A stretch of 64,000 nucleotides of DNA. It comes from Vicinamibacterales bacterium. Its GTDB lineage: Bacteria; Acidobacteriota; Vicinamibacteria; Vicinamibacterales; SCN-69-37. A program made the translations under genes and the position numbers. The DNA lies in the NCBI GenBank assembly GCA_035519535.1, contig DATIWF010000029.1:21611-85610 (forward strand), given 5' to 3'. Positions 1 to 64,000 of this stretch are shown one piece after another. The notes under the pieces were generated by a model. That model saw nothing but the letters and a program-made list of their open reading frames with translations, did not search any database and had not been told where the DNA came from. How positions within the stretch are numbered: position 1 is the stretch's first letter; every line of letters begins with the position of its first letter.

Positions 1-232
1 GACGCTGCCGCTGCTCAACGGCCGGAGACCCAGGCCGACCAAATTGCACAACTCGCGAATCAGATCGAACGTACCCCGGACCGCCAGGCCGCAATCGTCG
101 GAGCTGTCGTCGCCACGATGGAACGACGGCGCCAGACCCTCGTGCGACTCACACCCCGGTAACACGATCGCTCGCCCGCCCGCAGTATCCTCGGTGTATC
201 CTTCGACTGCCCATAGGAGAAGGAGCCCCCCG

Positions 233-3103
233 ATGTTCCGCTCGCGCCCTTATTCCACCGCCGTTCTTGTCGTCGCCCTGCTCGGTCTGATCGCCATCCC
301 ATGGGGCCCGCGGCTGCTGGCGCAGCAGCCGAAGTACGACCCGCAGCTCTACTCCGGCCTCCACTGGCGGATGCTCGGGCCGTTCCGCGGCGGCCGCACG
401 GACGCCGTGAGCGGCGTGCCCGGCCGGCCCAACGAGTTCTACTTCGGCGCCGTGAACGGCGGCGTGTGGAAGACGATCGATGCGGGCCGCGTCTGGGTTC
501 CGGTGTTCGACTCGCAGCCCGTCGCGTCCATTGGCGCGCTGGCCGTGGCGCCGTCGAGCCCGGATACCGTCTACGTCGGCAGCGGCGAGTCCACGCTGCG
601 CGACTCGACGGGCTACGGTACCGGCATGTACAAGTCCACCGACGCCGGCAAGACGTGGACCCACATCGGCCTCGACGACACCCAGCACATCGGCAAGATC
701 GCCGTCGATCCGAAGAATCCGAACATCGTGTTCGTGGCGGCCATCGGCCACCTCTACGAATCGCATCCCGCGCGCGGCGTCTATCGGTCGCAGGATGGCG
801 GGCGCAGCTGGACGAAGGTGCTGTTCAAGGACGACAACACGGGTGCGGTCGAGGTCGTCATCGATCCCAGCAACTCGCAGGTCGTCTACGCGGGCCTGTG
901 GAACACGCGCCGGCCCACCTGGTACACGTACCAGCCGACGAACGGGCCCGGCGGCGGCATCTACAAATCCACCGACGGCGGCACGACCTGGCACCAGCTC
1001 GGCGGTGGCCTGCCCGCCGCGTGCATCGGGAAAACCGGCATCGCGGTGGCGGCGAGCAATCCGCGGCGCGTCTACGCGGTCGTGGACGACTTCCTGCCCG
1101 AGGGCGCGCCCGCGGGCACGCCGTGCCCGAGCGTGCCACCGGGACGGGGCGGCGGCGCCGGGGGCGCGGCCGCGGCCGGCGGGGGCGCGCCTGCCGCGCC
1201 GCCATCACCGCCGCAAGGGGGCTTCTACCGGTCGGACGATGCCGGCACGACCTGGACGAAGATGTCCGGTGACAGCGCGCTCTGGGGCCGCGGCTGGTAC
1301 TTCGAGCACGTCGCAGTGGATCCGAAGAACGCGGACATCGTGTACGTGCCCAACGTCTCGGTGTCGCGAACGAAGGACGGTGGCAAGACGTGGGTGCCGC
1401 TCCGCGGATCGCCCGGCGGCGACGACTACCACCAGGCGTGGGTGTCGCCCGACGATCCGAACACCATGATCGTCGCGAGCGACCAGGGCACGATTATCAC
1501 GCGCAACGCGTCGACCGACGACCCGCGCGAGGTCACGTGGAGCTCGTGGCTGAACCAGCCGACCGCGCAGATCTATCACGTGTCGGTGGACTACCGTTTC
1601 CCGTACTGGGTGACGGGCGCGCAGCAGGACAGCGGCGCCGTCGGCGTGCGCTCGCGCGGCAAGTTCGCCGACATCACCATGCGCGACTGGGAGCCGATTG
1701 GCGCCGGCGGCGAGAGCGGCATGACCGCCGGGGACCCGCGGCATCCCGGCATCATCTTCGGCGGCAGCGGATCGCGATTCGACCTCGAGCTGAACGCGTC
1801 GGCCGGCGGCGGGGCGGCCCCGGCGGGGCGCCAGGACTGGACCCAGCCGCTCGTGTTCTCGAAGGCCGATCCGAACGCGCTGTACTACGCGAATCAGACT
1901 CTGTACAAGACCACGGACGACGCGCGCACGTGGACACAGATGAGCGAGGACCTCACGCGTCCTGATCCCGGCGTGCCGTCGAATCTCGACGCGACCGCCG
2001 CCGAGGACATCGATCGCAACGGCAAGCGCGGCGTGATCTACGCCGTGTCGCCCTCGCCGCTGCGCGCGCCGATGGTCTGGATCGGCACCGACGACGGCTT
2101 CATCCAGGTCACGACCGACGACGGCAAGACGTGGCAGAACGTGACGCCGCCCGCGGTCAACGCCTGGAGCCGCGTGACGACGATCGAGGCCTCGCACTTC
2201 GATCCGAACACGGCGTACGCGTCGGTCGATCGCCACCAGCTCAACGACTTCAACCCGCACATCTACCGCACGCGCGACCTCGGCAAGACGTGGCAGGAGA
2301 TCACGCGCGGTCTGCCGGCGGGCGTGTACGTCCACGTGGTGAAGGAAGATCCGATGCGGCGCGGGCTGCTCTTTGCGGGCACCGAGCGCGCCGTCTGGAT
2401 GTCGTTCGACGACGGCGACACGTGGCAATCGCTGCAGCTGAACCTGCCGGTCACGTCGGTCCGCGATTTCGAGGTCTACGGCAACGACCTCATCGTCGCG
2501 ACCCACGGGCGAGGATTTTGGGTGATCGACGACATCAGCACGCTGCGCCAGATCAACGATCAGGTCGCGCAATCGAGCGCGTATCTGTTCAAACCGGCCG
2601 ACGCGATCAACGTCATCCAGGGCGGCGACAACGGCACGCCGACACAGAAGGACGAACCGCAGGCCGCGAATCCGCCGAACGGCGCGTACATCGACTACTA
2701 CCTGAAGTCTGCGCCGACGACGCCGGTGACGATCGAGGTGCTCGACAGCGCCGGCACGGTGCTCGCGACGTTCACGAACGCTCCCAACACGGCGCCTGCG
2801 GGAGCCGGCGGCGGTCGGGGCGGGGGCGGCGGTCGGGGCGGCGCGGGCGGCGGGATTCCGAATACGTCCCCGTTGTGGCGGCCGACGCCGGAGCCGTTCT
2901 CGGCGGCGCCCGGCATGCACCGCGTCGCGTGGTCACCGGGCGGCGGTGGCGGCCGCGGATTCGGCGGCGGCGGTGGCGGCGGTGGCCGCGGCGGCCGCGG
3001 CGGCGGCGCGCCCATGACCGGCACGTTCACAGCGCGGCTGACGGTCAACGGGCAAAGTCAGACGCAGACGTTCACAGTGAAGGCGGATCCCAGGCAGAGG
3101 TAG
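233..3103 (+). CDS. Secreted BNR/Asp-box (sortilin/VPS10-like) beta-propeller repeat protein, paralogue 1
   Basis: ORF 44..3103. The ATG at 233 follows GGAGAAGGAG and precedes a hydrophobic signal-like segment (AVLVVALLGLIAIPW). Many S-x-D-x-G-x-T-W Asp boxes are present (STDAGKTW, SQDGGRSW, STDGGTTW, SDDAGTTW, TKDGGKTW, TTDDGKTW, TRDLGKTW). Confidence 0.85.
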   Translation: MFRSRPYSTAVLVVALLGLIAIPWGPRLLAQQPKYDPQLYSGLHWRMLGPFRGGRTDAVSGVPGRPNEFYFGAVNGGVWKTIDAGRVWVPVFDSQPVASIGALAVAPSSPDTVYVGSGESTLRDSTGYGTGMYKSTDAGKTWTHIGLDDTQHIGKIAVDPKNPNIVFVAAIGHLYESHPARGVYRSQDGGRSWTKVLFKDDNTGAVEVVIDPSNSQVVYAGLWNTRRPTWYTYQPTNGPGGGIYKSTDGGTTWHQLGGGLPAACIGKTGIAVAASNPRRVYAVVDDFLPEGAPAGTPCPSVPPGRGGGAGGAAAAGGGAPAAPPSPPQGGFYRSDDAGTTWTKMSGDSALWGRGWYFEHVAVDPKNADIVYVPNVSVSRTKDGGKTWVPLRGSPGGDDYHQAWVSPDDPNTMIVASDQGTIITRNASTDDPREVTWSSWLNQPTAQIYHVSVDYRFPYWVTGAQQDSGAVGVRSRGKFADITMRDWEPIGAGGESGMTAGDPRHPGIIFGGSGSRFDLELNASAGGGAAPAGRQDWTQPLVFSKADPNALYYANQTLYKTTDDARTWTQMSEDLTRPDPGVPSNLDATAAEDIDRNGKRGVIYAVSPSPLRAPMVWIGTDDGFIQVTTDDGKTWQNVTPPAVNAWSRVTTIEASHFDPNTAYASVDRHQLNDFNPHIYRTRDLGKTWQEITRGLPAGVYVHVVKEDPMRRGLLFAGTERAVWMSFDDGDTWQSLQLNLPVTSVRDFEVYGNDLIVATHGRGFWVIDDISTLRQINDQVAQSSAYLFKPADAINVIQGGDNGTPTQKDEPQAANPPNGAYIDYYLKSAPTTPVTIEVLDSAGTVLATFTNAPNTAPAGAGGGRGGGGGRGGAGGGIPNTSPLWRPTPEPFSAAPGMHRVAWSPGGGGGRGFGGGGGGGGRGGRGGGAPMTGTFTARLTVNGQSQTQTFTVKADPRQR

Positions 3104-3175
3104 TCCGAGCACCAGACCCTCGCGAGCGACGCGCGCGCAATGCCGTGCCTGGTGCCCGACGCCCAGTGCCTGATC

Positions 3176-3634
3176 TTAGAGCCTGCTGAGAATGACGCGC
3201 GCGATCGCCTTGAGCTGATCGACAGTCAGCCGGGGCGCGATCGGACGCGACGAGAAATACGTGGTGACCGAGACGGCCTGCGTGCCCTTCCGCACGTACA
3301 GGACGTATTGCATCGAGCCCGGCGGCGCGTCGAAGGCGTCGTCGCCGAGACCGCTGACGGCGGCGTGGAAGATCTTCGGGTCCTTCTTGACCGACTCGTA
3401 GAGCGCCGCCGTCGAGAACTTGACCATCAGCAGCAGCTTGCCCTCGGGCCCGGTGAAATTCAGATCCCCGCCCGCGCCGGTCATCGCATTCCTCGCGACC
3501 TGCTTCACGCCGGTCAGACCCGAGACTTTCTCCACATCGGCCACGGTGAGTCGAGCGTCCGGCGCTTGTGCCGCGAGGAGCACGCCGCCGGCCATGAGTG
3601 CGAGGAGGACCGCCGCACGACGGGGCATCGTCAT
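3176..3634 (-). CDS. Hypothetical secreted protein
   Basis: ORF 3176..3772. The internal start MTMPRRAAVLLALMAGGVLLAAQA looks like a signal peptide. I recognised no family motif. Confidence 0.5.
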   Translation of the reverse strand: MTMPRRAAVLLALMAGGVLLAAQAPDARLTVADVEKVSGLTGVKQVARNAMTGAGGDLNFTGPEGKLLLMVKFSTAALYESVKKDPKIFHAAVSGLGDDAFDAPPGSMQYVLYVRKGTQAVSVTTYFSSRPIAPRLTVDQLKAIARVILSRL

Positions 3635-3674
3635 GGAGTGACTTGCGGCAGAATAGCACACCGGTGGCGACGAC

Positions 3675-4775
3675 ATGAGCGCGGGCTGGCTGGAAATCGC
3701 CGCAGGGGGCGCGCTCATCGTGCTCGTCCTGTGGGACACGTTCGAGACGATGATCCTGCCCCGCAGCGTCACGTCGCCGATTCGTCTGGCGTTTCTGGTG
3801 AACCGGACGGTCTGGCGCGCGTGGCGCGCGATCGTGTTCGGCCTCGCGTCCGTTCGGCGCCACGAGCGATACCTCGGCTTCTACGGTCCGCTGTCGGTCC
3901 TGCTGATGCTCGTGCTGTGGGCGGTCGCGCTGATCGCCGGCTTTGCGGTGATTGGCGTCGGGCTGGGATCACGCTGGGTCGCGCCTGAGGGTGCGGCGAC
4001 GTTCAAGACGGCGCTCTACGTGAGCGGCACGACGTTCTTCACGCTCGGGTTGGGCGATGTGCATCCGGTCGGCACGTGGACGCGCGCGCTCGTGGTGGCG
4101 GAATCCGGCACGGGCTTTGGCTTCCTCGCGATCGGCATTTCGTACCTGCCCGTGCTCTACCAGTCGTTCTCGCGCCGCGAGGTGCAGATCACGCTGCTCG
4201 ACGCGTGGGCGGGCTCGCCGCCGTCGGCGGTCGAGCTCCTCCGGCGATTGTCGGCGGCCGGTGCCGTCGGCTCCGTCCACGGCTTTCTCAAGGAATGGGA
4301 GCGCTGGTCGTCGGAGGTCCTCGAAGGACACATTTCCTATCCGCAAGTCGCGTACTTTCGATCGCAGCACGGCAAGCAGTCGTGGGTCGCGTCGCTCACG
4401 GCCGTGCTCGATGTCTCCGCGCTCGTGCTGACCGGCATTCGTGGCCTGCCCGAGTGGCAGGCGCGCGTGACGTTCGCGATCGCGCGCCACGCGGCGGTGG
4501 ACCTGGGCCAGATTCTGCACGCGCCGCCGATCGAGAGCGCCCGCATGACGGCGGACGCCTGCGATCGGCTGATCGCGGCCGTCGAGGGCGCCGGGCTGCA
4601 GTTCGAGCACGACGACGCGCCGCGCCGCCTGCTGCGGTTCCGCAATCTCTACGAGCCGTACGTCGCCGGCCTGGCCGCTGAGCTGGCCATGGAGCTGCCG
4701 CCGTGGATTCGCGACGGCGCGGGGCGCGACAACTGGGAGGCCACGCCGAAGACGAGGGTCGAAGTGCATCTCTAG
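3675..4775 (+). CDS. Two-TM ion-channel family protein (K+ channel-like pore) with a C-terminal domain of unknown function
   Basis: The N-terminus has TM helices and a pore-loop-like segment, TFFTLGLGDVHP, resembling the T-x-G-Y-G-D selectivity filter. The C-terminal tail of about 200 aa is soluble. Confidence 0.65.
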   Translation: MSAGWLEIAAGGALIVLVLWDTFETMILPRSVTSPIRLAFLVNRTVWRAWRAIVFGLASVRRHERYLGFYGPLSVLLMLVLWAVALIAGFAVIGVGLGSRWVAPEGAATFKTALYVSGTTFFTLGLGDVHPVGTWTRALVVAESGTGFGFLAIGISYLPVLYQSFSRREVQITLLDAWAGSPPSAVELLRRLSAAGAVGSVHGFLKEWERWSSEVLEGHISYPQVAYFRSQHGKQSWVASLTAVLDVSALVLTGIRGLPEWQARVTFAIARHAAVDLGQILHAPPIESARMTADACDRLIAAVEGAGLQFEHDDAPRRLLRFRNLYEPYVAGLAAELAMELPPWIRDGAGRDNWEATPKTRVEVHL

Positions 4776-4830
4776 GAGGTTCCAAGGGGTTCCTGCTTCG
4801 TTCCGAGGAGGTTCCAGTTGGGTTCTGCGC
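4776..4830 (+). promoter_or_regulatory. Intergenic spacer made of five phased GTTC(C/T) units (about 11-bp period)
   Basis: GTTC occurs at 4779, 4789, 4800, 4811 and 4822 (spacing 10, 11, 11, 11). The 11-mer AGGAGGTTCCA occurs at 4774-4784 and 4806-4816. The array spans the whole 55-nt gap between the channel stop and the permease ATG. Confidence 0.5.
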
Positions 4831-6159
4831 ATGAGTGAAGGAGCGACCGACACCGCGCCGTCGCAACGCGTGCTCGGTCTGCCCGCGGCGGTTTCGCTCG
4901 TCGTCGGCAGCATGATCGGGTCGGGCGTGTTCCTGCTGCCGGCGTCGCTCGCCCGTTTCGGCGGCGTCGCCCTGCTCGGGTGGATCGTGTCGGCGCTGGG
5001 CGCGACCGTGTTGGCGGTGGTGTTCGCCCGGCTGTCGCGCATCGATCCGGCGGCGGGCGGCCCGTACGCCTACACGCGCCATGCGTTCGGCGACCTCGCC
5101 GGGTTTCTGATCGCGTGGGGCTACTGGATCTCGATCTGGACTGCCGACGCGGCGCTGTCGGTGGCGTTCGTCGGCTACCTCAGCCCCTTCATTCCGACGA
5201 TCGTCGCGCAGCCGCCGCTTGCCGCGGCGCTGGCGGTGGCGACCGTCTGGGTGCTGACGATCGTGAATATCCGGGGCGTGCGCACGGCCGGGCGCGTCCA
5301 GGTCGTGACGACGGTGCTCAAACTGCTGCCGCTCGTGGCGATCGCGATCTGCGGCGTGCTGTTCTTCGATGCGCGGCACTTCGCGATCGCCGACACGAGT
5401 CCACGCGCCGTCGGCCAGGGGCTCATCGCGACGACGACGCTGACGATGTTCGCGTTGATTGGGCTCGAAGCGGCCACGGTTCCCGCGACGGTCGTGAAGG
5501 ATCCCGACCGCACGATCCCGCGCGCCACGGTCATCGGAACGCTCATCGCGGCGGGCATTTACATCCTCAGCACGATCGGCGTCATGAGTCTGGTCGAGCC
5601 GGCGTCGTTGATGAGATCCACGGCGCCGTTCGCGGACGCGGCGCGCGCCGTGATGGGCGACCGGGCGGCGGCGCTCGTGGCGCTCGGCGCCTCGATCTCG
5701 TGCTTCGGCGCGCTCAACGGCTGGATCCTGATCGTCGGCCAGCTGCCGGTCGCGCTGGTCGCCGACGGTCTCTGGCCGTCGGCGTTCGGGCGGATGTCGC
5801 GCCGCGGCACGCCCGCGTTCGGCATGGTCGTCGCCGCCGTGCTGACGACGGCGCTGATCGCCATGAACTACTCGAAGAGCCTCGTGGATCTGTTCACCTT
5901 CATCATCCTGCTGGCGACGCTCGCGGTGCTCATTCCGTACGCCTTCTGCGCGCTCGCGGGCCTGCTCATCCTCGGGCGGCGAGGCGAGCGCCCGTCGGCG
6001 CGCGAGGTGACGCTCGCGCTGATTGCGTTCGTCTTCTCGTTCGCGGCGATCATCGGCGCCGGCGCCAACACGGTCTTCTGGGGATTCATGCTGCTGCTCG
6101 CGGGCCTGCCCGTCTACGTGTGGGTGGTTCGCGAGCGCGTGCGCGGCGGACGGTCGTGA
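4831..6159 (+). CDS. APC-family amino-acid permease/antiporter
   Basis: A 442-aa polytopic membrane protein. The N-terminal GSMIGSGVFLLP motif is typical of amino-acid/polyamine/organocation transporters. Confidence 0.8.
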   Translation: MSEGATDTAPSQRVLGLPAAVSLVVGSMIGSGVFLLPASLARFGGVALLGWIVSALGATVLAVVFARLSRIDPAAGGPYAYTRHAFGDLAGFLIAWGYWISIWTADAALSVAFVGYLSPFIPTIVAQPPLAAALAVATVWVLTIVNIRGVRTAGRVQVVTTVLKLLPLVAIAICGVLFFDARHFAIADTSPRAVGQGLIATTTLTMFALIGLEAATVPATVVKDPDRTIPRATVIGTLIAAGIYILSTIGVMSLVEPASLMRSTAPFADAARAVMGDRAAALVALGASISCFGALNGWILIVGQLPVALVADGLWPSAFGRMSRRGTPAFGMVVAAVLTTALIAMNYSKSLVDLFTFIILLATLAVLIPYAFCALAGLLILGRRGERPSAREVTLALIAFVFSFAAIIGAGANTVFWGFMLLLAGLPVYVWVVRERVRGGRS

Positions 6160-7049
6160 CGACGCCTCCGACCACCGCGCAGTCCGACGTCGGCGTGCTG
6201 CGCCGGGTCCTGCTCAAGGGGCCGCGCGAGGCCTTTCGCAGCGCGGAGGCGATCGCGAACGAGTGGCGGGCGTTGAGCTTCACGGCGCCGCCCGACTTCG
6301 ACCGCGCGCTCGAAGAATACGACGCGTTTGCCAGGGCCGTGACGATGGCCGGTGCGCACGTCGATTACTTGCCGCCGGCGAGCGGCGTCACGCTGGACTC
6401 GATCTACGTCCGCGATGCGTCCGTGGTCTGCGATCGCGGCGTGATCCTGTGCGAGATGGGGAAGCCCGAACGCGCCGGCGAACCCGCGGCGCAGGCCGAG
6501 ACGTTGCGCGCTCTCGGCGCGCCGACCGTCGGTGCAATTCGGGCGCCCGGCCGGCTGGAAGGCGGCGACGTCGTGTGGCTGGCGCCTCGCATCCTTGCCG
6601 TGGGCCGCGGGTATCGGACGAACGACGACGGCATCCGTCAGCTTCGGGCGCTGCTGGGCGACGCGATTGACGAGCTCATCGTCGTCCCGCTGCCGCACTG
6701 GCGCGGCCCCGGCGACGTGTTTCACCTGATGTCGATCATCAGCCCCGTCGATCGCGATCTGGCGGTGGTCTACGCGCCGCTCCTGCCGGTGCCGTTCCGC
6801 GAGCGGCTCATCGACCTCGGCTTCGCGTTCGTCGAGGTGCCCGACGAGGAGTTCGACTCGATGGGCGCCAACGTGCTCGCGATCGCGCCGCGGCGCTGCG
6901 TGATGGTGGCCGGCAACCCGCTGACGCGGGCCCGGCTCGAGGCGGCCGGCGCCGCCGTGGTCGAGTACGCGGGCCGAGAAATCAGCCTCAAGGGCGGCGG
7001 CGGGCCGACGTGCCTCACGCGGCCGCTTGCCCGCGATTGGCCAACCTGA
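6156..7049 (+). CDS. Amidinotransferase-fold enzyme (dimethylarginine dimethylaminohydrolase / arginine deiminase-like)
   Basis: Second half of ORF 4980..7049. The GTG at 6156 overlaps the permease TGA (GTGA). The C-terminal KGGGGPTCLT segment resembles the catalytic-Cys region of this superfamily. Confidence 0.65.
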   Translation: MTTPPTTAQSDVGVLRRVLLKGPREAFRSAEAIANEWRALSFTAPPDFDRALEEYDAFARAVTMAGAHVDYLPPASGVTLDSIYVRDASVVCDRGVILCEMGKPERAGEPAAQAETLRALGAPTVGAIRAPGRLEGGDVVWLAPRILAVGRGYRTNDDGIRQLRALLGDAIDELIVVPLPHWRGPGDVFHLMSIISPVDRDLAVVYAPLLPVPFRERLIDLGFAFVEVPDEEFDSMGANVLAIAPRRCVMVAGNPLTRARLEAAGAAVVEYAGREISLKGGGGPTCLTRPLARDWPT

Positions 7050-7122
7050 CCTACAATGCACGGCTGCTCCCCCGCGCCGGGTCCGTTCGTTGACGGCCGC
7101 GCACGTCCACTCTGGGGGAGCT

Positions 7123-7887
7123 ATGCCTCGTCACATCAAGAAGTTCGGTTGGGTGCCTGATCTTCCCGATGCCCGGGACCACGTGTACTCGGCGCCGATT
7201 CCCGTGCTCGGCGTCATGCCCGCGAAAGTCGACCTCGGTCCGGACTGCCCGCCGGTCCTCAACCAGGGCCAGCTCGGCAGCTGCACGGCGAACGCCATCG
7301 CCAACGCGCACCGATTCGATCAGATGAAGCAGGGCGGCAAGCCGTTCGGCCCGTCGCGGCTGTTCATCTACTACAACGAGCGCGCGATGGAGGGCACCGT
7401 GAACGCCGACGCAGGCGCCATGATCCGCGACGGCATCAAGAGCATCGCTCAACAGGGCGTCTGCGACGAGGCCGAGTGGCCCTACAACATTGCCAAGTTC
7501 GCGAGGAAGCCATCCGCCGCCTGCTTCAAGGACGCGCTCCAGCACCAGGCGCTCTCGTACCAGCGCGTGACGCAGAGTCTCAATCAGATGAGGGGCTGCC
7601 TCGCGTCCGGATACCCGTTCGTGTTCGGCTTCACGGTGTACGAGGGCTTCGAGTCAGACAAGGTCGCCCGGACCGGTCAGCTGGACTTGCCCGTGCAGGG
7701 CGAGAAGGTCATTGGCGGGCACGCGGTGCTCGCCGTCGGGTACGACGACAAGACGCAACGCGTGAAAGTCATGAACTCCTGGGGCACGGCGTGGGGCAAG
7801 AAGGGCTTCTTCACGATGCCCTACGCGTACATCACGGACGACAACCTCGCCGACGACTTCTGGACGGTGCGCATCGTCGAGGCGTAG
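7123..7887 (+). CDS. Papain-like (C1 family) cysteine peptidase with no obvious signal peptide
   Basis: The ATG at 7123 follows GGGGGAG. Catalytic-type motifs are present: QGQLGSCTANA (Cys), GGHAVLAVGYDD (His) and MNSWG (Asn). Confidence 0.8.
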   Translation: MPRHIKKFGWVPDLPDARDHVYSAPIPVLGVMPAKVDLGPDCPPVLNQGQLGSCTANAIANAHRFDQMKQGGKPFGPSRLFIYYNERAMEGTVNADAGAMIRDGIKSIAQQGVCDEAEWPYNIAKFARKPSAACFKDALQHQALSYQRVTQSLNQMRGCLASGYPFVFGFTVYEGFESDKVARTGQLDLPVQGEKVIGGHAVLAVGYDDKTQRVKVMNSWGTAWGKKGFFTMPYAYITDDNLADDFWTVRIVEA

Positions 7888-7901
7888 AGGCGCGCGGCAG
7901 G

Positions 7902-7915
7902 CGCGCTATACTCGC
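7902..7915 (+). promoter_or_regulatory. Conserved 14-mer CGCGCTATACTCGC (-10-like TATACT), copy 1
   Basis: An identical 14-mer also lies at 12579..12592 and 15666..15679. Here TATACT (7907-7912) is 30 nt upstream of the ATG at 7943. Confidence 0.45.
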
Positions 7916-7942
7916 GGCGGTTTCGCTCGTCCGGGGGGTCCC

Positions 7943-10900
7943 ATGGCGCGCCGCCGCTCGCTTCTTCTGCTCGCACTCGCGTTCCTGGTTGTCGCGTTCC
8001 GGCCGACGCTGCCGGCCCGGCAGGCGCCCGCCGTGCCGCCGTCGCTCTTCGGCGAGATGCGCTGGCGCAATATCGGTCCGTACCGCGGCGGCCGGACGAA
8101 GGCGGCCGCGGGCGTGGCGAGCCAGCCGTACACGTTCTACATCGGCGTCTGCAATGGCGGCGTGTGGAAGACGACCAACGCCGGGCGGACGTGGCAGTCG
8201 GTGTTCGACGACCAGCCGACCGGGTCGGTCGGCTGGGTGACCGTCGCGTCATCCGATCCGAACATCGTGTACGTCGCGAGCGGCGAGGGCCTGCAGCGGC
8301 CCGACCTTTCGACCGGCGACGGGATCTACAAGTCCACGGATGCGGGCAAGACGTGGGCGCACCTCGGGCTGCGCGACGGCCAGCAGATTCCGAAGATCGT
8401 GGTCGATCCCCGCAATCCGAACCGGCTGTTCGTCGCCGTGCTCGGCCATCCGTACGGGCCGAACGAAGAGCGCGGTGTGTTCCGTTCGGTCGACGGCGGG
8501 CTGACGTTCCAGAAGGTGTTCTACCGGGACGAGAACACGGGCGCCAAGGACGTCGACCTCGATCCCGTGAACCCCGACATCGTGTACGCGACGTTGTGGG
8601 AATCGCGCCAGGGGCCATGGGAGAACAGCAACTGGACCGGCGCCGGCGGCATCATCAAGTCCACCGACGGCGGCACGACCTGGACGCAGCTCCACGGCGG
8701 TTTGCCGGACATCACCAACGCGGAGATGGCGATCGCACCGAGCAACCCGCGGCGGCTGTTCGCGCTGATTGAGGCGAACAATCCGGGCGGGCGAGGCGGC
8801 GATGGCGCGCCCGGCGGCGGGGGTGGTCGCGGGGGCGGCCGCGGCGGCGCCGAGGGTCAGACCCCGAACCCGCGCATCTACCGGTCTGATGATGCCGGCG
8901 CGACGTGGTCGCAGATCACCACCGACAATCGCGTCGCGAGCCGCGTGGTCGAGGCGGTGCCGATCGTCGATCCGAAGGATCCGGACACGGTCTTCGTGAC
9001 CGACGTCGTGACCTACAAGTCGACCGACGGCGGCAAGACGTGGGTGCCGTTCAAGGGCGCGCCGGGCGGCGACGACTACCAGAACCTCTGGATCAACCCG
9101 AACGACACCCACGTCATGCTGCTCGTGAGCGACCAGGGGGCCGTGGTGACGCTCGATGGCGGCCAGTCGTGGAGCTCCTGGTACAATCAGCCGACCGCCG
9201 CGCTGTACCACGTCATGGCCGACAACGCGTTTCCGTACCGCGTGTGCGGCGGGCAGCAGGACAGCGGATCGGTCTGCATCTCGAGCCGCGGCAACGACGG
9301 GCACGTGACCGTGCGCGAGTGGCATCCGGTGGCCGTTGAGGAGTACGGCTACGCGGCGCCCGACCCGCTCGACCCGGACGTCGTCTTCGGCGGCAAGGTC
9401 ACGCGCTATGACCGGCGTACGGCGCAGTTCTCGAACGTCACGCCCGCGGCGGCCTCGCTGCCGACCGGCGGCGGCTCGGGCGGCGCCGCGATCCGCACGG
9501 TCCGGACGCAGCCCGTGGTGTTTTCCGCCGCCGACCCGCACGTGCTGTTCTTCGGCAACAACTATCTGTGGAAGACGATCGACGGCGGCGTGCACTGGAC
9601 GCGCGTCAGTCCGGATGTGACCCGGAAGACACACGACGTGCCGTCGAGCATCGGCAAGTACTCCCAGGCGGCGGCGGGGCAGGCGGACACGAGCCCGGCC
9701 CGCGTGATCTACACGATTGGCCCGTCGTACGTGGACATCAACCGGATCTGGATCGGCACGGACGATGGCGTGATTGCGACGACCGCTGACGGCGGGCTCC
9801 ACTGGACCGATGTGACGCCTCCGAAGGTCGGATCGTACTGGAAAGTCTTCACGATCGACCCTGGCCGCTTCGACGCGCTGACCGCGTACGCCGCGGTGAA
9901 CACCCTGCGCCTCGACGACATGAATCCGCACCTCTTCCGGACGCACGATGGCGGCAAGACGTGGACGGAGATCAATCGCGGGCTGCCGGGCGGCGCCGCG
10001 GTGAGCGTCATCCGCGAGGACCCGAAGAAGAAGGGCCTGCTGTTCGCCGGATCGGAGACGCAGGTCTACGTGTCGTTCGACGACGGCGACGACTGGCAGT
10101 CGCTGCGCCTGAACATGGCCGCGTCGTCGGTCCGCGACCTGATCAACAAGGACGACGATCTGGTGGTCGGCACGCACGGGCGCGGGATCTGGATCCTCGA
10201 CGACATCACGCCGCTGCGACAGGTCGACGCGCAGACCGCGAATGCCGAGGCGGTGCTCTTCACGCCGACAACCGCGCTGCGCGTGCGATGGAACACGAAT
10301 CCAGACACGCCGTGGCCGCCCGATGAGCCCGCCGGCCCGAATCCGCCGGAGGGCGCGATTCTGAACTACTACCTGAAGTCGGCTGCGACCGGCCCCGTCA
10401 CGCTCGAGATTCTCCAGGCCGACGGCCGGCTGGTGCGCCGCTATTCGAGCACCGACCCGGTGGCGGCCATACCGGACCCGTCGGTCGCGCCGCTGCCGCA
10501 GTACTGGTACCGCCCGCCGCAGCATCTGTCGACCGAGGCCGGCATGCATCGCTTCACCTGGGACGTGCACTACCAGCCGCTGCCGGGCGGCGGGGGAGGG
10601 CGCGGCGGCGGCCTGCCGATTTCCGCCGTGCCGTTCAACACCGTGCCACCGCCGTCCACGCCGTGGGTGAATCCCGGCAGGTACACGGTGAAGCTCACGG
10701 TCAACGGGAAGAGCTACACCCAGCCGATCACGGTGAAGCAGGACCCGCGCGTGAAGACGCCGGCGCTCGCCATGCAGCAGGTCTACACGTTGTCGCGGGC
10801 GGCGTACTACGGCGCGGCCGACGCGCTCGGTGCCGAAGCGGACGTCGCATCTTTGCGCGCGCAGGTGACCGATCTGAGGCCGCGCGCGGCGGGTGCCGTG

Positions 10901-11251
10901 GCGGACGCGCTCGCGGCCTTCGACAAGAAGGCGGCGGCGCTGGCCGGATCCGGCGGCGGGGGGGCGGCGCCCGGCCGGGGCGGGCGCGGCGGCCGCGGTG
11001 CTGCCGGTCCGGCGACCCCGCCGGCGAGCGAGACCCTCACGAGCGTGGCCGCGTCGCTCGCGGGAGTGATGAACCTGCTTCAAAGCGCGGACGTCACGCC
11101 GCCAGCCACGTCGGTCGCGGCGATGACTCGCGCGCAGCAGGCGGCCGCGGGCGTCATGACGCGTTGGACGGCGCTCAAGACCGTGGATCTGCCGGCGCTC
11201 AACGCTCAGCTCAAGGCCGCAGGGTTGCCGCCGCTGACGCTAGGAAAGTGA
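7943..11251 (+). CDS. Secreted BNR/Asp-box (sortilin/VPS10-like) beta-propeller repeat protein, paralogue 2, with a C-terminal extension
   Basis: Signal-like N-terminus (MARRRSLLLLALAFLVVAF). Asp boxes are present (STDAGKTW, SVDGGLTF, STDGGTTW, SDDAGATW, STDGGKTW, TLDGGQSW, THDGGKTW). It is collinear with the 233..3103 protein. Confidence 0.85.
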   Translation: MARRRSLLLLALAFLVVAFRPTLPARQAPAVPPSLFGEMRWRNIGPYRGGRTKAAAGVASQPYTFYIGVCNGGVWKTTNAGRTWQSVFDDQPTGSVGWVTVASSDPNIVYVASGEGLQRPDLSTGDGIYKSTDAGKTWAHLGLRDGQQIPKIVVDPRNPNRLFVAVLGHPYGPNEERGVFRSVDGGLTFQKVFYRDENTGAKDVDLDPVNPDIVYATLWESRQGPWENSNWTGAGGIIKSTDGGTTWTQLHGGLPDITNAEMAIAPSNPRRLFALIEANNPGGRGGDGAPGGGGGRGGGRGGAEGQTPNPRIYRSDDAGATWSQITTDNRVASRVVEAVPIVDPKDPDTVFVTDVVTYKSTDGGKTWVPFKGAPGGDDYQNLWINPNDTHVMLLVSDQGAVVTLDGGQSWSSWYNQPTAALYHVMADNAFPYRVCGGQQDSGSVCISSRGNDGHVTVREWHPVAVEEYGYAAPDPLDPDVVFGGKVTRYDRRTAQFSNVTPAAASLPTGGGSGGAAIRTVRTQPVVFSAADPHVLFFGNNYLWKTIDGGVHWTRVSPDVTRKTHDVPSSIGKYSQAAAGQADTSPARVIYTIGPSYVDINRIWIGTDDGVIATTADGGLHWTDVTPPKVGSYWKVFTIDPGRFDALTAYAAVNTLRLDDMNPHLFRTHDGGKTWTEINRGLPGGAAVSVIREDPKKKGLLFAGSETQVYVSFDDGDDWQSLRLNMAASSVRDLINKDDDLVVGTHGRGIWILDDITPLRQVDAQTANAEAVLFTPTTALRVRWNTNPDTPWPPDEPAGPNPPEGAILNYYLKSAATGPVTLEILQADGRLVRRYSSTDPVAAIPDPSVAPLPQYWYRPPQHLSTEAGMHRFTWDVHYQPLPGGGGGRGGGLPISAVPFNTVPPPSTPWVNPGRYTVKLTVNGKSYTQPITVKQDPRVKTPALAMQQVYTLSRAAYYGAADALGAEADVASLRAQVTDLRPRAAGAVADALAAFDKKAAALAGSGGGGAAPGRGGRGGRGAAGPATPPASETLTSVAASLAGVMNLLQSADVTPPATSVAAMTRAQQAAAGVMTRWTALKTVDLPALNAQLKAAGLPPLTLGK

Positions 11252-12541
11252 ACGGACGACGTCGAGCACGTGGTCGATGTCCGTCGGATTGACGTAGAGA
11301 TGCGCTGACAATCGCACGCCGCGATCGCCGCCTTGCGCGCGCACGCGAATCTTCCGCGCCCAGAGCGCGTCCTGCAGCTCGCGGCCGGTCTTGCCGGCGA
11401 CGGCGAACGTCGTGATCGCCGAGGCGAAGCGCCGGTCGGACGGCGACGACAGGCGCGCGGCCGGAATACGCGCGAGCCCGTCCCGGAGTCTCGCCGCCAG
11501 CATCGCGTCCCAGCGCTCGATCCGCTCCAGGCCGATTCGCGTCATGAAGTCGATCGCGGCCACCAGCCCCTGGACGACGGCGACACTGCCCGTCCCGTAG
11601 TGCATGAACCGAAACGCGCCAGTCGAGTCGTCGTCGAAGGCGGCGCTCGCGAGCGTGTTCCAGAAGCGCGTCTGCACGTCGCGTCGGATGTAGAGGATGC
11701 CAGTGCCTTTTGGCGCGAGCATCCATTTGTGCGGGCTCGTGACGTACGCGTCGCAGCCCAGGTCCTTCACGTCCACGCGTCGCTGACCCAGGACCTGGGC
11801 GCCGTCGATGATCGCGAGCGCCCCGCGGTCGTGCGCGAGCGCGCACAGCGCCTTCGCCGGCAGCAGCATCCCGAGGCCCGATGTGATCTGACTGAACATG
11901 ACGACCTTCGTCCGCGGCGTGATGGCGTCGGCAAATCGCTGAACCACCGCATCAGGCCCGCCCGGCGCGGCTTCGAGTACCGGCACTTGCTTGACGACGA
12001 CGCCATGCCGCTTCGCCCGCAGCTGCCAGCCGCCGATCCCGCCGCTGTGCTCCTGGTCGGTCGTGACGACCTCGTCGCCAGAGGAGAGGTCCAGTCCGTT
12101 CGCGAGGAAGCTCATCCCCATCGTGGCGTTGGTCGTCAAGGCGATCTCGTCGGCAGCGGCGTTGATCACCTGACCAATGCGTCCGCGGATGTCGGTGAGC
12201 GGCTGGTAGCCGGTCAGCGGCTCGCCGTCGGCCTGGAAGTACGGCCAGTCCGGCAGCTCGCGCTCAATCCGCTCAGTGCCCTTCGTCAGGCTCTCGACGA
12301 CTTCGCGCGGCGACGCGCCGAGCGTCCCGGTGTTGCCGTACGTGACCTCTGGCGGGAACAGGAACTCGCGCCGGGCCGCGGCGAAGATGCGCTCGTCGGA
12401 GTCGCCAGGCGCGAACGTGAACGTCGGGATGCCGAGCGGCGGAAACTGGCGCGCCCAGGCGCTCGCGGGCAGCAGCCCGACGGCCGCCCCGCCCAACGCG
12501 ATCCGAGTCAGAAAGCTGCGGCGTCCAACGGCGTTCGTCAT
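11240..12541 (-). CDS. Class V aminotransferase / cysteine desulfurase-like PLP enzyme with a twin-arginine signal
   Basis: ORF 11240..12829. The internal ATG at 12541 follows GAGGAGG. The N-terminus MTNAVGRRSFLTRIALGGAAVGLLPASAWA looks like a Tat signal. The SPHKWMLAPKGTG motif contains the PLP-lysine. Confidence 0.75.
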   Translation of the reverse strand: MTNAVGRRSFLTRIALGGAAVGLLPASAWARQFPPLGIPTFTFAPGDSDERIFAAARREFLFPPEVTYGNTGTLGASPREVVESLTKGTERIERELPDWPYFQADGEPLTGYQPLTDIRGRIGQVINAAADEIALTTNATMGMSFLANGLDLSSGDEVVTTDQEHSGGIGGWQLRAKRHGVVVKQVPVLEAAPGGPDAVVQRFADAITPRTKVVMFSQITSGLGMLLPAKALCALAHDRGALAIIDGAQVLGQRRVDVKDLGCDAYVTSPHKWMLAPKGTGILYIRRDVQTRFWNTLASAAFDDDSTGAFRFMHYGTGSVAVVQGLVAAIDFMTRIGLERIERWDAMLAARLRDGLARIPAARLSSPSDRRFASAITTFAVAGKTGRELQDALWARKIRVRAQGGDRGVRLSAHLYVNPTDIDHVLDVVRSLS

Positions 12542-12578
12542 GAGGACCCTCCTCGGCACGCATCCTACTCCGCTTCGA

Positions 12579-12592
12579 CGCGCTATACTCGC
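12579..12592 (+). promoter_or_regulatory. Conserved 14-mer CGCGCTATACTCGC, copy 2
   Basis: TATACT at 12584-12589 lies 12 nt upstream of the kinase GTG at 12602. No Shine-Dalgarno sequence lies between them. Confidence 0.45.
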
Positions 12593-12601
12593 GCCACGAT
12601 C

Positions 12602-15600
12602 GTGGACTCGCTCATCGGCCAGACCCTCGGGCGGTATCGCATCGTGGCGGAACTGGGCCGCGGCGGGATGGGCGTCGTCTATCGCGCGCTCGATACCACG
12701 CTCGATCGCGAAGTGGCCCTCAAGGTCCTGCCCCCGGATCTGGTCGCCGACGCGGATCGTCGGCGCCGGTTTCTCCGTGAAGCGCAGACGGCGTCGCGGC
12801 TCGAGCACGCGCACATCGGCGTGATCCATGAGGTCGGTGAAGCCGATGGCGTGACCTTCATCGCCATGGAGCTCGTCCGCGGCGAGTCGTTGCGCGAGCT
12901 CATCGCGCGCGGCGGCCTGTCACCCGCCCGCGCGGTGGACCTCGCGATCGAGATCGCCGAGGGCCTCGCCCGCGCGCACGACACCGGCATCATCCACCGC
13001 GACCTGAAACCGGCCAACGTCATGATCACCGACGACGGCCACGCGAAGATCATCGACTTCGGGCTGGCGAAGGCCCTGGACGCGAGTGCGACGGCCGACG
13101 CCGCCACGGTCGCCGCCTCGACCGACATCGGCGTCATCAAGGGCACAGCATCGTATATGTCGCCTGAGCAGACGCGCGGTGAGCGGCTCGACGCGCGCAG
13201 CGACCTCTTCAGCTTCGGAGTGATGCTCTATCAGATGGTGACCGGCCGGCTGCCGTTCCAGGCGCCCAGCTACGTGGACACGCTCCATGCGATTTCGCAC
13301 GACGAGCCGCCGCCGCTTGCGTGGACGGGCTCAACCGCCCCCGCCGACGCGCAACACGATCTGCAGCGCCTGCTCGACAAGTGCCTGTCCAAGGATCCGG
13401 CGGCGCGCTATCAGACGGCCCGCGATCTCGTTGTGGACCTGAGGAGCGTGCGGCGCCGGCTCGACGGACCAGCGTCGGGGAGCGCACGAGTTTCGACCAT
13501 CGGAGCCGCCAGGCCTCCGGACGCGACTCGCTCGGTCTGGCGCCGGCTCGCCGTCTGGGCCGTGCCTGCCATCGTCATGGCCGCGGCGGCCGCGTTCTGG
13601 TGGACGTACCGGGCGCCGCCGCCCCCGCCGCCGCTTTCATCCTCCGGTAAGCCGTCGGTGGCGGTGCTGTACTTCCAGAACAACACCGGGAGCCCGCAGC
13701 TCGACTGGCTGCGCACCGGCCTCACCAGCATGGTCGTCACGGACCTGTCGCAGTCGCCCGACATGGAAGTCCTCGGCACGGACCGCCTGTACCAGATTCT
13801 CGCGTCGCTCAAGCGTCAGAACGACGCGGAGCTGGCGTTCGACACGGTGCGCGAGGTCGCGCGGCTCGCCGGCGTGCAGCATGTCCTGACGGGTGACTAC
13901 GTCAAGGCGGGCGAGACCATTCGCATCAACATCACGCTGCGCGACGCCGCGAGCGGACGCATCCTGACGGCCGATCACCTCGAAGCGGCTGGCGAGGCGA
14001 ACCTGTTTCCGACCGTCGACGACCTCACCCGGCGCGTGCAGACCCATTTGGCGAGCGCGGCTCCCAATCCGACGCCGGTCTTCCAGGCGCCAGGCGCCCG
14101 CAGCGCGTCGGTTGGATCGGGCCTCTACCGCGACCTCCAGGACGTCACGACCGCGTCGATTGACGCGTACCGGGCCTACGCCGAGGGCGTGGCGTTCCTC
14201 GAGAGCGGACGTCCGGCGGATGCCGAGCCCAGGTTCCTCGAGGCAATCAAGATCGATCCCGATTTCGCGCTCGCGATGGCACGGCTCGCGGCGGCAGAGA
14301 ACAACCTTCGCCGTCCGGACCAACGCTCGGAATACGCGAAAGCGGCACTTGACCGCTCGAACCGTCTGCCGACCAGGGACCGCTACTACCTCGAGGGGTT
14401 CTATTACACGAACGACGAGGACTCAGTCGAGCGTGGGATTGAGGCGTACAAGAAGCTGCTGGCCCTCGCGCCGGATCACTACGCAGGCAAACACAACCTG
14501 GCGAACGCGTACTCCGCGATCGAACAGTACGCGGAGGCGGCGCGGCTGGGTGAGGAGCTGCGCCGGTCAGCGTTCGTGCTGCCGATTTCCCTCAACAACC
14601 TGGCGTTGGCCTACGCGCACCTCGACCGCGGCGATGACGCCATGAACGTCGTCGCCGAGAGCGAGCGTCGCTTTCCGGGCACGGCTCTGACGGCCCGACA
14701 GCGCGGTGACGTGTCGACGATGCTCGGCCGACTCGACGACGCGGCGGCGGCCTACGGCCGCGCGGTGTCCGCCAGTCCGAACGATCCGACCTCGGCGACC
14801 GACCGGATGGCCATCGCGATCTTGCAGGGCCGGTGGCAGGACGCCCAGGCCGAGGTCGACACGCTGTCCGCGTCGTCCGATCCGTTCGTGAGCTTTGCGC
14901 TGACCGAGGCGCGCTGCCTGCTCGACCTGTATCGCGGCCGGAGCGCCACCGCCCTGCGCGGCCTCGACGCCGCCACGAAGCGACCCGGTCCGTGGGGCGC
15001 GACGTTCGACGCCGAACTGCACGTGATGGCCGCGCGCGTCTATCTCCAGCTTGGGCGGCCTGCGGAGGCGCTGACGCACGCCGACGCCGCGCGCCGGCAC
15101 GCCGGCGACGCGTTGTTGACGCCGGGGGCGTTCGGCCGGATGTACACCGCGCTCGCCTTGACACGCCTGGGGCGCGCCCCGGAGGCCAAGCCTCTCGCGG
15201 ACCAGTTGGCCGCCCGCGCGGCCATCGCCGAGGGCCCGCGAATGAAGCGATTCGTCAACCTGCTGGCGGGATCGCTCGCGCGTGATCGCCGGGATCTGCC
15301 GGCCGCGCTGACCGCGCTGACCGAGGCGGAGCGTTTGATGCCCCCGCGCAGCAACACCGGGCCGCCGCCGCCGCAGCCCGAAGTCTGGTTTGCGCTCGGC
15401 TCCGCCTATCTGGAGGCGGGGAACGACGTCGAAGCCGAGAAGCGTTTTGCGCTCGTCACCACGCGCATCGAGCGCCTGCTGTTCCCGATCGAGTACGCGC
15501 GCAGCCTCTACGCGCTCGGCCAGATCGCCGATCGGCGCGGCGACCGCGACCAGGCGCGCCAGTACTACACACAGTTCGTCGAGCTCTGGGGCGACGGCGA

Positions 15601-15646
15601 TCTCGATCGGGACAAGGTGGCGAAGGCGAGGAAGACGATCAAGTAA
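12602..15646 (+). CDS. Ser/Thr protein kinase with TM segment, periplasmic domain and TPR tail (paralogue 1)
   Basis: Part of ORF 11333..15646. GTG start at 12602. Kinase motifs are GRGGMGVVYRA, ALKVL, HRDLKPANV, DFGLAK and SPEQ. A TM helix (WAVPAIVMAAAAAFWW) is followed by TPR-like repeats. Confidence 0.85.
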   Translation: MDSLIGQTLGRYRIVAELGRGGMGVVYRALDTTLDREVALKVLPPDLVADADRRRRFLREAQTASRLEHAHIGVIHEVGEADGVTFIAMELVRGESLRELIARGGLSPARAVDLAIEIAEGLARAHDTGIIHRDLKPANVMITDDGHAKIIDFGLAKALDASATADAATVAASTDIGVIKGTASYMSPEQTRGERLDARSDLFSFGVMLYQMVTGRLPFQAPSYVDTLHAISHDEPPPLAWTGSTAPADAQHDLQRLLDKCLSKDPAARYQTARDLVVDLRSVRRRLDGPASGSARVSTIGAARPPDATRSVWRRLAVWAVPAIVMAAAAAFWWTYRAPPPPPPLSSSGKPSVAVLYFQNNTGSPQLDWLRTGLTSMVVTDLSQSPDMEVLGTDRLYQILASLKRQNDAELAFDTVREVARLAGVQHVLTGDYVKAGETIRINITLRDAASGRILTADHLEAAGEANLFPTVDDLTRRVQTHLASAAPNPTPVFQAPGARSASVGSGLYRDLQDVTTASIDAYRAYAEGVAFLESGRPADAEPRFLEAIKIDPDFALAMARLAAAENNLRRPDQRSEYAKAALDRSNRLPTRDRYYLEGFYYTNDEDSVERGIEAYKKLLALAPDHYAGKHNLANAYSAIEQYAEAARLGEELRRSAFVLPISLNNLALAYAHLDRGDDAMNVVAESERRFPGTALTARQRGDVSTMLGRLDDAAAAYGRAVSASPNDPTSATDRMAIAILQGRWQDAQAEVDTLSASSDPFVSFALTEARCLLDLYRGRSATALRGLDAATKRPGPWGATFDAELHVMAARVYLQLGRPAEALTHADAARRHAGDALLTPGAFGRMYTALALTRLGRAPEAKPLADQLAARAAIAEGPRMKRFVNLLAGSLARDRRDLPAALTALTEAERLMPPRSNTGPPPPQPEVWFALGSAYLEAGNDVEAEKRFALVTTRIERLLFPIEYARSLYALGQIADRRGDRDQARQYYTQFVELWGDGDLDRDKVAKARKTIK

Positions 15647-15665
15647 GGCATCCTGTTCCGTGTGA

Positions 15666-15679
15666 CGCGCTATACTCGC
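15666..15679 (+). promoter_or_regulatory. Conserved 14-mer CGCGCTATACTCGC, copy 3
   Basis: TATACT at 15671-15676 lies 11 nt upstream of the kinase GTG at 15688. Confidence 0.45.
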
Positions 15680-15687
15680 CACGCCGG

Positions 15688-18600
15688 GTGGATTCGCTCA
15701 TCGGACGCACGCTCTCGCATTACGAGATCACCGCCGAGCTCGGCCGCGGCGGGATGGGCGTGGTCTACCGCGCCCACGACACGAAGCTGGACCGCGACGT
15801 CGCGCTCAAAGTCCTGCCAGCTGAGCTGCTGCCCGACGAGGCGCACCGGCGCCGGTTCATCCGCGAAGCGCAGACGGCGTCGCAGCTCGAGCACCCGCAT
15901 ATCGGGGTCATCCACGAAATCGACGAGGTCGACGGGATCGCGTTCATCGCGATGGAGCTCATCCGCGGGGAGAAGCTGAGCGAGGTGATCGCGCGAGGCG
16001 GGCTGTCCCCGGCACGCGCGCTCGACCTGGCCACGGAAGTCGCCGAGGGCCTCGCGCGCGCGCACGACGCCGGCGTCGTCCACCGCGATCTGAAGCCCGC
16101 CAACGTGATGGTGACCGGCGACGGCCACGCGAAGATCATCGACTTCGGCCTCGCGAAGCTGCTGCGCGCGGTGACCGCCGACACCGACGAAACGGCGCCG
16201 GCGACGACGCCGGGTACGGTCATGGGCACGACGGCGTACATGTCGCCGGAGCAGGCGCGCGGTCAGCGGGTCGATCACCGCAGCGACATCTTCAGCTTCG
16301 GCGCGATGCTCTTCGAGATCCTGGGCGGACGCTCGCCATTTCGGGGCCAGACCACCGTCGATACGCTGCACGCGATTCTGAACGATCCGCCGCCGCCGCT
16401 CCCGCCGTTCAAGTCGGCGGTGCCCACGGACGTGGCCGGCGAGCTCGAGCGCATTGTCGACAAGTGTCTCGCCAAAGATCCCGACGCGCGGTACCAGGGC
16501 CTGCGCGACCTCGTGGTCGATCTCCGAGCCGCGCGGCGCCGGCTCGAATCCGGCACGGGCCGTGTCCCGGCGGCCGTGGCACCGGCGCCGGCGGCGACCG
16601 CGCGCGCGTCGTGGCGGCTGATCGCGGGCGGCCTCGTCCTGGTCGTCGCCCTCGTCGCGGTGGGCGTCGTGATGTGGCCGCGCCTGCGCGGCACGCCGCC
16701 GCCCCCGCCGCTCACGGCGAGCGGGAAACCGTCGGTGGCCGTGCTGTATTTCCAGAACAACACCGGCAGCCCGCAGCTCGACTGGCTGCGGACGGGCTTG
16801 ACCGACATGGTCGTGACCGATTTGTCCCAGTCGCCGGACACGAACGTGCTGAGCACGGATCGGCTCTACCAGATCCTGGCGTACCTCAAACGACAGAACG
16901 ATCCCGTCATTTCCTTCGACACCGTGCGTGAGGTGGCGCGTCTGGCGGGCGTCCAGCATGTGCTCATCGGCAACTACATCAAGGCCGGCGAGACGATTCG
17001 GATCAACGTCACGCTGCAGGATGTGACCTCGGGACGCATTCTGACGGCCGAGCACCTGGAAGCCGCGAACGAAAGCCAGCTCTTTCCGACCGTCGATAGT
17101 CTTACGCGCCGTCTGCAGACCCACCTGGCCTCGACGGTCGCGAGTGGCGCGCCCACGGATCTCTTGAAGGCGCCTGGTGCGTCGGGCGGGAACGGGACCA
17201 CCGGGCTCTATCGCACGCTCGAGGAGGTCACGACATCGTCCGTTGATGCGTACCGCGTGTACGCGCAAGGCGTGAGCCTGCTCGAGAGCGGGCGACCGCG
17301 GCAGGCCGAGCCCCTGCTGCTGAAGGCGATCGAGATCGATCCCGATTTCGCTCTGGCGATGGTGCGCCTGGCCGCTGTCGAGAACAACCTGCGCCGGTTG
17401 GACAAGAGCGCCGACTACGCCCAGCAGGCGCTGGCTCACGCCGACCGTCTCTCACTGCGGGACCGTTACTACATCGAAGGATTCCGCTACTCGCGCGACG
17501 AGGAAACCGAGGAGCGTGGCGCGGCCGCGTACGAGAAGCTGCTGGCCCTCTACCCTCAACACTACGCGGGCACGCACAATCTGGCGGATCTGTACTTCAA
17601 TGCCGGACGTTTCGAGGACTCGGCGCGGCTGGGTGAGCAACTGCGCTTGAACTCCGTGGTCCTCCCGATCTCGCTGAGCAATCTCGCCGCCTCGTACGCG
17701 TTTCTCGACGACCTGCCCAAAGCTCAAGCCGTGCTCGACGACTACCTGCGGCGCTTTCCCGGAAGCGCTGACGCGTACCGCAGCCTTGGCGAGCTCATGA
17801 TCACCTTCGTCAAACCCGCTGAGGCCGCCGCGGCGTTCGACCAGGCGGATGCGATCGATGGCGGCGATCCGACGTGGCTGTCCGATCGCTGGGCCGTCGC
17901 CGTGCTGCAGGATCGGTGGGCGGATGCCGAGGCCGCGACCACGGCGCAGATCCGGGCGGCTGATCCCTTCACTGCGTTTTCTTCGGTCCAGACGCACGCG
18001 CTGCGAGAGCTGTACCGCGGCCGAAGCACCGCCGCGCTGACCATCCTGGGCAAGGCCAAATCGGTGGCTGCGACTGCCGGTCCTACGTTCGATGCCCTCC
18101 TCAAGCTGACCGAGGCCCGCACGCTCTTGGCGCTCGGCGAGCCTCAACAGGCGCTCGCGTTCGCCGAACTGGCGCGCAAGCTGCCCGGTCAGGCGTTCCT
18201 GACGCCAATCGGCCTGAGCCGGTACTACCTGGCGGTCGCGTTGACACGTTTGGGGCGCGACGCCGAGGCCCGCGGACCGATTGGTGAGATCAAGGCACGC
18301 GCCGACGTCGGGTTCAGTCCGGTCGAAAGACGGCGAGTCCACCAGCTCGCCGGCGTCCTGGCACTCGATCGGCACGACACCGCAACCGCCATCGACGAGC
18401 TTCGACAGGCCGAGGGCCTTCTTCCGCCGCGCAGCAACTCGGGACCTCCTCCGACCCAGCCGGAGGTCTGGTTCGCTCTAGGTTCGGCGTACCTCGCGGC
18501 GGGCAACGATGACGAGGCCGAAAAGCGATTCTCCCGGCTGGTGGACGGAGCGGAGCGCGTGGCTTATCCCATCGAATACGTTCGCAGTATTTATTTCCTG

Positions 18601-18729
18601 GGTCAGATTGCCGAGCGGCGCGGGGAGGCGGACAAGGCGCGCGACTACTATCGACGCTTCCTCACCTACTGGGGCGACGGCGAGATCGATCGCGACAAGG
18701 TCGCGGAGGCGAGGAAGAAGATCAAGTAG
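15688..18729 (+). CDS. Ser/Thr protein kinase with TM segment, periplasmic domain and TPR tail (paralogue 2)
   Basis: Collinear with the 12602..15646 protein and has the same kinase motifs. The post-TM block KPSVAVLYFQNNTGSPQLDWLRTGLT is identical in both. Confidence 0.85.
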   Translation: MDSLIGRTLSHYEITAELGRGGMGVVYRAHDTKLDRDVALKVLPAELLPDEAHRRRFIREAQTASQLEHPHIGVIHEIDEVDGIAFIAMELIRGEKLSEVIARGGLSPARALDLATEVAEGLARAHDAGVVHRDLKPANVMVTGDGHAKIIDFGLAKLLRAVTADTDETAPATTPGTVMGTTAYMSPEQARGQRVDHRSDIFSFGAMLFEILGGRSPFRGQTTVDTLHAILNDPPPPLPPFKSAVPTDVAGELERIVDKCLAKDPDARYQGLRDLVVDLRAARRRLESGTGRVPAAVAPAPAATARASWRLIAGGLVLVVALVAVGVVMWPRLRGTPPPPPLTASGKPSVAVLYFQNNTGSPQLDWLRTGLTDMVVTDLSQSPDTNVLSTDRLYQILAYLKRQNDPVISFDTVREVARLAGVQHVLIGNYIKAGETIRINVTLQDVTSGRILTAEHLEAANESQLFPTVDSLTRRLQTHLASTVASGAPTDLLKAPGASGGNGTTGLYRTLEEVTTSSVDAYRVYAQGVSLLESGRPRQAEPLLLKAIEIDPDFALAMVRLAAVENNLRRLDKSADYAQQALAHADRLSLRDRYYIEGFRYSRDEETEERGAAAYEKLLALYPQHYAGTHNLADLYFNAGRFEDSARLGEQLRLNSVVLPISLSNLAASYAFLDDLPKAQAVLDDYLRRFPGSADAYRSLGELMITFVKPAEAAAAFDQADAIDGGDPTWLSDRWAVAVLQDRWADAEAATTAQIRAADPFTAFSSVQTHALRELYRGRSTAALTILGKAKSVAATAGPTFDALLKLTEARTLLALGEPQQALAFAELARKLPGQAFLTPIGLSRYYLAVALTRLGRDAEARGPIGEIKARADVGFSPVERRRVHQLAGVLALDRHDTATAIDELRQAEGLLPPRSNSGPPPTQPEVWFALGSAYLAAGNDDEAEKRFSRLVDGAERVAYPIEYVRSIYFLGQIAERRGEADKARDYYRRFLTYWGDGEIDRDKVAEARKKIK

Positions 18730-18799
18730 GGCAGAAGGCAGAAGGCAGAAGGCAGAAGGCAGAAGGCAGAAGGCAGAGGGCAGAGGGCAGAGGGCAGAA
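18730..18799 (+). repeat. Tandem heptamer array (GGCAGAR)x10
   Basis: Six GGCAGAA units, three GGCAGAG units and one GGCAGAA unit run from the base after the kinase TAG to 2 nt before the GTG at 18802. Confidence 0.95.
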
Positions 18800-18801
18800 C
18801 C

Positions 18802-20121
18802 GTGAAACACGCAGCCAAACTCATCGCGTTCGTCTGTGTTGTGTTGGCAGCGGCGAGCGCGTTGCTCGTCGCGCAGGGCCGCGGGCGCGGCGGCGGCGCC
18901 GCAGGGCCGCAGACCGCCTACGTCCTCAAGCCGGCGCGCGTGTTCGACGGCGACGCGCTCCACGACGGCTGGGTCGTCGTCGTGCAAGGCCAGCGCATCC
19001 AGGCCGCGGGTCCGGCGGCATCTGTCGCGCCGCCGGCAAACGCCGAAACGATCGACCTGCCGGGCACGACGCTCCTGCCCGGGCTGATCGAGGCGCACTC
19101 GCACGTCCTGCTCCATCCGTACAACGAGACGACGTGGAACGATCAGGTCGAGCACGAGCTGCTGGGGCTTCGCATCGCTCGCGCCACGGTCTCGCTCAAG
19201 GCCACGCTTGACGCCGGGTTCACGACGATTCGCGACCTCGGGACCGAGGGCGCGGGCTACGCGGATGTCGGACTGAAGGCGGCCGTGAATCAGGGCATCA
19301 TCCCCGGGCCGCGCATGCTCGTCGTCACGCGCGCGATCGTCGCCACCGGCGCCTATGGCCCGAAGGGCTTCCCGGCGGAATGGGACGTGCCGCAGGGCGG
19401 GGAAGAAGCCTCCGGCGTCGGCGAGCTGACGCGGGTCATCCGCGATCAGGCGAGCAAAGGCGCCGACTGGATCAAACTCTACGGCGACTATCGCGTCGGG
19501 CCGAGTGGCGGCGCCGTGCCGACGTTCACGCTCGACGAGATGAAGACGGCCGTCGAAGTCGCGCACAGCATCGGTCGGCCGGTGGCCGTGCACACGAGCA
19601 CGACCGAAGGGCTGCGCCGGGCGATCCTCGCCGGCGTCGACACGATCGAGCACGGCGACGGGGGCACGCCCGAGCTGTTCAAGATGATGGTCGACGCGCA
19701 CATCGCGCTCTGCCCGACGCTCGCCGCCACCGACGCGACCAGCCAGTACGCGGGCTGGAACAAGGCCGGCGGCGCTCCCGAGCCGCAAGCCGTGCAGCAC
19801 AAGCGCCAGATGTTCAAGATGGCGCTCGATGCCGGCGTGACGATCGCCAGCGGATCCGACGTGGGCGTCTTCACGCACGGCGACAACGCGCGCGAGATCG
19901 AGCTGATGGTGGCCTACGGCATGGCCCCGATCGACGCATTGAAATCCGCGACCTCGGTCGACGCGAAGGCGCTCCACATGGACACGCAGGTCGGGCGGGT
20001 CGCGCAGGGGCTGTTTGCGGACCTCGTCGCCGTCGACGGCGATCCCACCAAAGACATCTCGGTGCTGCACAAGGTGAAATTGGTGATGAAAGGTGGCACG
20101 GTCGTGAGGAAGACGAATTGA
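18802..20121 (+). CDS. Metal-dependent amidohydrolase-family protein (secreted), paralogue 1
   Basis: Signal-like N-terminus (KLIAFVCVVLAAASALLVAQG). LPGLIEAHSHV is an H-x-H metal motif. The fold is collinear with the 32082..33449 protein. Confidence 0.75.
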   Translation: MKHAAKLIAFVCVVLAAASALLVAQGRGRGGGAAGPQTAYVLKPARVFDGDALHDGWVVVVQGQRIQAAGPAASVAPPANAETIDLPGTTLLPGLIEAHSHVLLHPYNETTWNDQVEHELLGLRIARATVSLKATLDAGFTTIRDLGTEGAGYADVGLKAAVNQGIIPGPRMLVVTRAIVATGAYGPKGFPAEWDVPQGGEEASGVGELTRVIRDQASKGADWIKLYGDYRVGPSGGAVPTFTLDEMKTAVEVAHSIGRPVAVHTSTTEGLRRAILAGVDTIEHGDGGTPELFKMMVDAHIALCPTLAATDATSQYAGWNKAGGAPEPQAVQHKRQMFKMALDAGVTIASGSDVGVFTHGDNAREIELMVAYGMAPIDALKSATSVDAKALHMDTQVGRVAQGLFADLVAVDGDPTKDISVLHKVKLVMKGGTVVRKTN

Positions 20122-20123
20122 GG

Positions 20124-21191
20124 ATGTCAGGACCGTGTCACTGCGGAATGGCCGTCGTCGCCGGCGTTCTGCTCGCCGCGCCGCAGTGGACGCCGCAGAC
20201 GTCCGGCGTGACCGCGAGTCTCCGCGGCGTCAGCGCCGTGAACGACCGCGTCGTCTGGGCCAGCGGGTCCGGCGCGACGGTGCTGCGGACGACCGATGGC
20301 GGCGCGACCTGGACGAAGCTGCCGGTCACGACCGACCGCGTCGACTTTCGCGACATCGACGCGATCGACGAGCGCACGGCGTACGTGCTCAGCATCGGCG
20401 CCGGCCCGACGTCGCGCATCTACAAGACCACGGACGCCGGCGAGCACTGGGAGCTGCAGCTCGCGAATCAGGATCCGAAAGTGTTTCTCGACGCGATGTC
20501 CTTCTGGGACGCGACGCACGGCATCGCGGTCAGCGACACGATCGACGGCCACTTCGTGATCTTCATGACCGACGACGGCCGAACCTGGACGCGTCTTCCG
20601 GCCGATCGCTTGCCGCCGGCGCAGCCGGATGAGGGCTTCTTCGCGGCGAGCGGCACCAACGTCGCGGTGAAGGGCCAGGACCACGTGTGGATCGGCACCG
20701 GTGCAGCCGCGCGGGCGCGAGTGCTGCGATCGCTCGACCACGGGCGGACCTGGGCCGTGGCGGAGACGCCGCTGCTCTCCGGCCAGAAGTCGGGCATCTA
20801 CTCCATCGACTTTCGCGACGATCTCCACGGCGTCATCGTCGGCGGCACGTACGACAGGGAATCAGAAGCGCTCGACAATCTCGCCGTGACGTCGGACGGC
20901 GGCGCGACGTGGACGCTCGTCAGGGAGCACGGTCTCTCCGGCTTTCGGTCGGTCGTCACCTACCTGAAAGGCACGCTGGGTGTCGGCCCGTCGTGGCTCG
21001 CGGTCGGCCCGTCTGGCGCCGACTTCTCGACGGACGACGGCCGGACGTGGACGCCCGTGCCGGGCCCGGGCTTCCACACGTTCAGCCTCGCGCCGCGCTC
21101 GCTGGTCGGCTGGGGCGCGGGATCGCAGGGCCGGATCGCGAAGCTCGACGGCCTCAGCCCTTCTCGAACAGCGCCTCGGTTTCCTTATTGA
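20124..21191 (+). CDS. BNR-repeat / Ycf48-like beta-propeller protein
   Basis: Part of ORF 19380..21191. The ATG at 20124 follows GAGGA. Asp-box-like repeats are present (TTDGGATW, TTDAGEHW, TDDGRTW, SLDHGRTW, TSDGGATW, STDDGRTW). Confidence 0.7.
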   Translation: MSGPCHCGMAVVAGVLLAAPQWTPQTSGVTASLRGVSAVNDRVVWASGSGATVLRTTDGGATWTKLPVTTDRVDFRDIDAIDERTAYVLSIGAGPTSRIYKTTDAGEHWELQLANQDPKVFLDAMSFWDATHGIAVSDTIDGHFVIFMTDDGRTWTRLPADRLPPAQPDEGFFAASGTNVAVKGQDHVWIGTGAAARARVLRSLDHGRTWAVAETPLLSGQKSGIYSIDFRDDLHGVIVGGTYDRESEALDNLAVTSDGGATWTLVREHGLSGFRSVVTYLKGTLGVGPSWLAVGPSGADFSTDDGRTWTPVPGPGFHTFSLAPRSLVGWGAGSQGRIAKLDGLSPSRTAPRFPY

Positions 21192-21531
21192 AGAGAATCA
21201 CGAGCGCGTAGATTCCGAAGATCGTCCCGATCGGGATGCGAATCAGGCTGATGGCGGCGAGGATGATGCCGAGGACTCGCGACCAGCGTCGAAGCGTCAG
21301 CATGCCCCAGCCGCAGATGATGTGAGGGACGGCCAGCACGATCAGGAAGATCGTGAGCGTCAGGCCGGTGAAGCCGAGGACGGCGACGCCGAGTGGAGCG
21401 CCCTCCTCGTGCGAGGCGCCGACAATCGTCGCGAGCACGCCGAACACGAAGGACGAGAAGAACGCGGCGAGCAGTAACAGCGCGCCGAACACGATGAAGA
21501 GGACCGCGATGACTTTGACGTGTGTGGCCAC
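21154..21531 (-). CDS. Small integral membrane protein (hypothetical)
   Basis: 125 aa with about four hydrophobic helices. No motif recognised. Confidence 0.5.
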   Translation of the reverse strand: MATHVKVIAVLFIVFGALLLLAAFFSSFVFGVLATIVGASHEEGAPLGVAVLGFTGLTLTIFLIVLAVPHIICGWGMLTLRRWSRVLGIILAAISLIRIPIGTIFGIYALVILFNKETEALFEKG

Positions 21532-21546
21532 CGGCCGCCTCGCGCC

Positions 21547-22161
21547 CTACTCGTCCTTCTTGTCTTCGGGTGCGCGCGACGCCGGGTCGTCGAAGTCCGT
21601 CATCGGCTCGCTGACGTCGTTCGGATCGTCGTAGAGCCCGTCCATCCGGCCCGAGAAACGTTCCTTGATCGGACCCTTCGGTCCGCGTTCCTTGTTCTCC
21701 CAGCGCTTCTCGCTTTGCGCGCTCTTCTTCTTCGGCGGACCGAAGCGTCCCGGCGGTCCGAGATCGCCGCGCGGGGGGCCACCTGGCCGGAAGCCCCCGG
21801 GTCCCCCCATCGGCCGCGGCCCGCCAAAGCCGCCCCCGCCGGGGGGGCCGAACCCGCCGCCCGGACGGAACCCGCCGCCCCCGCTTGGCCGGAAGCCCCC
21901 GGCGGGCCGTTCCTCACGGGGACGGGCCTCGCTCACTGAGAGCGATCGGCCCATGAACGGCTGCTGGTTGAACCGGGTGATGGCCTCTTCCGCCATGGCT
22001 CGATCGGTGTATTCGACGAAGGCGAAGCCGCGCGGCCGTCCGGTGTCGCGGTCGACGGGAATGACGATCTGGGACGGGGCGCCGACTCCGGCGAAATGCG
22101 CACGCAAATCCGCTTCGGTGGCCCCGTAGGGCATGTTGCCGACGAACAAACGCACAGCCAC
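21547..22161 (-). CDS. RRM-type RNA-binding protein with a Gly/Arg-rich tail
   Basis: RNP2 motif LFVGNM and RNP1 motif RGFAFVEY, followed by GGFRPGGGFGPPGGGGFGG low-complexity sequence. Confidence 0.85.
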   Translation of the reverse strand: MAVRLFVGNMPYGATEADLRAHFAGVGAPSQIVIPVDRDTGRPRGFAFVEYTDRAMAEEAITRFNQQPFMGRSLSVSEARPREERPAGGFRPSGGGGFRPGGGFGPPGGGGFGGPRPMGGPGGFRPGGPPRGDLGPPGRFGPPKKKSAQSEKRWENKERGPKGPIKERFSGRMDGLYDDPNDVSEPMTDFDDPASRAPEDKKDE

Positions 22162-22411
22162 TGACTATCCTCGCGTAGTTGACTGGGGGGACTCAGGTCG
22201 ACGGAAGGTCTGAAAGCTCACGCTGCACCACGAAGAGTGCCACACGATTCATTGAATGAGGGCAGGGGATGAATGCGTCGCTAACGGTGCGCTTCGACCG
22301 TCGGGCAGGATAGCACGGTCGCCCCGTGAAGGCAAAGGGGCCCGGCGGGCGGCGCCGCCCGTAGTAACATGGTTGGCTTGGCCAGCGGGCCGAGGAGCTC
22401 GCTGTCGAGTG

Positions 22412-25366
22412 ATGTCCGAATCCACGTCGGTTCCCGTTGTGCCGTCGGGCGCCACCCTGGTGGTCCGCGGCGCGCGCACGCACAACCTGAAGGGCGTCGA
22501 CCTGACGCTCCCGCACCGGCAGCTCATCGTCTTCACGGGCGTGAGCGGGTCGGGCAAGTCGTCGCTGGCCTTCGACACGATCTACGCCGAGGGGCAGCGC
22601 CGCTACGTCGAGTCGCTGTCCGCCTACGCGCGGCAGTTCCTGGAGCGGATGGAGAAGCCGGACGTGGACGGGATCGACGGCATCGCGCCGGCGATTGCGA
22701 TCCGCCAGAAGAACAGTGTCCGCAACCCACGCTCGACGGTGGGCACGACGACAGAAATCCACGATTATCTGCGGCTGTTGTGGGCGCGGGTGGGCCGGAC
22801 GATCTGCCGGCAATGCGGGAAGCCGGTCGAGCGCGAGTCACCCGACCTGGTCGCGACCGAACTGCTCAAGCTGCCCGCGGGCGCCAGGCTGCTCGTGGGC
22901 TTCGACCATCCCCTGGTGACGGCGCCGGGGATCTTCGCGCCGGCCGACATCGACGGGGACGGGGAGGCCGAGGACACGGCCGGCGACGACCTGCCGTTCG
23001 ACGCGGGCACGGGACGGAACGGCGCGAACGGCGGGCCAGCCCAGGAGGATCCGCTGACGTCGGCGCTCGGCACGCTCCGCAAGCGTGGTTTTGGCCGGCT
23101 GCTCGTCGACGGGCGCGTCGTGGCGATTGAGGAGGCGGCAGGCAAGCCCAACGGGCTGCGAGGCGCCGCCTCGCTCGCGGTGATTGTGGATCGCTTGAAG
23201 GTCGCGCCCGACGTGCGGTCGCGGCTGACGGACTCGATCGAGACGGCGTTCCGCGACGGCGACGGCGCGGCATTTGCGGTGGAAGTGGACGAGGCCGGGG
23301 CGCCGACCGCAACGCACCGCTTCAGCGAGCGGTTCGAATGCCGCACGTGCGGGATTGCCTACGAGGTGCCGCAGCCGCGCCTGTTTTCGTTCAACAATCC
23401 ATTCGGCGCGTGCCCGACCTGCCACGGTTTCGGCAACATCATCGAGCTGGACCTCGCGCTGGTCGTGCCCGATCCGACGCGATCGATCAACGGCGGCGCG
23501 ATCGAGCCGTGGACGAAACCGCACTACCGCAGCTGCCTGGTCCAGCTCAAGCGGGCCGCGAAGGCCGCGAACCTGCGGCTCGACGCGCCGTGGCGCGACC
23601 TGACCGATGCCGAGCGTCAGTTCGTGATCGAAGGCGACGGCGAGTACGAAGGCGTCAAGGGTTTCTTCCGACGGCTCGAGCGCAAGAAGTACAAGGTGCA
23701 CGTCCGGGTGTTCCTCAGCCGGTATCGCGGCTACCTCGTCTGCCACGACTGCGGCGGCACGCGGCTGCGGCGGGAGGCGCGCGACGTGCGCGTGGGCGAT
23801 CGAACCATCGACGCCGCCTGCGCGCTCACCGTGAAGGACGCCGCCGCGTTCTTCGACGGCCTGCGCCTGTCCGAGAAGGAGGCGGTCGTGGCCGGCACGG
23901 TCCTGCGCGAGATCCGGCGGCGGCTCGGCTTCCTCACCGATGTCGGCCTCGACTACCTGACGCTCGATCGGCTGTCGTCGACGCTCTCCGGCGGCGAATC
24001 GCAGCGCATCAACCTGGCGACGTCGCTGGGGTCGGCGCTCGTCGACACGCTCTACGTCCTCGACGAACCGTCGATCGGCCTGCACCCGCGCGACAACGAG
24101 CGCCTGATCACGATCCTCAAGCAGCTCCGCGACCAGGGCAACACCGTGCTCGTCGTCGAACACGACGCGGACATGATCCGCGTCGCGGACCAGATTGTCG
24201 ATCTGGGCCTGGGCGCCGGCGAGCAGGGCGGGCGCGTGATCTACTCCGGCCCGGTGAGCGGCCTGCTGCAGGACGGCCGGTCGCTGACGGCGAAGTACAT
24301 GCGCGACGAGCTCGCGATTCCGGTGCCGGCGACGCGCCGGCGGCCGGGCGTGCAGCACCTGAAGGTGTACGGGGCGAGCGAGCACAACCTCAAGGACATC
24401 GACGTCGACATTCCGCTGGGCCTGCTCACCGGCGTCACCGGCGTGAGCGGCTCGGGCAAGTCGACGCTCGTGCACGACGTGATCTATGCGGCGATCAAGC
24501 GCGCGAAGGGCGACTGGGACCGGCGCGTCGGCTCGCACCGCAGGCTCGAGGGCGCGGAGTTCATCAGCGACGCCGTGCTCGTCGATCAGCAGCCGATCGG
24601 CCGCACGCCGCGCTCGAATCCCGTGACGTACCTCAAGGCCTTCGATCCGATCCGCGAGCTCTTCGCGTCGACGAAGGACGCGCGCGCGAAGGGCCTCACG
24701 GCGAGCCACTTCTCGTTCAACGTCCCCGGCGGCCGCTGCGAGGCATGCGAAGGCGAGGGGGTCGTCCGCGTCGAGATGCAGTTCCTGGCGGACGTCTTCG
24801 TGCCGTGCGACCAGTGCGACGGCAAGCGCTTCCGCCCGCAGGTGCTCGAGGTCCGCTACAAGGGCCGCAACATCGACCAGGTGCTCGACCTGACCGTGCG
24901 CGAGGCGCTCACGTTCTTCGGCGGATCGCCGAAGGTCGTGCGGCGCCTGCAGGTCCTCGACGAGATCGGCCTCGGCTACCTCCGGCTCGGCCAGCCGGCG
25001 ACGACGCTCTCGGGCGGCGAGGCGCAGCGAATCAAGATCGCGTCGCATCTGGGCGCGCAGGGCGGCGAGCGCATGCTCTACGTGCTCGACGAGCCCACGA
25101 CCGGCCTCCACTTCGACGACATCGTGAAACTCGTCGCGGCGCTCAAGAAGCTCCTGCACGCGGGGCACAGCCTGGTGGTGATCGAGCACAATCTCGACGT
25201 GCTCAAGACCGCGGACTGGATCATCGACCTCGGGCCCGAGGGCGGCGAGGCCGGCGGCCACGTGGTGGCGACCGGGACGCCCGAGCAGATCGCGAAGACG
25301 GCCGCGTCCTACACGGGCCAGCACCTGCAGCGCGTGCTCGCCGCGGCGCGGGCCCACGGTCAGTAG
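22412..25366 (+). CDS. uvrA: Excinuclease ABC subunit A
   Basis: Part of ORF 22256..25366. [23 protein letters not shown] plus a second Walker A ([10 protein letters not shown]). LSGGE signatures and zinc-finger Cys pairs are present. Confidence 0.95.
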
Positions 25367-25372
25367 CCCGGC

Positions 25373-26014
25373 ATGGTCCTGCCGCGCGCGTTCTACGACC
25401 GGCCCACACTCGACGTCCTCGAGGATCTGATTGGGAAGATCCTCGTGCACGAACGCCGGGGCTCGCGCGTGTCGGGCGTGATCGTCGAAGCCGAGGCGTA
25501 TGTCGGCGAGGACGACCCGGCCTGCCACGCCGCGCCGGGTCCAACCAGGCGGAACGCGCCCCTGTACGGTCCGCCCGGGCACGCCTACGTGTACTTCAAC
25601 TACGGCATGCACTATCTGGTGAACGCCGTGACCGAGGCGGAAGGGTCGCCCGCAGCCGTGCTCATCCGCGCGCTCGAGCCGCGCGAGGGCGCGGGTCTGA
25701 TGCGGCGCCGCCGCGCCCGGACGAGCGGACGGCCGGCGTCGTCAATTGCCGCGACGGACTTGTGCCGCGGGCCGGGCAACCTCACGGCCGCGCTCGGCAT
25801 CACCCTGGCGCAGAATCGGCTCGATCTCACGTCGGGATCCCTAACGATTCAGGACGAGGGCGTGACGCCGGGCCCGCTGGCCTGGTCGCCGCGCGTCGGG
25901 ATTCGCGTGGGGGTTTCGCGCAAGTGGCGCTGCTACTGGGCGGGTCACCCGAGCGTGTCGGGGGCTTCGCGCACAAACCTCGGATCAAGCGAGACGTTCA
26001 GAGCCAGAAGTTAG
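25373..26014 (+). CDS. DNA-3-methyladenine glycosylase (Mpg/AAG family)
   Basis: The FYDRPTLDVLEDLIGK...VEAEAYVGEDDPACHA...YFNYGMHYLVN pattern is typical of the family. The start lies 6 nt after the uvrA stop. Confidence 0.8.
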   Translation: MVLPRAFYDRPTLDVLEDLIGKILVHERRGSRVSGVIVEAEAYVGEDDPACHAAPGPTRRNAPLYGPPGHAYVYFNYGMHYLVNAVTEAEGSPAAVLIRALEPREGAGLMRRRRARTSGRPASSIAATDLCRGPGNLTAALGITLAQNRLDLTSGSLTIQDEGVTPGPLAWSPRVGIRVGVSRKWRCYWAGHPSVSGASRTNLGSSETFRARS

Positions 26015-26024
26015 AAGTTCGGAG
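25997..26024 (+). repeat. Degenerate AGAAG-core heptamers (TTCAGAG CCAGAAG TTAGAAG TTCGGAG) over the mpg stop codon
   Basis: 7-nt periodicity is visible. The 13-mer GCCAGAAGTTAGA (26003-26015) is the exact reverse complement of 49383-49395. Confidence 0.7.
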
Positions 26025-26043
26025 CGTCCGGCATCCGGTTTTG

Positions 26044-27180
26044 TTACCGTCTGGCTGCCGCCGTCATCTTCTCGACCGGCACGTTGAACGTCAGCCGGCG
26101 GGCGCCCCGAATCACGTCGACCTTGATCGTGGACCCGACCTTCGCATCCAGAATGATGCGCTGGACCTGCTGCGCGTCGCTGACGTCCTGGTCGTTCACC
26201 CGGGTGATGATGTCGTCGAGCTGCAGTCCGGCGCGGTACGCGGAGGAGTTCTGGTACATGTTCCAGATGACGACGCCCTTGAGGCGGCCGTAGCCGGCGC
26301 GCTCGGCCCGATCGGGGTCGACATTGCGAAGCGTCACGAGGCCGATGGTGCCGCGCATGACCTCGCCGTGCTGAATCAGCTCCTCCATCAGCGGCCGCGC
26401 GAGGTTGGCGGGAATCGCGAAGCCGAGGCCCTGGTAGCCGCCGGTCTCGCTGTAGATCATCGTGTTGATGCCGACGAGCTCGCCGCGCGCGTTGATGAGC
26501 GCGCCGCCCGAGTTGCCGGGATTGATCGCCGCGTCCGTCTGAATCATGTCGGTGTAACTGGCCAGCTGCGGATCGTGGCGGTTGACGGCCGAGACAATGC
26601 CCAGCGTGACCGTCTGGCTGAAGGCGAACGGATTGCCGATCGCCAGCACCCACTCGGCCACGCGCAGCTTCGAGGAATCGCCCCAGGGGATCGTGGCCAG
26701 ATTCTGCGCGTCCACCTTCACGACCGCCAGATCCGACGTCGCGTCGATCCCGACGAGCGTGGCCGGCAGCTCCCGGTTGTCCGGCAGCGTCACCTTGATC
26801 GACGCGCGCGCGTTGCCGATGACGTGGCTGTTCGTGAGGACGTAGCCGTCCGTCGAGACGATGACGCCGGAGCCGAGGCTCGTCTCCTGCCGCACGGCGT
26901 CCCGGCCGTAGAACATCTGAAAGAACGGATCGGCGACGGTCTGGGTCGAGGTCGACGAGATGTTGACCGACGCCTTGACCGCGCGCTCGGCGACGTCGGA
27001 CAAATCGGGCAGCGTGCCGGCGGCCGGAAGGCTGGCGGGTCGCGCCTGCGGCGTCGGCGCCGCGGCGGGCGCGGCCACGATGGTCGAGGTCGCTGGCGAT
27101 GGGAGGCGGCCGGCGACGATCGAGCCGACGAGAAAGCCAGCGAGAGCGAGCAGCACGCCTGCGAAGAAGTAGCGCTTCAT
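26044..27180 (-). CDS. HtrA/DegP-family serine protease with a PDZ domain
   Basis: Signal/TM N-terminus. TNSHV (His) and GNSGGALIN (Ser) motifs. C-terminal PDZ-like region. Confidence 0.85.
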   Translation of the reverse strand: MKRYFFAGVLLALAGFLVGSIVAGRLPSPATSTIVAAPAAAPTPQARPASLPAAGTLPDLSDVAERAVKASVNISSTSTQTVADPFFQMFYGRDAVRQETSLGSGVIVSTDGYVLTNSHVIGNARASIKVTLPDNRELPATLVGIDATSDLAVVKVDAQNLATIPWGDSSKLRVAEWVLAIGNPFAFSQTVTLGIVSAVNRHDPQLASYTDMIQTDAAINPGNSGGALINARGELVGINTMIYSETGGYQGLGFAIPANLARPLMEELIQHGEVMRGTIGLVTLRNVDPDRAERAGYGRLKGVVIWNMYQNSSAYRAGLQLDDIITRVNDQDVSDAQQVQRIILDAKVGSTIKVDVIRGARRLTFNVPVEKMTAAARR

Positions 27181-27202
27181 GATTGGTTGGACGACGACCG
27201 CG

Positions 27203-27598
27203 TCAAGTGACGGGAACCCGCCGGCCGTCCGGTCCAGCGATCTTGGGCACGATCACCGTGAGCACACCGTCCACGAGATCGGCAGTGATGGCGTCCCCTT
27301 GCACGGGCTGCGTGAACCGGAAGGACCGTGAGAATTGGCCTTGGCCGCGCTCGAGCTGCTGATACCGCTCGGGACAGCACCCGAGGCCCGGGCGCTGCCC
27401 GCGGATCGTCAGCGCGCCATCGTCGAAGTCGAGATGGACCTCGTCGCGGCTGAGTCCGGGCAACTCAACGGTCACCACGTAGCGGTCCGTCCACTCGGCC
27501 AGGTCGACCGGCGGGACCCACCCGGGTGTCGCGCGTCCGAAGAGACTCTCGAGTCGCTCCTGCATGGTCAGCAGGTCGCGCATCGGATCCCAGGGCAT
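27203..27598 (-). CDS. Hsp20/alpha-crystallin small heat-shock protein
   Basis: Internal ATG of ORF 27203..27700. It contains an alpha-crystallin core (VVTVELPGLSRDEVHLDFDDGALTIRG...GVLTVIVPK). It lies 22 nt upstream of htrA on the same strand. Confidence 0.85.
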   Translation of the reverse strand: MPWDPMRDLLTMQERLESLFGRATPGWVPPVDLAEWTDRYVVTVELPGLSRDEVHLDFDDGALTIRGQRPGLGCCPERYQQLERGQGQFSRSFRFTQPVQGDAITADLVDGVLTVIVPKIAGPDGRRVPVT

Positions 27599-27734
27599 AC
27601 CTTCCGATAGTAGCGCACTCCCCGGGGGGCTGGCTCCCGGGCGCGGCCGGTGCAACCGGGGTCGGGAGAGGTCGACCCGGCTCGCAAGCGGTGCTAACAT
27701 AAAGAGTTCTTGTTCGTGTGAGAGCCCTGGCCTT

Positions 27735-28298
27735 ATGTATTCGATTCAAGCGACCCGCCTGCGGAAGGGCAATCTGATCAAGCTCGACTCGGACCTGTTC
27801 CGGGTCATCGACCTGTACCACATCACGCCGGGCAACAAGCGCGGGCACGTGCAGTGCAAGCTGCGGGATATCCGCAGCGGCCGACTCATCGACCACAAGT
27901 TCCGCTCCGAAGACGACGTGGAGCGGGCGACGCTCGACGAGCACGAGATGCAGTTCCTCTACCGGGACGGCGACCTGTACCACTTCATGAACACCGAGAA
28001 CTACGAGCAGGTCCATCTCTCGCACGAGATCCTCGGCGACAGCGCGCTGTACCTGCTGCCCGAGAGCACCATCAACATAGAGTTCTACGAGACCGAGCCC
28101 GTGGGCATCCATCTGCCGCTGACGGTCGATCTGAAGGTGGCCGACACGGTCCCGGGCATCAAGGGCGCGACGGCCGCGGCCCAGGTGAAGCCGGCCACGC
28201 TCGAGACCGGCCTCGTGGTGAGCGTTCCGGCCTTCGTCAACACCGGCGACGTCGTGCGGATCAACACGGAGACGGGGGAATATCTGTCGAGAGTGTAG
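27735..28298 (+). CDS. efp: Translation elongation factor P
   Basis: Internal ATG of ORF 27564..28298. 187 aa. The sequence ...[36 protein letters not shown] is classic EF-P. Confidence 0.95.
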
Positions 28299-28326
28299 GG
28301 CAGAAGGCAGAAGGCAGAGGGCAGAA
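28299..28326 (+). repeat. Tandem heptamer array (GGCAGAR)x4
   Basis: GGCAGAA GGCAGAA GGCAGAG GGCAGAA starts at the base after the efp TAG. Confidence 0.9.
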
Positions 28327-28332
28327 GGCCGC

Positions 28333-28362
28333 TACGTCTCACTTCTGGCTTCCAACTTCTCA
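28333..28362 (-). repeat. Inverted AGAAG-core heptamers (ACGTCTCACTTCTGGCTTCCAACTTCTC)
   Basis: 18 of 19 nt are identical to 49380-49398 (ACGTCTAACTTCTGGCTTC). It is partly complementary to the adjacent GGCAGAA array, giving a potential imperfect hairpin after efp. Confidence 0.7.
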
Positions 28363-28383
28363 CGCGTCGCGTCCTTAAGCTTC

Positions 28384-28962
28384 ATGGAACACCACTACAC
28401 GCCCAAGCCGGGCTGGATCGAAGTCATCACGGGCAGCATGTTCAGCGGCAAGAGCGAGGAGCTGATCCGGCGGCTGCGCCGCGCGCAGATCGCGCGCCAG
28501 CGGGTGCAGATCTTCAAGCCCGCGATCGACAACCGGTACAGCAACGACGAGATCGTCTCGCACAGCGAGATGAAGATTCCGTCGGTCAACGTCGCGACCT
28601 CCGCGGACCTGCTGGCGAGGGTGCTGCGGGACACGGAAGTCGTCGGGATCGACGAGGGGCAGTTCTTCGACGCCGAGCTGCCCGCGGTCTGCACGCTCCT
28701 GGCCAATCAGGGGCAGCGCGTCATCGTCGCGGGCCTGGACCAGGATTATCTCGGCAAGCCCTTCGAGCCGATGCCGCAGCTGCTGGCGATTGCCGAGTAC
28801 ATCACCAAGACGCTGGCGATCTGCATGGTGTGCGGCGGGCCGGCCAATCACACCCAGCGGCTGGTGGCCTCGAAGGAGCGGGTGCTCGTCGGCGCCTCAG
28901 GCACGTACGAGGCGCGCTGCCGGCACTGTTTCGATCCAACGCTCTCCATCGATAATCGGTAA
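28384..28962 (+). CDS. tdk: Thymidine kinase
   Basis: P-loop [14 protein letters not shown] and C-terminal zinc Cys pairs (CMVCG...CRHC). Confidence 0.9.
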
Positions 28963-28981
28963 TCGGCAATCGGACAATCGA
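28954..28981 (+). repeat. Tandem heptamers AATCGGT AATCGGC AATCGGA CAATCGA (left arm of composite element)
   Basis: Overlaps the last tdk codons and the stop codon. It is the reverse complement of the array at 29258..29286. Confidence 0.85.
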
Positions 28982-28984
28982 AGA

Positions 28985-29248
28985 GCATCGATGAAGGGCT
29001 ATCGCCATCGATGATCGAGCATCGCAACCCATCGTGTGATCGTCGATCGATGCCGGTGGTCGATCATCGATGGCAAGGGTCGATCATCGATACCGATGGT
29101 CGTTCATCGATGGCAATGGTCGATCATCGATACCGATGGTCGTTCACCGATGGCGATGGTCGATCATCGATGGCGATGATCGTTCATCGATGGCGATGGT
29201 CGTTCATCGATGTCGATGGTCGTTCATCGATGTCGATGATCGATCAGC
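28985..29248 (+). repeat. 20-bp tandem array (consensus about CGWTCATCGATGGCGATGGT), about 13 units, 10 well conserved from 29041
   Basis: The sequence is in register every 20 nt from 29041 to 29240. Every unit carries ATCGAT/TCGATG and many carry GATC. There are no unique spacers between units. Confidence 0.95.
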
Positions 29249-29257
29249 GTTGCCCTT

Positions 29258-29286
29258 CGATTGCCCGATTGCCGATTGCCGATCAT
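29258..29286 (+). repeat. Tandem heptamers CGATTGC(C) CGATTGC CGATTGC CGATCAT (right arm, inverted)
   Basis: Reverse complement of the left-arm GCAATCG-type units. It abuts or overlaps the stop of the minus-strand gene at 29283. Confidence 0.85.
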
Positions 29287-30065
29287 CGATGAGAAGCGGC
29301 GATCCACTGAATGAGGCCCTGGCCGCCGACGGCCATGGGATCGCCGAGCCAGTCGGGCGGGGTGAGCCAGACGAAGGCAAGAATCACGGCCACCCAGACG
29401 TCGTACGCGAGCGTGGCGCGCTCGTCGGTCCAGTAGAACGCTCGCACGAAGAGGCCGGCGAGGCCGCGCGGCTGCGGCTGCGGCCGGCGGTTCAGCTCGA
29501 GATAGGTGTAGTAGATGCGATCGACGACGGTCACGACCGAGAGGACGCCGATCACCCACATGACGGCGGCCATGCGGTTGGTGAAGGCGCCGATCATGAA
29601 GAGCACGATCCGCTCGGGACGCTCCATGAACCCGACCTTGCATTTTGGCAGGAGCGATTCCGCCCGCGCGCGCGTGTAGCTCGTCATCGTCGCGAACACC
29701 ATCGCGATCGACGTGATGAGGACGTAGTCCGTCCGGCCGAGCGACGAGTAGAGGCAGATCAAGCCGACCGAGAGCGCGAGATCGGAAAAGCGGTCGATGA
29801 CCGAGTCCCAGAAGCCGCCGAAGCTGCTGATCTTGCCGGTCTCGGTCGCGACCTTGCCGTCGATGAAATCGAAGATGTTCGCGACGACCATGATGACGCC
29901 GGCGGTGAGGAAGCTGCCCATCGAGAGCGCCCAGCCCGCCGCGATGTTGATGAGGACGCCGGTGAACGTGAGAAGATTCGGATGGATCCGGAGGCGCACG
30001 CACGCGGCGATGATGAGCCGCAGTGGGTAGTTGAATACCTGGCCGATGAAGCCCGTGAAGGTCAC
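29283..30065 (-). CDS. CDP-alcohol phosphatidyltransferase family protein
   Basis: DFIDGKVATETGKISSFGGFWDSVIDRFSD matches the D-x2-D-G-x2-A-R...G-x3-D-x3-D signature. Polytopic membrane protein. Confidence 0.85.
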   Translation of the reverse strand: MTFTGFIGQVFNYPLRLIIAACVRLRIHPNLLTFTGVLINIAAGWALSMGSFLTAGVIMVVANIFDFIDGKVATETGKISSFGGFWDSVIDRFSDLALSVGLICLYSSLGRTDYVLITSIAMVFATMTSYTRARAESLLPKCKVGFMERPERIVLFMIGAFTNRMAAVMWVIGVLSVVTVVDRIYYTYLELNRRPQPQPRGLAGLFVRAFYWTDERATLAYDVWVAVILAFVWLTPPDWLGDPMAVGGQGLIQWIAASHR

Positions 30066-30118
30066 AGGGGTCGGTGTCTGACTGCCGGCTCGCGCAAAAC
30101 TGGTCCGGATAGTAGCCC

Positions 30119-32017
30119 ATGGCCATTCACGATCTCAAGGGCCAGATCGCCCGTCTGCCGGAGCAACCGGGCGTGTACCTGTTCCTCTCGGCGACCGGGG
30201 AGACGCTCTACGTGGGCAAGGCGCGCGTGCTGCGCGATCGCGTCCGCAACTATCTGGGCGCCGGCGGCACGAGCCCGCGGATCGACGCGCTGCTTCGCGG
30301 CGCCGCCGCGCTGGAGGTCGTCGTCACCGATTCGGTGGTCGAGGCCCTCGCGCTCGAAAACCGGCTGATCAAGCAGCGCAACCCGCGCTTCAACGTCCTG
30401 CTGCGCGACGACAAGACCTATCCCTACCTCGAGCTCACGACGACCGAGCGCGCGCCGCGGCTGCTGGTGGCGCGGCGCGTCGAGCGCAACGGCAACGTCT
30501 TCGCCGGACCGTTCATGCCGGCCCAGGTGGCGCGGCGGACGATGAGCCTGGCGCATCGACTCTTCGGCATCCGATCGTGCAACGAAGTGATTGACGGCAA
30601 GCGCGACCGTCCGTGCCTCGAGTACGACATCAAGCGCTGCCTGGCGCCGTGCGTGGACACGATCTGCTCGATCGACCAGTACCGCCGGGCGGTCGAGCAG
30701 GCCCGACTGCTCGTCGAGGGCCGCCAGGACGAGCTCGTGACCGATTTGCGGCGGGAGATGCACGAGGCCGCCGACGCCGAGCGCTACGAGCGCGCCGCGC
30801 ACCTGCGCGACGCCGTGCGCACGATCGAGACGCTGCGCGAGCGGCACAACAAGATGGAGACCGTCGCGCAGGGCGACCGCGATGCGTTCGGGCTCAAGGC
30901 CGGGCCGCGCGGCGCCGTCGTGCTGGTGTTCCAGGTGCGCCGCGGGCGCGTCATCGATCGCGTCGAGCTCCTGACCGACGCGGGGCGCGCGGCGGCCGGC
31001 CCGGACGCCGAAAACGCGTCGGCGCTCCTCGAGAGCGAGGCCGAGATCCTCGCCGCCGCGGCGCAGCAGTTCTATAGCGAGCACCCCGCGCCGCCGGAGA
31101 TTCACCTCCCCGTCGAGATCGACGCCGAGGAGCGCCAGGCGCTCGAGACCTGGCTGTCCGAGCGGGCCGGACGGCGTGTCGCGCTCGTCGTGCCGCGGCG
31201 CGGCGAGAAGCGCGGCCTGCTCGACCTCGCCTCGCGCAACGCCGCCGTGGCGTACCAGACGCACTTCAGCGAGGGCGCCGTCGCGAGCTTCGACGCCCTC
31301 GACACGCTCCGCGCCGTGCTCGCGCTGCCCGCGCTGCCGCGCCGCATCGAGTGCTTCGACATCTCGACGCTGCAGGGGCGAGAGACCGTGGCGTCCATGG
31401 TCGTCTGCGTCGATGGGCGGATGAGACGAGGAGAGTACCGGAAGTACCGGATCCGAGGCCTCTCAAGGGATCAGGCCCCGGGCGGTAGGCAGCCAGCGGC
31501 TGATGCCTCTCCGGTCATCGCGGATGACTTCGCCGCGATGGAAGAGGTCGTCCTGCGCCGATACCAGCGGGCGCTCGAGCAGGGCGGGCCGTTTCCGGAT
31601 CTGATCCTCATTGACGGCGGCAAAGGGCAGCTGACGGCCGCGTACCACGCGCTCCGGCAGCTCGGCCTGGAACGGCTGGTGGCCATCGGCCTGGCCAAGC
31701 AGGAGGAGCTGATCTTCACCCGCGATCGCGCGGAGGGGCTGGCGCTTCCGCCGCAGTCGCCGGCGCTGCACCTGGTCGAGCGCGTGCGCGACGAGGCGCA
31801 TCGGTTCGCGGTGACGTTCCATCGCCGCGCGCGCGCGCAGCGCGACATCCGGTCGGCCCTCGACGACATCGCCGGCATCGGTCCGCGCCGCCGCAAACAG
31901 CTCCTGAGCTCGTTCGGGTCCGTGGCCGGCGTGCGCCGGGCCAGCCGCGACGAGCTCACAGCCGTCGTCGGCGCCAAGGCGGCCGAGGCGGTGCTCAAGC
32001 ACTTCGAGGGGAACTGA
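30119..32017 (+). CDS. uvrC: Excinuclease ABC subunit C
   Basis: GIY-YIG N-terminus (GVYLFLSATGETLYVGKA), UVR domain (ERYERAAHLRD) and C-terminal HhH. GATAGT lies 5 nt upstream of the ATG. Confidence 0.95.
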   Translation: MAIHDLKGQIARLPEQPGVYLFLSATGETLYVGKARVLRDRVRNYLGAGGTSPRIDALLRGAAALEVVVTDSVVEALALENRLIKQRNPRFNVLLRDDKTYPYLELTTTERAPRLLVARRVERNGNVFAGPFMPAQVARRTMSLAHRLFGIRSCNEVIDGKRDRPCLEYDIKRCLAPCVDTICSIDQYRRAVEQARLLVEGRQDELVTDLRREMHEAADAERYERAAHLRDAVRTIETLRERHNKMETVAQGDRDAFGLKAGPRGAVVLVFQVRRGRVIDRVELLTDAGRAAAGPDAENASALLESEAEILAAAAQQFYSEHPAPPEIHLPVEIDAEERQALETWLSERAGRRVALVVPRRGEKRGLLDLASRNAAVAYQTHFSEGAVASFDALDTLRAVLALPALPRRIECFDISTLQGRETVASMVVCVDGRMRRGEYRKYRIRGLSRDQAPGGRQPAADASPVIADDFAAMEEVVLRRYQRALEQGGPFPDLILIDGGKGQLTAAYHALRQLGLERLVAIGLAKQEELIFTRDRAEGLALPPQSPALHLVERVRDEAHRFAVTFHRRARAQRDIRSALDDIAGIGPRRRKQLLSSFGSVAGVRRASRDELTAVVGAKAAEAVLKHFEGN

Positions 32018-32018
32018 C

Positions 32019-32071
32019 GGAAGGCAGAAGGCAGAAGGCAGAGGGCAGAAGGCAGAAAGCAGAAGGCAAAG
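32019..32071 (+). repeat. Tandem heptamer array (GGCAGAR-type, about 7 units)
   Basis: GGCAGAA GGCAGAA GGCAGAG GGCAGAA GGCAGAA AGCAGAA GGCAAAG, then GGAGG and the GTG at 32082. It starts 1-2 nt after the uvrC TGA. Confidence 0.95.
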
Positions 32072-32081
32072 GAGGCGCAAC

Positions 32082-33449
32082 GTGAAACGGCATCTTCTTG
32101 TGCTGGCCGGTGCAGTCGCGACGATCGCCGTCGCGTCGATGGGCGCGGCGCCGGCACTGCAGGGAACCTCGTCGGGCCGCGCGCTCGCGCTCGTCGGCGG
32201 CACGCTGATCGACGGATTCGGCGGCCCGCCGATCCGCAATTCCGTCATTCTCGTGCGCGGCGAGCGCATCACGGCCGTCGGGCAGGTCGGCGTGCTCGCG
32301 GTTCCGGCGGACGCCGAGGTGATCTCGACCGAGGGCATGTCGGTGCTGCCCGGCCTGTGGGACATGCACGTCCACACGATGATCGACGGACACTCCGACT
32401 ACGAGCACTGGGACAAGACGTATCCGTCGCGGCTCGAGAAGGACGTCATGCCGGCGTCGGCGCGCCAGCTGCTCATGGCAGGCGTCACGACCGCGCGCGA
32501 TCTCGGCGGGCCGCTCGACGCCAGCCTTCACGTGCGCGACGCGATCAACCGCGGCGACATTCCCGGCGCCACCCTTTACGTGTCCGGCCCCTTCCTTCAG
32601 CACGCGCCGTATCCCGGCACCGACTACTTCCGCTGGGGCGTCTCGGGCGTGGCCGACGCGAGGGCGAAGGTCCAGAGGCTCGCCGCCGCGGGCGTGGACG
32701 TCATCAAGCTCATCGATCAGGATCAGATGGCGCCTGCCGAGGTCGAGGCGGTCATTCAGGAGGCGCATGCCCGCAATCTGCCGGTGATCGCGCACGCGCA
32801 CCGGCCGGATGAGATTCGCCTGGCCCTGAAGTACGGCGCCGACGACCTGCAGCACACGGGCCTGGCGACGGCGCCGGAGTATCCGGCGGATATCATCGAG
32901 ATGATTCGCGCGCGCACGGCGAAGATGGCGCTCGGGCCGTTCTGGTGGACGCCGACGGTCGAAGGACTGTGGAACTACGAGTACATGCGGGACAACCCGG
33001 AGATGCTCGACGACCCGTCGTGGCACCTCGGCCTGCCGCAGGACATCATCGACGACATCCGGCAGTCGATCCAGCATCCCGGCGAGATGGGCTACTTTCA
33101 GCTCACGCCCGCGCGCAAGCCGACACTGAAGAGAAAGTTCACGCAACTGCGCGAGGCCGGCGTCACGATGCTCATCGGCACCGACAGCGGGATCCCGATG
33201 CAGTTCCACAGCCAGTCCACGTGGAACGAGCTCGACATCTGGGTCCGCGAGATGGGCGTGCCGCCGATGGAGGCGATCCGGTCCGCGACCTACTGGCCGT
33301 CGGTGATGATGAAGAAGGACAAGGACGTCGGCACGGTGACGCCGGGCAAGCTCGCGGACATCATTGCCGTGCGCGGCGACGTGCTGCGGTACATCGACCT
33401 GCTGCAGCGCGTGGACATCGTCGTCAAGCACGGCAAGCGGTACAAATAG
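32082..33449 (+). CDS. Metal-dependent amidohydrolase-family protein (secreted), paralogue 2
   Basis: Signal-like N-terminus. H-x-H motif LPGLWDMHVHT. The family is collinear with the 18802..20121 protein. Confidence 0.75.
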   Translation: MKRHLLVLAGAVATIAVASMGAAPALQGTSSGRALALVGGTLIDGFGGPPIRNSVILVRGERITAVGQVGVLAVPADAEVISTEGMSVLPGLWDMHVHTMIDGHSDYEHWDKTYPSRLEKDVMPASARQLLMAGVTTARDLGGPLDASLHVRDAINRGDIPGATLYVSGPFLQHAPYPGTDYFRWGVSGVADARAKVQRLAAAGVDVIKLIDQDQMAPAEVEAVIQEAHARNLPVIAHAHRPDEIRLALKYGADDLQHTGLATAPEYPADIIEMIRARTAKMALGPFWWTPTVEGLWNYEYMRDNPEMLDDPSWHLGLPQDIIDDIRQSIQHPGEMGYFQLTPARKPTLKRKFTQLREAGVTMLIGTDSGIPMQFHSQSTWNELDIWVREMGVPPMEAIRSATYWPSVMMKKDKDVGTVTPGKLADIIAVRGDVLRYIDLLQRVDIVVKHGKRYK

Positions 33450-33456
33450 GAGCGAC

Positions 33457-34398
33457 ATGCGGTTTGTGTTCATCGGCGCGGGCGGGGTCGGCGGGTACTA
33501 CGCCGCGCGGCTCGCGAAATCGGGGCAGGACGTCGCGGTCGTCGCGCGCGGCGCCCACCTCGAGGCGATCCGCCGCCACGGCCTCCGGGTCGTCGGTCCG
33601 CTCGGCGACTTCACCGTGCCGCTCGCGGCCGAGAGCGATCCGACCCGGCTTGGCGAGGCCGACGTCGTCGTTCTCACGGTCAAGACGTACGACAACGCGA
33701 CGGCGCTGCCGCTGATCAAGCCGCTGGTGGGCAAGCGGACGGTCGTGCTGACGATCCAGAACGGCGTCGACAGCGCGGACGAGGTCGCGGCCGTCGTCGG
33801 CGAGGGGCCGACGCTCGCCGGCGCGACCTACATCGCGACGGCCGTCGAGTCGCCCGGCGTCATCCGGCAGACCGGCACGCACCGGCGCGTCGTGTTCGGG
33901 GAGTGTTTCGGCGCGCCCACGGCGATCTCCCCTCGCGTCGCCGCGATCGAGCCGGTGCTCAAGGCCGCCGACATCGAGGCCGAGGCCGTGGCTGACGCGC
34001 GGCCGGCGATCTGGGAGAAGTTCACGTACCTGGCGCCGTTCGCGGCGTTTACGGGCGCGGCGCGGCTGCCGCTGGGACCGCTGTGGGCCGACGCGTTCAC
34101 ACGCGAGATGTTCGTCGCGGCCGTGCGCGAGGTGGTGGACGTCGCGAGGGCGCATGGCGTGACGATGGCGCCGGATCACCTCGACCGGATGCGCACGTAC
34201 GTCGCCGCCATCCCGCCGGCGACGCGGTCGTCGCTCTTGATCGATCTCTCGCAGGGCAAGCGGATCGAGGTCGAGGCGCTGCAGGGCAGTGTCGTGCGCC
34301 GCGGCCAGGCGAAAGGCGTGCCGACGCCGATCATGGCGGCGCTCTACGCGGTCCTCAAACCTCACGCGAGCGGCCCGCCGGCCGTGCCCGGTTCGTAA
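33457..34398 (+). CDS. panE: 2-dehydropantoate 2-reductase (ketopantoate reductase family)
   Basis: Internal ATG of ORF 33364..34398. Rossmann motif FIGAGGVGGYYAARL. The C-terminal ...S.L.D...G...E.. pattern is typical of ApbA/PanE. Confidence 0.75.
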   Translation: MRFVFIGAGGVGGYYAARLAKSGQDVAVVARGAHLEAIRRHGLRVVGPLGDFTVPLAAESDPTRLGEADVVVLTVKTYDNATALPLIKPLVGKRTVVLTIQNGVDSADEVAAVVGEGPTLAGATYIATAVESPGVIRQTGTHRRVVFGECFGAPTAISPRVAAIEPVLKAADIEAEAVADARPAIWEKFTYLAPFAAFTGAARLPLGPLWADAFTREMFVAAVREVVDVARAHGVTMAPDHLDRMRTYVAAIPPATRSSLLIDLSQGKRIEVEALQGSVVRRGQAKGVPTPIMAALYAVLKPHASGPPAVPGS

Positions 34399-34414
34399 CG
34401 GGTGCCGGGCGTCC

Positions 34415-35695
34415 GTGTCGTCGATCCTCCCGAACGTTCGCGCGCTGCGCCACCGCAACTTCCGTCTGCTGTGGCTGAGCCTGTTCGTGTCCTTCTGCGG
34501 GTCGTTCATGCAGATGGCCGCGATCCTGTGGCACGTCTCGCTGCTCGTGTCGCCCGAACGCAAGGGCCTCGCGCTCGGGATGGTCGGGCTGGTGCGCGTG
34601 CTGCCGATCATCTTCTTCTCGCTCGTCAGCGGCGTCGCGGCCGACGTCTTCGATCGGCGGAAGCTCATGCTCGTCACGCAGGTCGGCGGGACGATCGTGG
34701 CCTCGGTGCTGGCCGTGCTCACGTTCCTGGGGATCGCCGTCGTCTGGCCGATCTACGTGCTGGCGGCGATTGGCGCGGCCGCCGGAGCGTTCGACGCGCC
34801 CGCGCGTCATTCGCTGGTGCCGATGCTCGTGCCGCGCGAGGACCTGCCCAACGCAATCAGCCTCAACACCGTCATGGTGCAGATCGCGCAGGTCGGCGGC
34901 CCGGCGGTCGGCGGCGTGGTCATCGCGCTCGCCGGCGTTGGCTGGGCGTACGTCTTCAACGCCGCGTCGTTCCTGTTCGTCGTCGTGGCGCTGTCGATGA
35001 TGCGCGACGTCCGCCCGACCGAGCGCGGCGCCGGCCACGCCGGCGACGAGCTGTCGATCAAAGCCGCGCGCGAGGGGCTCCGCTTCGTGTTCCGCTCGCC
35101 GATGATTCGCTCGACGATGCTGCTCGATTTCTTCGCGACGTTTTTCGCGTCGGCGACGGCGCTCCTGCCGATCTTCGCGCAGGACATCCTCAAGGTCGGG
35201 CCGCGCGGCTACGGCTGGCTCTACGCCGCGCCCGCGGTCGGCGCCAGCCTGGGCAGCCTGGCGATGGTGCGGATCGTCGATGACATCAAGCGCCGCGGGC
35301 CGACGCTCGTCTGGGCAGTCGTTCTCTACGGCCTGTCGACCGTCGTCTTCGGGTTCTCGCGGGCGTTCTGGCTCTCGTTCGTGTGCCTCGCGATGTCCGG
35401 CGCGAGCGACGCCGTGAGCATGGTGATCCGCAACCTCGTCCGCCAGCTCGACACGCCCGACGAGCTCCGCGGCCGCATGACCGGCATCAACATGGTGTTC
35501 TTCATGGGCGGGCCGCAGCTCGGCGAGCTCGAAGCCGGCGCGGTCGCCAACTGGTTCGGCGCGCCGTTTTCGGTCGTCAGCGGCGGCGTCGGCTGCCTCG
35601 CCGCCACTGCGGTCGTCGTTGCCGTCACTCCCCAGTTGTGGCGGTACCGCAGGGACCTGCCCTACTCGCGATCAACGGCGACGCCCGCCAGTTGA
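34415..35695 (+). CDS. MFS transporter
   Basis: GTG start within ORF 34289..35695. About 12 TM helices and an MFS-type N-terminus (FRLLWLSLFVSFCGSFMQ). Confidence 0.75.
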   Translation: MSSILPNVRALRHRNFRLLWLSLFVSFCGSFMQMAAILWHVSLLVSPERKGLALGMVGLVRVLPIIFFSLVSGVAADVFDRRKLMLVTQVGGTIVASVLAVLTFLGIAVVWPIYVLAAIGAAAGAFDAPARHSLVPMLVPREDLPNAISLNTVMVQIAQVGGPAVGGVVIALAGVGWAYVFNAASFLFVVVALSMMRDVRPTERGAGHAGDELSIKAAREGLRFVFRSPMIRSTMLLDFFATFFASATALLPIFAQDILKVGPRGYGWLYAAPAVGASLGSLAMVRIVDDIKRRGPTLVWAVVLYGLSTVVFGFSRAFWLSFVCLAMSGASDAVSMVIRNLVRQLDTPDELRGRMTGINMVFFMGGPQLGELEAGAVANWFGAPFSVVSGGVGCLAATAVVVAVTPQLWRYRRDLPYSRSTATPAS

Positions 35696-35820
35696 GGTCG
35701 GCGAAGCCGCCGCTCAGGAGGGTGTGGGCTTGCGAGCGCGTCTCGATCGCCGCGGCCGCAGCCGCGATCGCCACGCACAGCCCGGCGGCCCCGCCGAGGT
35801 AGGCACGCCAGCGCCGCACG

Positions 35821-36411
35821 TCAGCGCTTCTTCGAGATGAAGATCGAATCCGAGAACTTCTGCAGCGCCTTCAGCTGATCGGGCCGGAACTCGACATCGA
35901 CCATGAAGACGTTCGCGCGAATCGACTCGGCCCACGCGACCCTGGCGAACTCCTCGGCGGTGATCTGCGCGACCGAATCGAGCACCATGGCGCCGGCTGC
36001 CGGGTTGTCGACCGTCATCCGCGAGCCGAGGTCGAGCACGAACGGCTTCTCGGCTTTGGCGTCCACGAACAACGTCAGCGTCGGCGTGCGGAGCGTGTTC
36101 GGGTTGGCCAGCGGATCGGCGCTCGCCTGGACGCGGATCGACCGGGGCGCCGTCTTCGGGAACCGTCCTTCGAGCATCGCGACGAACGACATGCGCATCG
36201 TGCCGCCCTTGCCCGACACCACGACGCCAAGGCCCCGCTCGGTTTGCCGCGTGTCGTCGTGGTACGTCGTCCACGTGTCGAGGTCCTTCATCGTGGAGAG
36301 CATGCCGGCGCTGATCTGGCGCGCGCCGACGCGCCCTCCGGCCAGGCCGAGCGCGAACGCGACGATGACGAGGCCGGACAGAACGCGACGCGCTGGATGC
36401 CTGGTGCTCAT
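35821..36411 (-). CDS. Hypothetical secreted protein
   Basis: Internal ATG followed by the signal-like segment RRVLSGLVIVAFALGLAGG. No motif recognised. Confidence 0.5.
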   Translation of the reverse strand: MSTRHPARRVLSGLVIVAFALGLAGGRVGARQISAGMLSTMKDLDTWTTYHDDTRQTERGLGVVVSGKGGTMRMSFVAMLEGRFPKTAPRSIRVQASADPLANPNTLRTPTLTLFVDAKAEKPFVLDLGSRMTVDNPAAGAMVLDSVAQITAEEFARVAWAESIRANVFMVDVEFRPDQLKALQKFSDSIFISKKR

Positions 36412-36498
36412 GTGGAGCCCCTTACAGAATTGGCATGGACCGCGATCCATGCCCCTCTCTCCACGATAGACCCAATGCGGCGATCGGCCAAGTCCGGG

Positions 36499-36963
36499 CT
36501 ACTGCGAGGCCTGGCAGGTGCCGTAGTTCTGCGAGACGGACGGTGCCGCCGTCAGATCACCCAGATGGCGCGAGTGCACCGCAATGAAGACGTCGTCATG
36601 CCCGCCCGCCACGAAGATCGTCGTGACGTTCAGGTTGCCGATACGCGTCTTCTCGACGAGGTTGATGCCGGTCTGCGTCACGATCATCGACACGATCGCC
36701 GAGGCGTTGCCGCTCACGATTCGCGCCTGGCCCTTCTTCGCGTCGATCGAGTCGATCTTGAAGGAGAAATCCTGCGTGCGGCTGACGACCTCAGGCGTCG
36801 TCTCCTTCCAGATCGCGGTCGCGTACACGCCGAACGAGCACGAGAGCTGGCGCGCCGTGAAGAGCGGATTCTTCGGCGCGGCCTGCGGCGACGGCAGCGA
36901 GGGCGCCGAGCCCGCCTGACCACCTTGAAGCAAGAGCGCGAGAACGATCAACCGGACGACCAT
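36499..36963 (-). CDS. Hypothetical secreted protein
   Basis: Internal ATG (MVVRLIVLALLLQGGQAG) resembles a signal peptide. No motif recognised. Confidence 0.5.
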   Translation of the reverse strand: MVVRLIVLALLLQGGQAGSAPSLPSPQAAPKNPLFTARQLSCSFGVYATAIWKETTPEVVSRTQDFSFKIDSIDAKKGQARIVSGNASAIVSMIVTQTGINLVEKTRIGNLNVTTIFVAGGHDDVFIAVHSRHLGDLTAAPSVSQNYGTCQASQ

Positions 36964-37047
36964 GACGCCTCCTATCCGGAGCAGCTCATTTTCCCGCGGC
37001 GCGAGGCTCAGCCGCAAACGGCGGCCGGCAGTGGTACGATTCCGCGC

Positions 37048-37866
37048 GTGCTGGTGTCAGTGGCCCTGACCCTGGCGGCCGGTGCGGTCGCCGGCTGCCT
37101 CGGAGCGCTCCTTGGAATCGGCGGCGGCGTCTTCCTCGTGCCGTTCCTCAACCTCGTGCTGGGCCTGCCGGTGCGATCGGCGTTCGGCATCAGTCTCGTC
37201 ACGGTGATCGCGACGTCGAGCGTCACGTCGGCGTCCCCGGGCCGGCTGCGCCTCGTGAATCTCCGTCTCGGCATGGTGCTCGAGATCTTCACGACGACCG
37301 GTGGGTTGATCGGCCTGTTCCTCGTGCACCGGTTCAGCGAGGGAACGCTGAAGCTGTTCTTCGGCGGCGTGATGGCGCTCGTCGCCGTCGTCATGATCAG
37401 CCGGCTCGATCGGCGAAACGTGATCCGCGACGCCAATATCGACGTCGGGCTGCTCGGCGGCCGGTACGACGACCCGGAGACCGGCACACAGGTCGCGTAC
37501 CGGCTGAAGCGCGTGCCGCTGGCCTTCCTGGTGTCGTTTCTGGCGGGCGTCGTCTCGATGCTTGGAATTGGCGGCGGCGTGCTCAAAGTGCCCGCGCTCA
37601 ACTCGTGGTCCGGCGTGCCGATGCGCGTCGCGGCCGCGACGAGCGCGCTGATGATCGCTGCGACCGCGGTCGTGGGCGCGATCAACTACTTCATCCGCGG
37701 CGACATCATTCCGGAGCTCGCAGCGGCGGCCGTGCTCGGCGTGCTCGCGGGCTCGCGCGCCGGCTTCGCGATTGGCGCGCGCAGCAACGTCAAGGGACTC
37801 AAGCTGCTGATGGCGGGCGTGCTGGCCACCGTCGCGGCGATCTACTTCTTCGTGAGGCCCCGTTGA
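37048..37866 (+). CDS. TauE/SafE-family sulfite/anion exporter
   Basis: GTG start within ORF 36244..37866. Repeated GIGGGV(F/L)xVP motifs and about 8 TM helices. Confidence 0.75.
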   Translation: MLVSVALTLAAGAVAGCLGALLGIGGGVFLVPFLNLVLGLPVRSAFGISLVTVIATSSVTSASPGRLRLVNLRLGMVLEIFTTTGGLIGLFLVHRFSEGTLKLFFGGVMALVAVVMISRLDRRNVIRDANIDVGLLGGRYDDPETGTQVAYRLKRVPLAFLVSFLAGVVSMLGIGGGVLKVPALNSWSGVPMRVAAATSALMIAATAVVGAINYFIRGDIIPELAAAAVLGVLAGSRAGFAIGARSNVKGLKLLMAGVLATVAAIYFFVRPR

Positions 37867-38999
37867 GCGGCGGCGAACGGCCCCAGCCCGCCGGCGAGCT
37901 GTCCAGGCTCGAGGAGCAGATCGGCCGCGTCCTGCGCCTGGGCGTCGCGCTGTCGGCGACGACGCTCGGCGCGGGACTCGTGTTGGCGTTCATCGGCGCG
38001 GCCGTGGCGCCGCTCCTGCTGAGCGTGGGCCTCGCGGTGCTGATGGCGATCCCGGTCACGCGCATCGCCGCGTCGTTCGTGGACGCGGTGCGTCGGCACG
38101 ACGGCTTGCTCAGCTGGTCCACGGCCGTCGTGCTGTCGGTGATGGCGCTGACGCTCGTCTACTCGCTGCAATCGAGAGAGGCCGACGCGGCCGAGGAAGT
38201 CACGCACGGCTTCAGCGTGGACCTGTCGCTCTCCCCGGACGGCAAGCGCATGGTCTACGTGGCGACGGCGGACGGGCACGACCAGCTGTTCGTGGTGGAG
38301 GTCGGCGGATCCAAGCCGGCGCGGTTGCTCGCGAGCCAGGCAAATGACGACGACCCGGCGTGGTCGCCCGACGGCAAGGAAATCGCGTTCGTGTCAGATG
38401 CGACCGGCCACCTCGAGATCTACGTCGCCAACGCGGACGGATCGGGCGTACGCCAGCTCACGCACGATGGGTCGTCGGCGATTCACCCGTCCTGGTCGGC
38501 CGACGCCGCGCGCATCGCCTACTGCGTTCAGCTCAACGCGGCGGGTCAGCCCGAGCGCTTCGAGCTGACGGAGATCGGTCGCGACGGCAACGGGCGCCGG
38601 CAGATCACGAACGACGGCGGCGTCGCGACGTACCCGTCGTGGTCGCCCGACGGGTCGCGCCTGGCGTTCAGGAAGGTCGTGGGCGCGAACTCGGAGGTCT
38701 TCACGGTGAAGGCCGACGGGACCGACGAGCGGAACGTCACGAACGATACGGCGTTTGACGGTTGGCCCGCCTGGTCGCCCGACGGGCGCTACATCGCGTT
38801 CGCCTCCGATCGCCGATCGAACTTTCAGATCTTCGTCGTCAAACCGGACGGCGGACCGGCCCAGCTCGTCGCCAACACCACAGGCCGAGCGACCTCGCCG
38901 CGCTGGTCGCCCGACAGCAAATCGATCTACTTCACGAATTGCACGGTGTCGGGCACGCAGCCCGATTGCAGGATTCTCAAAGCAGAGTTGGCGAAGTAA
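37863..38999 (+). CDS. DUF1634-like membrane domain fused to a TolB-like (PD40) beta-propeller
   Basis: The TTG at 37863 overlaps the TauE TGA (TTGA). The N-terminus has two TM helices. Repeated P(A/S)WSPDG(K/S/R) blades follow (AWSPDGKEIAF, PSWSADAARIAY, PSWSPDGSRLAF, PAWSPDGRYIAF, PRWSPDSKSIYF). Confidence 0.7.
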   Translation: MSGGERPQPAGELSRLEEQIGRVLRLGVALSATTLGAGLVLAFIGAAVAPLLLSVGLAVLMAIPVTRIAASFVDAVRRHDGLLSWSTAVVLSVMALTLVYSLQSREADAAEEVTHGFSVDLSLSPDGKRMVYVATADGHDQLFVVEVGGSKPARLLASQANDDDPAWSPDGKEIAFVSDATGHLEIYVANADGSGVRQLTHDGSSAIHPSWSADAARIAYCVQLNAAGQPERFELTEIGRDGNGRRQITNDGGVATYPSWSPDGSRLAFRKVVGANSEVFTVKADGTDERNVTNDTAFDGWPAWSPDGRYIAFASDRRSNFQIFVVKPDGGPAQLVANTTGRATSPRWSPDSKSIYFTNCTVSGTQPDCRILKAELAK

Positions 39000-39231
39000 C
39001 AGGTCGGGTACGTCGGGTACGTCGGGTACGTCAGGTACGTCAGGTGCCAGGAATGAACTGACGCTGGCCAACCTTCCTCACCTGGAAGAAAGCGCCGAAT
39101 GGAGAAGGAAAGCTGACCAGCGTCAGCTCGTTCCTCGTACCCGACGTACCTGACGTACCCGACGTACCTCACGTACCCGACGTACCTGACGTACCCGACG
39201 TACCTGACGTACCCGACGTACCGACGACCGA
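39000..39231 (+). repeat. Composite palindromic element: (GTCRGGTAC)x5, inner inverted repeat, about 49-bp core, inverted (TACCYGACG)x10
   Basis: Left 9-mer array at 39003-39047. The inner inverted repeat 39047-39067 pairs with 39117-39137 (18 of 21 complementary). Right inverted 9-mer array at 39138-39226. The element fills the entire 232-nt gap between two convergent stop codons. Confidence 0.95.
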
Positions 39232-41988
39232 CTAGACCTTGATCTTGTACGCCTCCGCCACCGGTCTGAGCGGCCGATCGAACCACATCGGCCGCCGCGT
39301 GCCGTCGGGCCCGGGCGCCGGGCGCGTCTTCGTCATCCACTCCTGATAGATCCGGAACGACTCGTTCGTGTCGACGACGACGTCGCCGTAGCGGTCGTCG
39401 GCCGAGGCCTTCTCGAGCGTGACGCGCTGGTGCCAGCAGTGCATGCCGCTCACGGGATCCGGCTGCACCGGAAACGTCAGGTTCTGGTGCACGCCGATCT
39501 CGCTCCACCAGACGCGGCCACTGTCCGGGTCCTTGCTCGAAAACGGCTTGACGCCGTGCACCTGGCGCATCTTGTAGCGCCCCTCGCCGTCGGGGACGAT
39601 GCGCACGAGCGATGACGCGGCGCGCGCGCCGCCCTGATCTTCGTTGAGCCGCCAGCGCCCGAGGTGGTGCGACATGCCGACGACGCCCGGGCGGATGCCC
39701 TCGGTGACCCATGCGCGCGTGACGAAGTAGCCGATCGCCGTGTTGACCTTGACGAGATCGCCGGCCGCGATGCCGAGGTTCGTCGCGTCCTCGGTCGCGA
39801 TCCACAGCGGGTTGTTGTGCGAGATCTCGTACAGCCACTTGACGGGCGCCCGGGTGTGGATGAGCGTCGGCAGCCGGAAGTTCGGCAGCAGGTCGAATTC
39901 GTTCGCGGCGCGGTTGAGGTCGCGCCAGTAGACCTGCCCGGGCACGTAGCGCGGGATCGCGTGCTCGGGCCAGCCCCAGGCCGCGAGTGTCGGGGAGTAG
40001 AACTCGAGCTTGCGCGACGGCGTGTTGAAACCGACGCGCGGGATGCCGTCGATGACGACGGCGATCGGCGTGCCGTCCTTTTCGACGAGATTCGTCCGGT
40101 CGTTGGTCTTCGTGCCTTTCATCGCGGTCGCGGCGAGCGACTGCTCGTGCGCTTTGCTGTACGCCTCGTCGTCCACCTTGAAGACCGCGTAGCGGCGCAT
40201 GTACTGGAGCGGCGAAAGCCCTTCCTTCTCCGCGGCCTCCGGCAGCCCGGGCACCGAGTGCTCGAAAATCCAGCCGTAGTACTCGTCGAGCGTGATCATC
40301 TCGCCGGGGCGCGTCGGCGACTCGAAGAACTTCCGGATGCCGAGCGACCCGTCGGGGTCGATCTTCCAGGAGAGCGCGATCCAGAACTCCGCTTCCTCCC
40401 AGACTTCGCCCGGGTTCGCTTCGTACGTGCGATCGACCGCCTTGCCCTTCTTTTCGAGCGCGACGCGCTTCACGGGCTGCCGGAACCCCAGCCAGCGGCC
40501 CGCGTGCGTTTCCTGGCTCATGAGATCGTGCCGCTCGGTGCCGAGGCCCATTGGCAGCACGTAGTCGGCGAACCACGCGGTCTCGCTCCAGATGGGCGTC
40601 AGTGCGACGTGCAGGCCGATCTTCGACTCGTCCTTCAGCACCTCCATCCACGTGAAGCCGTCGGGGTTGGTCCAGAGCGGGTTGTAGACGCGCGTGAAAT
40701 ACGTGTCGATGCGGCCGCGCCCTTCCTTGAGGAAGTGCGGCAGCAGGAAGCTCATCTCGAAGAAGGCGAGCGGGAACTCCTTCGGAAACAGCAGCTCGTT
40801 CCAGTAGGCGGGTGGCGGTGGGGGATTCGGGTGCTTCGGCACGAACTTGTTCGTGACGTGCAGGTTCACGCCGCCGGGCTCGCCCACGGCGCCCATGAGG
40901 ACGACCAGGAAGTAGAGGCACCGCGTAATCTGCCAGCCCCAGAGGTGGCCGGACGCCGCCGCGCGCCAGCTGTGCGTCGAAAACGCCGTGCCCGCCGCGG
41001 CCACGGCCTCGGCGGCCTCGATCACCCTCTCGGCCGGCACGCCCGTTTCGATCTCCGCGTACTCCGGCGTGAACACCTCGTAATCCTGCTTCAGCGCGTC
41101 CTCGAAGGCGTCGAACGTGCGCGGGAGGTCCGGCCAGCACGCATCGAGATACGCCTCCCAGTTCACCCAGCGGCGCACGAACTCGCGGTTGTACTTCTTG
41201 TGGTCGATCAGATACCGCGCGATCGCCAGGAGCAGCGCCGCCTCGGTGCCCGGCTGCGCCGGCAGCCAGAGGTTGGCCTTCGCCGACGTGTTCGAGAGGC
41301 GGGGATCGATCACGATCAGCTTCGCGCCGTGCGACTGGCCCTCGATGATGCGCTGCGCGTGCGGGTTGAAGTAGTGCCCGGACTCCAGATGTGACGACAG
41401 CAGGAGGATCGTCTTTGCGTTGGCGTGGTCCGGCGAGGGCCGATCCGCGCCCGTCCACAGGAAATGCCCGAGGCGCGCCGACGAAGAGCAGACGTTCGTG
41501 TGGCTGTTGTGGCCGTCGAGACCCCAGCACTGCAGCACGCGGTTGACGTAGCCGTCCTCGCCTGGCCGCCCGACGTGGTACATCACCTCGTGCCGGCGGT
41601 CCTCCTGAATCGCCTTGCGAATCCGGCCGCCGAGGTCGTCGAGCACCTCGTCCCAGGTCACGCGCGTCCAGCCGCCGCCGCCGCGCGCGCCATTGCGCTT
41701 GAGCGGGTAGAGAATGCGATCGGGATCCTCGAGCTGATTGGGCGTGACGACGCCCTTCGCGCACGTGCGGCCGCGCGACCCCGGGTGCACCGGGTTGCCT
41801 TCGACCTTGCGGACCTCGAGCGTGTCCTTGTCGACGTACGTCAGGATTCCGCACGCCGACTCGCAGTTGAAACAGATGCTCGGGATGATCCAGTACCGCC
41901 GCCGGTCTTTCTTCGGCCAGCTCGTCGACTCGAAATCGACGTAGTTGTCCCACTTGGACGGATCGGGGTGTTTGCTGAACTCAGCCAT
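39232..41988 (-). CDS. Molybdopterin (bis-MGD) oxidoreductase catalytic subunit with no Tat signal
   Basis: 918 aa. N-terminal FeS Cys cluster CFNCESACG...C(AKG). It shows collinear features of the DMSO-reductase superfamily. No twin-arginine leader is visible. Confidence 0.8.
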   Translation of the reverse strand: MAEFSKHPDPSKWDNYVDFESTSWPKKDRRRYWIIPSICFNCESACGILTYVDKDTLEVRKVEGNPVHPGSRGRTCAKGVVTPNQLEDPDRILYPLKRNGARGGGGWTRVTWDEVLDDLGGRIRKAIQEDRRHEVMYHVGRPGEDGYVNRVLQCWGLDGHNSHTNVCSSSARLGHFLWTGADRPSPDHANAKTILLLSSHLESGHYFNPHAQRIIEGQSHGAKLIVIDPRLSNTSAKANLWLPAQPGTEAALLLAIARYLIDHKKYNREFVRRWVNWEAYLDACWPDLPRTFDAFEDALKQDYEVFTPEYAEIETGVPAERVIEAAEAVAAAGTAFSTHSWRAAASGHLWGWQITRCLYFLVVLMGAVGEPGGVNLHVTNKFVPKHPNPPPPPAYWNELLFPKEFPLAFFEMSFLLPHFLKEGRGRIDTYFTRVYNPLWTNPDGFTWMEVLKDESKIGLHVALTPIWSETAWFADYVLPMGLGTERHDLMSQETHAGRWLGFRQPVKRVALEKKGKAVDRTYEANPGEVWEEAEFWIALSWKIDPDGSLGIRKFFESPTRPGEMITLDEYYGWIFEHSVPGLPEAAEKEGLSPLQYMRRYAVFKVDDEAYSKAHEQSLAATAMKGTKTNDRTNLVEKDGTPIAVVIDGIPRVGFNTPSRKLEFYSPTLAAWGWPEHAIPRYVPGQVYWRDLNRAANEFDLLPNFRLPTLIHTRAPVKWLYEISHNNPLWIATEDATNLGIAAGDLVKVNTAIGYFVTRAWVTEGIRPGVVGMSHHLGRWRLNEDQGGARAASSLVRIVPDGEGRYKMRQVHGVKPFSSKDPDSGRVWWSEIGVHQNLTFPVQPDPVSGMHCWHQRVTLEKASADDRYGDVVVDTNESFRIYQEWMTKTRPAPGPDGTRRPMWFDRPLRPVAEAYKIKV

Positions 41989-42030
41989 TCAATAACTCAA
42001 TACACTCAATAACTCAATCACTCAATAACC
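41989..42030 (-). repeat. AT-rich tandem 8-9-mer array (GAGTKATT)x5 forming the whole spacer upstream of the Mo-subunit ATG
   Basis: The plus strand reads TC AATAACTC AATACACTC AATAACTC AATCACTC AATAACC. This is exactly the 42 nt between the FeS/NrfD stop (42031) and the ATG (41988). Confidence 0.9.
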
Positions 42031-43554
42031 TCACGAATTCGGCACGGCTTGTCCCGCCTCCACCCACACGTACCCCCACGCCAGACTGCCCGCGAGCGCC
42101 AGGAGCGACGCGGCGACGAGCGTGACGAGCGAGAAGCTCGCGATCGACGCGAATGCGACGAGCAGCACGGGCGCGATGCCGCCCAGTCCCAGCGCGCCGA
42201 CCCAGAACATCTGACGGTACGCGCCGAAGCGAATGGCGCGCACGGCCAGCTCGTGATTGACAGTCGGACTCGGCGTCAGGAAGTGCTCGAGCGTCAGGAT
42301 GAGGAGGTGCGCGAGCGACGCGAACGCGAGCGTGAGGGCGAGGGCGCGGATCGTCGCGGCCTCGCCGCCGGCCAGGGTCGCGATGATGAGGAGCGCCGCG
42401 CTGCCCTCGGCGGCCGCTTCGACGATCAGATCGATCGTCGCGTGCGGTCCCTGCCATAAATCGCGCGCGAGGCCTTGCGCGAAGAGGAAGCCGGTGTAGG
42501 CCGTGGCGCCAAGCGCCACGGGCAGCGCCAGCACCGCGAGCATCGTCACCATCGTCGTCCAGCCGAGCGGCACGCAGAGGACCCAGAGTCCGGCAATGGC
42601 GCCGTGCGCGGTCAGGAGGACCGCGCCGCGCGTGAGCCACGACCGCCAGTTGGGCCGCGTGAGGATGTAGTAGAACCGCTCGGGCCGCTCGAGGTCGATG
42701 ATGAGCACGACGGCGGTGCCGAGCCCGAAGACGAGCGAGAGGAACGGGCCCGCGAAGCTCACGAGCGGTGACCGATCGCCCAGCAGCCAGAACAGCGCGG
42801 ACAGGAACATCGCGCCCGTCGAGATGCCCTTGGCCACGAGGTACAGCACGAGATCGACGCCCCAGGCCTGGCGATGGGGCACGTCGTAATCGACGCGCGG
42901 GTCGCCGGGCCGGAGCGGATCGGGCTCGGGCGAGCCGACGGGTCGCAGGTGAGCGATGCCCTCCTTGAGCAGAATCGGCCGCGCCGCGATTTCCGGGCGG
43001 ATGACGCTCTCGTCCGCGCCCAGATAGAACACCTTGGGTCCCGTGCCCTTCTCGGGCTTGCGCACCATGAACGACTCGCGCTGCACGATCTGCGACACGT
43101 GGCTCGCCGGGTCGTCGAGGTCGCCGAAAATGCGGCACTCCGTCGGGCACACGCTCACGCACGCGGGCTGCAGCTGATTCTCCACGCGATTCGCGCAGAA
43201 GTTGCACTTCTCGGCCGTATGCGTGCCGGGGTCGATGAAGAGCTGGTCGTACGGACACGCGGCCATGCAGGCGCGGCAGCCGATGCACGACGCGCTGTTC
43301 AGATCGACGATCCCGTCGCGGCGCTTGAAGAGCGCGCCGGTGGGGCAGATCGTCAGGCACGGCGCCTCGGTGCACTGATTGCAGAGAACCGGGAAGAACA
43401 GCCGCTGCGTGTCGGGAAATGTGCCTTTCTCGACCGTCTTCACCCAGCAGCGATTGACGCCGACGGGGATGTCGTGCTCCGCCTTGCACGCGATCGTACA
43501 GGCGTGGCAGCCGATGCACTTGCGCAGATCGATGACGAATCCGTACGTGGGCAC
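42031..43554 (-). CDS. 4Fe-4S dicluster ferredoxin domain fused to an NrfD/PsrC-like polytopic membrane domain
   Basis: The N-terminus has four Cys clusters (CIGCHACTIAC, CNQCTEAPC, CIGCRACMAACP, CNFC...CVSVCP). The C-terminal 300 aa or so carries about 8 TM helices. Confidence 0.8.
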   Translation of the reverse strand: MPTYGFVIDLRKCIGCHACTIACKAEHDIPVGVNRCWVKTVEKGTFPDTQRLFFPVLCNQCTEAPCLTICPTGALFKRRDGIVDLNSASCIGCRACMAACPYDQLFIDPGTHTAEKCNFCANRVENQLQPACVSVCPTECRIFGDLDDPASHVSQIVQRESFMVRKPEKGTGPKVFYLGADESVIRPEIAARPILLKEGIAHLRPVGSPEPDPLRPGDPRVDYDVPHRQAWGVDLVLYLVAKGISTGAMFLSALFWLLGDRSPLVSFAGPFLSLVFGLGTAVVLIIDLERPERFYYILTRPNWRSWLTRGAVLLTAHGAIAGLWVLCVPLGWTTMVTMLAVLALPVALGATAYTGFLFAQGLARDLWQGPHATIDLIVEAAAEGSAALLIIATLAGGEAATIRALALTLAFASLAHLLILTLEHFLTPSPTVNHELAVRAIRFGAYRQMFWVGALGLGGIAPVLLVAFASIASFSLVTLVAASLLALAGSLAWGYVWVEAGQAVPNS

Positions 43555-43563
43555 TCTGCGGGA

Positions 43564-46500
43564 CTATAACGCAAACATGCCGATTGTTCGCCGGCGGTCG
43601 GCCTCGGGCACGAGCGGAAAGCCCGAGACGATGTGCTCGAACATCGCCGCGTCAAGCCGGTACAGCCGCGCGACGAGCGCCTGCAGCGCGGCGTGGGCGA
43701 GCGGCGAGGCCGGTCGGCGTCGCAGACGACGCGACAGCGCGACAATCCGGCGTTGGTCGTCGTCGCCCGTCCACCGCGGCACCGGCAAGTCCTCGACGAG
43801 GCTCGTCGTCAGATGTCCGCCCATCAGCATCCGCACGAGGGCGTTGAGCACGTAGGAGTTGAACAGGCCGCACAGAAAGTCCTGCTGGTCGGCCGGGATC
43901 GGTGTGCGCAGGCAGAAGAGCGTGTGGGTCGTGACGACGTGAGCGGGCACGATGGCGGCGATGAGCGACTGCCGGTTGGCGACCGCCGAGACGTCGCGAT
44001 ACGCGAGCCGCGCGACGTCGAATCGGCCATGCGGGAGGCGCCGCCGCGCTTCGGCCGGCGCGATCCGCGAAGACGACGCCGACGTGTCGACGCTGAACGG
44101 TCGAAGATGCTTGCCCTCGATGACGGGCAGGCCCTGGCTGCCGATCGCGTCGCGGTCCTCGGTGGCGTTGAGCTCTCGCCCGAAGCTGACGCCCCAACCG
44201 CCGGGGTGGCCGAGTTGTGGGCCCATCGACGACAGGTGCTCGAGGATGTCGAGGTCCCGCGGCGACCGCGCGTCCGGAATCCGGCGCGTCGTGCCACCAA
44301 ATGCGGCAAGGCCCGCGGGCGTCAGACGAATCGGATACGCGGACGCCGCGGGATCGTCGCAGGCCGGAAGGTCGTCGATCTCCGCGGCTGTCCGGACGCC
44401 GAACCGCGCCCGCACTTCGTGTGTCGCGCCGCCGGTTCTGGCCACGAGGACCAGGAAGCGCACGCCGCGGTGAATCGGGAAGAGCGCGTCCGCGTTGTCG
44501 AGGCCGACGACAGTCTCGAGGGTCGAGCGGTCGAGCAGCCGCGCGCGCAGCGCCGCCGCGCCATCGTCAACCGCGAGCCCCCACGGCAGAATCAGTCCCA
44601 CGCGGCCGCCCGGCCGGGCCAGCGACAGTGCCCGCTCGAGGAACGGCTGATAGAGATTGACGTGGCCGTGGTCGCAGGACGGGTAGAGGCCGGAGTCGCG
44701 GATGAAGCGAACGAACGACGCCGGGAGAAACGACGCCGGGATTATTTTTCCCGAGGTCCCGGGAAAAATATTCCCGGCGTCGTTCCTCCCGGCGTCGTTT
44801 CTCAGCATCTCCCACGGCGGGTTGCCGAGGACGGCGTCGAAGCCCGCGCGCGGTCGCGGGTTGCCGGCCGCATCGTAGAACACATCGGCGAACTCGAGCG
44901 GCCAGTGGAAGAAGCCGTGGGTCCGGGCGAGATCGCGCGCTTGCGTCTGCCACCTTGCGAGATCGGCGGCGCCGAGGGTGGCGTCGTTCCGCAGCAGGGC
45001 GTCGAACGCCGCCCGGATTTCGGCCGGAGCCGGAGGCCGACCCGGCCAGAACCAGCGGGCGCACCAGAGGTCGGCCGCCTGCCGCCACCGTCGGAGCGGC
45101 GAATCGTCGCCCGCGAGCCGCGCCCAAATCGCTTCCTTCGCGCGAACATCGTCGACCGTATCGTCGCGGCGCGCGCCGAGGTCGAGGAGCGGACGCGCCG
45201 CGCGGCTCATGGCGTCCTCGAGGCGGCCGGCGTCGAGGTTCAGGAGCGGCAGATCCGCGGTCCCGCGCCGGCGCATCGCCAGCCGGCGCAGATCGTCAGG
45301 CGACGCGCCGATCAGGCTGTTGCCGCTACGCAGCCGGTGGTCGAGAAACCCGAGCGGCTTCCCGCGTGCCAGCGTCGTCAGCCACAGCGACAGGCGCGCG
45401 AGCTGGACCGCGACGGGATTCGCGTCCACGCCGGCGAGGCACCGCTCGGCGACTTGTCGTCGCAGGTTGGCGTGCTCGCGCTCATCCAGATCGGCCTCAG
45501 CGCAACGTCCTTCGGCGATGAGCGCCCGCGCGCACGCGGCCGCGAGGTAGCGGCACGCCGCAACGAGAAACGCGCCGCTGCCCATCGCGGGATCGACGAT
45601 CCGCAGGGACAGGATGTCGTCGGCGCTGGCGCCGGCAACGAGCGGCGCCAGCGTGCGTCTGACGAGAAAATCCGCGAGCGGCTGCGGCGTGTAGAACGTG
45701 GCGCTCTGTTTGCGGCGCGCGCTGTGGGCTGATCCGGCCGGTCGCGGCGGCCCGGGCCTGCCGGCGACGACCGACGAAGGATCGAGATCGAGAACACGCT
45801 CGTAGACCGCGCCGAGCTGTTCGACGCCGAGATCGGCGTAATTGACGCCCTCGATCCCGGCATCGCCCCGCCGCGTGCCCAGGGCCAGGAGCGCGTGCTG
45901 CGCCGCGGCGTCGCGCATCGTGCTGCGGCGCGTCGGACGGGACACCGGGCGGCCGGCTTCGAGCGCAGGCGCCGACGCGCGCGCGAACAGCCGGCCGTTG
46001 AACGGCCGCACGATCAAGTCGCCTGTCCGCCCGCCGAGACGTGACAGCCGCGACACGGCGGCCAGTCCGTCCCAGAGCCCGCCGGCGCGATCGCGATCGA
46101 GCGCGTCGCGGCAGAATCCGCCGACGGTGTAGGCGCCGCCATAGACCGGATGCGCGCGCGGCACGAGGTCGCGCGACTCCGCGAAAAGCAGGAAGAGCAC
46201 GCGATAGACGAGCGTCAGCGACTGGTCGAACGCATCCGGTGCCGGCCGGAGCACGCCACCGAACGCGTGAAGCGCTTCGCCGACGCCCGCCTGGAGATCC
46301 GAACGCACACGATCCTGGAAACCCGCTGCGGCCGCAAGGAGCGCGTCGAGGCGAGACGCCGGTGACGCGTCATTGACCGAAGGCTCCGGTTCGAACGCGC
46401 CCGAGTGCGCGAGTGTCCAGAACGGCGCGAAGCCCGGCTGCGCCAGAACGTCCGGAAATGTGAAGTCGACGCTGCGCCGCGCCGCGTGGCCGCGCGCATC

Positions 46501-46929
46501 CACGAGAGACAGAAACGGCGCGCCGAGAACGAAGCACCATTCGGCGCCGACCGCGCGCGATGCCGCGACGACGTCCCGCCAGGCGCCCGACGGCCGATGA
46601 GCCCAGGGCGTGACGAGGAGACCGACGGGCACGCGCCTGGGCGTGTCGAGCCGGGCCGACGCCTGGGTGCGATCGAAGCGCGCCGCCGAAGCCCGAAAGC
46701 CGAGCATCGCGAAGAGCGGCATCGCGACCTCGTCGAACAACGCGCGCAGGCCGGTGGCCGGGCCGCATGTGGCGGCGACGCGCTGCCACCACCGCTCGAG
46801 CTGACGCCGCCGTCGTTCGACGTCGCGTTCGTCGCCGCGAGGTCCCGAACGCTCAAACACCCGGGTCGCGAGGTACTGGCCGGGGAACAGCGAGCCGCCG
46901 ACGCCGGGCAGGCGGTTCACGGTCGCCAC
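43564..46929 (-). CDS. Eco57I-like (type IIG/DrmMI/PglX-like) N6-adenine DNA methyltransferase, 1121 aa
   Basis: SAM motif I IVDPAMGSGAFLVAA, catalytic motif IV VLGNPPWE, and a C-terminal FNSYVLNALVR...LPVP tail typical of this family. The N-terminal region of about 400 aa has unknown function. Confidence 0.8.
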   Translation of the reverse strand: MATVNRLPGVGGSLFPGQYLATRVFERSGPRGDERDVERRRRQLERWWQRVAATCGPATGLRALFDEVAMPLFAMLGFRASAARFDRTQASARLDTPRRVPVGLLVTPWAHRPSGAWRDVVAASRAVGAEWCFVLGAPFLSLVDARGHAARRSVDFTFPDVLAQPGFAPFWTLAHSGAFEPEPSVNDASPASRLDALLAAAAGFQDRVRSDLQAGVGEALHAFGGVLRPAPDAFDQSLTLVYRVLFLLFAESRDLVPRAHPVYGGAYTVGGFCRDALDRDRAGGLWDGLAAVSRLSRLGGRTGDLIVRPFNGRLFARASAPALEAGRPVSRPTRRSTMRDAAAQHALLALGTRRGDAGIEGVNYADLGVEQLGAVYERVLDLDPSSVVAGRPGPPRPAGSAHSARRKQSATFYTPQPLADFLVRRTLAPLVAGASADDILSLRIVDPAMGSGAFLVAACRYLAAACARALIAEGRCAEADLDEREHANLRRQVAERCLAGVDANPVAVQLARLSLWLTTLARGKPLGFLDHRLRSGNSLIGASPDDLRRLAMRRRGTADLPLLNLDAGRLEDAMSRAARPLLDLGARRDDTVDDVRAKEAIWARLAGDDSPLRRWRQAADLWCARWFWPGRPPAPAEIRAAFDALLRNDATLGAADLARWQTQARDLARTHGFFHWPLEFADVFYDAAGNPRPRAGFDAVLGNPPWEMLRNDAGRNDAGNIFPGTSGKIIPASFLPASFVRFIRDSGLYPSCDHGHVNLYQPFLERALSLARPGGRVGLILPWGLAVDDGAAALRARLLDRSTLETVVGLDNADALFPIHRGVRFLVLVARTGGATHEVRARFGVRTAAEIDDLPACDDPAASAYPIRLTPAGLAAFGGTTRRIPDARSPRDLDILEHLSSMGPQLGHPGGWGVSFGRELNATEDRDAIGSQGLPVIEGKHLRPFSVDTSASSSRIAPAEARRRLPHGRFDVARLAYRDVSAVANRQSLIAAIVPAHVVTTHTLFCLRTPIPADQQDFLCGLFNSYVLNALVRMLMGGHLTTSLVEDLPVPRWTGDDDQRRIVALSRRLRRRPASPLAHAALQALVARLYRLDAAMFEHIVSGFPLVPEADRRRTIGMFAL
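44713..44800 (-). repeat. Palindromic element inside the methyltransferase CDS (in frame)
   Basis: AACGACGCCGGGA occurs twice (44714-44726, 44729-44741). The AT-rich core is TTATTTTTCCCGAGGTCCCGGGAAAAATAT. The inverted unit TCCCGGCGTCGTT occurs twice (44772-44784, 44787-44799). The element encodes RNDAGRNDAGNIFPGTSGKIIPASFLPASF. Confidence 0.85.
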
Positions 46930-49322
46930 CCGAGCGCGACGACGAGCGACGGGCGCCCGATCTCAACGTGTGCGCTCGCCTCGAGGTCTGCGATACGGGC
47001 GTTGGCGTCGCGCTGAATCGCCTCGACAACCTCGCGTCGCTGTTCGAGCCAGCGCCGCCCGCGCCAGTCGAACAAGCCGGGCTGCGCTTCCGCGACGCCG
47101 TGCGCGTCGACGAGCCATGCGGCGAGCGCGCGTTCCCGTGCCGCCGCCCGGTTCGCGTTCGCCGCCAGCAGCCGCGCCAGACGACGCGCCCTCGGCTGGA
47201 GCGCGCGGGCCGCCTCCCGCCGCGCGTGCGCGGCAATCGTGGGCGCCTCGCGTGCGCTCGCATGCGCCAACCGGCACGAGACGCCGACGATATGCCGCTC
47301 GACCATCGTCCCGGCGCCGTCGATCAGCGGCACCGCAAAGATGAGCAGCATGTCTTCGGCGAGCGCGCGAAGAACGACGAGTCGATCGACGTGCGCCCAC
47401 AGCGGTCTGGCGGCATCTTCATCCGGGCCGCGCCAGTGGCGCTGCAGCGCGCGACCCCGGAGGAGGCGAGCCGCTGCGCCACGCGCCGGGCGACTCCAGC
47501 GCGTCGAGCGCTGCCACGGCGGCTCGGTCGTCGATTCCTCGCCCATGGGCGCGGACAGGAATACTGACGCTCGAACAGCGGCTGCACGGACGATCGACGC
47601 GCATCCGAGGTCGTATCCGGTCGACCGCGCGACGCCGAGGACGCGTCGCGCCAGACGCATCAGCACGGGCGCTTCGGCGTCGTGGTCAGCCACGACCAGC
47701 GAGACGTGGACGCGGCGCGTCTGGCCGATGCGATCGACGCGTCCAGCGCGCTGTTCGAGGCGCGCCGGATTCCAGGGCAGATCGAGGCTGACGACGCATC
47801 GCGTGCGCGACTGCAGATTGAGTCCCAGGCTGGCGACGTCCGTGGCCAGCAGCACCGTCGTGGCGCCGTCGAGAAACCGCGTGAGCTCGGTGCGGCGCTC
47901 GCCGGGCGAGAGGCCGCCGTGCAGGCACGACGTCGCGACGCGCCCGTCGAGCCGGCGCCGCAGCACGTCGAGCGAGTCGCGGAACTCCGTGAAGACGACG
48001 ATCGGCTCGCGCGCTCGAGCGACGAACGCCAGGACGCTCGCGGCCTTGCTCTCGTTGCGACGCGCCGCTTCGGCGAGCGCGAGGACGCGTTTGAGCCACG
48101 CGCGCTCCCTTCGGCCGTCGAGGCCGACGTCCGCCGTGAGACCGGCAGCCTCCTCGGCCGTCAGGTCATCCTGGTCATCGAACGGCAGGGAGCACTGCGC
48201 CGGCGAGGCCGGCAGCGGCGCCTCGCACCGCTCGACCCAGGCCAGCCGGCGCCGCAGCGATTGCGCCAGCGCGCTCATCGTGGACAGCGCGCGCTTTCGG
48301 AAGATCGACAGCAGCAGCAGCGCGGCATCGCGTCGGCCGGCCGCCGCGACGCGAAGCACGGCGCGCTCGAACTGGGTGAGCGCGTCGAGCAGGGCCAGCT
48401 CGGACGCGCCCAGCTGCACGCGCCGCCAGCGGACGCGGCGCGTCTGGCCGGCGAACAGATCGCGGCGCGAGCGGCGGAAGATGAGCATGTCGTCCGGTGC
48501 ACCCGGCAGGCGGCCGAGGTTCAGCAGCCGCTGAAATCGCCGTTCGTCGCCGTCGTGCGGCGTCGCGGTGAGCAGCAGGACCGCGCGTGCCCCCGCCGCG
48601 ATCGCGCGACACGCGTCGTGACGATCGGATGCGCCGCACGCCGTGTGGGCCTCGTCGACGACGACCAGATCCCACGGACACGGCGGCATCGCGTCGAGCA
48701 CATGCGCCTGTTTCACGTAGTCGAGCGAGGCGAGCCACACGCCGGCACGACGCCACGGACTGTCGGCGGATGCGATCTCACGCGCGCGGGCGTCGAGCGT
48801 CTCGCGGTCCGCGGAGAGGCAATCGACGCCGAAGCGGCCGCGAAGCTCGTCCTGCCATTGGTCCGCCAGCGACGCGGGAACCAGGACGAGGATGCGCGCC
48901 GCGATCCGGCGCCGCAGGACCTCGGTGATCGCGAGGCCAGCCTGAATCGTCTTGCCGAGCCCGACCTCGTCGGCGACGAGCACGCGTCGGGCGCCGTGCT
49001 GAAGCGCCAATGCCGGCTCCAGCTGATGGGGCAGGATCTCCACACGGGCCTCGCGCGCCGACGCCAGTGTCCGCAACCCGAACGTGCCGCCCGCCACGCC
49101 AGCGACCCGGGCAACGGCATGGTTGGCGGACGCCCGCCGCGGGCGTCGGTCGGGCGTCGCGGCGATCGGTCGATCGAACGGCGCGAGAAACGTGCGCCGG
49201 CCGGCGCCTGGCGCGGAGACCTCGAGCCGTGTGATCCCGTCCTCGCGTGCGATCCGATCGAGCCGCCAGCGCCGCTGGCGAATCCACACGTGGTCGCCGA
49301 CGTTCGGTTGCGCGGTGTGCAC
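46917..49322 (-). CDS. SNF2-family (DEAD/DEAH-like) helicase/translocase, 801 aa
   Basis: Motif I ADEVGLGKTIQAG, motif II VVVDEAH, motif III LLTATPH, motif VI DLPWNPARLEQRAGRVDRIGQ. Its 3' end overlaps the methyltransferase start by 13 nt. Confidence 0.85.
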   Translation of the reverse strand: MHTAQPNVGDHVWIRQRRWRLDRIAREDGITRLEVSAPGAGRRTFLAPFDRPIAATPDRRPRRASANHAVARVAGVAGGTFGLRTLASAREARVEILPHQLEPALALQHGARRVLVADEVGLGKTIQAGLAITEVLRRRIAARILVLVPASLADQWQDELRGRFGVDCLSADRETLDARAREIASADSPWRRAGVWLASLDYVKQAHVLDAMPPCPWDLVVVDEAHTACGASDRHDACRAIAAGARAVLLLTATPHDGDERRFQRLLNLGRLPGAPDDMLIFRRSRRDLFAGQTRRVRWRRVQLGASELALLDALTQFERAVLRVAAAGRRDAALLLLSIFRKRALSTMSALAQSLRRRLAWVERCEAPLPASPAQCSLPFDDQDDLTAEEAAGLTADVGLDGRRERAWLKRVLALAEAARRNESKAASVLAFVARAREPIVVFTEFRDSLDVLRRRLDGRVATSCLHGGLSPGERRTELTRFLDGATTVLLATDVASLGLNLQSRTRCVVSLDLPWNPARLEQRAGRVDRIGQTRRVHVSLVVADHDAEAPVLMRLARRVLGVARSTGYDLGCASIVRAAAVRASVFLSAPMGEESTTEPPWQRSTRWSRPARGAAARLLRGRALQRHWRGPDEDAARPLWAHVDRLVVLRALAEDMLLIFAVPLIDGAGTMVERHIVGVSCRLAHASAREAPTIAAHARREAARALQPRARRLARLLAANANRAAARERALAAWLVDAHGVAEAQPGLFDWRGRRWLEQRREVVEAIQRDANARIADLEASAHVEIGRPSLVVALGWRP

Positions 49323-49379
49323 AATCTGCCACCCTGTCAGCGCAGACCCGTTGCAGGATCCGCAACGCCGCCGTTCTGA

Positions 49380-49402
49380 ACGTCTAACTTCTGGCTTCTG
49401 AG
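49380..49402 (-). repeat. AGAAG-core heptamer element (ACGTCTAACTTCTGGCTTCTGAG)
   Basis: Shares 18 of 19 nt with 28333-28351, and its 13-mer is the reverse complement of 26003-26015. It lies between the Smr stop and the helicase start. Confidence 0.7.
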
Positions 49403-49409
49403 CTCACAC

Positions 49410-49697
49410 TCACCGGGTCTTAGGCAAGGTGAGTGCCAGGCGGCACCACGTCGCGCCGAGGTGAGCGGTGTGATCGTCCCAGAACTCGACGACGAGCGGG
49501 TGCGTGTCGAGGAGGGATTGCACGATGCCGCGCTGGACCCCGCGGCCGCGCCCGTGGACGAGGCGAATCTCGGTCAGGCCCGCTTCGTGCGCCTCGCGCA
49601 GGTACTCATCGACGACCGACGGAATGTCGGCCGGCGCGAACGCATGCAGGTCGAGCTCCGCTGTGATCGGGACGTTGACGGGGTCCTGGTCGTCCAT
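49410..49697 (-). CDS. Smr (small MutS-related) domain protein
   Basis: 95 aa. LDLHAF...LREAHEAGLTEIRLVHGRGRGV follows the Smr-domain pattern (LHG/RGxG). Confidence 0.75.
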   Translation of the reverse strand: MDDQDPVNVPITAELDLHAFAPADIPSVVDEYLREAHEAGLTEIRLVHGRGRGVQRGIVQSLLDTHPLVVEFWDDHTAHLGATWCRLALTLPKTR

Positions 49698-49737
49698 GGC
49701 CTTCTGACGGCTCGACGTCCCGACTGCGGGCCGATCC

Positions 49738-50079
49738 CTACGTGCCTTCGTATTTCGCGACGACGCTGGTCGTGATCCCGCCGCGCGCCGTGAATGCGCC
49801 GGTGACCGTCATCCGGCGCGGCTGGCACGCGGCCACGAGGTCGTCGAGGATCCGGTTGGTGGCCGCCTCGTAGAAGATGCCCTGGTTGCGGTAGCCGAGC
49901 AGGTAGTACTTCAACGCTTTCAACTCGATGCACGCACGATCGGGTACGTACTGAATCCGGATCTCGCCGAAGTCGGGGAGTCCCGTCTTGGGACACATCG
50001 AGGTGAACTCCGGGCACCGGATGTCGATCTCGTAGTCGCGCTCGGGGCGCGGGTTGGGGAACGTTTCGATCGCGGACAT
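49738..50079 (-). CDS. queF: NADPH-dependent 7-cyano-7-deazaguanine (preQ0) reductase
   Basis: 113 aa. [23 protein letters not shown]...[10 protein letters not shown] is the QueF signature. Confidence 0.9.
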
Positions 50080-50116
50080 CGGGTCCTCATTCTAGGATGC
50101 GCGCGCACCCGGGGAA

Positions 50117-50146
50117 TTGACATGTTTTCCGGCGCAAGGCTACGAT
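50117..50146 (+). promoter_or_regulatory. Sigma-70-like promoter (TTGACA, 18 nt, TACGAT) upstream of the HU gene
   Basis: TTGACA at 50117-50122 and TACGAT at 50141-50146, oriented toward the HU CDS. Confidence 0.5.
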
Positions 50147-50239
50147 ACGGCCCGCTTTTCGTGATTGCCGTCGGACCGCCTGCGCGCGCGGTTCCACGAC
50201 AGGATCCTGAACGCGCGCCCGAGCCAGGGAGAATACGCA

Positions 50240-50539
50240 ATGGCAGACGCCCGGCGCATGGGCAAGATGGAGCTTTTCGCGCACTTCGCGGAGAAGTTCG
50301 ACATGAAGCGCACCGTGGTGCGCGATCTGTTCGAGGAACTGCTCCGGTTGAGCGAGAAAGAGCTGAAGCGTTCCGGTGAGTTCGTGCTACCCGGCATGTG
50401 CAAGCTGGTGGTGCAGCGGCGCAAGGCCCGCGAGGGTCGCAATCCAGCCACCGGCGAGCCGATCAAGATTCCCGCCAAGACGGTCGTCAAGGCGCGTATT
50501 GCGAAGCAGCTGAAGGACGCCGTCCTGCCCCGCAAATAG
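50240..50539 (+). CDS. HU/IHF-family DNA-binding protein
   Basis: Internal ATG of ORF 50165..50539, after GGGAGAA. The beta-arm motif is RKAREGRNPATGEPIKIPAKTVVKAR. Confidence 0.85.
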   Translation: MADARRMGKMELFAHFAEKFDMKRTVVRDLFEELLRLSEKELKRSGEFVLPGMCKLVVQRRKAREGRNPATGEPIKIPAKTVVKARIAKQLKDAVLPRK

Positions 50540-50655
50540 CTGATTTCGGATCACACGGTCCGGCGCTCGTTGGCAGGCGGCTCGTGCGGCCTGTCGACGA
50601 GCGTCACGGCGTGCCGCGCACGCTCGTTCTCCTCCCGCAGTAAACTTGACTGGAT

Positions 50656-50871
50656 ATGTGGACGGTGTTGCTCGCTGCTGGAGGCCTGCTCCTCGCGGTG
50701 GCGGCGTTTCTCCGGGTCGCGGCGGCGACCCGCAAGTACCAGGCGCTGAGCCAGTCGCACTGGGAGCTGCGTTTCGAGTTTGCCCGGCTGCGGGCCCGTG
50801 TGGCGAAGCTCGACGGCGGCGGCGCCGGCGACGCGGGCCCCGACGCCACGGCGCCGCCCTCCGAATCGTGA
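50656..50871 (+). CDS. Small single-TM protein (hypothetical)
   Basis: 71 aa. N-terminal TM helix (WTVLLAAGGLLLAVAAFL) and a coiled, charged tail. It ends 13 nt before lpdA. It could be an ORF artefact. Confidence 0.3.
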   Translation: MWTVLLAAGGLLLAVAAFLRVAAATRKYQALSQSHWELRFEFARLRARVAKLDGGGAGDAGPDATAPPSES

Positions 50872-50884
50872 AGGTGACCCGAGC

Positions 50885-52306
50885 GTGACCACTCAGTACG
50901 ACGTCGTCGTCATCGGCGCGGGCACGGGCGGGTATGTCGCCGCCATTCGCGCCGCACAACTCGGCCTCAACGTCGCCGTCGTCGAGCGCCAGCCGGCGCT
51001 CGGCGGCACGTGCCTCATCTGGGGCTGCATCCCGACGAAGGCGCTGCTCGAGCACGCGCACGCGCTCAAAGTCGCGCAGGACGCTGCGGACTGGGGCATC
51101 AGTTTCGGCAAGGCCGACGTCAAGCCGACGATCGACATGGCGCGCGTGCACGCCCGGAAGGACAAGATCGTGACGGGCCTCACGAAGGGCGTCGAGTTCC
51201 TGTTCAAGAAGAACAAGATCACGTGGATCAAGGGGACCGCGCGGCTCGCCGGCAAGGGCCAGGTCGACGTGACCGGGCCCGACGCCCGATCGCTCACCGC
51301 GCGCGAGATCATCGTCGCCACGGGATCGGCGCCGCGCAGCGTGCCCGGCATCGAGATCGACAAGAAGCACGTCATCACGAGCGACGAGGCGATTCACCTG
51401 CCCGCCGTGCCGAAATCGATCGCGATCCTGGGCAGCGGCGCGGTGGGCGTCGAGTTCGCGTCGATCTACCGGCGATTCGGCAGCGACGTGACGATCATCG
51501 AGCTGTTGCCGCGCCTGGTGCCCAACGAGGACGAGGCCGTGTCGGCGGAGCTCGAGAAAGCGTTCCGCAAGCGCGGCATCGCGGTGCGGACGGCGACGAA
51601 GGTCACGTCGGCGAAAGTGAAGGACGGGTCCGTCACGATCGAGATGCAGGGCAAGGACGGCAAGGGCGAGTCGATCACGGTCGAGAAGCTGCTCGTCGCG
51701 ACGGGACGCGGGCCGGTCACCGACGGGCTCGGCGCGGCCGAGGCGGGACTCACGCTCGAGCGCGGGTTCATCAAGGTGGATGCGCTCTTCCGCACCGGCG
51801 TCCCGGGCGTGTCCGCGATCGGCGACGTCATCACGATGGGCACGGGCCCGCACGCGCAGCTCGCGCATCTGTCGTCGGCGGAGGGCATCCTCCTGGCCGA
51901 GCGGATTGCGGGCCGCGAGGTCCAGCCGATCAACTACGACCAGGTGCCGGCGTGCACGTACTGCGAGCCGGAAATCGGCAGCATTGGCTTGACCGAGAAA
52001 GAGGCGGCCGACCGCGGCTACGACGTGCGCGTCGGAACCTTCCCGGTCGGTGTGCTCGGCCGCGCGAAGATCGCCGGCGAAATCGAGGGCTTCGTGAAGA
52101 TCGTCGCCGAGAAGAAGTACGACGAGGTGCTCGGCGTGCACATGATCGGCCTGCGCGCGACCGAGCTCGTCGCCGAGGCCGCCGTCGCGCTGCGGCTCGA
52201 GAGCACGGTCGAGGAGCTCGTCCGCACGATCCACGCCCACCCGACGATGTCGGAGGCGGTGGGCGAGGCGGCGCACGCGACACATGGCGCGGCGATTCAT
52301 ATTTGA
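50885..52306 (+). CDS. lpdA: Dihydrolipoyl dehydrogenase (E3)
   Basis: GTG start within ORF 50780..52306. FAD motif GAGTGGYVAAIRAAQLG, redox-active disulfide GGTCLIWGCIPTK and C-terminal HAHPTMSEA. Confidence 0.95.
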   Translation: MTTQYDVVVIGAGTGGYVAAIRAAQLGLNVAVVERQPALGGTCLIWGCIPTKALLEHAHALKVAQDAADWGISFGKADVKPTIDMARVHARKDKIVTGLTKGVEFLFKKNKITWIKGTARLAGKGQVDVTGPDARSLTAREIIVATGSAPRSVPGIEIDKKHVITSDEAIHLPAVPKSIAILGSGAVGVEFASIYRRFGSDVTIIELLPRLVPNEDEAVSAELEKAFRKRGIAVRTATKVTSAKVKDGSVTIEMQGKDGKGESITVEKLLVATGRGPVTDGLGAAEAGLTLERGFIKVDALFRTGVPGVSAIGDVITMGTGPHAQLAHLSSAEGILLAERIAGREVQPINYDQVPACTYCEPEIGSIGLTEKEAADRGYDVRVGTFPVGVLGRAKIAGEIEGFVKIVAEKKYDEVLGVHMIGLRATELVAEAAVALRLESTVEELVRTIHAHPTMSEAVGEAAHATHGAAIHI

Positions 52307-52325
52307 AGGGCACAGGAGTTCGTGA

Positions 52326-53666
52326 ATGGCTACCGACGTCGTCATGCCCCAGATGGGTGAGTCAATCGCGGAAGGCACGATCGTCCGCTGGATCAAGAAG
52401 GTCGGCGACAGCATCGACAAGGACGAGCCGCTGTTCGAGATCTCGACCGACAAGGTGGACGCCGAGATCCCCGCGCCCGGCACCGGCGTGCTGCTCGAGA
52501 TCCGGGTGAAGGAAGGCGAGACGGTGCCGGTCAACAGCGTCGTGGCCATCATTGGCGCCGCCGGCGAGAAGGGGGCTGCGACGGGTGCGTCAGGTACGTC
52601 AGGCGAGAGGAACGAACTGACGCAGCCAGCTTCTTCAGCGTCTTCAAGGAAGGACGCGACCGGCGCAGCCGGACGCCACCTTGGACCCGACGTACCCGTC
52701 GTACTTGACGTACCCGACGTACCCGCGCAGACGCTCGCCGATCTCCGGCGCACCCGCTCGTCCCCCCTCGTGCGCAAGATCGCGAAGACGCACGGCATCG
52801 ACATCACCGGCCTCAACGGGTCCGGCCTTTCCGGCCGCGTGACGAAAAAGGACATTCTGGCGGTCGTCGAAGGCGGCGGCGCGCCGGGCGTCGTCGCCGC
52901 ACGGCCCGCGGGAGCGCCCGCGCCGGCCGGCCGCCCGGTCTCGATCCCTCCGCCCCCGCCGGCCTTCGCACCCGGCGAGAACGTCCGCATCGAGAAGATG
53001 AGCGTGATGCGGAAGAAGATCGCCGACCACATGGTGATGAGCGTGCATACATCACCACACGTGTACTCGGCGTACGAGGTGGATTTCGGGAAGATCGACG
53101 AGATCCGCGTCAAGCGCAAGGCCGAGTACGAGGCCGCCGGCGCCAAGCTCACCTACACGGCGTTCATCGCGAAGGCGACGGTCGACACCATTCGACAATT
53201 CCCGTACTCGAACGCCTCGATCGACGGCGACAACGTCGTCCTCAAGCGCGACATCAACCTCGGGATCGCGGTGGCGCTCGAGCAGGGCCTGATCGTGCCG
53301 GTGATCAAGAACGCCGACGAGAAGAACATGCTCGGGCTCTGCCGGGCGATTCAGGATCTCGCCAACCGGGCGCGGACGAAGCAGCTGAAACCCGAGGACG
53401 TGCAGGGCGGCACGTTCACGATCACGAATCCGGGTATCTTCGGCGCGGTGTTCGGGCTGCCGATCATCAGCCAGCCGCAGGTCGCGATTCTCGGCGTCGG
53501 CAGCGTGGACAAGCGCGTCGTGGTCGTCAACGACATGATCGCGATCCGGCCGATGTGCTACCTGACGCTCGGCTACGACCACCGGCTGATCGACGGCGCC
53601 GATGCCGGACGCTTTCTCATGGCGCTGAAGGACCGGCTCCAGAACTTCGACGAGTCGTGGATGTAA
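52326..53666 (+). CDS. 2-oxoacid dehydrogenase E2 (dihydrolipoamide acyltransferase)
   Basis: Lipoyl domain (EISTDKVDAEIP), peripheral-subunit-binding domain (SPLVRKIAKTHGIDITGLNGSGLSGRVTKKDI) and catalytic DHRLIDGA motif. Confidence 0.9.
   Translation: MATDVVMPQMGESIAEGTIVRWIKKVGDSIDKDEPLFEISTDKVDAEIPAPGTGVLLEIRVKEGETVPVNSVVAIIGAAGEKGAATGASGTSGERNELTQPASSASSRKDATGAAGRHLGPDVPVVLDVPDVPAQTLADLRRTRSSPLVRKIAKTHGIDITGLNGSGLSGRVTKKDILAVVEGGGAPGVVAARPAGAPAPAGRPVSIPPPPPAFAPGENVRIEKMSVMRKKIADHMVMSVHTSPHVYSAYEVDFGKIDEIRVKRKAEYEAAGAKLTYTAFIAKATVDTIRQFPYSNASIDGDNVVLKRDINLGIAVALEQGLIVPVIKNADEKNMLGLCRAIQDLANRARTKQLKPEDVQGGTFTITNPGIFGAVFGLPIISQPQVAILGVGSVDKRVVVVNDMIAIRPMCYLTLGYDHRLIDGADAGRFLMALKDRLQNFDESWM
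52584..52727 (+). repeat. In-frame copy of the 9-mer palindromic element inside the E2 linker
   Basis: GGTGC GTCAGGTAC GTCAGG, then CGAGAGGAACGAACTGACGCAGCC (compare the reverse complement of 39117-39137), then a core, then GACCCGACG TACCCGTCG TACTTGACG TACCCGACG TACCC. It encodes GASGTSGERNELTQPASSASSRKDATGAAGRHLGPDVPVVLDVPDVP. Confidence 0.85.
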
Positions 53667-54304
53667 GACGTCTGGGACGGGTCGACTACGACGCGGCGCT
53701 GGCGCTGCAGCAGGAACTCGTCGAGCAGCGGCGCGCCGGTCGAATCGGCGACACGCTCCTCCTGCTCGAGCATCCCCCGGTCATCACGCTGGGGGTTCGA
53801 ACGCGCGGCAAGCCGTCGAATGTGATCGCGTCGGCTGACGAGCTTCAGGCCGCCGGCGTGCAGGTCGTCGACACCGGACGAGGCGGCGACGTCACCTACC
53901 ACGGCCCCGGTCAGCTCATCGGCTATCCCATCCTCGATCTCCGGCCGGACCGCTGCGACGTCCACCAGTACGTGCGCGATCTCGAGGAAGCCTTGATCCG
54001 CGCGGCGGCGCGATTCGGCGTCGAAGGGCGGCGTGTCACGGGATTGACCGGCGTCTGGGTCGGGCCCGCCGGCCGGGAGGAAAAACTGGCGGCGATCGGC
54101 GTGCGCATCAGCCGGTGGATCACGAGCCACGGGTTTGCCCTGAACGTCTCGACGGACCTCAGGAATTTCGGGCTCATCGTGCCGTGCGGCATCGCCGACC
54201 GCGGCGTGACGTCACTCGATCGCCTGCTTGGCCGTTCGCTGCCGATGCCCGAGGTCGAGGACGCGGTCGTTCAGGCGATGGCGGCGGTCTTTTCAGAGAC
54301 CTGA
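53657..54304 (+). CDS. lipB: Octanoyltransferase (lipoyl(octanoyl) transferase)
   Basis: The GTG overlaps the end of E2. Motifs are LLLLEHPPVITLG, RGGDVTYHGPGQLIGYPI, GVRISRWITSHGFALN and PCG. Confidence 0.9.
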   Translation: MDVRRLGRVDYDAALALQQELVEQRRAGRIGDTLLLLEHPPVITLGVRTRGKPSNVIASADELQAAGVQVVDTGRGGDVTYHGPGQLIGYPILDLRPDRCDVHQYVRDLEEALIRAAARFGVEGRRVTGLTGVWVGPAGREEKLAAIGVRISRWITSHGFALNVSTDLRNFGLIVPCGIADRGVTSLDRLLGRSLPMPEVEDAVVQAMAAVFSET

Positions 54305-55120
54305 GGCGGTGCGTTCCTGCGCGCTGAGCGTCGGCATCACGCGGCGGAGGATGCGGCCGTTGCCGAGCTCGAGCGGCAGCAGCGTCGCCCGGCCGCGGGT
54401 CCCGGGATCGCCGTCCGGCACCGTGAGCGCCTGGTGCAGCTGGCGCGACCCGAATGCCAGCGCCTCCGAGATGCGGGCTGTCGCCGCGCCGATGGCCTGC
54501 GGCCCCGGCGGCCACAGCTTGCCGACGCCATCAGAAATCGCGCGAAGCCGGTGAGGCGCCACCTGCTCGGTGACGAGCGATGCTGACGCGGTCGCCGAAG
54601 ACCAGCCGATGACGACTCCTGGCGGGCGTCCGACGACGACGAGATCGACGTCCGCGCCCGATCGGCCGAGTTCGAGCCCGACGAGCGCTCTGACCGCCGA
54701 CGGCACCGCGCCGGCAGCCGAACCCAGCAGGCGAGCCGACGGCCACTTGATCTCCGCCGCCACCGTCTCCATGAGGGTGGTCTGGTCCGGCCCCGCGAGC
54801 ACGAGCGGGGCGCTCGTACCGGCGCGCGCGAGCTGTCGAATCAACGCCAGACCGGCCTCGCCCTGCCATTCGCCGGTCTCGATCGCGTCGGCCACGATGA
54901 TCACCGTTGCGCCCGCGGCTGCCAGCACGTCGTCGGTCGCCGAGAGGTCGACGTCGACGCCGTCGATCGGTCCCGACTGCCGGATGTCGAGCGCCTTGCC
55001 GGCGGCGACGGAGGCCTTGGCGTCGATGAACCGGATCGATCGAAACCTCGCGCGCTCGGCGAGACGGTGCGCGATCGCGCCGCCGATCGGGCCCGCGCCG
55101 AGAATAGCCGCCGAGGACAT
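54293..55120 (-). CDS. LDH/MDH-like Rossmann protein lacking catalytic residues (probable pseudoenzyme)
   Basis: Internal ATG of ORF 54293..55402. N-terminal AILGAGPIGGAIAHRLA...FIDA...AGKALDI resembles malate/lactate dehydrogenases. Where R-x-P-G-x-x-R is expected it reads DAIETGEWQGEAG, and where G-x-H-G-D is expected it reads VVGRPPG. Confidence 0.6.
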   Translation of the reverse strand: MSSAAILGAGPIGGAIAHRLAERARFRSIRFIDAKASVAAGKALDIRQSGPIDGVDVDLSATDDVLAAAGATVIIVADAIETGEWQGEAGLALIRQLARAGTSAPLVLAGPDQTTLMETVAAEIKWPSARLLGSAAGAVPSAVRALVGLELGRSGADVDLVVVGRPPGVVIGWSSATASASLVTEQVAPHRLRAISDGVGKLWPPGPQAIGAATARISEALAFGSRQLHQALTVPDGDPGTRGRATLLPLELGNGRILRRVMPTLSAQERTASGL

Positions 55121-55139
55121 CGGGGGGTATTCTAGCGTC

Positions 55140-55850
55140 ATGCAGCGGGCAATCGTGACAGGTGGAACGCGTGGAATCGGGTTGGCTGTCGCGCGGGCGA
55201 TTCTGGCGCAGGACGGCCGCGTGATGATCACGGGCCGCACGCAGGCGGGCGTCGATGCGGCCGTGCGATCCCTCGCGCCGGCTTCGTCCGCCTCGTCGCG
55301 GGCTGCGGGCGCGGCCGTGGACGTGCGGGATCGCTCGGCGGTCGAGGCACTGGTCGCCGACACGGTCAAGCGCTTCGGCGGACTCGACGTGCTCGTCAAC
55401 AACGCGGGCGTCGGCGCGATGGTGGAGGTCGCTTCGATGTCCGACGACGACTGGGATCGGACGATCGCGACGAACCTGACCGGGGTCTTCTACTGCACCC
55501 GCGCCGCGATTCCCGCGATGAAACAGTCTGGCGGCGGATGGATCATCAACATCGCGAGCCTCGCCGGACGCAATTACTTTCCCCGCGGCGCCGCGTACTG
55601 CGCGTCGAAGGCGGGCCTTGTCGCGTTCAGCGAGTCGCTGATGCAGGAAGTGCGCTACGACGGCATCCGCGTGAGCGTCGTGATGCCCGGTTCGGTCGCG
55701 ACGACGTTCGGGGGCGAGACGCTCGGCGCGGAGGACGCCTGGAAGCTCGCGCCCGACGACATCGCCGAAGTCATCGTCGATCTCCTGCGACATCCGGCGC
55801 GCAGCCTGCCCAGCCGGATCGAGATCCGGCCGTCGCAGCCGCGCAGGTAG
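55140..55850 (+). CDS. Short-chain dehydrogenase/reductase (SDR)
   Basis: The ATG at 55140 has TATTCT 6 nt upstream and no Shine-Dalgarno sequence. Motifs are TGGTRGIG, NNAG and YCASKAG (YxxxK). Confidence 0.85.
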   Translation: MQRAIVTGGTRGIGLAVARAILAQDGRVMITGRTQAGVDAAVRSLAPASSASSRAAGAAVDVRDRSAVEALVADTVKRFGGLDVLVNNAGVGAMVEVASMSDDDWDRTIATNLTGVFYCTRAAIPAMKQSGGGWIINIASLAGRNYFPRGAAYCASKAGLVAFSESLMQEVRYDGIRVSVVMPGSVATTFGGETLGAEDAWKLAPDDIAEVIVDLLRHPARSLPSRIEIRPSQPRR

Positions 55851-55919
55851 AAAAATAAGCCGGGTATATTTTTGCGGAAACCGTAATATGTTCCGCAAAA
55901 ATATACCCGGCTTATTTTT
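55851..55919. terminator. Perfect 29-bp AT-rich inverted repeat (bidirectional intrinsic terminator candidate)
   Basis: AAAAATAAGCCGGGTATATTTTTGCGGAA, an 11-nt loop, then TTCCGCAAAAATATACCCGGCTTATTTTT. It starts at the base after the SDR TAG and lies between convergent genes. Confidence 0.8.
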
Positions 55920-55934
55920 CTCAGCCCCGTCCCC

Positions 55935-56918
55935 CTACAACACCCGCGCGATCACGCGGCTGTCCACGTTGCGTCCTGACAGCACGACGCCGACGCGCCG
56001 GCCGGCGACATCCAGTCCGCCCTGAAGGATCGCGGCGACGCCCGCGGCGCCGGCGCCCTCGACGATGAACCGCTCGCGCGCGATGAGCTCGCGCATGGCA
56101 AAGCCGAGCGCGGACTCGCTCACGGCGACGACGCGATCCACGAGCGCCTGCACGAACCCGAACGTCTGGCTGTCCGGCTCCATGTTGCCCGCCAGCCCGT
56201 CGGCGAGCGTCGGCCCGACCTTCACCGTCGTGATCCGGCCGGCCGCAAGCGACGTCGTGAACACGGGCGACGCCTCCACCTCGGCGCCAACCACGAGCAC
56301 GGGCCTGGCGATCGATCGGGCGACAATTGCCGTGCCGGTCAGGAGTCCGCCGCCGCCCAACGGCACCACGAGCGTGTCCAGATCCGGTTCGTCCTCGAAC
56401 ATCTCGAGCGCCACGGTGCCGGCGCCGGCGATCACGTCCGGATGGTTGTAGGCCGAGATGTGCGCGTTCGACGGGTCGGCGGCCTCGGCCAAGGCCCGCG
56501 CCTCGGCCTCGTCGTAGGTCGCGGCCGGCACGATCTCGGCGCCCCAGCGTTTGATCGCGTCGAGCTTGGCGGCGGGCGCCGTCGCCGGCACGTGGACCCG
56601 CGCGCGCAGGCCGGTACGAGCGGCCGCCAGCGCAATCGCCTGCCCGTGGTTGCCGGCCGACGCGGTGACGACCTGACGAATCTCCGGCCGCGCCTCGCGC
56701 AGGCGGAGCATCGCGTTGAGCGCGCCCCGAATCTTGAACGCCCCTGTCGTCTGCACGATCTCGAGCTTCAGCCAGACGCTGGCGTTGGCCGCGTCCGACA
56801 GCCAGTCCGATCGCACGAGCGGCGTGCGCAGCGCGATCGGACGAATCCGGGCCGACGCGGCCTCGATGTCGGCGCGAGCCGGCTGCGCGTAGGTGGATCC
56901 CATGCTCGTTGGCATCAT
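55935..56918 (-). CDS. PLP-dependent threonine ammonia-lyase / serine-threonine dehydratase family
   Basis: PLP-lysine motif TGAFKIRGALN and GNHGQA. The start is uncertain (M at 56918, 56915 or 56903). Confidence 0.8.
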   Translation of the reverse strand: MMPTSMGSTYAQPARADIEAASARIRPIALRTPLVRSDWLSDAANASVWLKLEIVQTTGAFKIRGALNAMLRLREARPEIRQVVTASAGNHGQAIALAAARTGLRARVHVPATAPAAKLDAIKRWGAEIVPAATYDEAEARALAEAADPSNAHISAYNHPDVIAGAGTVALEMFEDEPDLDTLVVPLGGGGLLTGTAIVARSIARPVLVVGAEVEASPVFTTSLAAGRITTVKVGPTLADGLAGNMEPDSQTFGFVQALVDRVVAVSESALGFAMRELIARERFIVEGAGAAGVAAILQGGLDVAGRRVGVVLSGRNVDSRVIARVL

Positions 56919-57580
56919 ACAGTGGGGCAGTGCGCATCGACCGGGCCGCCGTCGAGCCGTTCTTCAAGAACGGCTACCTCGTGTCGTGCGAGACCACGCG
57001 CGAAGCGGTACTGATCGATCCCGGCGACGAGGTCGAGGCGCTGCTTGCCGTGGCGCGCCGGGACGCGCTCCGCGTGCAGGCGATTCTCTTGACGCACGCG
57101 CACCTCGACCACGTGACGGGCGTCGGCCGCGCGAAAGCCGCGCTCGACGTGCGCGTCTGGCTCGACCGCGCTGATCTCTTCCTCTACGACGAGACCGTCG
57201 AGCAGGGCCGCATGTTCGGGCTCGACGTCGAACAGCCGCCGCCGGTCGATGCCTTCTACGATCCGGAGACGCCCTTCCGCTTTGGCGCCTACATCGTCGA
57301 CGTGCTGCGGACGCCCGGGCACTGCCCGGGAGGCGTCTGCCTCGCGATCGGCTCCGCCGCGTCGAAAGCGCGCGAGCTCTTCGTCGGCGACACGCTCTTC
57401 GCGGGCTCGATCGGCCGCACCGACCTGCCCGGCGGCGACTACGAGACGCTCATTCGGTCGATTCGCGACGTGTTGTTCGCGTTTCCGGATGACACGATCG
57501 TGCACTCGGGCCACGGGCCCGACACGACGATCGGCGCCGAGCGGCGCACGAATCCGTTTCTCGTCGGGGCGCTGGACTGA
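56909..57580 (+). CDS. MBL-fold metallo-hydrolase (glyoxalase II-like)
   Basis: LLTHAHLDHVTG (HxHxDH), TPGHCPGG and SGHG motifs. The real start may be the GTG at 56930. Confidence 0.8.
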   Translation: MASYSGAVRIDRAAVEPFFKNGYLVSCETTREAVLIDPGDEVEALLAVARRDALRVQAILLTHAHLDHVTGVGRAKAALDVRVWLDRADLFLYDETVEQGRMFGLDVEQPPPVDAFYDPETPFRFGAYIVDVLRTPGHCPGGVCLAIGSAASKARELFVGDTLFAGSIGRTDLPGGDYETLIRSIRDVLFAFPDDTIVHSGHGPDTTIGAERRTNPFLVGALD

Positions 57581-57584
57581 GCCG

Positions 57585-57878
57585 CTAGTCCGCGGTCTGG
57601 ACCTGGAACTCGACGCGCCCCACCTGCAGGGTGTCGCCGTTCCTGAGCACCGCCCGGTCGATCCTGCGGCCGTTCACGCGCGTCCCGTTCGTGCTCTCGA
57701 GATCCTCGACGACGAGCTGGTCGGATCGATCGGCCGTCAGCCGGCAATGCAGCCGCGAGACGAGCGCGGCGTCGACGATGAAGTCGGCGCGCGCGGTCCG
57801 GCCGAGCGTCTTGACCGCGCCCGAGGGCAGGCGAAGCGTGAGCGGCGGCTCGCCGCTCGTCAGAATCCAGCCGGGCAT
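57585..57878 (-). CDS. FHA-domain protein
   Basis: 97 aa. The GR...D...D..VSR.H...........V.DL.STNGT.VNG pattern is typical of FHA domains. Confidence 0.8.
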   Translation of the reverse strand: MPGWILTSGEPPLTLRLPSGAVKTLGRTARADFIVDAALVSRLHCRLTADRSDQLVVEDLESTNGTRVNGRRIDRAVLRNGDTLQVGRVEFQVQTAD

Positions 57879-57887
57879 CGCAACAGC

Positions 57888-59564
57888 CTACTTCTTTTTT
57901 GGAGGAAGCACGTCGCGCAGCCAGCCGATCAGCGCGTCGGTCACCGCGGGCGCGACCGCGCGCGCCTGCAGCGTCTCGTATTCGTCGACCTCGCCCGTCG
58001 TCGCCGCGACGAGCCGATGGTTGACGCCCGGCACGACGGTCTTCGTCGTGGCGCTGCCGGGGAGTTTCGTGCGCGCGCGGGACAGCGTCTCCAGACGATC
58101 CGCGTTGGCGACCGGGAACTCGGTGTCGAGCGCGCCCTGCAGAATCAGGATCGGCTGATTGAGGTTCTTGATGACGGTCCCCGGATCGAAGAGCAGCCAG
58201 CTGCGGAACAGCGGCGTGTCGGCCTGCCGGCGGACGTCGTTGGGGACGCCCTCCCAGCCGGCGCCGGTAATCGCCGCGTCGACGACCTTCGACTGAAGCG
58301 CGATCTTCGCCTGCTTGTCGGCCTCGGACGTGTTCAACCGGCTGAGGACGTGGCGCTGCTGCTCGAGCGTGATCTCACGTCCGGTGAAGCCGCCCGCGCC
58401 GAGGAGCGCCACCGCCTTGAGCCGCTTCTGGCGATCGGCCGCGACGAGCGCCGGCGCGCCGCCGTCGCCGTACCCGACGACCGCGATCCGATCGCCGTCG
58501 ACGTCGTTTCGCTTGGCCAGCCACGGCGCAATCGTGCCGACGTCCTCCGCGTAATCCGAAATCGTCAGGTTCTCCGTGCGGCCGCCGCTTTGTCCCGTGC
58601 CGCGCTTGTCGTAACGGACGACCACGAACCCGGCGTTGGCGAGGGCACCGGCGATTTGTCCGAAGATCGGAATGCCGGAGACCGCCTCGTCGCGATCCTG
58701 CGGGCCGGTCGCGCCCACGAGGATGACCGCCGGCGACTTCTGTCCGGGATTGCCGGTCACCGTGACCGTCGCGCCGAGATTGAATCCATTCGCCGGGATG
58801 AAGACGGTCGAGTCGCCGGGGTTGCGAACGTGCTCCTCGCGCGTCATCACCGACGAGAGGTCGTCGCGGACGACGACGAGGCCCTGTGACGGCACGGCGA
58901 GCCGCGCGAGCCGGCTCTGCGTGTCGATCCAGACCTCGACCGCGAGCGGCGAGGGGTTGAGAAACGTCATGTCGATCGCCTTCAAGTCCACCGGCCCGAG
59001 CGGCGTCTGGAGCCTCTTGTCCGCGATCCGATCGACCGTCGCGCTGATCTCGGCCTGGGGCGCGACGTAGATGGGAAACCGCGTGCCCACGGTGGCCGCG
59101 CCGAGGCGCATCGCGAGCGCCTGATACGCGCCGTAGAAGTTGTTCGGCAGCACGATCGTTCGAGGCGTGACGTTCTGCAGGAGCGAGCCCTTCTGGCCCG
59201 CCTGCATCAGGTCGAGCGAGACCGTCGTCAGGTTGAAGTTCGCGGACAGCGTCATCAGCTGGCCGCTCAACACGCCCTCGATGACGAGCCGCTGCGGCTG
59301 CCAGTCCTTCTCGTAGAAGACCGTGAACCGCGTCGTGACGAGATCGATCGGTGCGATCTGGCGGCCCGCGGAGGAAATCTCCCAGCCCGCGGCGGATTCG
59401 GTGACGGTCACCGCTTCGAAGCCGACGCGGACGCCACGGAGCACAATGTTGTACGTCGCCGACTGGCTGACCTGACCCGTTTGACTGGCGGCGAGGACCG
59501 TGATGACCGTTGAGACGCCGAGAAGCGCGACGATAAGATGGCCGAAGGCCCGCATGACCCGCAT
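57888..59564 (-). CDS. Secreted alpha/beta-hydrolase-fold protein with an N-terminal beta-rich domain
   Basis: Internal start (M at 59564 or 59555) precedes a signal-like segment (HLIVALLGVSTVITVLAA). The C-terminal half resembles S9/dienelactone-hydrolase folds, but the nucleophile elbow reads VVGYGDGG. Confidence 0.6.
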   Translation of the reverse strand: MRVMRAFGHLIVALLGVSTVITVLAASQTGQVSQSATYNIVLRGVRVGFEAVTVTESAAGWEISSAGRQIAPIDLVTTRFTVFYEKDWQPQRLVIEGVLSGQLMTLSANFNLTTVSLDLMQAGQKGSLLQNVTPRTIVLPNNFYGAYQALAMRLGAATVGTRFPIYVAPQAEISATVDRIADKRLQTPLGPVDLKAIDMTFLNPSPLAVEVWIDTQSRLARLAVPSQGLVVVRDDLSSVMTREEHVRNPGDSTVFIPANGFNLGATVTVTGNPGQKSPAVILVGATGPQDRDEAVSGIPIFGQIAGALANAGFVVVRYDKRGTGQSGGRTENLTISDYAEDVGTIAPWLAKRNDVDGDRIAVVGYGDGGAPALVAADRQKRLKAVALLGAGGFTGREITLEQQRHVLSRLNTSEADKQAKIALQSKVVDAAITGAGWEGVPNDVRRQADTPLFRSWLLFDPGTVIKNLNQPILILQGALDTEFPVANADRLETLSRARTKLPGSATTKTVVPGVNHRLVAATTGEVDEYETLQARAVAPAVTDALIGWLRDVLPPKKK

Positions 59565-60543
59565 CACCGACCAGTATCGCATCATCGAGGCCGGCGCCGG
59601 CTGGATCGACCGGACGGCCCGCGGCCGCCTGCGATTCGAGGGCCGGGACGCGCGGACGTTCCTGCAGGCGCTCGTGACGAACGACGTCGCCGGGCTTGGC
59701 GCCGGCGAGGGTGCCGACACGGCGTACCTCACGCCTCAGGGCCGGATGGTCGCGATGCTGCGCCTGTTCTGTCTCGGCGACGACTGGCTGGCGGAAGTCG
59801 CGCCGGGGCAGGCCGCGGCCCTCGCGGCGCGTTTCGATCTGCTCGTGTTCACCGAAGACGTGCGTGTCGCGGACGTCTCGGGCGCGATCGCCGAAGTCAG
59901 CGTGATTGGTCGCGACGCCGCACCTGCGCTCGGGCGAGCCCTGGGCGTCGAGCCGTCGCGTCTGGCCGCGCTCGGCACGCTCGGCCATACGACGACGGGC
60001 GACGTCATGATCGCCCGGACGGACGACACGCCGTTTCCCGCGTTCGACCTGTTCGTGCCGGCGGCTGCGCGCGAGGCGACCGTCAGGACGATGGCCGCCG
60101 CGGGCATCACGCCGATCGACGCCGAGCTCGCCGAAGCGCTTCGGATCGAGGCGGGCCGCCCGGCATTTGGCGTCGACATGACCGAAGAGACGATCCCGCT
60201 CGAGGCGGGTCTGCTCGACCGCGCGATCAGCACGACGAAGGGTTGTTACGTCGGGCAGGAAGTGATCATCCGGGTGCTGCACCGCGGATCGGGCCGTGTC
60301 GCGCGGCGGCTGGTTCGTCTCACGTTCGACCCCGGCGCGTCACTGCCTCTCGCGGCCGGAACGCCGCTCGCGGCCGGCGACCACGACACGGGCCGGATCA
60401 CGAGTGCGGCCGTTTCGCCGGCCACCGGTCGAGTGATCGCGCTCGGCTACGTGCACCGTGACGCCGCCAAGGTCGGCGACGTCGTTCGCGCCCGGACGCC
60501 TGCGGGCGAGTGGGCCGCCACGATCGTCGGCCTGGCGGGCTGA
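59554..60543 (+). CDS. YgfZ/GcvT-like folate-binding protein
   Basis: Internal ATG of ORF 59500..60543. It contains the signature TKGCYVGQEVI (KGC-Y-x-GQE). Confidence 0.8.
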   Translation: MTRITDQYRIIEAGAGWIDRTARGRLRFEGRDARTFLQALVTNDVAGLGAGEGADTAYLTPQGRMVAMLRLFCLGDDWLAEVAPGQAAALAARFDLLVFTEDVRVADVSGAIAEVSVIGRDAAPALGRALGVEPSRLAALGTLGHTTTGDVMIARTDDTPFPAFDLFVPAAAREATVRTMAAAGITPIDAELAEALRIEAGRPAFGVDMTEETIPLEAGLLDRAISTTKGCYVGQEVIIRVLHRGSGRVARRLVRLTFDPGASLPLAAGTPLAAGDHDTGRITSAAVSPATGRVIALGYVHRDAAKVGDVVRARTPAGEWAATIVGLAG

Positions 60544-60544
60544 C

Positions 60545-60961
60545 TCAGCGTGAGGACGCCGGGGGCGCGGCGGCGAGCCGATCGATGAGCGCGCGGTCGG
60601 CTTCGGGAAAATCGAGCGCCTTGAGGCGCGCGCGCGCGACCCACTGAATCTCCTGCCCGAGCCGCGCCTGGGGCTCTCCGGAAATCTCGCAGCGACGAAA
60701 GTGCAGCCGCACCGTGCGATCGGGATACGCGTGTTCGATCGCGACGATCTCCTCGCCGATCGTGGCGCCGACGCCAAGTTCCTCGTCGAGCTCGCGCGCG
60801 AGGCAGGCCTCGTGCGACTCGCCAGGCTCGCACTTGCCGCCGGGGAACTCCCAGAGACCCGGCAGATGGCCGTGCTCGAGCCGGCGCGTCAGCAGGAAGT
60901 GCCCGTCGCGCTCCACGACCGCCGCCAGCACGACCATCGGCAGCCGGGCGTCAGGACCCAT
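60545..60961 (-). CDS. NUDIX hydrolase (MutT-like 8-oxo-dGTP diphosphatase)
   Basis: Intact Nudix box GGKCEPGESHEACLARELDEELG. Confidence 0.8.
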   Translation of the reverse strand: MGPDARLPMVVLAAVVERDGHFLLTRRLEHGHLPGLWEFPGGKCEPGESHEACLARELDEELGVGATIGEEIVAIEHAYPDRTVRLHFRRCEISGEPQARLGQEIQWVARARLKALDFPEADRALIDRLAAAPPASSR

Positions 60962-61685
60962 GCTCGGGGCTGAACGGATAAGCGCGGCATTTCGATTTCA
61001 TCGGACAGATCAGACACTGGGGCTTGCGGGCGGAGCACAGCGTGGCGCCGAAATCCATCAGCGCCTGGTTGAAGTCGAAGACGTGGCGGTGCGGCAGGAC
61101 CGTCCGCGAGACCGCCCACAGGTGGCGCTCGATCGCGTGGCTGCGCGGGTTGCCGCGCCCGAGGAACACGCGGAACAGCACGCGCGCGACGTTGGTGTCC
61201 AGGATCGCCGCGCGCTTGCCGAATGCGAAGCTCATCACCGCGCCCGCCGTGTACTCGCCGATGCCCTTGAACGATCGCAGCGTCAGTTCGTCGTCGGGCA
61301 GCCTGCCCCCGTACTTCGTCACCGCTTCCCGGGCGATCGCGTGCAGCCGCCGCGGCCGGATGTTGTAGCCGAGCGGATACCAGTCGCGGACGACGTCGGC
61401 TTCGGGGGCCTCGGCGAGCGCGTGGAAGGTCGGATAGCGCACGAGCCATTCTTCGTACTTCGGCAGCACGCGATCGACCTGCGTCTGCTGGAGCATCACC
61501 TCGGATACGAGGATGCGGTAGGGATCGCGCGTTTCGCGCCAGGGCAGGTCGCGCCCGTGGCGGCGGTACCACCCGAGCAATCGGCGGCGAAACCACTGTC
61601 GAGCGGGAGGCGAGGGCAGCGGCAGGCGCTTTCGGCGTCGCGGCACGGTGCCATAATAGGGGACCCGAACGAGGCCTGTCCCCAT
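60951..61685 (-). CDS. Short MutY-like HhH-GPD adenine glycosylase with an FeS cluster loop
   Basis: Internal ATG of ORF 60951..61826. Motifs are LPWRETRDPYRILVSEVMLQQTQV, GLGYN-like PLGYNIRPRRLH, GIGEYTAGAV and CSARKPQCLICPMKSKC. It has no C-terminal Nudix-like domain. Confidence 0.7.
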   Translation of the reverse strand: MGTGLVRVPYYGTVPRRRKRLPLPSPPARQWFRRRLLGWYRRHGRDLPWRETRDPYRILVSEVMLQQTQVDRVLPKYEEWLVRYPTFHALAEAPEADVVRDWYPLGYNIRPRRLHAIAREAVTKYGGRLPDDELTLRSFKGIGEYTAGAVMSFAFGKRAAILDTNVARVLFRVFLGRGNPRSHAIERHLWAVSRTVLPHRHVFDFNQALMDFGATLCSARKPQCLICPMKSKCRAYPFSPEHGS

Positions 61686-61698
61686 TCCCGCCAACCCT

Positions 61699-62253
61699 GT
61701 GGAAAAGAAGCACGTCCCCCTGTACACGAAGACCGGTGACGCCGGCCAGACCGCGCTGTTCGACGGGACGCGCGTGTCGAAAGCCGACCCTCGCGTCGTC
61801 GCGTACGGCGCGGTCGACGAGCTCAACGCCTGGATCGGACTGGTTCGGGCGAACCGCGTGGACGCGGAGATCGATCAGATGCTCGACCGCATCCAGCGCG
61901 ACCTCTTCGCGCTCGGCGCCGCGCTCGCCGACCCGCAGCACCGCATCGCGGCGCGCGTGGAGAAGGCGAAGATCGGCGACGCGGATGTGACGAAGCTCGA
62001 GCAGTGGATCGACGCGCTCGACGCCACGCTGGCGCCGTTGCGGCGTTTCATCCTGGCCGGCGGCGCCCCGACGGGCGCGCTGCTGCACCTGGCGCGCACC
62101 GTCTGCCGGCGCGCCGAGCGCGCGGTGGTTGGCCTGGGGCCGGACGCCGTCGATCCGATCGTCATCGTCTACATCAACCGGCTGTCCGATCTGTTGTTCG
62201 TGATGGCCCGCGCGGCGAATGCGCGCGCGGGCGCGGCCGAGATCGAGTGGTAG
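61699..62253 (+). CDS. PduO-type ATP:cob(I)alamin adenosyltransferase
   Basis: N-terminal LYTKTGDAGQT motif. 184 aa with helical-bundle-type sequence. Confidence 0.8.
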   Translation: MEKKHVPLYTKTGDAGQTALFDGTRVSKADPRVVAYGAVDELNAWIGLVRANRVDAEIDQMLDRIQRDLFALGAALADPQHRIAARVEKAKIGDADVTKLEQWIDALDATLAPLRRFILAGGAPTGALLHLARTVCRRAERAVVGLGPDAVDPIVIVYINRLSDLLFVMARAANARAGAAEIEW

Positions 62254-63110
62254 CGGACGCAGCCTACGCGGCCTGCCTGCGCCTCGCACGGCAGCACTAC
62301 GAGAACTTTCCGGTCGCGTCGCGGCTGCTGCCCGCGCCGGCACGGCCGCACATCGCGGCGGTCTACGCGTTCGCGCGCATCGCCGACGACTTCGCCGACG
62401 AGGGCACGCGATCGGACGAGGCCCGGCTGGCGCTGCTCGATGACTGGCAGGCCCGGCTGCACGCGGCCGCGGAAGGCCGGGCGGCGGATGATCGATCGGA
62501 TTCGTCCGCGATCTTCGTCGCCCTGGGCGAGACGATCCGGACCTGCGGGCTCGAGGTCGGGTCGTTCGACGATCTCCTGAGCGCGTTCCGGCAGGACGTG
62601 CTCGTCAAGCGCTACGAGACGTGGGACGACGTGCTGGGGTATTGCCGGCGGTCGGCGAATCCAGTCGGCCGGCTCGTGCTGCGGATCGCCGGCTATCGCG
62701 ACGACCGCCTCGATCGCTGGTCCGATGCGGTGTGCACGGCGCTCCAGCTCGCCAATTTCTGGCAGGACCTCGACCTCGACTGGCGCAAAGGACGGCTGTA
62801 TCTGCCGCTGGCGCTCGTGCGTGCGGCCGGCGCCGACCTCCAGGATCTGGGCCGCCGGCGAGTGACGCCCGAGTGGCGGGCGGCCCTTGGCGATGCGGTC
62901 GCCCGAACGCGCGCGCTGTTTGCGGACGGGCGGCCGGTGGCCGATGCCGTGCGGGGACGGCTGCGCTGGGAGCTCCGCGCGACGTGGCTCGGCGGCTCGC
63001 GCATCCTCGACCGCCTCGAGGCCGCAAAGTACGACGTCTTTCGCGCGCGGCCGACGCTTGGCTGGCGCGATGCGCTGCCGATCGGCTTGCGGATGTTGAC
63101 GTGGAGATGA
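62247..63110 (+). CDS. hpnC: Squalene synthase HpnC (squalene/phytoene synthase family)
   Basis: The GTG overlaps the upstream stop. Motifs are HYENFPVASRLLP, YAFARIADDFADE and the second Asp-rich-equivalent region. Confidence 0.75.
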   Translation: MVADAAYAACLRLARQHYENFPVASRLLPAPARPHIAAVYAFARIADDFADEGTRSDEARLALLDDWQARLHAAAEGRAADDRSDSSAIFVALGETIRTCGLEVGSFDDLLSAFRQDVLVKRYETWDDVLGYCRRSANPVGRLVLRIAGYRDDRLDRWSDAVCTALQLANFWQDLDLDWRKGRLYLPLALVRAAGADLQDLGRRRVTPEWRAALGDAVARTRALFADGRPVADAVRGRLRWELRATWLGGSRILDRLEAAKYDVFRARPTLGWRDALPIGLRMLTWR

Positions 63111-63183
63111 GCTGGGGTCTGGCCCCGGTGGCGATCGCCGGGCCTGACCCTTGGCGGGTTCGATGCTGAACCTCGATTGAGAG

Positions 63184-64000
63184 ATGACGCGGAAAACCTC
63201 CTTTTACTACTCGTTCCTCGTCCTCCCGCCGCCCCAGCGCCGGGTGATCACGGCCGTGTGGGATTTCTGCCGGGCCGTGGACGACAGCGTGGACCTCGAG
63301 AGCGATCCCGGACGCGCGAGCGCGGCGCTCGCGCTGTGGCGCGGCGAGGTCGACCGCGTGTTCGGCCACCAGCCGCCCGCGACGCCGCAGGGCCGCGCGC
63401 TCCAGCCGTTCGTCGAGTCGAGTCACCTGCCACGCGCCCAGTTCGAGGCGCTCATCGACGGCGTTGAGATGGACGCGACGCCGCGGCGCTACGCGACCTT
63501 CGCGGATCTCGAGCCGTACTGTCATCGTGTGGCGTCCGCGGTGGGTCTCATCTGCGCGGAGATCTTCGGCTACACGGAGCCGGGCGTCCTCGCGTACGCG
63601 CGCGATCTCGGCGTCGCCTTGCAGCTCACCAACATCCTGCGCGACGTCGCCGTGGACTACCGGCGCGGCCGCTTCTACATCCCGCTCGAGGACCTGCATC
63701 GATTCGGCTGCACCGAGGCGGACGTCGCCCGCGAGGTGGCGCAGGCCGGGCACGGCATCCAGACGCCCGCCGTGCGCTCCGTGCTCGAGCACCAGGCGGC
63801 GCGCGCGCGGGTGTTCTTCTCGCGCGCGATTCGCGAGCTGCCGAAGCAGGACGCGTCGCGGTTCGTCGCGGCGGAAATCATGCGGGCCGTCTACATGGAG
63901 CTGCTGCGCCGCATCGAGGCCGCCGGCTGCGACGTGTTTCCGGCCGTCATTCGCGTGCCGAGGCCCGCGCAGGCGCGGCTCGCGCTGCAGGTCTGGTGGC
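63184..64000 (+). CDS. hpnD: Presqualene diphosphate synthase HpnD (partial, runs off the window)
   Basis: My own translation from the ATG at 63184 gives MTRKTSFYYSFLVLPPPQRRVITAVWDFCRAVDDSVD...LQLTNILRDVAVDYRRGRFYIP. This ORF is absent from the ORF track because no stop lies in the window. Confidence 0.75.
   Translation, partial: MTRKTSFYYSFLVLPPPQRRVITAVWDFCRAVDDSVDLESDPGRASAALALWRGEVDRVFGHQPPATPQGRALQPFVESSHLPRAQFEALIDGVEMDATPRRYATFADLEPYCHRVASAVGLICAEIFGYTEPGVLAYARDLGVALQLTNILRDVAVDYRRGRFYIPLEDLHRFGCTEADVAREVAQAGHGIQTPAVRSVLEHQAARARVFFSRAIRELPKQDASRFVAAEIMRAVYMELLRRIEAAGCDVFPAVIRVPRPAQARLALQVWW

Follow-up and report, generated by a model that had tools for sequence, protein, structure and literature searches.

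The window, which is the whole 64-kb stretch of DNA analysed here, carries on its minus strand an overlapping pair of genes for an SNF2-family helicase and a DNA methyltransferase, and a long palindromic hairpin lies in frame within the latter. The features discussed below are as follows.

43564–46929, minus strand: gene hosting the hairpin; its product is a gamma-class N6-adenine DNA methyltransferase, Eco57I/DrmMI-like (ORF, Pfam, PADLOC, fold match)
44714–44800, no strand assigned: hairpin element, 87 nt, corresponding to 29 codons on the minus strand (sequence, folding, match to the covariance model R1)
44742–44771, no strand assigned: core of the hairpin, TTATTTTTCCCG + spacer AGGTC + CCGGGAAAAATAT (sequence and strain comparison)
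44787–44805, minus strand: codons L-R-N-D-A-G straight after NPPWEM, probably a native motif (homologue comparison)
44812–44823, minus strand: codons of catalytic motif IV, NPPW (residues invariant in the homologue alignment A2)
46917–49322, minus strand: SNF2-family helicase gene, DrmD-like, upstream of the methyltransferase (its stop codon overlaps the methyltransferase start)
55846–55924, no strand assigned: second copy of the hairpin family, between convergent genes for a short-chain dehydrogenase and a PLP-dependent enzyme (R1, 59.5 bits, E ~2e-14)

The methyltransferase has 1121 aa when read from GTG, and 1118 aa with the start codon chosen in its database entry. Pfam finds Eco57I and N6_Mtase in it, and the best PADLOC matches are DrmMI for the methyltransferase (3.7e-82) and DrmD for the neighbouring helicase (2.1e-69). 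Motif I (DPAMGSGAF) lies upstream of motif IV (NPPW), both being invariant in alignment A2. The closest solved folds found by Foldseek are BrxX/PglX, CamA, M.BseCI and M.TaqI, while a sequence search of the PDB returned weak methyltransferase matches only. By this motif order and the matching fold, the host protein is a gamma-class N6-adenine methyltransferase.

The gene pair and its order are common to the orthologous loci L001–L005 and to the strain L182, and the pair stands within a conserved housekeeping arrangement of HU, QueF, Smr, SNF2, methyltransferase, NrfD-like protein and molybdopterin oxidoreductase. DrmMI and DrmD matches in adjacent, overlapping genes make the host gene, not the hairpin element, resemble DISARM class 1, whereas DrmA, DrmB and DrmC are missing from the SNF2/methyltransferase locus and its setting is housekeeping; no Pfam families attributable to DrmA, DrmB (DUF1998) or DrmC (PLD) were found within ~10 kb at the five orthologous loci (L001–L005). 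A full DISARM class 1 system is ruled out by this gene content, since DrmA and DrmB are absent and the neighbours are housekeeping genes. Because the pair stands in a conserved housekeeping gene order without other Drm genes, it looks vertically inherited, unlike a mobile defence island.

Structure of the hairpin

In this near-perfect hairpin, two 13-mers in direct orientation are followed by an AT-rich palindromic core and then by two inverted 13-mers. The 13-mer AACGACGCCGGGA is found at 44714–44726 and 44729–44741 and its reverse complement at 44772–44784 and 44787–44799, and these four are the only exact copies in the whole 64 kb; with up to two mismatches allowed, 15 matches occur in the 64 kb, against 6.5 ± 2.7 in shuffles. 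The core arms, GGGATTATTTTTCCCG and CGGGAAAAATATTCCC, differ by one mismatch at position 44771, where the plus strand has T in the window and A in the strains L182 and L183, the A making the L183 hairpin perfect. The AT-rich core contrasts with GC-rich surroundings of ~69% G+C. The duplicated 13-mers and the core with its single mismatch are thus present as the initial annotation had claimed, at positions now located. It had also placed the element in frame after NPPWEML, and the minus-strand ORF does encode ...NPPWEML-RNDAGRNDAGNIFPGTSGKIIPASFLPASF-VRFIRD, with the coding signature of codon-position GC intact on both sides of the insert.

The hairpin folds with -53.5 kcal/mol as DNA (z = -10.2; equalled by 0/200 shuffles) and with -95.2 kcal/mol as the mRNA strand (z = -12.1). 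The outer 15-nt unit is present twice on each arm, and the order of units is b-a-core-b'-a' on either strand, so that the whole is not a simple mirror image. No flanking direct repeat that could be a target-site duplication is found around it.

A family of CCGGG hairpin repeats in Acidobacteriota

The methyltransferase hairpin had been described as having the same architecture as intergenic palindromes of the window. This holds for the palindrome at 55.8 kb, which belongs to the same family; those at 28.9 kb and 39.0 kb share the general layout only, and they are ruled out as family members by R1, which matches neither. The identity of 14 of 18 positions reported between the hairpin and an arm of the 55851–55919 palindrome is correct on re-reading. 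The string ATTTTT occurs 6 times in the window, always within the 44714–44800 and 55.8-kb palindromes, CCGGGNNTNTTTTT is restricted in the window to the four arms of the same two, and both use the dialect CCGGG-WWTATTTTT. The 55.8-kb copy provides the stop codon of the dehydrogenase gene, and its convergent-gene setting is usual for the family. In L004 the orthologous site holds no copy, only a gap of 10 nt; compared with this empty site, which contains no CCGGG, the 55.8-kb copy has no flanking direct repeat that could be a target-site duplication.

An arm of the family consists of an A-tract, N4, CCGGG, N4 and a T-tract, followed by a loop of ~9–30 nt and the inverted arm. The methyltransferase hairpin fits this design (GAAACGACG-CCGGG-ATTA-TTTTT ... 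AAAAA-TATT-CCCGG-CGTCGTTTC), and the same core design is found in at least 70 copies of other genomes. A scan of GTDB species genomes with a core pattern derived from the window's own two copies gave at least 96 loci, with several copies per Acidobacteriota MAG among the matches listed (a Solibacteraceae MAG, Vicinamibacterales BC2.43 and others). The covariance model R1 was then built from 49 copies in other genomes, the window being excluded, and over 162 kb it gave three distinct matches only: 55846–55924, 44722–44791 (the methyltransferase hairpin; 54.3 bits, E ~8e-13) and 5285–5355 of L003. The R1 scores of the window copies are partly circular, since the scan pattern came from the window; independent support is given by the flanks, the L003 match and covariation. 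Flanks outside the pattern agree with the 13-mer of the window, as in L023 (gggaaacgacaCCGGG...CCCGGtgtcgtttcc). Standard pairs make up 92.7% of stem cells, against ~50% with the partners shifted out of register. In 10 pairs both sides have changed, and the differences between orthologous copies of two species are paired. The family stem is evidently maintained by covariation of variable arm positions, and the methyltransferase hairpin, judged by its sequence, is a member of this Acidobacteriota family.

A stop codon lies within 40 nt of the CCGGG core, mostly at 2–12 nt, in 49/71 copies (69%) among the matches listed, and 15/71 of these have one on both sides of the core; around each copy a locus of up to 8 kb was covered. 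Proximity to a stop codon is a trait of typical copies, and membership by sequence is independent of it; the methyltransferase copy, being intragenic, is not at a gene 3' end, unlike typical copies. With an A-tract, a stem and a T-tract at gene ends, canonical copies resemble bidirectional intrinsic terminators and may act as such. The mRNA-strand stem of the methyltransferase copy is followed by CGUUCGCUUC, which falls short of a terminator's tracts (5' A-tract, 3' T-tract of at least 4–5). A reading of the family as DNA uptake sequences was rejected, as only 5/83 half-sites lay outside paired hairpins and most of these were diverged hairpins.

Rfam gave no family at the gathering score on the window, and on canonical copies only sub-threshold matches to miRNA and CopA hairpin models. 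The family was not described in the literature reached by searches on palindromic repeats of Acidobacteria, on REP/RAYT and on its sequence.

The boundary of the insert

Most homologues, down to 39% identity, have [LVI]-R-x-D-[AST]-G after NPPWE[MV], and their DNA at this motif is non-palindromic (e.g. CGC GCC GAC GCC GGC). The codons at 44787–44805 include one of the four 13-mers (44787–44799). Since the motif is conserved in homologues with non-palindromic DNA, this outer 13-mer probably consists of native codons: the first RNDAG in the coding sense would be the native R-x-D-[AST]-G and not inserted DNA. The palindromic segment that had been taken for an insert of ~88 nt is real, and the inserted DNA is therefore probably shorter, about 72–75 nt instead of 87–88 nt. 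Homologues that share the loop at the protein level with non-palindromic DNA had been named as evidence against an insertion; such homologues exist for the RNDAG motif, and the remaining loop is lineage-specific. One doubled unit is thus probably made of native codons that coincidentally match the family arm sequence GACGCCGGG. Given the unit order b-a-core-b'-a' and one unit of native codons, a simple canonical insertion does not explain the whole structure.

These features raise the alternative that native codons gave rise to the palindrome in place, through template switching or quasi-palindrome correction during replication, and that it came to resemble the family by convergence or by a later gene conversion. 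The first unit is the same as the native R-x-D-A-G codons, the spacers between units are not mirrored, the longest exact pairings are 'crossed' (I2, I3), a target-site duplication is not visible, and the flanks that encode PWEMLR and VRFIRD, which are conserved, show partial complementarity (57-nt arms, 82%), all of which would suit a local origin. It is nevertheless unlikely, as the AT-rich core in a ~69% G+C window shares its design with at least 70 copies elsewhere, the hairpin obtains 54 bits from R1, a model that leaves it out, and the dialect CCGGG-WWTATTTTT is common to it and the 55.8-kb copy. Local extension of a copy that had been inserted may have taken place, and would fit the insertion reading preferred below.

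Family copies inside other genes

At ~69% G+C, a stop-to-stop ORF test for intragenic copies is too permissive (37/100 copies were 'spanned'), and a codon-position GC filter was used instead. It left three candidates besides the window copy, of which in-frame intragenic copies were confirmed in MutS2 of L100 and HypF of L099, the third being in L048. The orthologous methyltransferase of L003 has a family copy (5285–5355) in the same post-NPPW loop, and that of L107 has one in another variable loop. The L003 copy starts after LRKE; its CCGGG is read in another frame and it is of another subfamily, and for the latter two reasons it is regarded as an independent event.

The native R-x-D-A-G codons (GAC GCC GGG) are identical to the family consensus arm GACGCCGGG, and the post-NPPW loop might accordingly be a preferred landing pad, to which copies home, or onto which they are templated, at arm-like codons. 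Such homing or templating would explain why units are doubled, why this loop has two independent copies and why a third lies in another part of the gene. The idea is unlikely. Mimicry of the arm as the cause of insertion is not supported, in that the L003 copy reads CCGGG in another frame and starts after LRKE, and the empty 55.8-kb site has no CCGGG.

The loop after motif IV and decay of the hairpin

The loop after motif IV is the most length-variable region of the protein, with 0–115 aa among 118 full-length homologues, all of which read through it. It had been proposed to check whether the added residues form a lineage-specific indel, and this is borne out: the loop of the 80%-identical orthologue is unrelated, and in three homologues the loop is almost absent. 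In the structure model, residues 704–734 lie between a confidently placed strand and helix with a pLDDT <50, a low value that may reflect the variable alignment instead of true disorder.

Independent assemblies of other samples, L182 (ENA) and L183 (JGI), are 99.7% and 99.9% identical to the window and contain the same element. In the three strains the insert is kept at equal length with an open frame, the element differs by point substitutions only, and the protein differences are confined to the insert, apart from a start codon read as V or M. Of the 34 SNPs that separate the window from L182, 4 fall within the 87 nt (binomial P ~1e-4), and stem mismatches number 0 in L183, which is perfect, 1 in the window and 3 in L182. 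The SNPs concentrate in the element and erode its stem without compensation, and the copy is decaying by point mutation.

Some library and assembly artefacts can yield perfect palindromes. An artefact such as a fold-back chimera is effectively refuted here, as three assemblies, drawn from different archives and samples, contain the same element with point substitutions only, and its reading frame is preserved.

A contingency locus, in which a hypermutable loop acts as an on-off switch of the methyltransferase by way of indels mediated by repeats or hairpins, would account for the great variation in loop length among homologues, for the enrichment of SNPs in the element and for orthologues with an 8-nt tandem repeat in the loop ((GAACCCCG)7.6 in L005), a unit that is not a multiple of three. 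Against this, the three strains have the same length and an open frame, 118/118 full-length homologues read through the loop, and frameshifted alleles were not seen, which makes such switching very improbable.

Alternatively, the hairpin might have been co-opted as a regulator that tunes methyltransferase output relative to the translationally coupled upstream SNF2 gene, for instance by blocking ribosomes, by being cut by RNase III or by partly terminating transcription. This would be in keeping with the very stable mRNA stem (-95 kcal/mol), with the retention of the element by all three strains and with the recurrence of hairpin copies in this loop in another lineage, and a simple scan for terminators picks out a small alternative stem that precedes CGTCGTTTCT. 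A regulatory role is quite improbable, however, considering that the 80%-identical orthologue and most others do not conserve the hairpin, that strain SNPs break its pairing uncompensated, and that the canonical T-tract is degenerate in the methyltransferase copy, most of the outer T-tract being lost.

An insertion beside motif IV had been suggested to alter or abolish methyltransferase activity. The variable loop, its pLDDT <50 and the open frame in three strains argue against abolition, and the enzyme, as far as sequence and model can tell, most likely still works with the insert. The hairpin seems to be tolerated, not functional, and its product a passenger peptide.

Proposed origin and significance

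The best explanation, to which a probability of about 0.7 is given, is that the methyltransferase hairpin is a stray copy of the resident palindromic repeat family, placed in frame in a tolerant loop as a tolerated passenger. Family copies, comparable to REP, MITE or RPE, normally reside at gene 3' ends, often supplying the stop codon, and one copy would have come into the methyltransferase loop between motif IV (NPPW) and motif V. It presumably survived because its added length was a multiple of three, the frame used had no stop, and the loop was flexible and length-tolerant. The added 25–29 residues would be a passenger peptide, and the inserted copy would now be decaying through point mutations. 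Neither the 64 kb of this genome nor the copies from other genomes yielded a source copy whose arms are doubled in this way.

If so, the Acidobacteriota, a major and little-studied soil phylum, join the few lineages with in-frame palindromic repeats in conserved genes, the hosts here being a methyltransferase, MutS2 and HypF. The family is defined by a searchable model, R1; Rfam does not include it, and no account of it turned up in the literature covered. As its copies keep so close to stop codons, it is a good candidate for a terminator that is conserved in sequence. For annotation there is a warning in this, since unusual low-complexity loops of these proteins would be translated repeat DNA and not functional motifs. 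The methyltransferase segment between motifs IV and V may be regarded as an insertion-tolerant site. The landing pad, if true, would reveal how the elements spread and would mean that repeat DNA repeatedly remodels a loop beside the catalytic site.

Comparison with known repeat systems

Rickettsia palindromic elements (RPE) were reportedly described by Ogata and colleagues in 2000. Like RPE and intragenic REPs, the Acidobacteriota family consists of multi-copy short palindromes, mostly intergenic, a minority of which lie in frame in genes of known function; such a gene stays intact and gains a peptide at a variable site. Its sequence appears to be different, with A and T tracts in the arms around an invariant CCGGG, and its copies abut or supply stop codons; the likeness seen to RPE is one of behaviour. 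Intragenic REPs have been analysed in other phyla, among which Acidobacteriota do not figure (Di Nocera et al., 2013; PMC3733652).

REPs and REPINs are defined by an unpaired GTAG (or CGTC) tag ending a 20–40 nt imperfect palindrome, and for the CGTC class no dedicated transposase is known (PMC3733652). The Acidobacteriota family shares with REP/REPIN elements, which are mobilised by RAYT (IS200-like Y1) transposases, the gene-end hairpins, genome-specific variants and inverted pairs, but it has no unpaired GTAG, and CGTC/TGTC, present in many copies, is inside the stem. The methyltransferase hairpin likewise has no GTAG, and its GCGTC is base-paired in the stem. A MITE would have terminal inverted repeats and a target-site duplication and would derive from an insertion sequence; direct repeats flank neither the methyltransferase hairpin nor the 55.8-kb copy. 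Canonical copies are also similar to bidirectional intrinsic terminators: their long stem is flanked by an A-tract and a T-tract, and they stand at the ends of genes or where two genes converge. The family differs from such terminators in that its sequence as well as its structure is conserved within and between genomes, and in a T5/A5 block inside the stem.

The palindrome and its host gene

The initial annotation had described a palindromic, in-frame segment directly after the NPPW motif (motif IV) of the methyltransferase gene, and this is confirmed far beyond chance. Folded as DNA, positions 44714-44800 form one nearly perfect hairpin (-53.5 kcal/mol, z = -10.2); the mRNA strand folds at -95.2 kcal/mol (z = -12.1). 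The features are as follows.

43564-46929, minus strand: methyltransferase ORF, with the element in frame; product NPPWEML-RNDAGRNDAGNIFPGTSGKIIPASFLPASF-VRFIRD
44714 and 44729: direct copies of the 13-mer AACGACGCCGGGA, first half of the element
between the direct and inverted 13-mers: AT-rich core palindrome
44772 and 44787: inverted copies of AACGACGCCGGGA, after the core
46917-49322: SNF2 helicase gene, upstream of the methyltransferase and overlapping its start; best PADLOC match DrmD

The whole window (~69% G+C) holds no exact copies of AACGACGCCGGGA beyond these four. All six ATTTTT hexamers in it lie within the element or the palindrome at 55849-55921 (the 55.8-kb copy), and CCGGGNNTNTTTTT is confined to the four arms of these two palindromes. 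The conserved codons on either side of the loop after NPPW (at 44697-44713 and 44800-44816, encoding PWEMLR and VRFIRD) are partly complementary to each other, and with them the inverted repeat reaches 57-nt arms of 82% complementarity.

The ORF encodes a gamma-class N6-adenine DNA methyltransferase, with Pfam matches to Eco57I and N6_Mtase and DrmMI as the best PADLOC model (3.7e-82); the solved folds nearest to its AlphaFold model are BrxX/PglX, CamA, M.BseCI and M.TaqI. Homologues are numerous, and the few with a source name are labelled Vicinamibacterales. Six related loci (L001-L005 and L182) share the gene order HU, QueF, Smr, SNF2, methyltransferase, NrfD-like and molybdopterin oxidoreductase, and DrmA, DrmB or DrmC is absent near the SNF2-methyltransferase pair in all six. 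The pair therefore looks vertically inherited and chromosomal. A complete DISARM island was considered and rejected, as the neighbours are housekeeping genes and DrmA, DrmB and DrmC are lacking; the DrmD-like/DrmMI-like pair, whose gene order is conserved across Vicinamibacterales, may serve a chromosomal function distinct from classical DISARM defence.

A hairpin repeat family of Acidobacteriota

When one genome per GTDB species was scanned for CCGGGNNTNTTTTT-N(6-36)-AAAAANANNCCCGG, at least 96 stretches were found, in which the palindrome continues into flanks unspecified by the search pattern. Among the matches listed, many share Acidobacteriota MAGs (about 30 in a Solibacteraceae MAG and about 11 in Vicinamibacterales BC2.43), the genome encoding homologue P0008 is among the others, and variants extend to Omnitrophota, Planctomycetota and one Pseudomonadota MAG. 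The family consensus reads gAAAA(c)GACn-CCGGG-nGTC-TTTTT-loop-AAAAA-GACn-CCCGG-nGTC(g)TTTTc, and an aaacgaca...tgtcgttt subfamily agrees with the 13-mer of the window. Lone half-sites are almost never found. Rfam contains no matching family, and a literature search found no description of it.

The covariance model of the family (R1) rests on 49 copies taken from genomes other than that of the window. Searched against 162 kb (the window plus five orthologous loci), it matched only three places: 55846-55924 (59.5 bits), 44722-44791 within the element (54.3 bits) and L003:5285-5355 (40.6 bits). In the family alignment, standard pairs occupy 92.7% of cells, against about 50% with partners slid, and both sides have changed at ten stem pairs; the family stem is maintained by covariation. 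Paired substitutions also distinguish orthologous copies in two Acidobacteriota species (L014/L016, L015/L064 and L026/L041; flanks 81-90% identical). The four bases on each side of CCGGG follow a different dialect in each of these genomes (GACT/AGTC versus GACG/TGTC), which suggests that the copies either evolve in concert or co-evolve with a trans-acting factor. Some copies form pairs that are spaced 340-410 nt apart and share their downstream flank (L058:5110-5158 and 5448-5496; L037:1038-1086 and 1451-1500), and in the L058 pair the loops are mutually reverse complementary, as though the segment between the arms had been inverted.

Family copies usually lie at gene 3' ends. In GC-rich genomes, 49 of 71 copies have a coding-like gene whose stop codon falls no more than 40 nt from the CCGGG core, mostly at 2-12 nt; in 15 of the 71 this holds on both sides. 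The 55.8-kb copy is situated between convergent genes for a short-chain dehydrogenase, whose stop codon it provides, and a PLP-dependent enzyme; at the orthologous site, L004 lacks the element and has a gap of just 10 nt. With their A-tract, stem and T-tract, canonical copies are laid out as a bidirectional intrinsic terminator and presumably terminate transcription.

A few copies remain inside real genes after a codon-position GC filter for intragenic copies. They include in-frame copies in MutS2 just before domain V (L100:4252-4314, reading ...RNRVSFSSENGEKKKPGF...) and in HypF within the Kae1-like C-terminal domain (L099:430-492, reading ...ITPGVFLEDSVLQKDTRRYF...). A search with R1 of about 86 loci of the methyltransferase gave four copies within the gene or close to it. 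Besides that of the window, the L003 copy lies in the same loop with CCGGG in a different frame and an AGAGGAC-type loop, and is thus an independent event; the L107 copy keeps the frame and sits in a different variable loop, around residue 177, and the L113 copy is just after the Smr stop codon. While the family is about 96% extragenic, three of these four copies are in the CDS, which suggests that the methyltransferase is exceptionally tolerant or a preferred target, numbers being small and the window having been chosen for this finding.

The window holds other repeats as well. The initial annotation likened the element to intergenic elements; at 28950-29290 the likeness holds for layout (tandem repeats, core, inverted tandem repeats) but not for sequence. 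This array has ten copies of a 20-nt repeat (ATCGATGGCGATGGTCGATC), rich in CATCGATG palindromes, with short inverted 7-nt repeat arrays on either side (TAATCGG... / CGATTGC...). Between the TAA of a plus-strand ORF (~38998) and the molybdopterin oxidoreductase stop (39232) lies a ~220-nt palindrome of 9-nt tandem repeats (39003-39226; (GTCGGGTAC) x4.8 on one arm and (CGTACCCGA) x10 on the other), which R1 does not match. Short tandem arrays are (TCAATAAC) x5 at 41978-42029, at the molybdopterin oxidoreductase/NrfD-like gene junction, and (GAAGGCA) x7.7 at 32020-32072.

The loop after NPPW

No region of the protein varies more in length than the stretch following NPPWEM, which spans 0-115 residues among 118 full-length homologues. 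In the structure model, NPPW ends the strand at residues 694-699, and residues 704-734, between this strand and a helix at 735-743, have pLDDT below 50. The loop is lineage-specific, as alignment of homologues shows: an orthologue 80% identical has an unrelated 22-residue loop, and three homologues reading NPPWEMVPLVRFIRDSG have almost none. Most homologues of at least 39% identity open this stretch with [LVI]-R-x-D-[AST]-G, for which their codons are ordinary non-palindromic DNA; those at a greater distance share a loop of fixed length, 22 residues, reading VRGDSG....R..RR..A..LT. The LRNDAG of the window is therefore most likely native codons. One of the four 13-mers (44787-44799, minus-strand reading) would then be host sequence, and the insertion, put at about 88 nt in the initial annotation, would shrink to about 72-75 nt.

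In many orthologues an 8-nt tandem repeat forms this loop (L005:12161-12221, similarly L001, L002 and L004). The L005 array consists of (GAACCCCG) x7.6, has a super-period of 24 nt and is read as EPRNPGTS repeats; since the unit length cannot be divided by three, slippage of one unit would change the reading frame. The motif is confined to this loop within the 11-23 kb loci examined. The L002 loop (12150-12290; homologues P0003 and P0035) has two ~57-nt direct repeats encoding ...PRQARGALSPSKGGTSEPRP..., which may represent another family of translated repeats that inserted at this position.

Origin and maintenance of the element

Two further assemblies carry the same gene, L182 (ENA) and L183 (JGI). 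Apart from a V/M reading of the start codon between database entries, their proteins differ from that of the window inside the element only. In DNA sequence, L182 differs from the window at 34 of 12,355 positions, four of them within the 87 nt (binomial P ~1e-4), and L183 at 4 of 4,493, one in the element. The stem has no mismatch in L183, one (44771) in the window and three in L182, and no compensatory change is seen among the three strains. The element is thus real, retained with an open frame and drifting without selection on pairing. An assembly artefact is not favoured beside this recurrence, nor is a co-opted regulator beside the decaying stem, nor a contingency switch beside the persistently open frame.

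The element is best explained as an in-frame copy of the resident hairpin repeat, tolerated in the flexible loop that separates motif IV from motif V. This copy would have arrived by insertion, and the enzyme presumably still works with it. Simple insertion does not explain the whole element with its doubled outer 15-nt unit, because the units run b-a-core-b'-a' rather than mirroring each other and one of them is most likely native. Local extension via template switching is a plausible addition. A purely local origin of the whole palindrome, set beside the R1 match of its core region, is not favoured.

Such a tolerated copy behaves like the Rickettsia palindromic elements. The sequence family of the repeat, its phylum and its close association with stop codons appear undescribed. 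In its behavior, the element is also like intragenic REPs (PMC3733652).

Follow-up and report, generated by a model that had tools for sequence, protein, structure and literature searches.

The window analysed here is a 64-kb stretch of DNA (64,000 nucleotides) of a Vicinamibacterales bacterium. It carries a gene for an E2 dihydrolipoamide acyltransferase (Table 1), the product of which is 100% identical to a protein of an NCBI Vicinamibacterales MAG and has DlaT of M. tuberculosis as its top PDB match (E=4e-104); an exact-protein lookup had no entry for it. A palindromic copy of a 9-mer-array repeat lies in frame in this gene (52580-52724), in the same orientation as an intergenic element at 39003-39226. 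According to Pfam, the copy is bounded precisely by the Biotin_lipoyl (4-76) and E3_binding (145-178) domains; the 2-oxoacid_dh domain follows at residues 221-443. The E2 frame remains open through the copy, without stops, and the downstream domains are intact. The segment has the features of an E2 linker 1, namely its position between the lipoyl domain and the peripheral subunit-binding domain (PSBD), its low complexity and its variation between orthologues. A second linker of the usual Ala/Pro kind, mentioned in a preliminary description of this DNA, is present at residues 183-215. The segment is predicted to be translated on the basis of the intact frame in five independent assemblies and the conserved PSBD and catalytic domain downstream. 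Peptides spanning the insert that are encoded by the window allele are NELTQPASSASSR and HLGPDVPVVLDVPDVPAQTLADLR. An AlphaFold2 model made with a 30-sequence E2 alignment had a mean pLDDT of 39, the folded domains being poor too, and is uninformative on disorder of the linker.

Table 1 Features of the E2 gene, its in-frame repeat copy and the intergenic element (positions in the window)
Feature	Position	Strand	Basis or content
E2 dihydrolipoamide acyltransferase gene, 446 aa	52326..53666	+	ORF within the lpd-E2-lipB cluster that carries the in-frame copy
Region coding for the lipoyl domain (residues 4-76), which borders the linker upstream	52335..52553	+	Pfam PF00364 Biotin_lipoyl, E=2e-20
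Left 9-mer array of the E2 copy	52580..52606	+	GACGGGTGC (52580-52588, 7/9 to the unit), GTCAGGTAC (52589-52597, perfect unit), GTCAGGCGA (52598-52606, 6/9 to the unit); reads T-G-A-S-G-T-S-G-E
Conserved family core AGGAACGAACTGACGC	52608..52623	+	Reads (E)RNELT; exact pattern match shared with 39049-39064
Diverged loop and second-core remnant	52624..52688	+	Reads QPASSASSRKDATGAAGRHLGP; inner-only profile aligns through 52648
Right inverted 9-mer array	52689..52724	+	GACGTACCC (52689-52697), GTCGTACTT (52698-52706), GACGTACCC (52707-52715), GACGTACCC (52716-52724); reads DVPVVLDVPDVP
Peripheral subunit (E3)-binding domain (PSBD), residues 145-178; downstream boundary of the linker	52758..52859	+	Pfam PF02817 E3_binding, E=1.8e-12
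Well-preserved intergenic copy	39003..39226	+	Left array 39003-39047 (5 units), core 39049-39064, loop, inverted core 39120-39135, right array 39136-39226 (~10 units)

The intergenic element occupies the entire spacer of two convergent genes, between a TAA stop codon (38997-38999) and the stop of a 918-aa minus-strand ORF at 39232. One of its frames reads SGTSGTSGTSGTSGARNELTLA, the translation that had been given for it. In the E2 copy, the reading frame turns the left array into G-T-S, the core into E-R-N-E-L-T, and the right array into D-V-P. The left units had been taken to be the same as those of the intergenic element; the array is indeed present, but only one of its units is a perfect GTCAGGTAC. 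On the right, the inverted units were found as described, and an inverted repeat in this array (I2, 20 nt) is 90% complementary to 52582-52601. The core of the E2 copy is also present in L016, L038, L052, L054, L066, L073, and L088. The second core of the E2 copy has lost its family resemblance.

A copy of the family spans ~130-300 nt and is made up of 2-10 GGTACGTCR units in tandem, followed by the core GAGGAACGARCTGRCGC, a loop that varies between copies, another core, and the units once more in inverted form. Examination of 1.5 Mb of DNA yielded 27 copies with a preserved core, all of them located outside long ORFs. At least five Acidobacteriota MAGs contain palindromic copies, several per genome, as do metagenome contigs, and intergenic ones were found in Solibacteraceae and other lineages besides Vicinamibacterales; 16 copies align cleanly. 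A copy in the DATNEY MAG (L089) has the 4+9 unit counts seen in the window, and only the repeat aligns between the two loci. The L016 contig starts within an array, which places a contig break inside it. The E2 segment is, then, a member of a multi-copy, dispersed family with intergenic members.

The exact pattern AGGAAYGAACTGACGC has only two plus-strand sites in the 64 kb, 52608-52623 and 39049-39064, and the reverse-strand site at 39120-39135 differs from it by one mismatch. A double-unit pattern allowing up to two mismatches gave 17 matches in the window, all at the two loci, whereas shuffled sequences gave an expectation of 0.02. Using nhmmer, a profile built from 16 intergenic copies matched 52579-52713 with E=5.4e-17 on the plus strand and 1.8e-12 on the minus strand. 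With the 9-mer arms and the window's own copy left out, a profile restricted to the inner part still aligned with 52608-52648 (+) at 15.9 bits (E=0.002); beyond the arms, the similarity is modest. These results bear out the earlier claims that the E2 segment is a diverged copy of the element (delimited there as 39000-39231) in the same orientation and that the inner segments match; the resemblance also exceeds chance in a formal alignment. The presence of a palindromic 9-mer-array copy inside the E2 linker is confirmed.

Low-complexity linkers often expand through slippage. Arrays of (GTS)n, (GST)n, and (DVP)n standing on their own were observed in unrelated genes, those for PheS (L086), a 1525-aa ORF (L164), and a lipoprotein (L085), which indicates that arrays of 9 bp are able to originate or spread independently of the complete element. 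On these grounds, the segment could be supposed to have originated in situ by slippage of 9 bp (three codons) within the linker, its palindrome and its likeness to the element being coincidental or convergent. Such an origin is nevertheless very improbable and is disfavoured by the core and loop comparisons: the 16-mer family core adjoins the left array in the correct orientation, the inner-only profile finds the segment, the loops of orthologous linkers (GTCAGCTTCTTCA...AAAGATGCG) resemble intergenic loops, and the arms are inverted as in the family.

No consistent direct repeat was present in the flanks of 15 copies, although ragged array ends could hide short target-site duplications, and no transposase linked to the element was found at the loci examined (8-20 kb each). 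Rfam, at gathering thresholds and over the whole window, gave no match. Scans of viral contigs for both array types described here returned solo arrays only, mostly on low-GC contigs, and no palindromic copies. The 53-aa linker peptide, used in phmmer against 1.84 billion cluster representatives, had as its sole match a spurious 2009-aa translated satellite; it is not a conserved protein module, and this search was likewise unable to reveal further hosts. An idealised element peptide of 58 aa, used in a word-indexed search, produced nothing at E<=0.001, the query being too short and of too low complexity for the size of the database.

The family profile matches the same place in the orthologous E2 genes L102/L103, L104, L105, and L106, all from independent assemblies, with E-values of 1e-11 to 1e-18. 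All E2 copies of this type (GGTACGTCR units, the ACGT-type) have in common the residues KDA...GRH..P(D)VP, which are absent from intergenic copies. The lipoyl domains of the closer orthologues are 95-99% identical to that of the window at the amino acid level, and that of the deepest (L105) 88%; DNA identity in the domains ranges from 76 to 90% by region (~85% overall, or 12-18% diverged). Since orthologues this far diverged share the derived residues, the insert is old and not a recent add-on. An assembly artefact was ruled out by the matching E2 architecture in assemblies from JGI, ENA, and NCBI.

Ordinary inter-domain linkers of PDH and OGDH E2 proteins are Ala/Pro-rich. Linker 1 of the window shares their position, similar length, flexible low complexity, and fast evolution, but is composed of Gly/Ser/Thr followed by Asp/Val/Pro, and its DNA, which is homologous to an intergenic repeat, can still be recognised as a decayed palindrome. 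It is 58 aa long, against 44-90 aa in 101 orthologues. An empty site was not seen among the orthologues examined, each of which shares the insert, bears a palindromic array of another kind, or has an Ala/Pro linker that is about as long. The prediction that residues 87-134 would form a clean indel was therefore not borne out by the orthologue alignment. The lack of a filled and empty pair of sites fits an old event followed by re-equilibration of the linker length. As the insert is shared by orthologues and the total length is ordinary, the copy is the linker itself and not an addition to it, the ancestral linker having presumably been replaced rather than lengthened.

Identity between the window and four orthologues at the first, second, and third codon positions averages ~60/72/52% in the linker and ~93/96/65% in the domains, which shows that the segment drifts almost neutrally, at about the synonymous rate. 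Its secondary structure is decaying as well. The E2 region folds into a hairpin with -86.5 kcal/mol and z=-4.9, and the intergenic copy at 39003-39226 reaches -142.7 kcal/mol (z=-11). Among the ACGT-type orthologues, z runs from -5.0 to -0.6, the latter in L104; in L109 it is +0.2, and both of these genes are intact. RNAalifold analysis of the two linker types gave covariation terms of +3.4 and +3.8, that is, no compensatory support. The hairpin in E2 is an eroding fossil.

These data also bear on whether the hairpin is kept for a role in RNA or DNA, such as translational pausing, mRNA processing or stability, or as a protein-binding site. Most copies do fold significantly (z down to -5 in the ACGT-type and -7 in the TCGA-type linkers discussed below), and the arm types agree on both sides. 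A function of this kind is very unlikely all the same: the covariation terms are positive, two intact genes have lost the hairpin, change at the first, second, and third codon positions proceeds at roughly the synonymous rate, and Rfam holds no match. The combination of drift at all codon positions, an eroding hairpin, and no covariation argues for passive exaptation as a spacer, which would be the only function of the segment. Where it had first been described as "tolerated or exapted", tolerance fits better; exaptation for a specific function agrees poorly with the rate of change and the state of the hairpin.

In five orthologues (L107, L108, L230, L231, and L232), the E2 linker site is occupied by GGTTCGACR arrays on the left and their inverse on the right, encoding GSTGS…EPVEP. 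These TCGA-type linkers also fold as hairpins over their whole length, with z of -7.0 (L107), -6.7 (L108), -4.3 (L230), -2.9 (L231), and -3.9 (L232); the inner sequence of L107 and L231 is GAGTGCGCAGRCTCCGCCCG...GCGCGATCGGARCC. The nearest relative of the window gene, L109, has a right arm of the TCGA-type. In a DNA tree made from the domains only, the two types are polyphyletic and the window pairs with L109 (92% bootstrap), the tree being one of 11 taxa with weak deep nodes (45-68%). Nucleotide identity between the window and L109 is 89-90% in the domains for lipoyl attachment and catalysis, whereas it falls to 47% in linker 1 and reaches only 81% in the PSBD next to it. Within one protein, the left- and right-arm types always agree.

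The polyphyly of the two types on the gene tree indicates that the linker was turned over or recombined. One possible extension of an ancestral insertion, which it does not contradict and which is put forward only tentatively, is that palindromic array elements of at least two types repeatedly land or recombine in the linker, linker alleles then being exchanged between lineages by homologous recombination through the conserved flanking domains. The five TCGA-type orthologues, the polyphyly of the two types, the drop in identity with L109 at the linker and the PSBD, and the agreement of the arms would all be in keeping with this view. The small tree is a point against it, as is the fact that the two types have "TPP" and an identical codon phase in common, which permits in-situ conversion from the ACGT-type. 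In addition, the loci examined and the metagenome sample contained no intergenic palindromic copy of the TCGA-type: some 23 metagenome arrays were all solo, and none was present in 10-kb flanks. The broad, W-containing pattern used for metagenomes also caught many unrelated ACGA/TCGT arrays, which diluted this sample. An origin of the TCGA-type by independent insertion is unproven.

Homology by itself has no direction, and the intergenic copies could in principle be dispersed fragments of the E2 linker, a piece of a gene having turned repetitive. This is extremely unlikely and is disfavoured on several counts. Intergenic copies form the better palindromes (z=-11 versus -5), greatly outnumber those in E2, and extend to Solibacteraceae and other lineages. 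The KDA...GRH state specific to E2 is missing from them, their lengths are not divisible by 3, and most of their frames are interrupted by stops. Movement from an intergenic element into the gene would thus be the direction, with insertion as the origin of the E2 segment. Since no target-site duplication, empty site, or transposase link was found, we infer this insertion rather than see it.

The evidence is probably best explained by an ancestral entry of an intergenic hairpin repeat into E2, where the copy became the linker and now drifts near-neutrally. A non-coding hairpin repeat would have been dispersed in the intergenic DNA of Vicinamibacterales and other Acidobacteriota, and one copy may have reached the stretch coding for the E2 tether in the ancestor of a Vicinamibacterales group. 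It would have landed in the sole open frame and length class, the one giving (Gly-Thr-Ser)n, Arg-Asn-Glu-Leu-Thr, and (Asp/Val-Val-Pro)n. The copy could be tolerated because the tether of the lipoyl "swinging arm" requires only a long, flexible sequence with no structure. The older Ala/Pro linker would then have been trimmed off, with the total held near 55-60 residues, so that the copy is the present linker. Near-neutral drift would have followed, the sole constraint being that the sequence stay open and in frame while the palindrome erodes.

The closest parallel is offered by the Rickettsia palindromic elements (RPE-1 and related; Ogata et al. 2000, 2002; summarised in PMC10969869 and PMC3733652). 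Both are dispersed palindromic repeats, of ~100-150 nt in the case of RPEs, that are found between genes and in frame in conserved genes, leave the host protein intact, and are thought to occupy structure-tolerant positions. The initial reading of the E2 segment as a dispersed, RPE-like palindromic repeat in frame in a flexible linker is upheld by the family copies, the profile match, and the Pfam position. A sequence relationship to RPE-1 to RPE-10 is very unlikely, given the different phylum and a GC content of 65-70%. RPEs reside in reduced intracellular genomes, whereas the host here is a free-living, high-GC soil acidobacterium. The arms of the present element are made of 9-mers in tandem, the number of which varies. 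Nearly half of the copies are intragenic in some RPE families, whereas here the intragenic cases are the E2 gene and one Ser/Thr kinase in another genome, in which half an element lies in frame, against 27 intergenic copies. Lastly, the E2 copy replaces a whole inter-domain linker and is common to diverged orthologues. The element is accordingly filed as a likely analogue of RPEs and not as a member.

Intragenic REPs of the GTAG and CGTC super-families, occasionally lying wholly inside ORFs, were proposed to be neutral because they are located within flexible linkers or loops (Di Nocera et al. 2013; PMC3733652). Like REPs, the present element is an intergenic hairpin repeat, REPs often being tight against stop codons, and its unit contains CGTC. 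REPs, however, are 20-40 nt long with stems of 5-13 bp, short loops and head-to-head dimers, whereas the element forms one long hairpin, in which ~60-90 nt separate the arrayed arms and the inner cores are conserved; a tagged short stem-loop unit, or the terminal GTAG/CGTC tag-plus-tail architecture, is absent. Bacterial MITEs (BOX, Correia/NEMIS, ERIC, and Nezha; reviewed in PMC10969869 and PMC3184786) are likewise small, non-autonomous, multi-copy, ended by inverted repeats, and sometimes intragenic with in-frame fusions, and modular copy-number variation is known for them, e.g., for boxB. The arms of the element are mutually inverted too, but these "termini" are themselves tandem 9-mer arrays and not unique terminal inverted repeats, and no consistent target-site duplication and no cognate transposase was found with them at the loci. 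PARCELs resemble the E2 copy as coding DNA with dyad symmetry that is apparently disseminated. They differ from it in being amphipathic protein domains of 25 residues, strung together as tandem tracts within membrane proteins, where the E2 segment is a single copy of an intergenic hairpin element; the two have no sequence similarity.

The 9-mer-array family itself looks undescribed. The suggestion that such an insertion had not been reported for this kind of genome agrees with literature searches, by which the host phylum and the replacement of a linker look undescribed as well; the phenomenon as such is known from RPEs and intragenic REPs (PMC3733652). With considerable reserve, one might go further and regard 9-bp-array hairpins as recurrent raw material for disordered linkers: the E2 linker would have been built at least twice from two types, cassettes would recombine between lineages, and pieces would supply other linkers and loops, such as the juxtamembrane linker of the Ser/Thr kinase and perhaps a loop in PheS.

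For annotation and phylogeny, the finding means that linker 1 of E2 is non-orthologous across close relatives and should be masked in alignments. The element family is frequent enough to affect the assembly and binning of Acidobacteriota MAGs, as at the break in the L016 contig. With the E2 copy, the concept of selfish palindromic DNA within coding sequences reaches from reduced intracellular genomes to a soil phylum that is large, free-living, and high in GC, and does so in an unusually clean case, the host site being a textbook flexible tether that needs only length and flexibility. The roughly neutral decay of the copy can be traced through orthologues, which provides a natural experiment on the conversion of non-coding repeats into protein sequence and their persistence as such, and also on how the length of a linker is kept constant while its sequence is replaced.

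The window carries an lpd-E2-lipB cluster. An NCBI entry derived from a MAG of the Vicinamibacterales (Acidobacteriota) matches its E2 protein with 100 % identity, and the closest solved structure is that of M. tuberculosis DlaT (E=4e-104). The presence of an in-frame copy of a palindromic 9-mer-array element in this E2, at 52580-52724, was confirmed. It forms the first inter-domain linker, between the lipoyl and peripheral subunit (E3)-binding domains (PSBD), with about 65 nt of unique sequence between its 16-mer and its inverted units (see table). Only about nine other linker residues precede the copy and two follow it; the copy therefore is the linker.

Features of the E2 gene and occurrences of the element in other genomes
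Feature	Location	Strand	Basis or remark
E2 ORF	52326-53666	+	446 aa
Biotin_lipoyl domain	E2 residues 4-76		Pfam
E3_binding domain	E2 residues 145-178		Pfam
2-oxoacid_dh catalytic domain	E2 residues 221-443		Pfam
Left 9-mers GACGGGTGC, GTCAGGTAC, GTCAGGCGA	52580-52606	+	direct reading
16-mer AGGAACGAACTGACGC	52608-52623	+	direct reading
Inverted 9-mers GACGTACCC, GTCGTACTT, GACGTACCC, GACGTACCC	52689-52724	+	direct reading
Ser/Thr protein kinase insert SGTSGTSGTSGASGTAGELTRA	L059 1-2568, residues ~254-280	+	left array and core in frame
Six full copies	Vicinamibacterales SMAG_U11280		paired-array scan
Three full copies, core-bearing fragment, solo arm	Acidobacteriota MFD05841.bin.2.230		paired-array scan
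Two tandem copies	MFD00822		paired-array scan
Paired arrays	MFD06229		paired-array scan
Paired arrays	Solibacteraceae MAG		paired-array scan

The intergenic copy at 39003-39226, which wholly occupies the spacer between two convergent genes, has the same layout but is better preserved, with five left units, AGGAATGAACTGACGC, a loop, an inverted core and about ten right units. Both copies fold as the palindromes proposed in the preliminary description (-86.5 kcal/mol, z=-4.9 in E2; -142.7 kcal/mol, z=-11 at 39 kb). Their resemblance exceeds chance. A two-unit pattern (≤2 mismatches) gave 17 matches in the window against 0.02 expected, every one of them at either copy. Using nhmmer, a family profile made from 16 intergenic copies matched 52579-52713 on the + strand with E=5.4e-17 and more weakly on the reverse strand (1.8e-12), so that the E2 copy has the orientation of the 39-kb copy. 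An inner-only profile, with the 9-mer arms removed and the window's own copy excluded, matched 52608-52648 (+; E=0.002). The kinship and the orientation claimed earlier were thus both borne out.

The window holds other repeats as well. Tandem heptamer (GGCAGAA)n arrays at 18730-18799, 28299-28329 and 32020-32072 begin a few bases from a stop codon; those at 18.8 and 32.07 kb stop shortly before the GTG start of a gene whose protein has a signal-peptide-like N-terminus. The 28.3-kb array is followed after about 15 nt by the inverted units CTTCTGG, CTTCCAA and CTTCTCA, and the two together form a hairpin armed with 7-mer arrays, an analogue of the 9-mer element. A large composite palindrome at 28940-29298, (TAATCGG)n on the left and (CGATTGC)n on the right with 85-nt arms (80 % complementary), includes about ten copies of the 20-mer ATCGATGGCGATGGTCGWTC. 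The inverted repeat at 44697-44816 (57-nt arms, 82 % complementary, 6-nt spacer), with the direct 15-mer repeat TCCCGGCGTCGTTCC in either arm, is another array-armed hairpin family. The AT-rich inverted repeat between ORFs at 55849-55921 (AGAAAAATAAGCCGGGTATATTTTTGCGGAA; 31 nt, perfect, loop of 11 nt) resembles a terminator acting in both directions, and a (TCAATAAC)/(ACTCAATA) tandem array lies immediately at the ATG of a minus-strand gene (41978-42029).

A scan for two exact units, with each species represented by one genome, revealed numerous single arrays in high-GC genomes of unrelated organisms; these were taken as chance or coding matches. Arrays paired on the plus and minus strands at a distance of about 100 nt were found in Acidobacteriota MAGs only, five in number (see table), the source genome of the window not being among them. 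The family consensus is (GGTACGTCR)n - GAGGAACGARCTGRCGC - loop - ATGCAGGTTCC or GCGTCAGYTCGTTCC - (YGACGTACC)n, the loop often containing TTCTTTGG...CCAAAGAAG. A metagenome scan gave further copies, four of them in tandem on a single contig (L165 2844-3712), reminiscent of the BIME-like clustering of REPs. No consistent target duplication was seen in the flanks of 15 copies, where ragged array ends might hide short ones. An outward TATAAT hexamer (-10-like) stands a few bases past the arm in the right flank of one SMAG_U11280 locus (L089) and the left flanks of two other loci (L073, L052), with CATAAT at the corresponding place in the left flank of L054 (SMAG_U11280); the window's own copy has no such hexamer. 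One MAG contig starts within a 9-unit array (L016 1-188), and the arrays likely break short-read assemblies.

The 1.5 Mb of fetched DNA contained 27 copies with a recognisable core, usually adjoining stop codons; none was covered by a long, high-GC3 ORF. Because element lengths are not divisible by three and most reading frames contain stops, the family is not one 'designed' to encode protein; with its frame and length class, the E2 copy was lucky. In a Ser/Thr kinase of SMAG_U11280 (L059; Pfam Pkinase, residues 5-241), ISGTTSASGTSGTSGTSGASGTAGELTRA directly follows the kinase domain and precedes a predicted membrane helix; it consists of a left array and the GAACTGAC core, read in the frame used in E2. 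In a Solibacteraceae MAG, the phenylalanyl-tRNA synthetase alpha chain PheS (L086 1854-2933, -) has the insert GTSGTSGTSGT within the catalytic core domain; four units of the GGTACGTCR type encode it, without element core or palindromic partner. This and two other core-less coding arrays, (GST)n in a 1525-aa ORF and (DVP)n in a myxobacterial lipoprotein, could be derivatives of the element or independent of it.

A clean indel among E2 orthologues had been predicted and was not seen; the linker type is shared. Linker 1 measures 44-90 aa in 101 orthologues with parsable boundaries (58 aa in the window), and P0003-P0007, P0009, P0010, P0028 and P0063 have a window-like linker, e.g. GTTGTTGPRNE...KDA...GRH.GPDVPVVPDVP. 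DNA was obtained for four of these, the source being JGI, ENA and NCBI assemblies independent of one another. The four loci all retain lpd-E2-lipB synteny, and their linkers match the family profile at the corresponding place (E=1e-11 to 1e-18), with domain DNA identities to the window of 76-90 % by region (about 85 % overall). The KDA and GRH states, common to the E2 copies and absent from intergenic copies, argue for a single old event passed on with the gene. The locus encoding P0009 (L105) holds a second piece of the family, a solo 9-mer array (GGTACGACA/GGTACGTCA units) at 2974-3000 in the 56-nt spacer from E2 stop to lipB start.

When the four orthologues are compared with the window, mean identity at codon positions 1/2/3 is about 60/72/52 % in the linker and about 93/96/65 % in the domains; drift across the entire linker runs close to the synonymous rate. 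By direct count, the arms of each E2 copy lie about 13-20 % from the unit consensus. This is roughly half of the distance between pairs of copies, the value to be expected if all decayed neutrally from one ancestral copy. Among the ACGT-type (GGTACGTCR) E2 copies, hairpin z-scores are -5.0 (window), -4.3, -3.3, -2.8 and -0.6, and covariation gave no support to this hairpin (RNAalifold term +3.8, many broken pairs). We conclude that the E2 palindrome is a fossil rather than a structure that is being maintained, the linker peptide probably serving as a generic flexible spacer.

Other orthologues (P0008, P0011, P0030, P0034, P0040, P0067, P0099 and others) have GSTGSAGS...EPVEPVEP linkers, encoded by GGTTCGACR units on the left and their inverse on the right, in the codon phase of the first type and with an A/T swap at two unit positions. 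Whole-length hairpins of these linkers reach z=-7.0, -6.7, -4.3, -3.9 and -2.9, with no covariation support. Left and right arm types always agree within one protein, and the two types interleave on a domain-only E2 DNA tree. There the window pairs with orthologue locus L109 (92 % bootstrap), whose right arm is of the second type; the two are 89-90 % identical over the lipoyl and catalytic domains, but linker 1 reaches just 47 % and the PSBD next to it just 81 %. The interleaving and these low values point to a turnover of linkers, through replacement, recombination or both. No intergenic palindrome of the second type was found in the fetched loci and the metagenome sample; this type may have been inserted independently or may have arisen from the first within the linker.

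In-frame palindromic repeats were described first in Rickettsia (RPEs) and later, as REPs of the GTAG/CGTC kind, in further bacteria including Opitutus, Thauera and Pseudomonas; the authors of the REP work explicitly proposed flexible linkers and loops as the seat of such inserts (PMC3733652); further intragenic cases appear in MITE reviews (PMC10969869). Literature searches yielded no report of such elements in Acidobacteria or of E2 linkers made from repeats; this fits the novelty claimed for this kind of genome, the general phenomenon being already known. As the element falls outside the REP definition in size and architecture and shares only inverted ends with MITEs, it is filed as a new family of a known phenomenon. 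Compared with known cases, it is unusual in that its arms are codon-length tandem units and in that an entire inter-domain linker was probably replaced, the replacement then being long inherited.

In conclusion, the reading as an in-frame palindromic repeat in a linker is supported, not as a recent add-on but as an old, shared and effectively neutral one. The case is a clean one from a new phylum, with a hint that linker turnover is driven by repeats.
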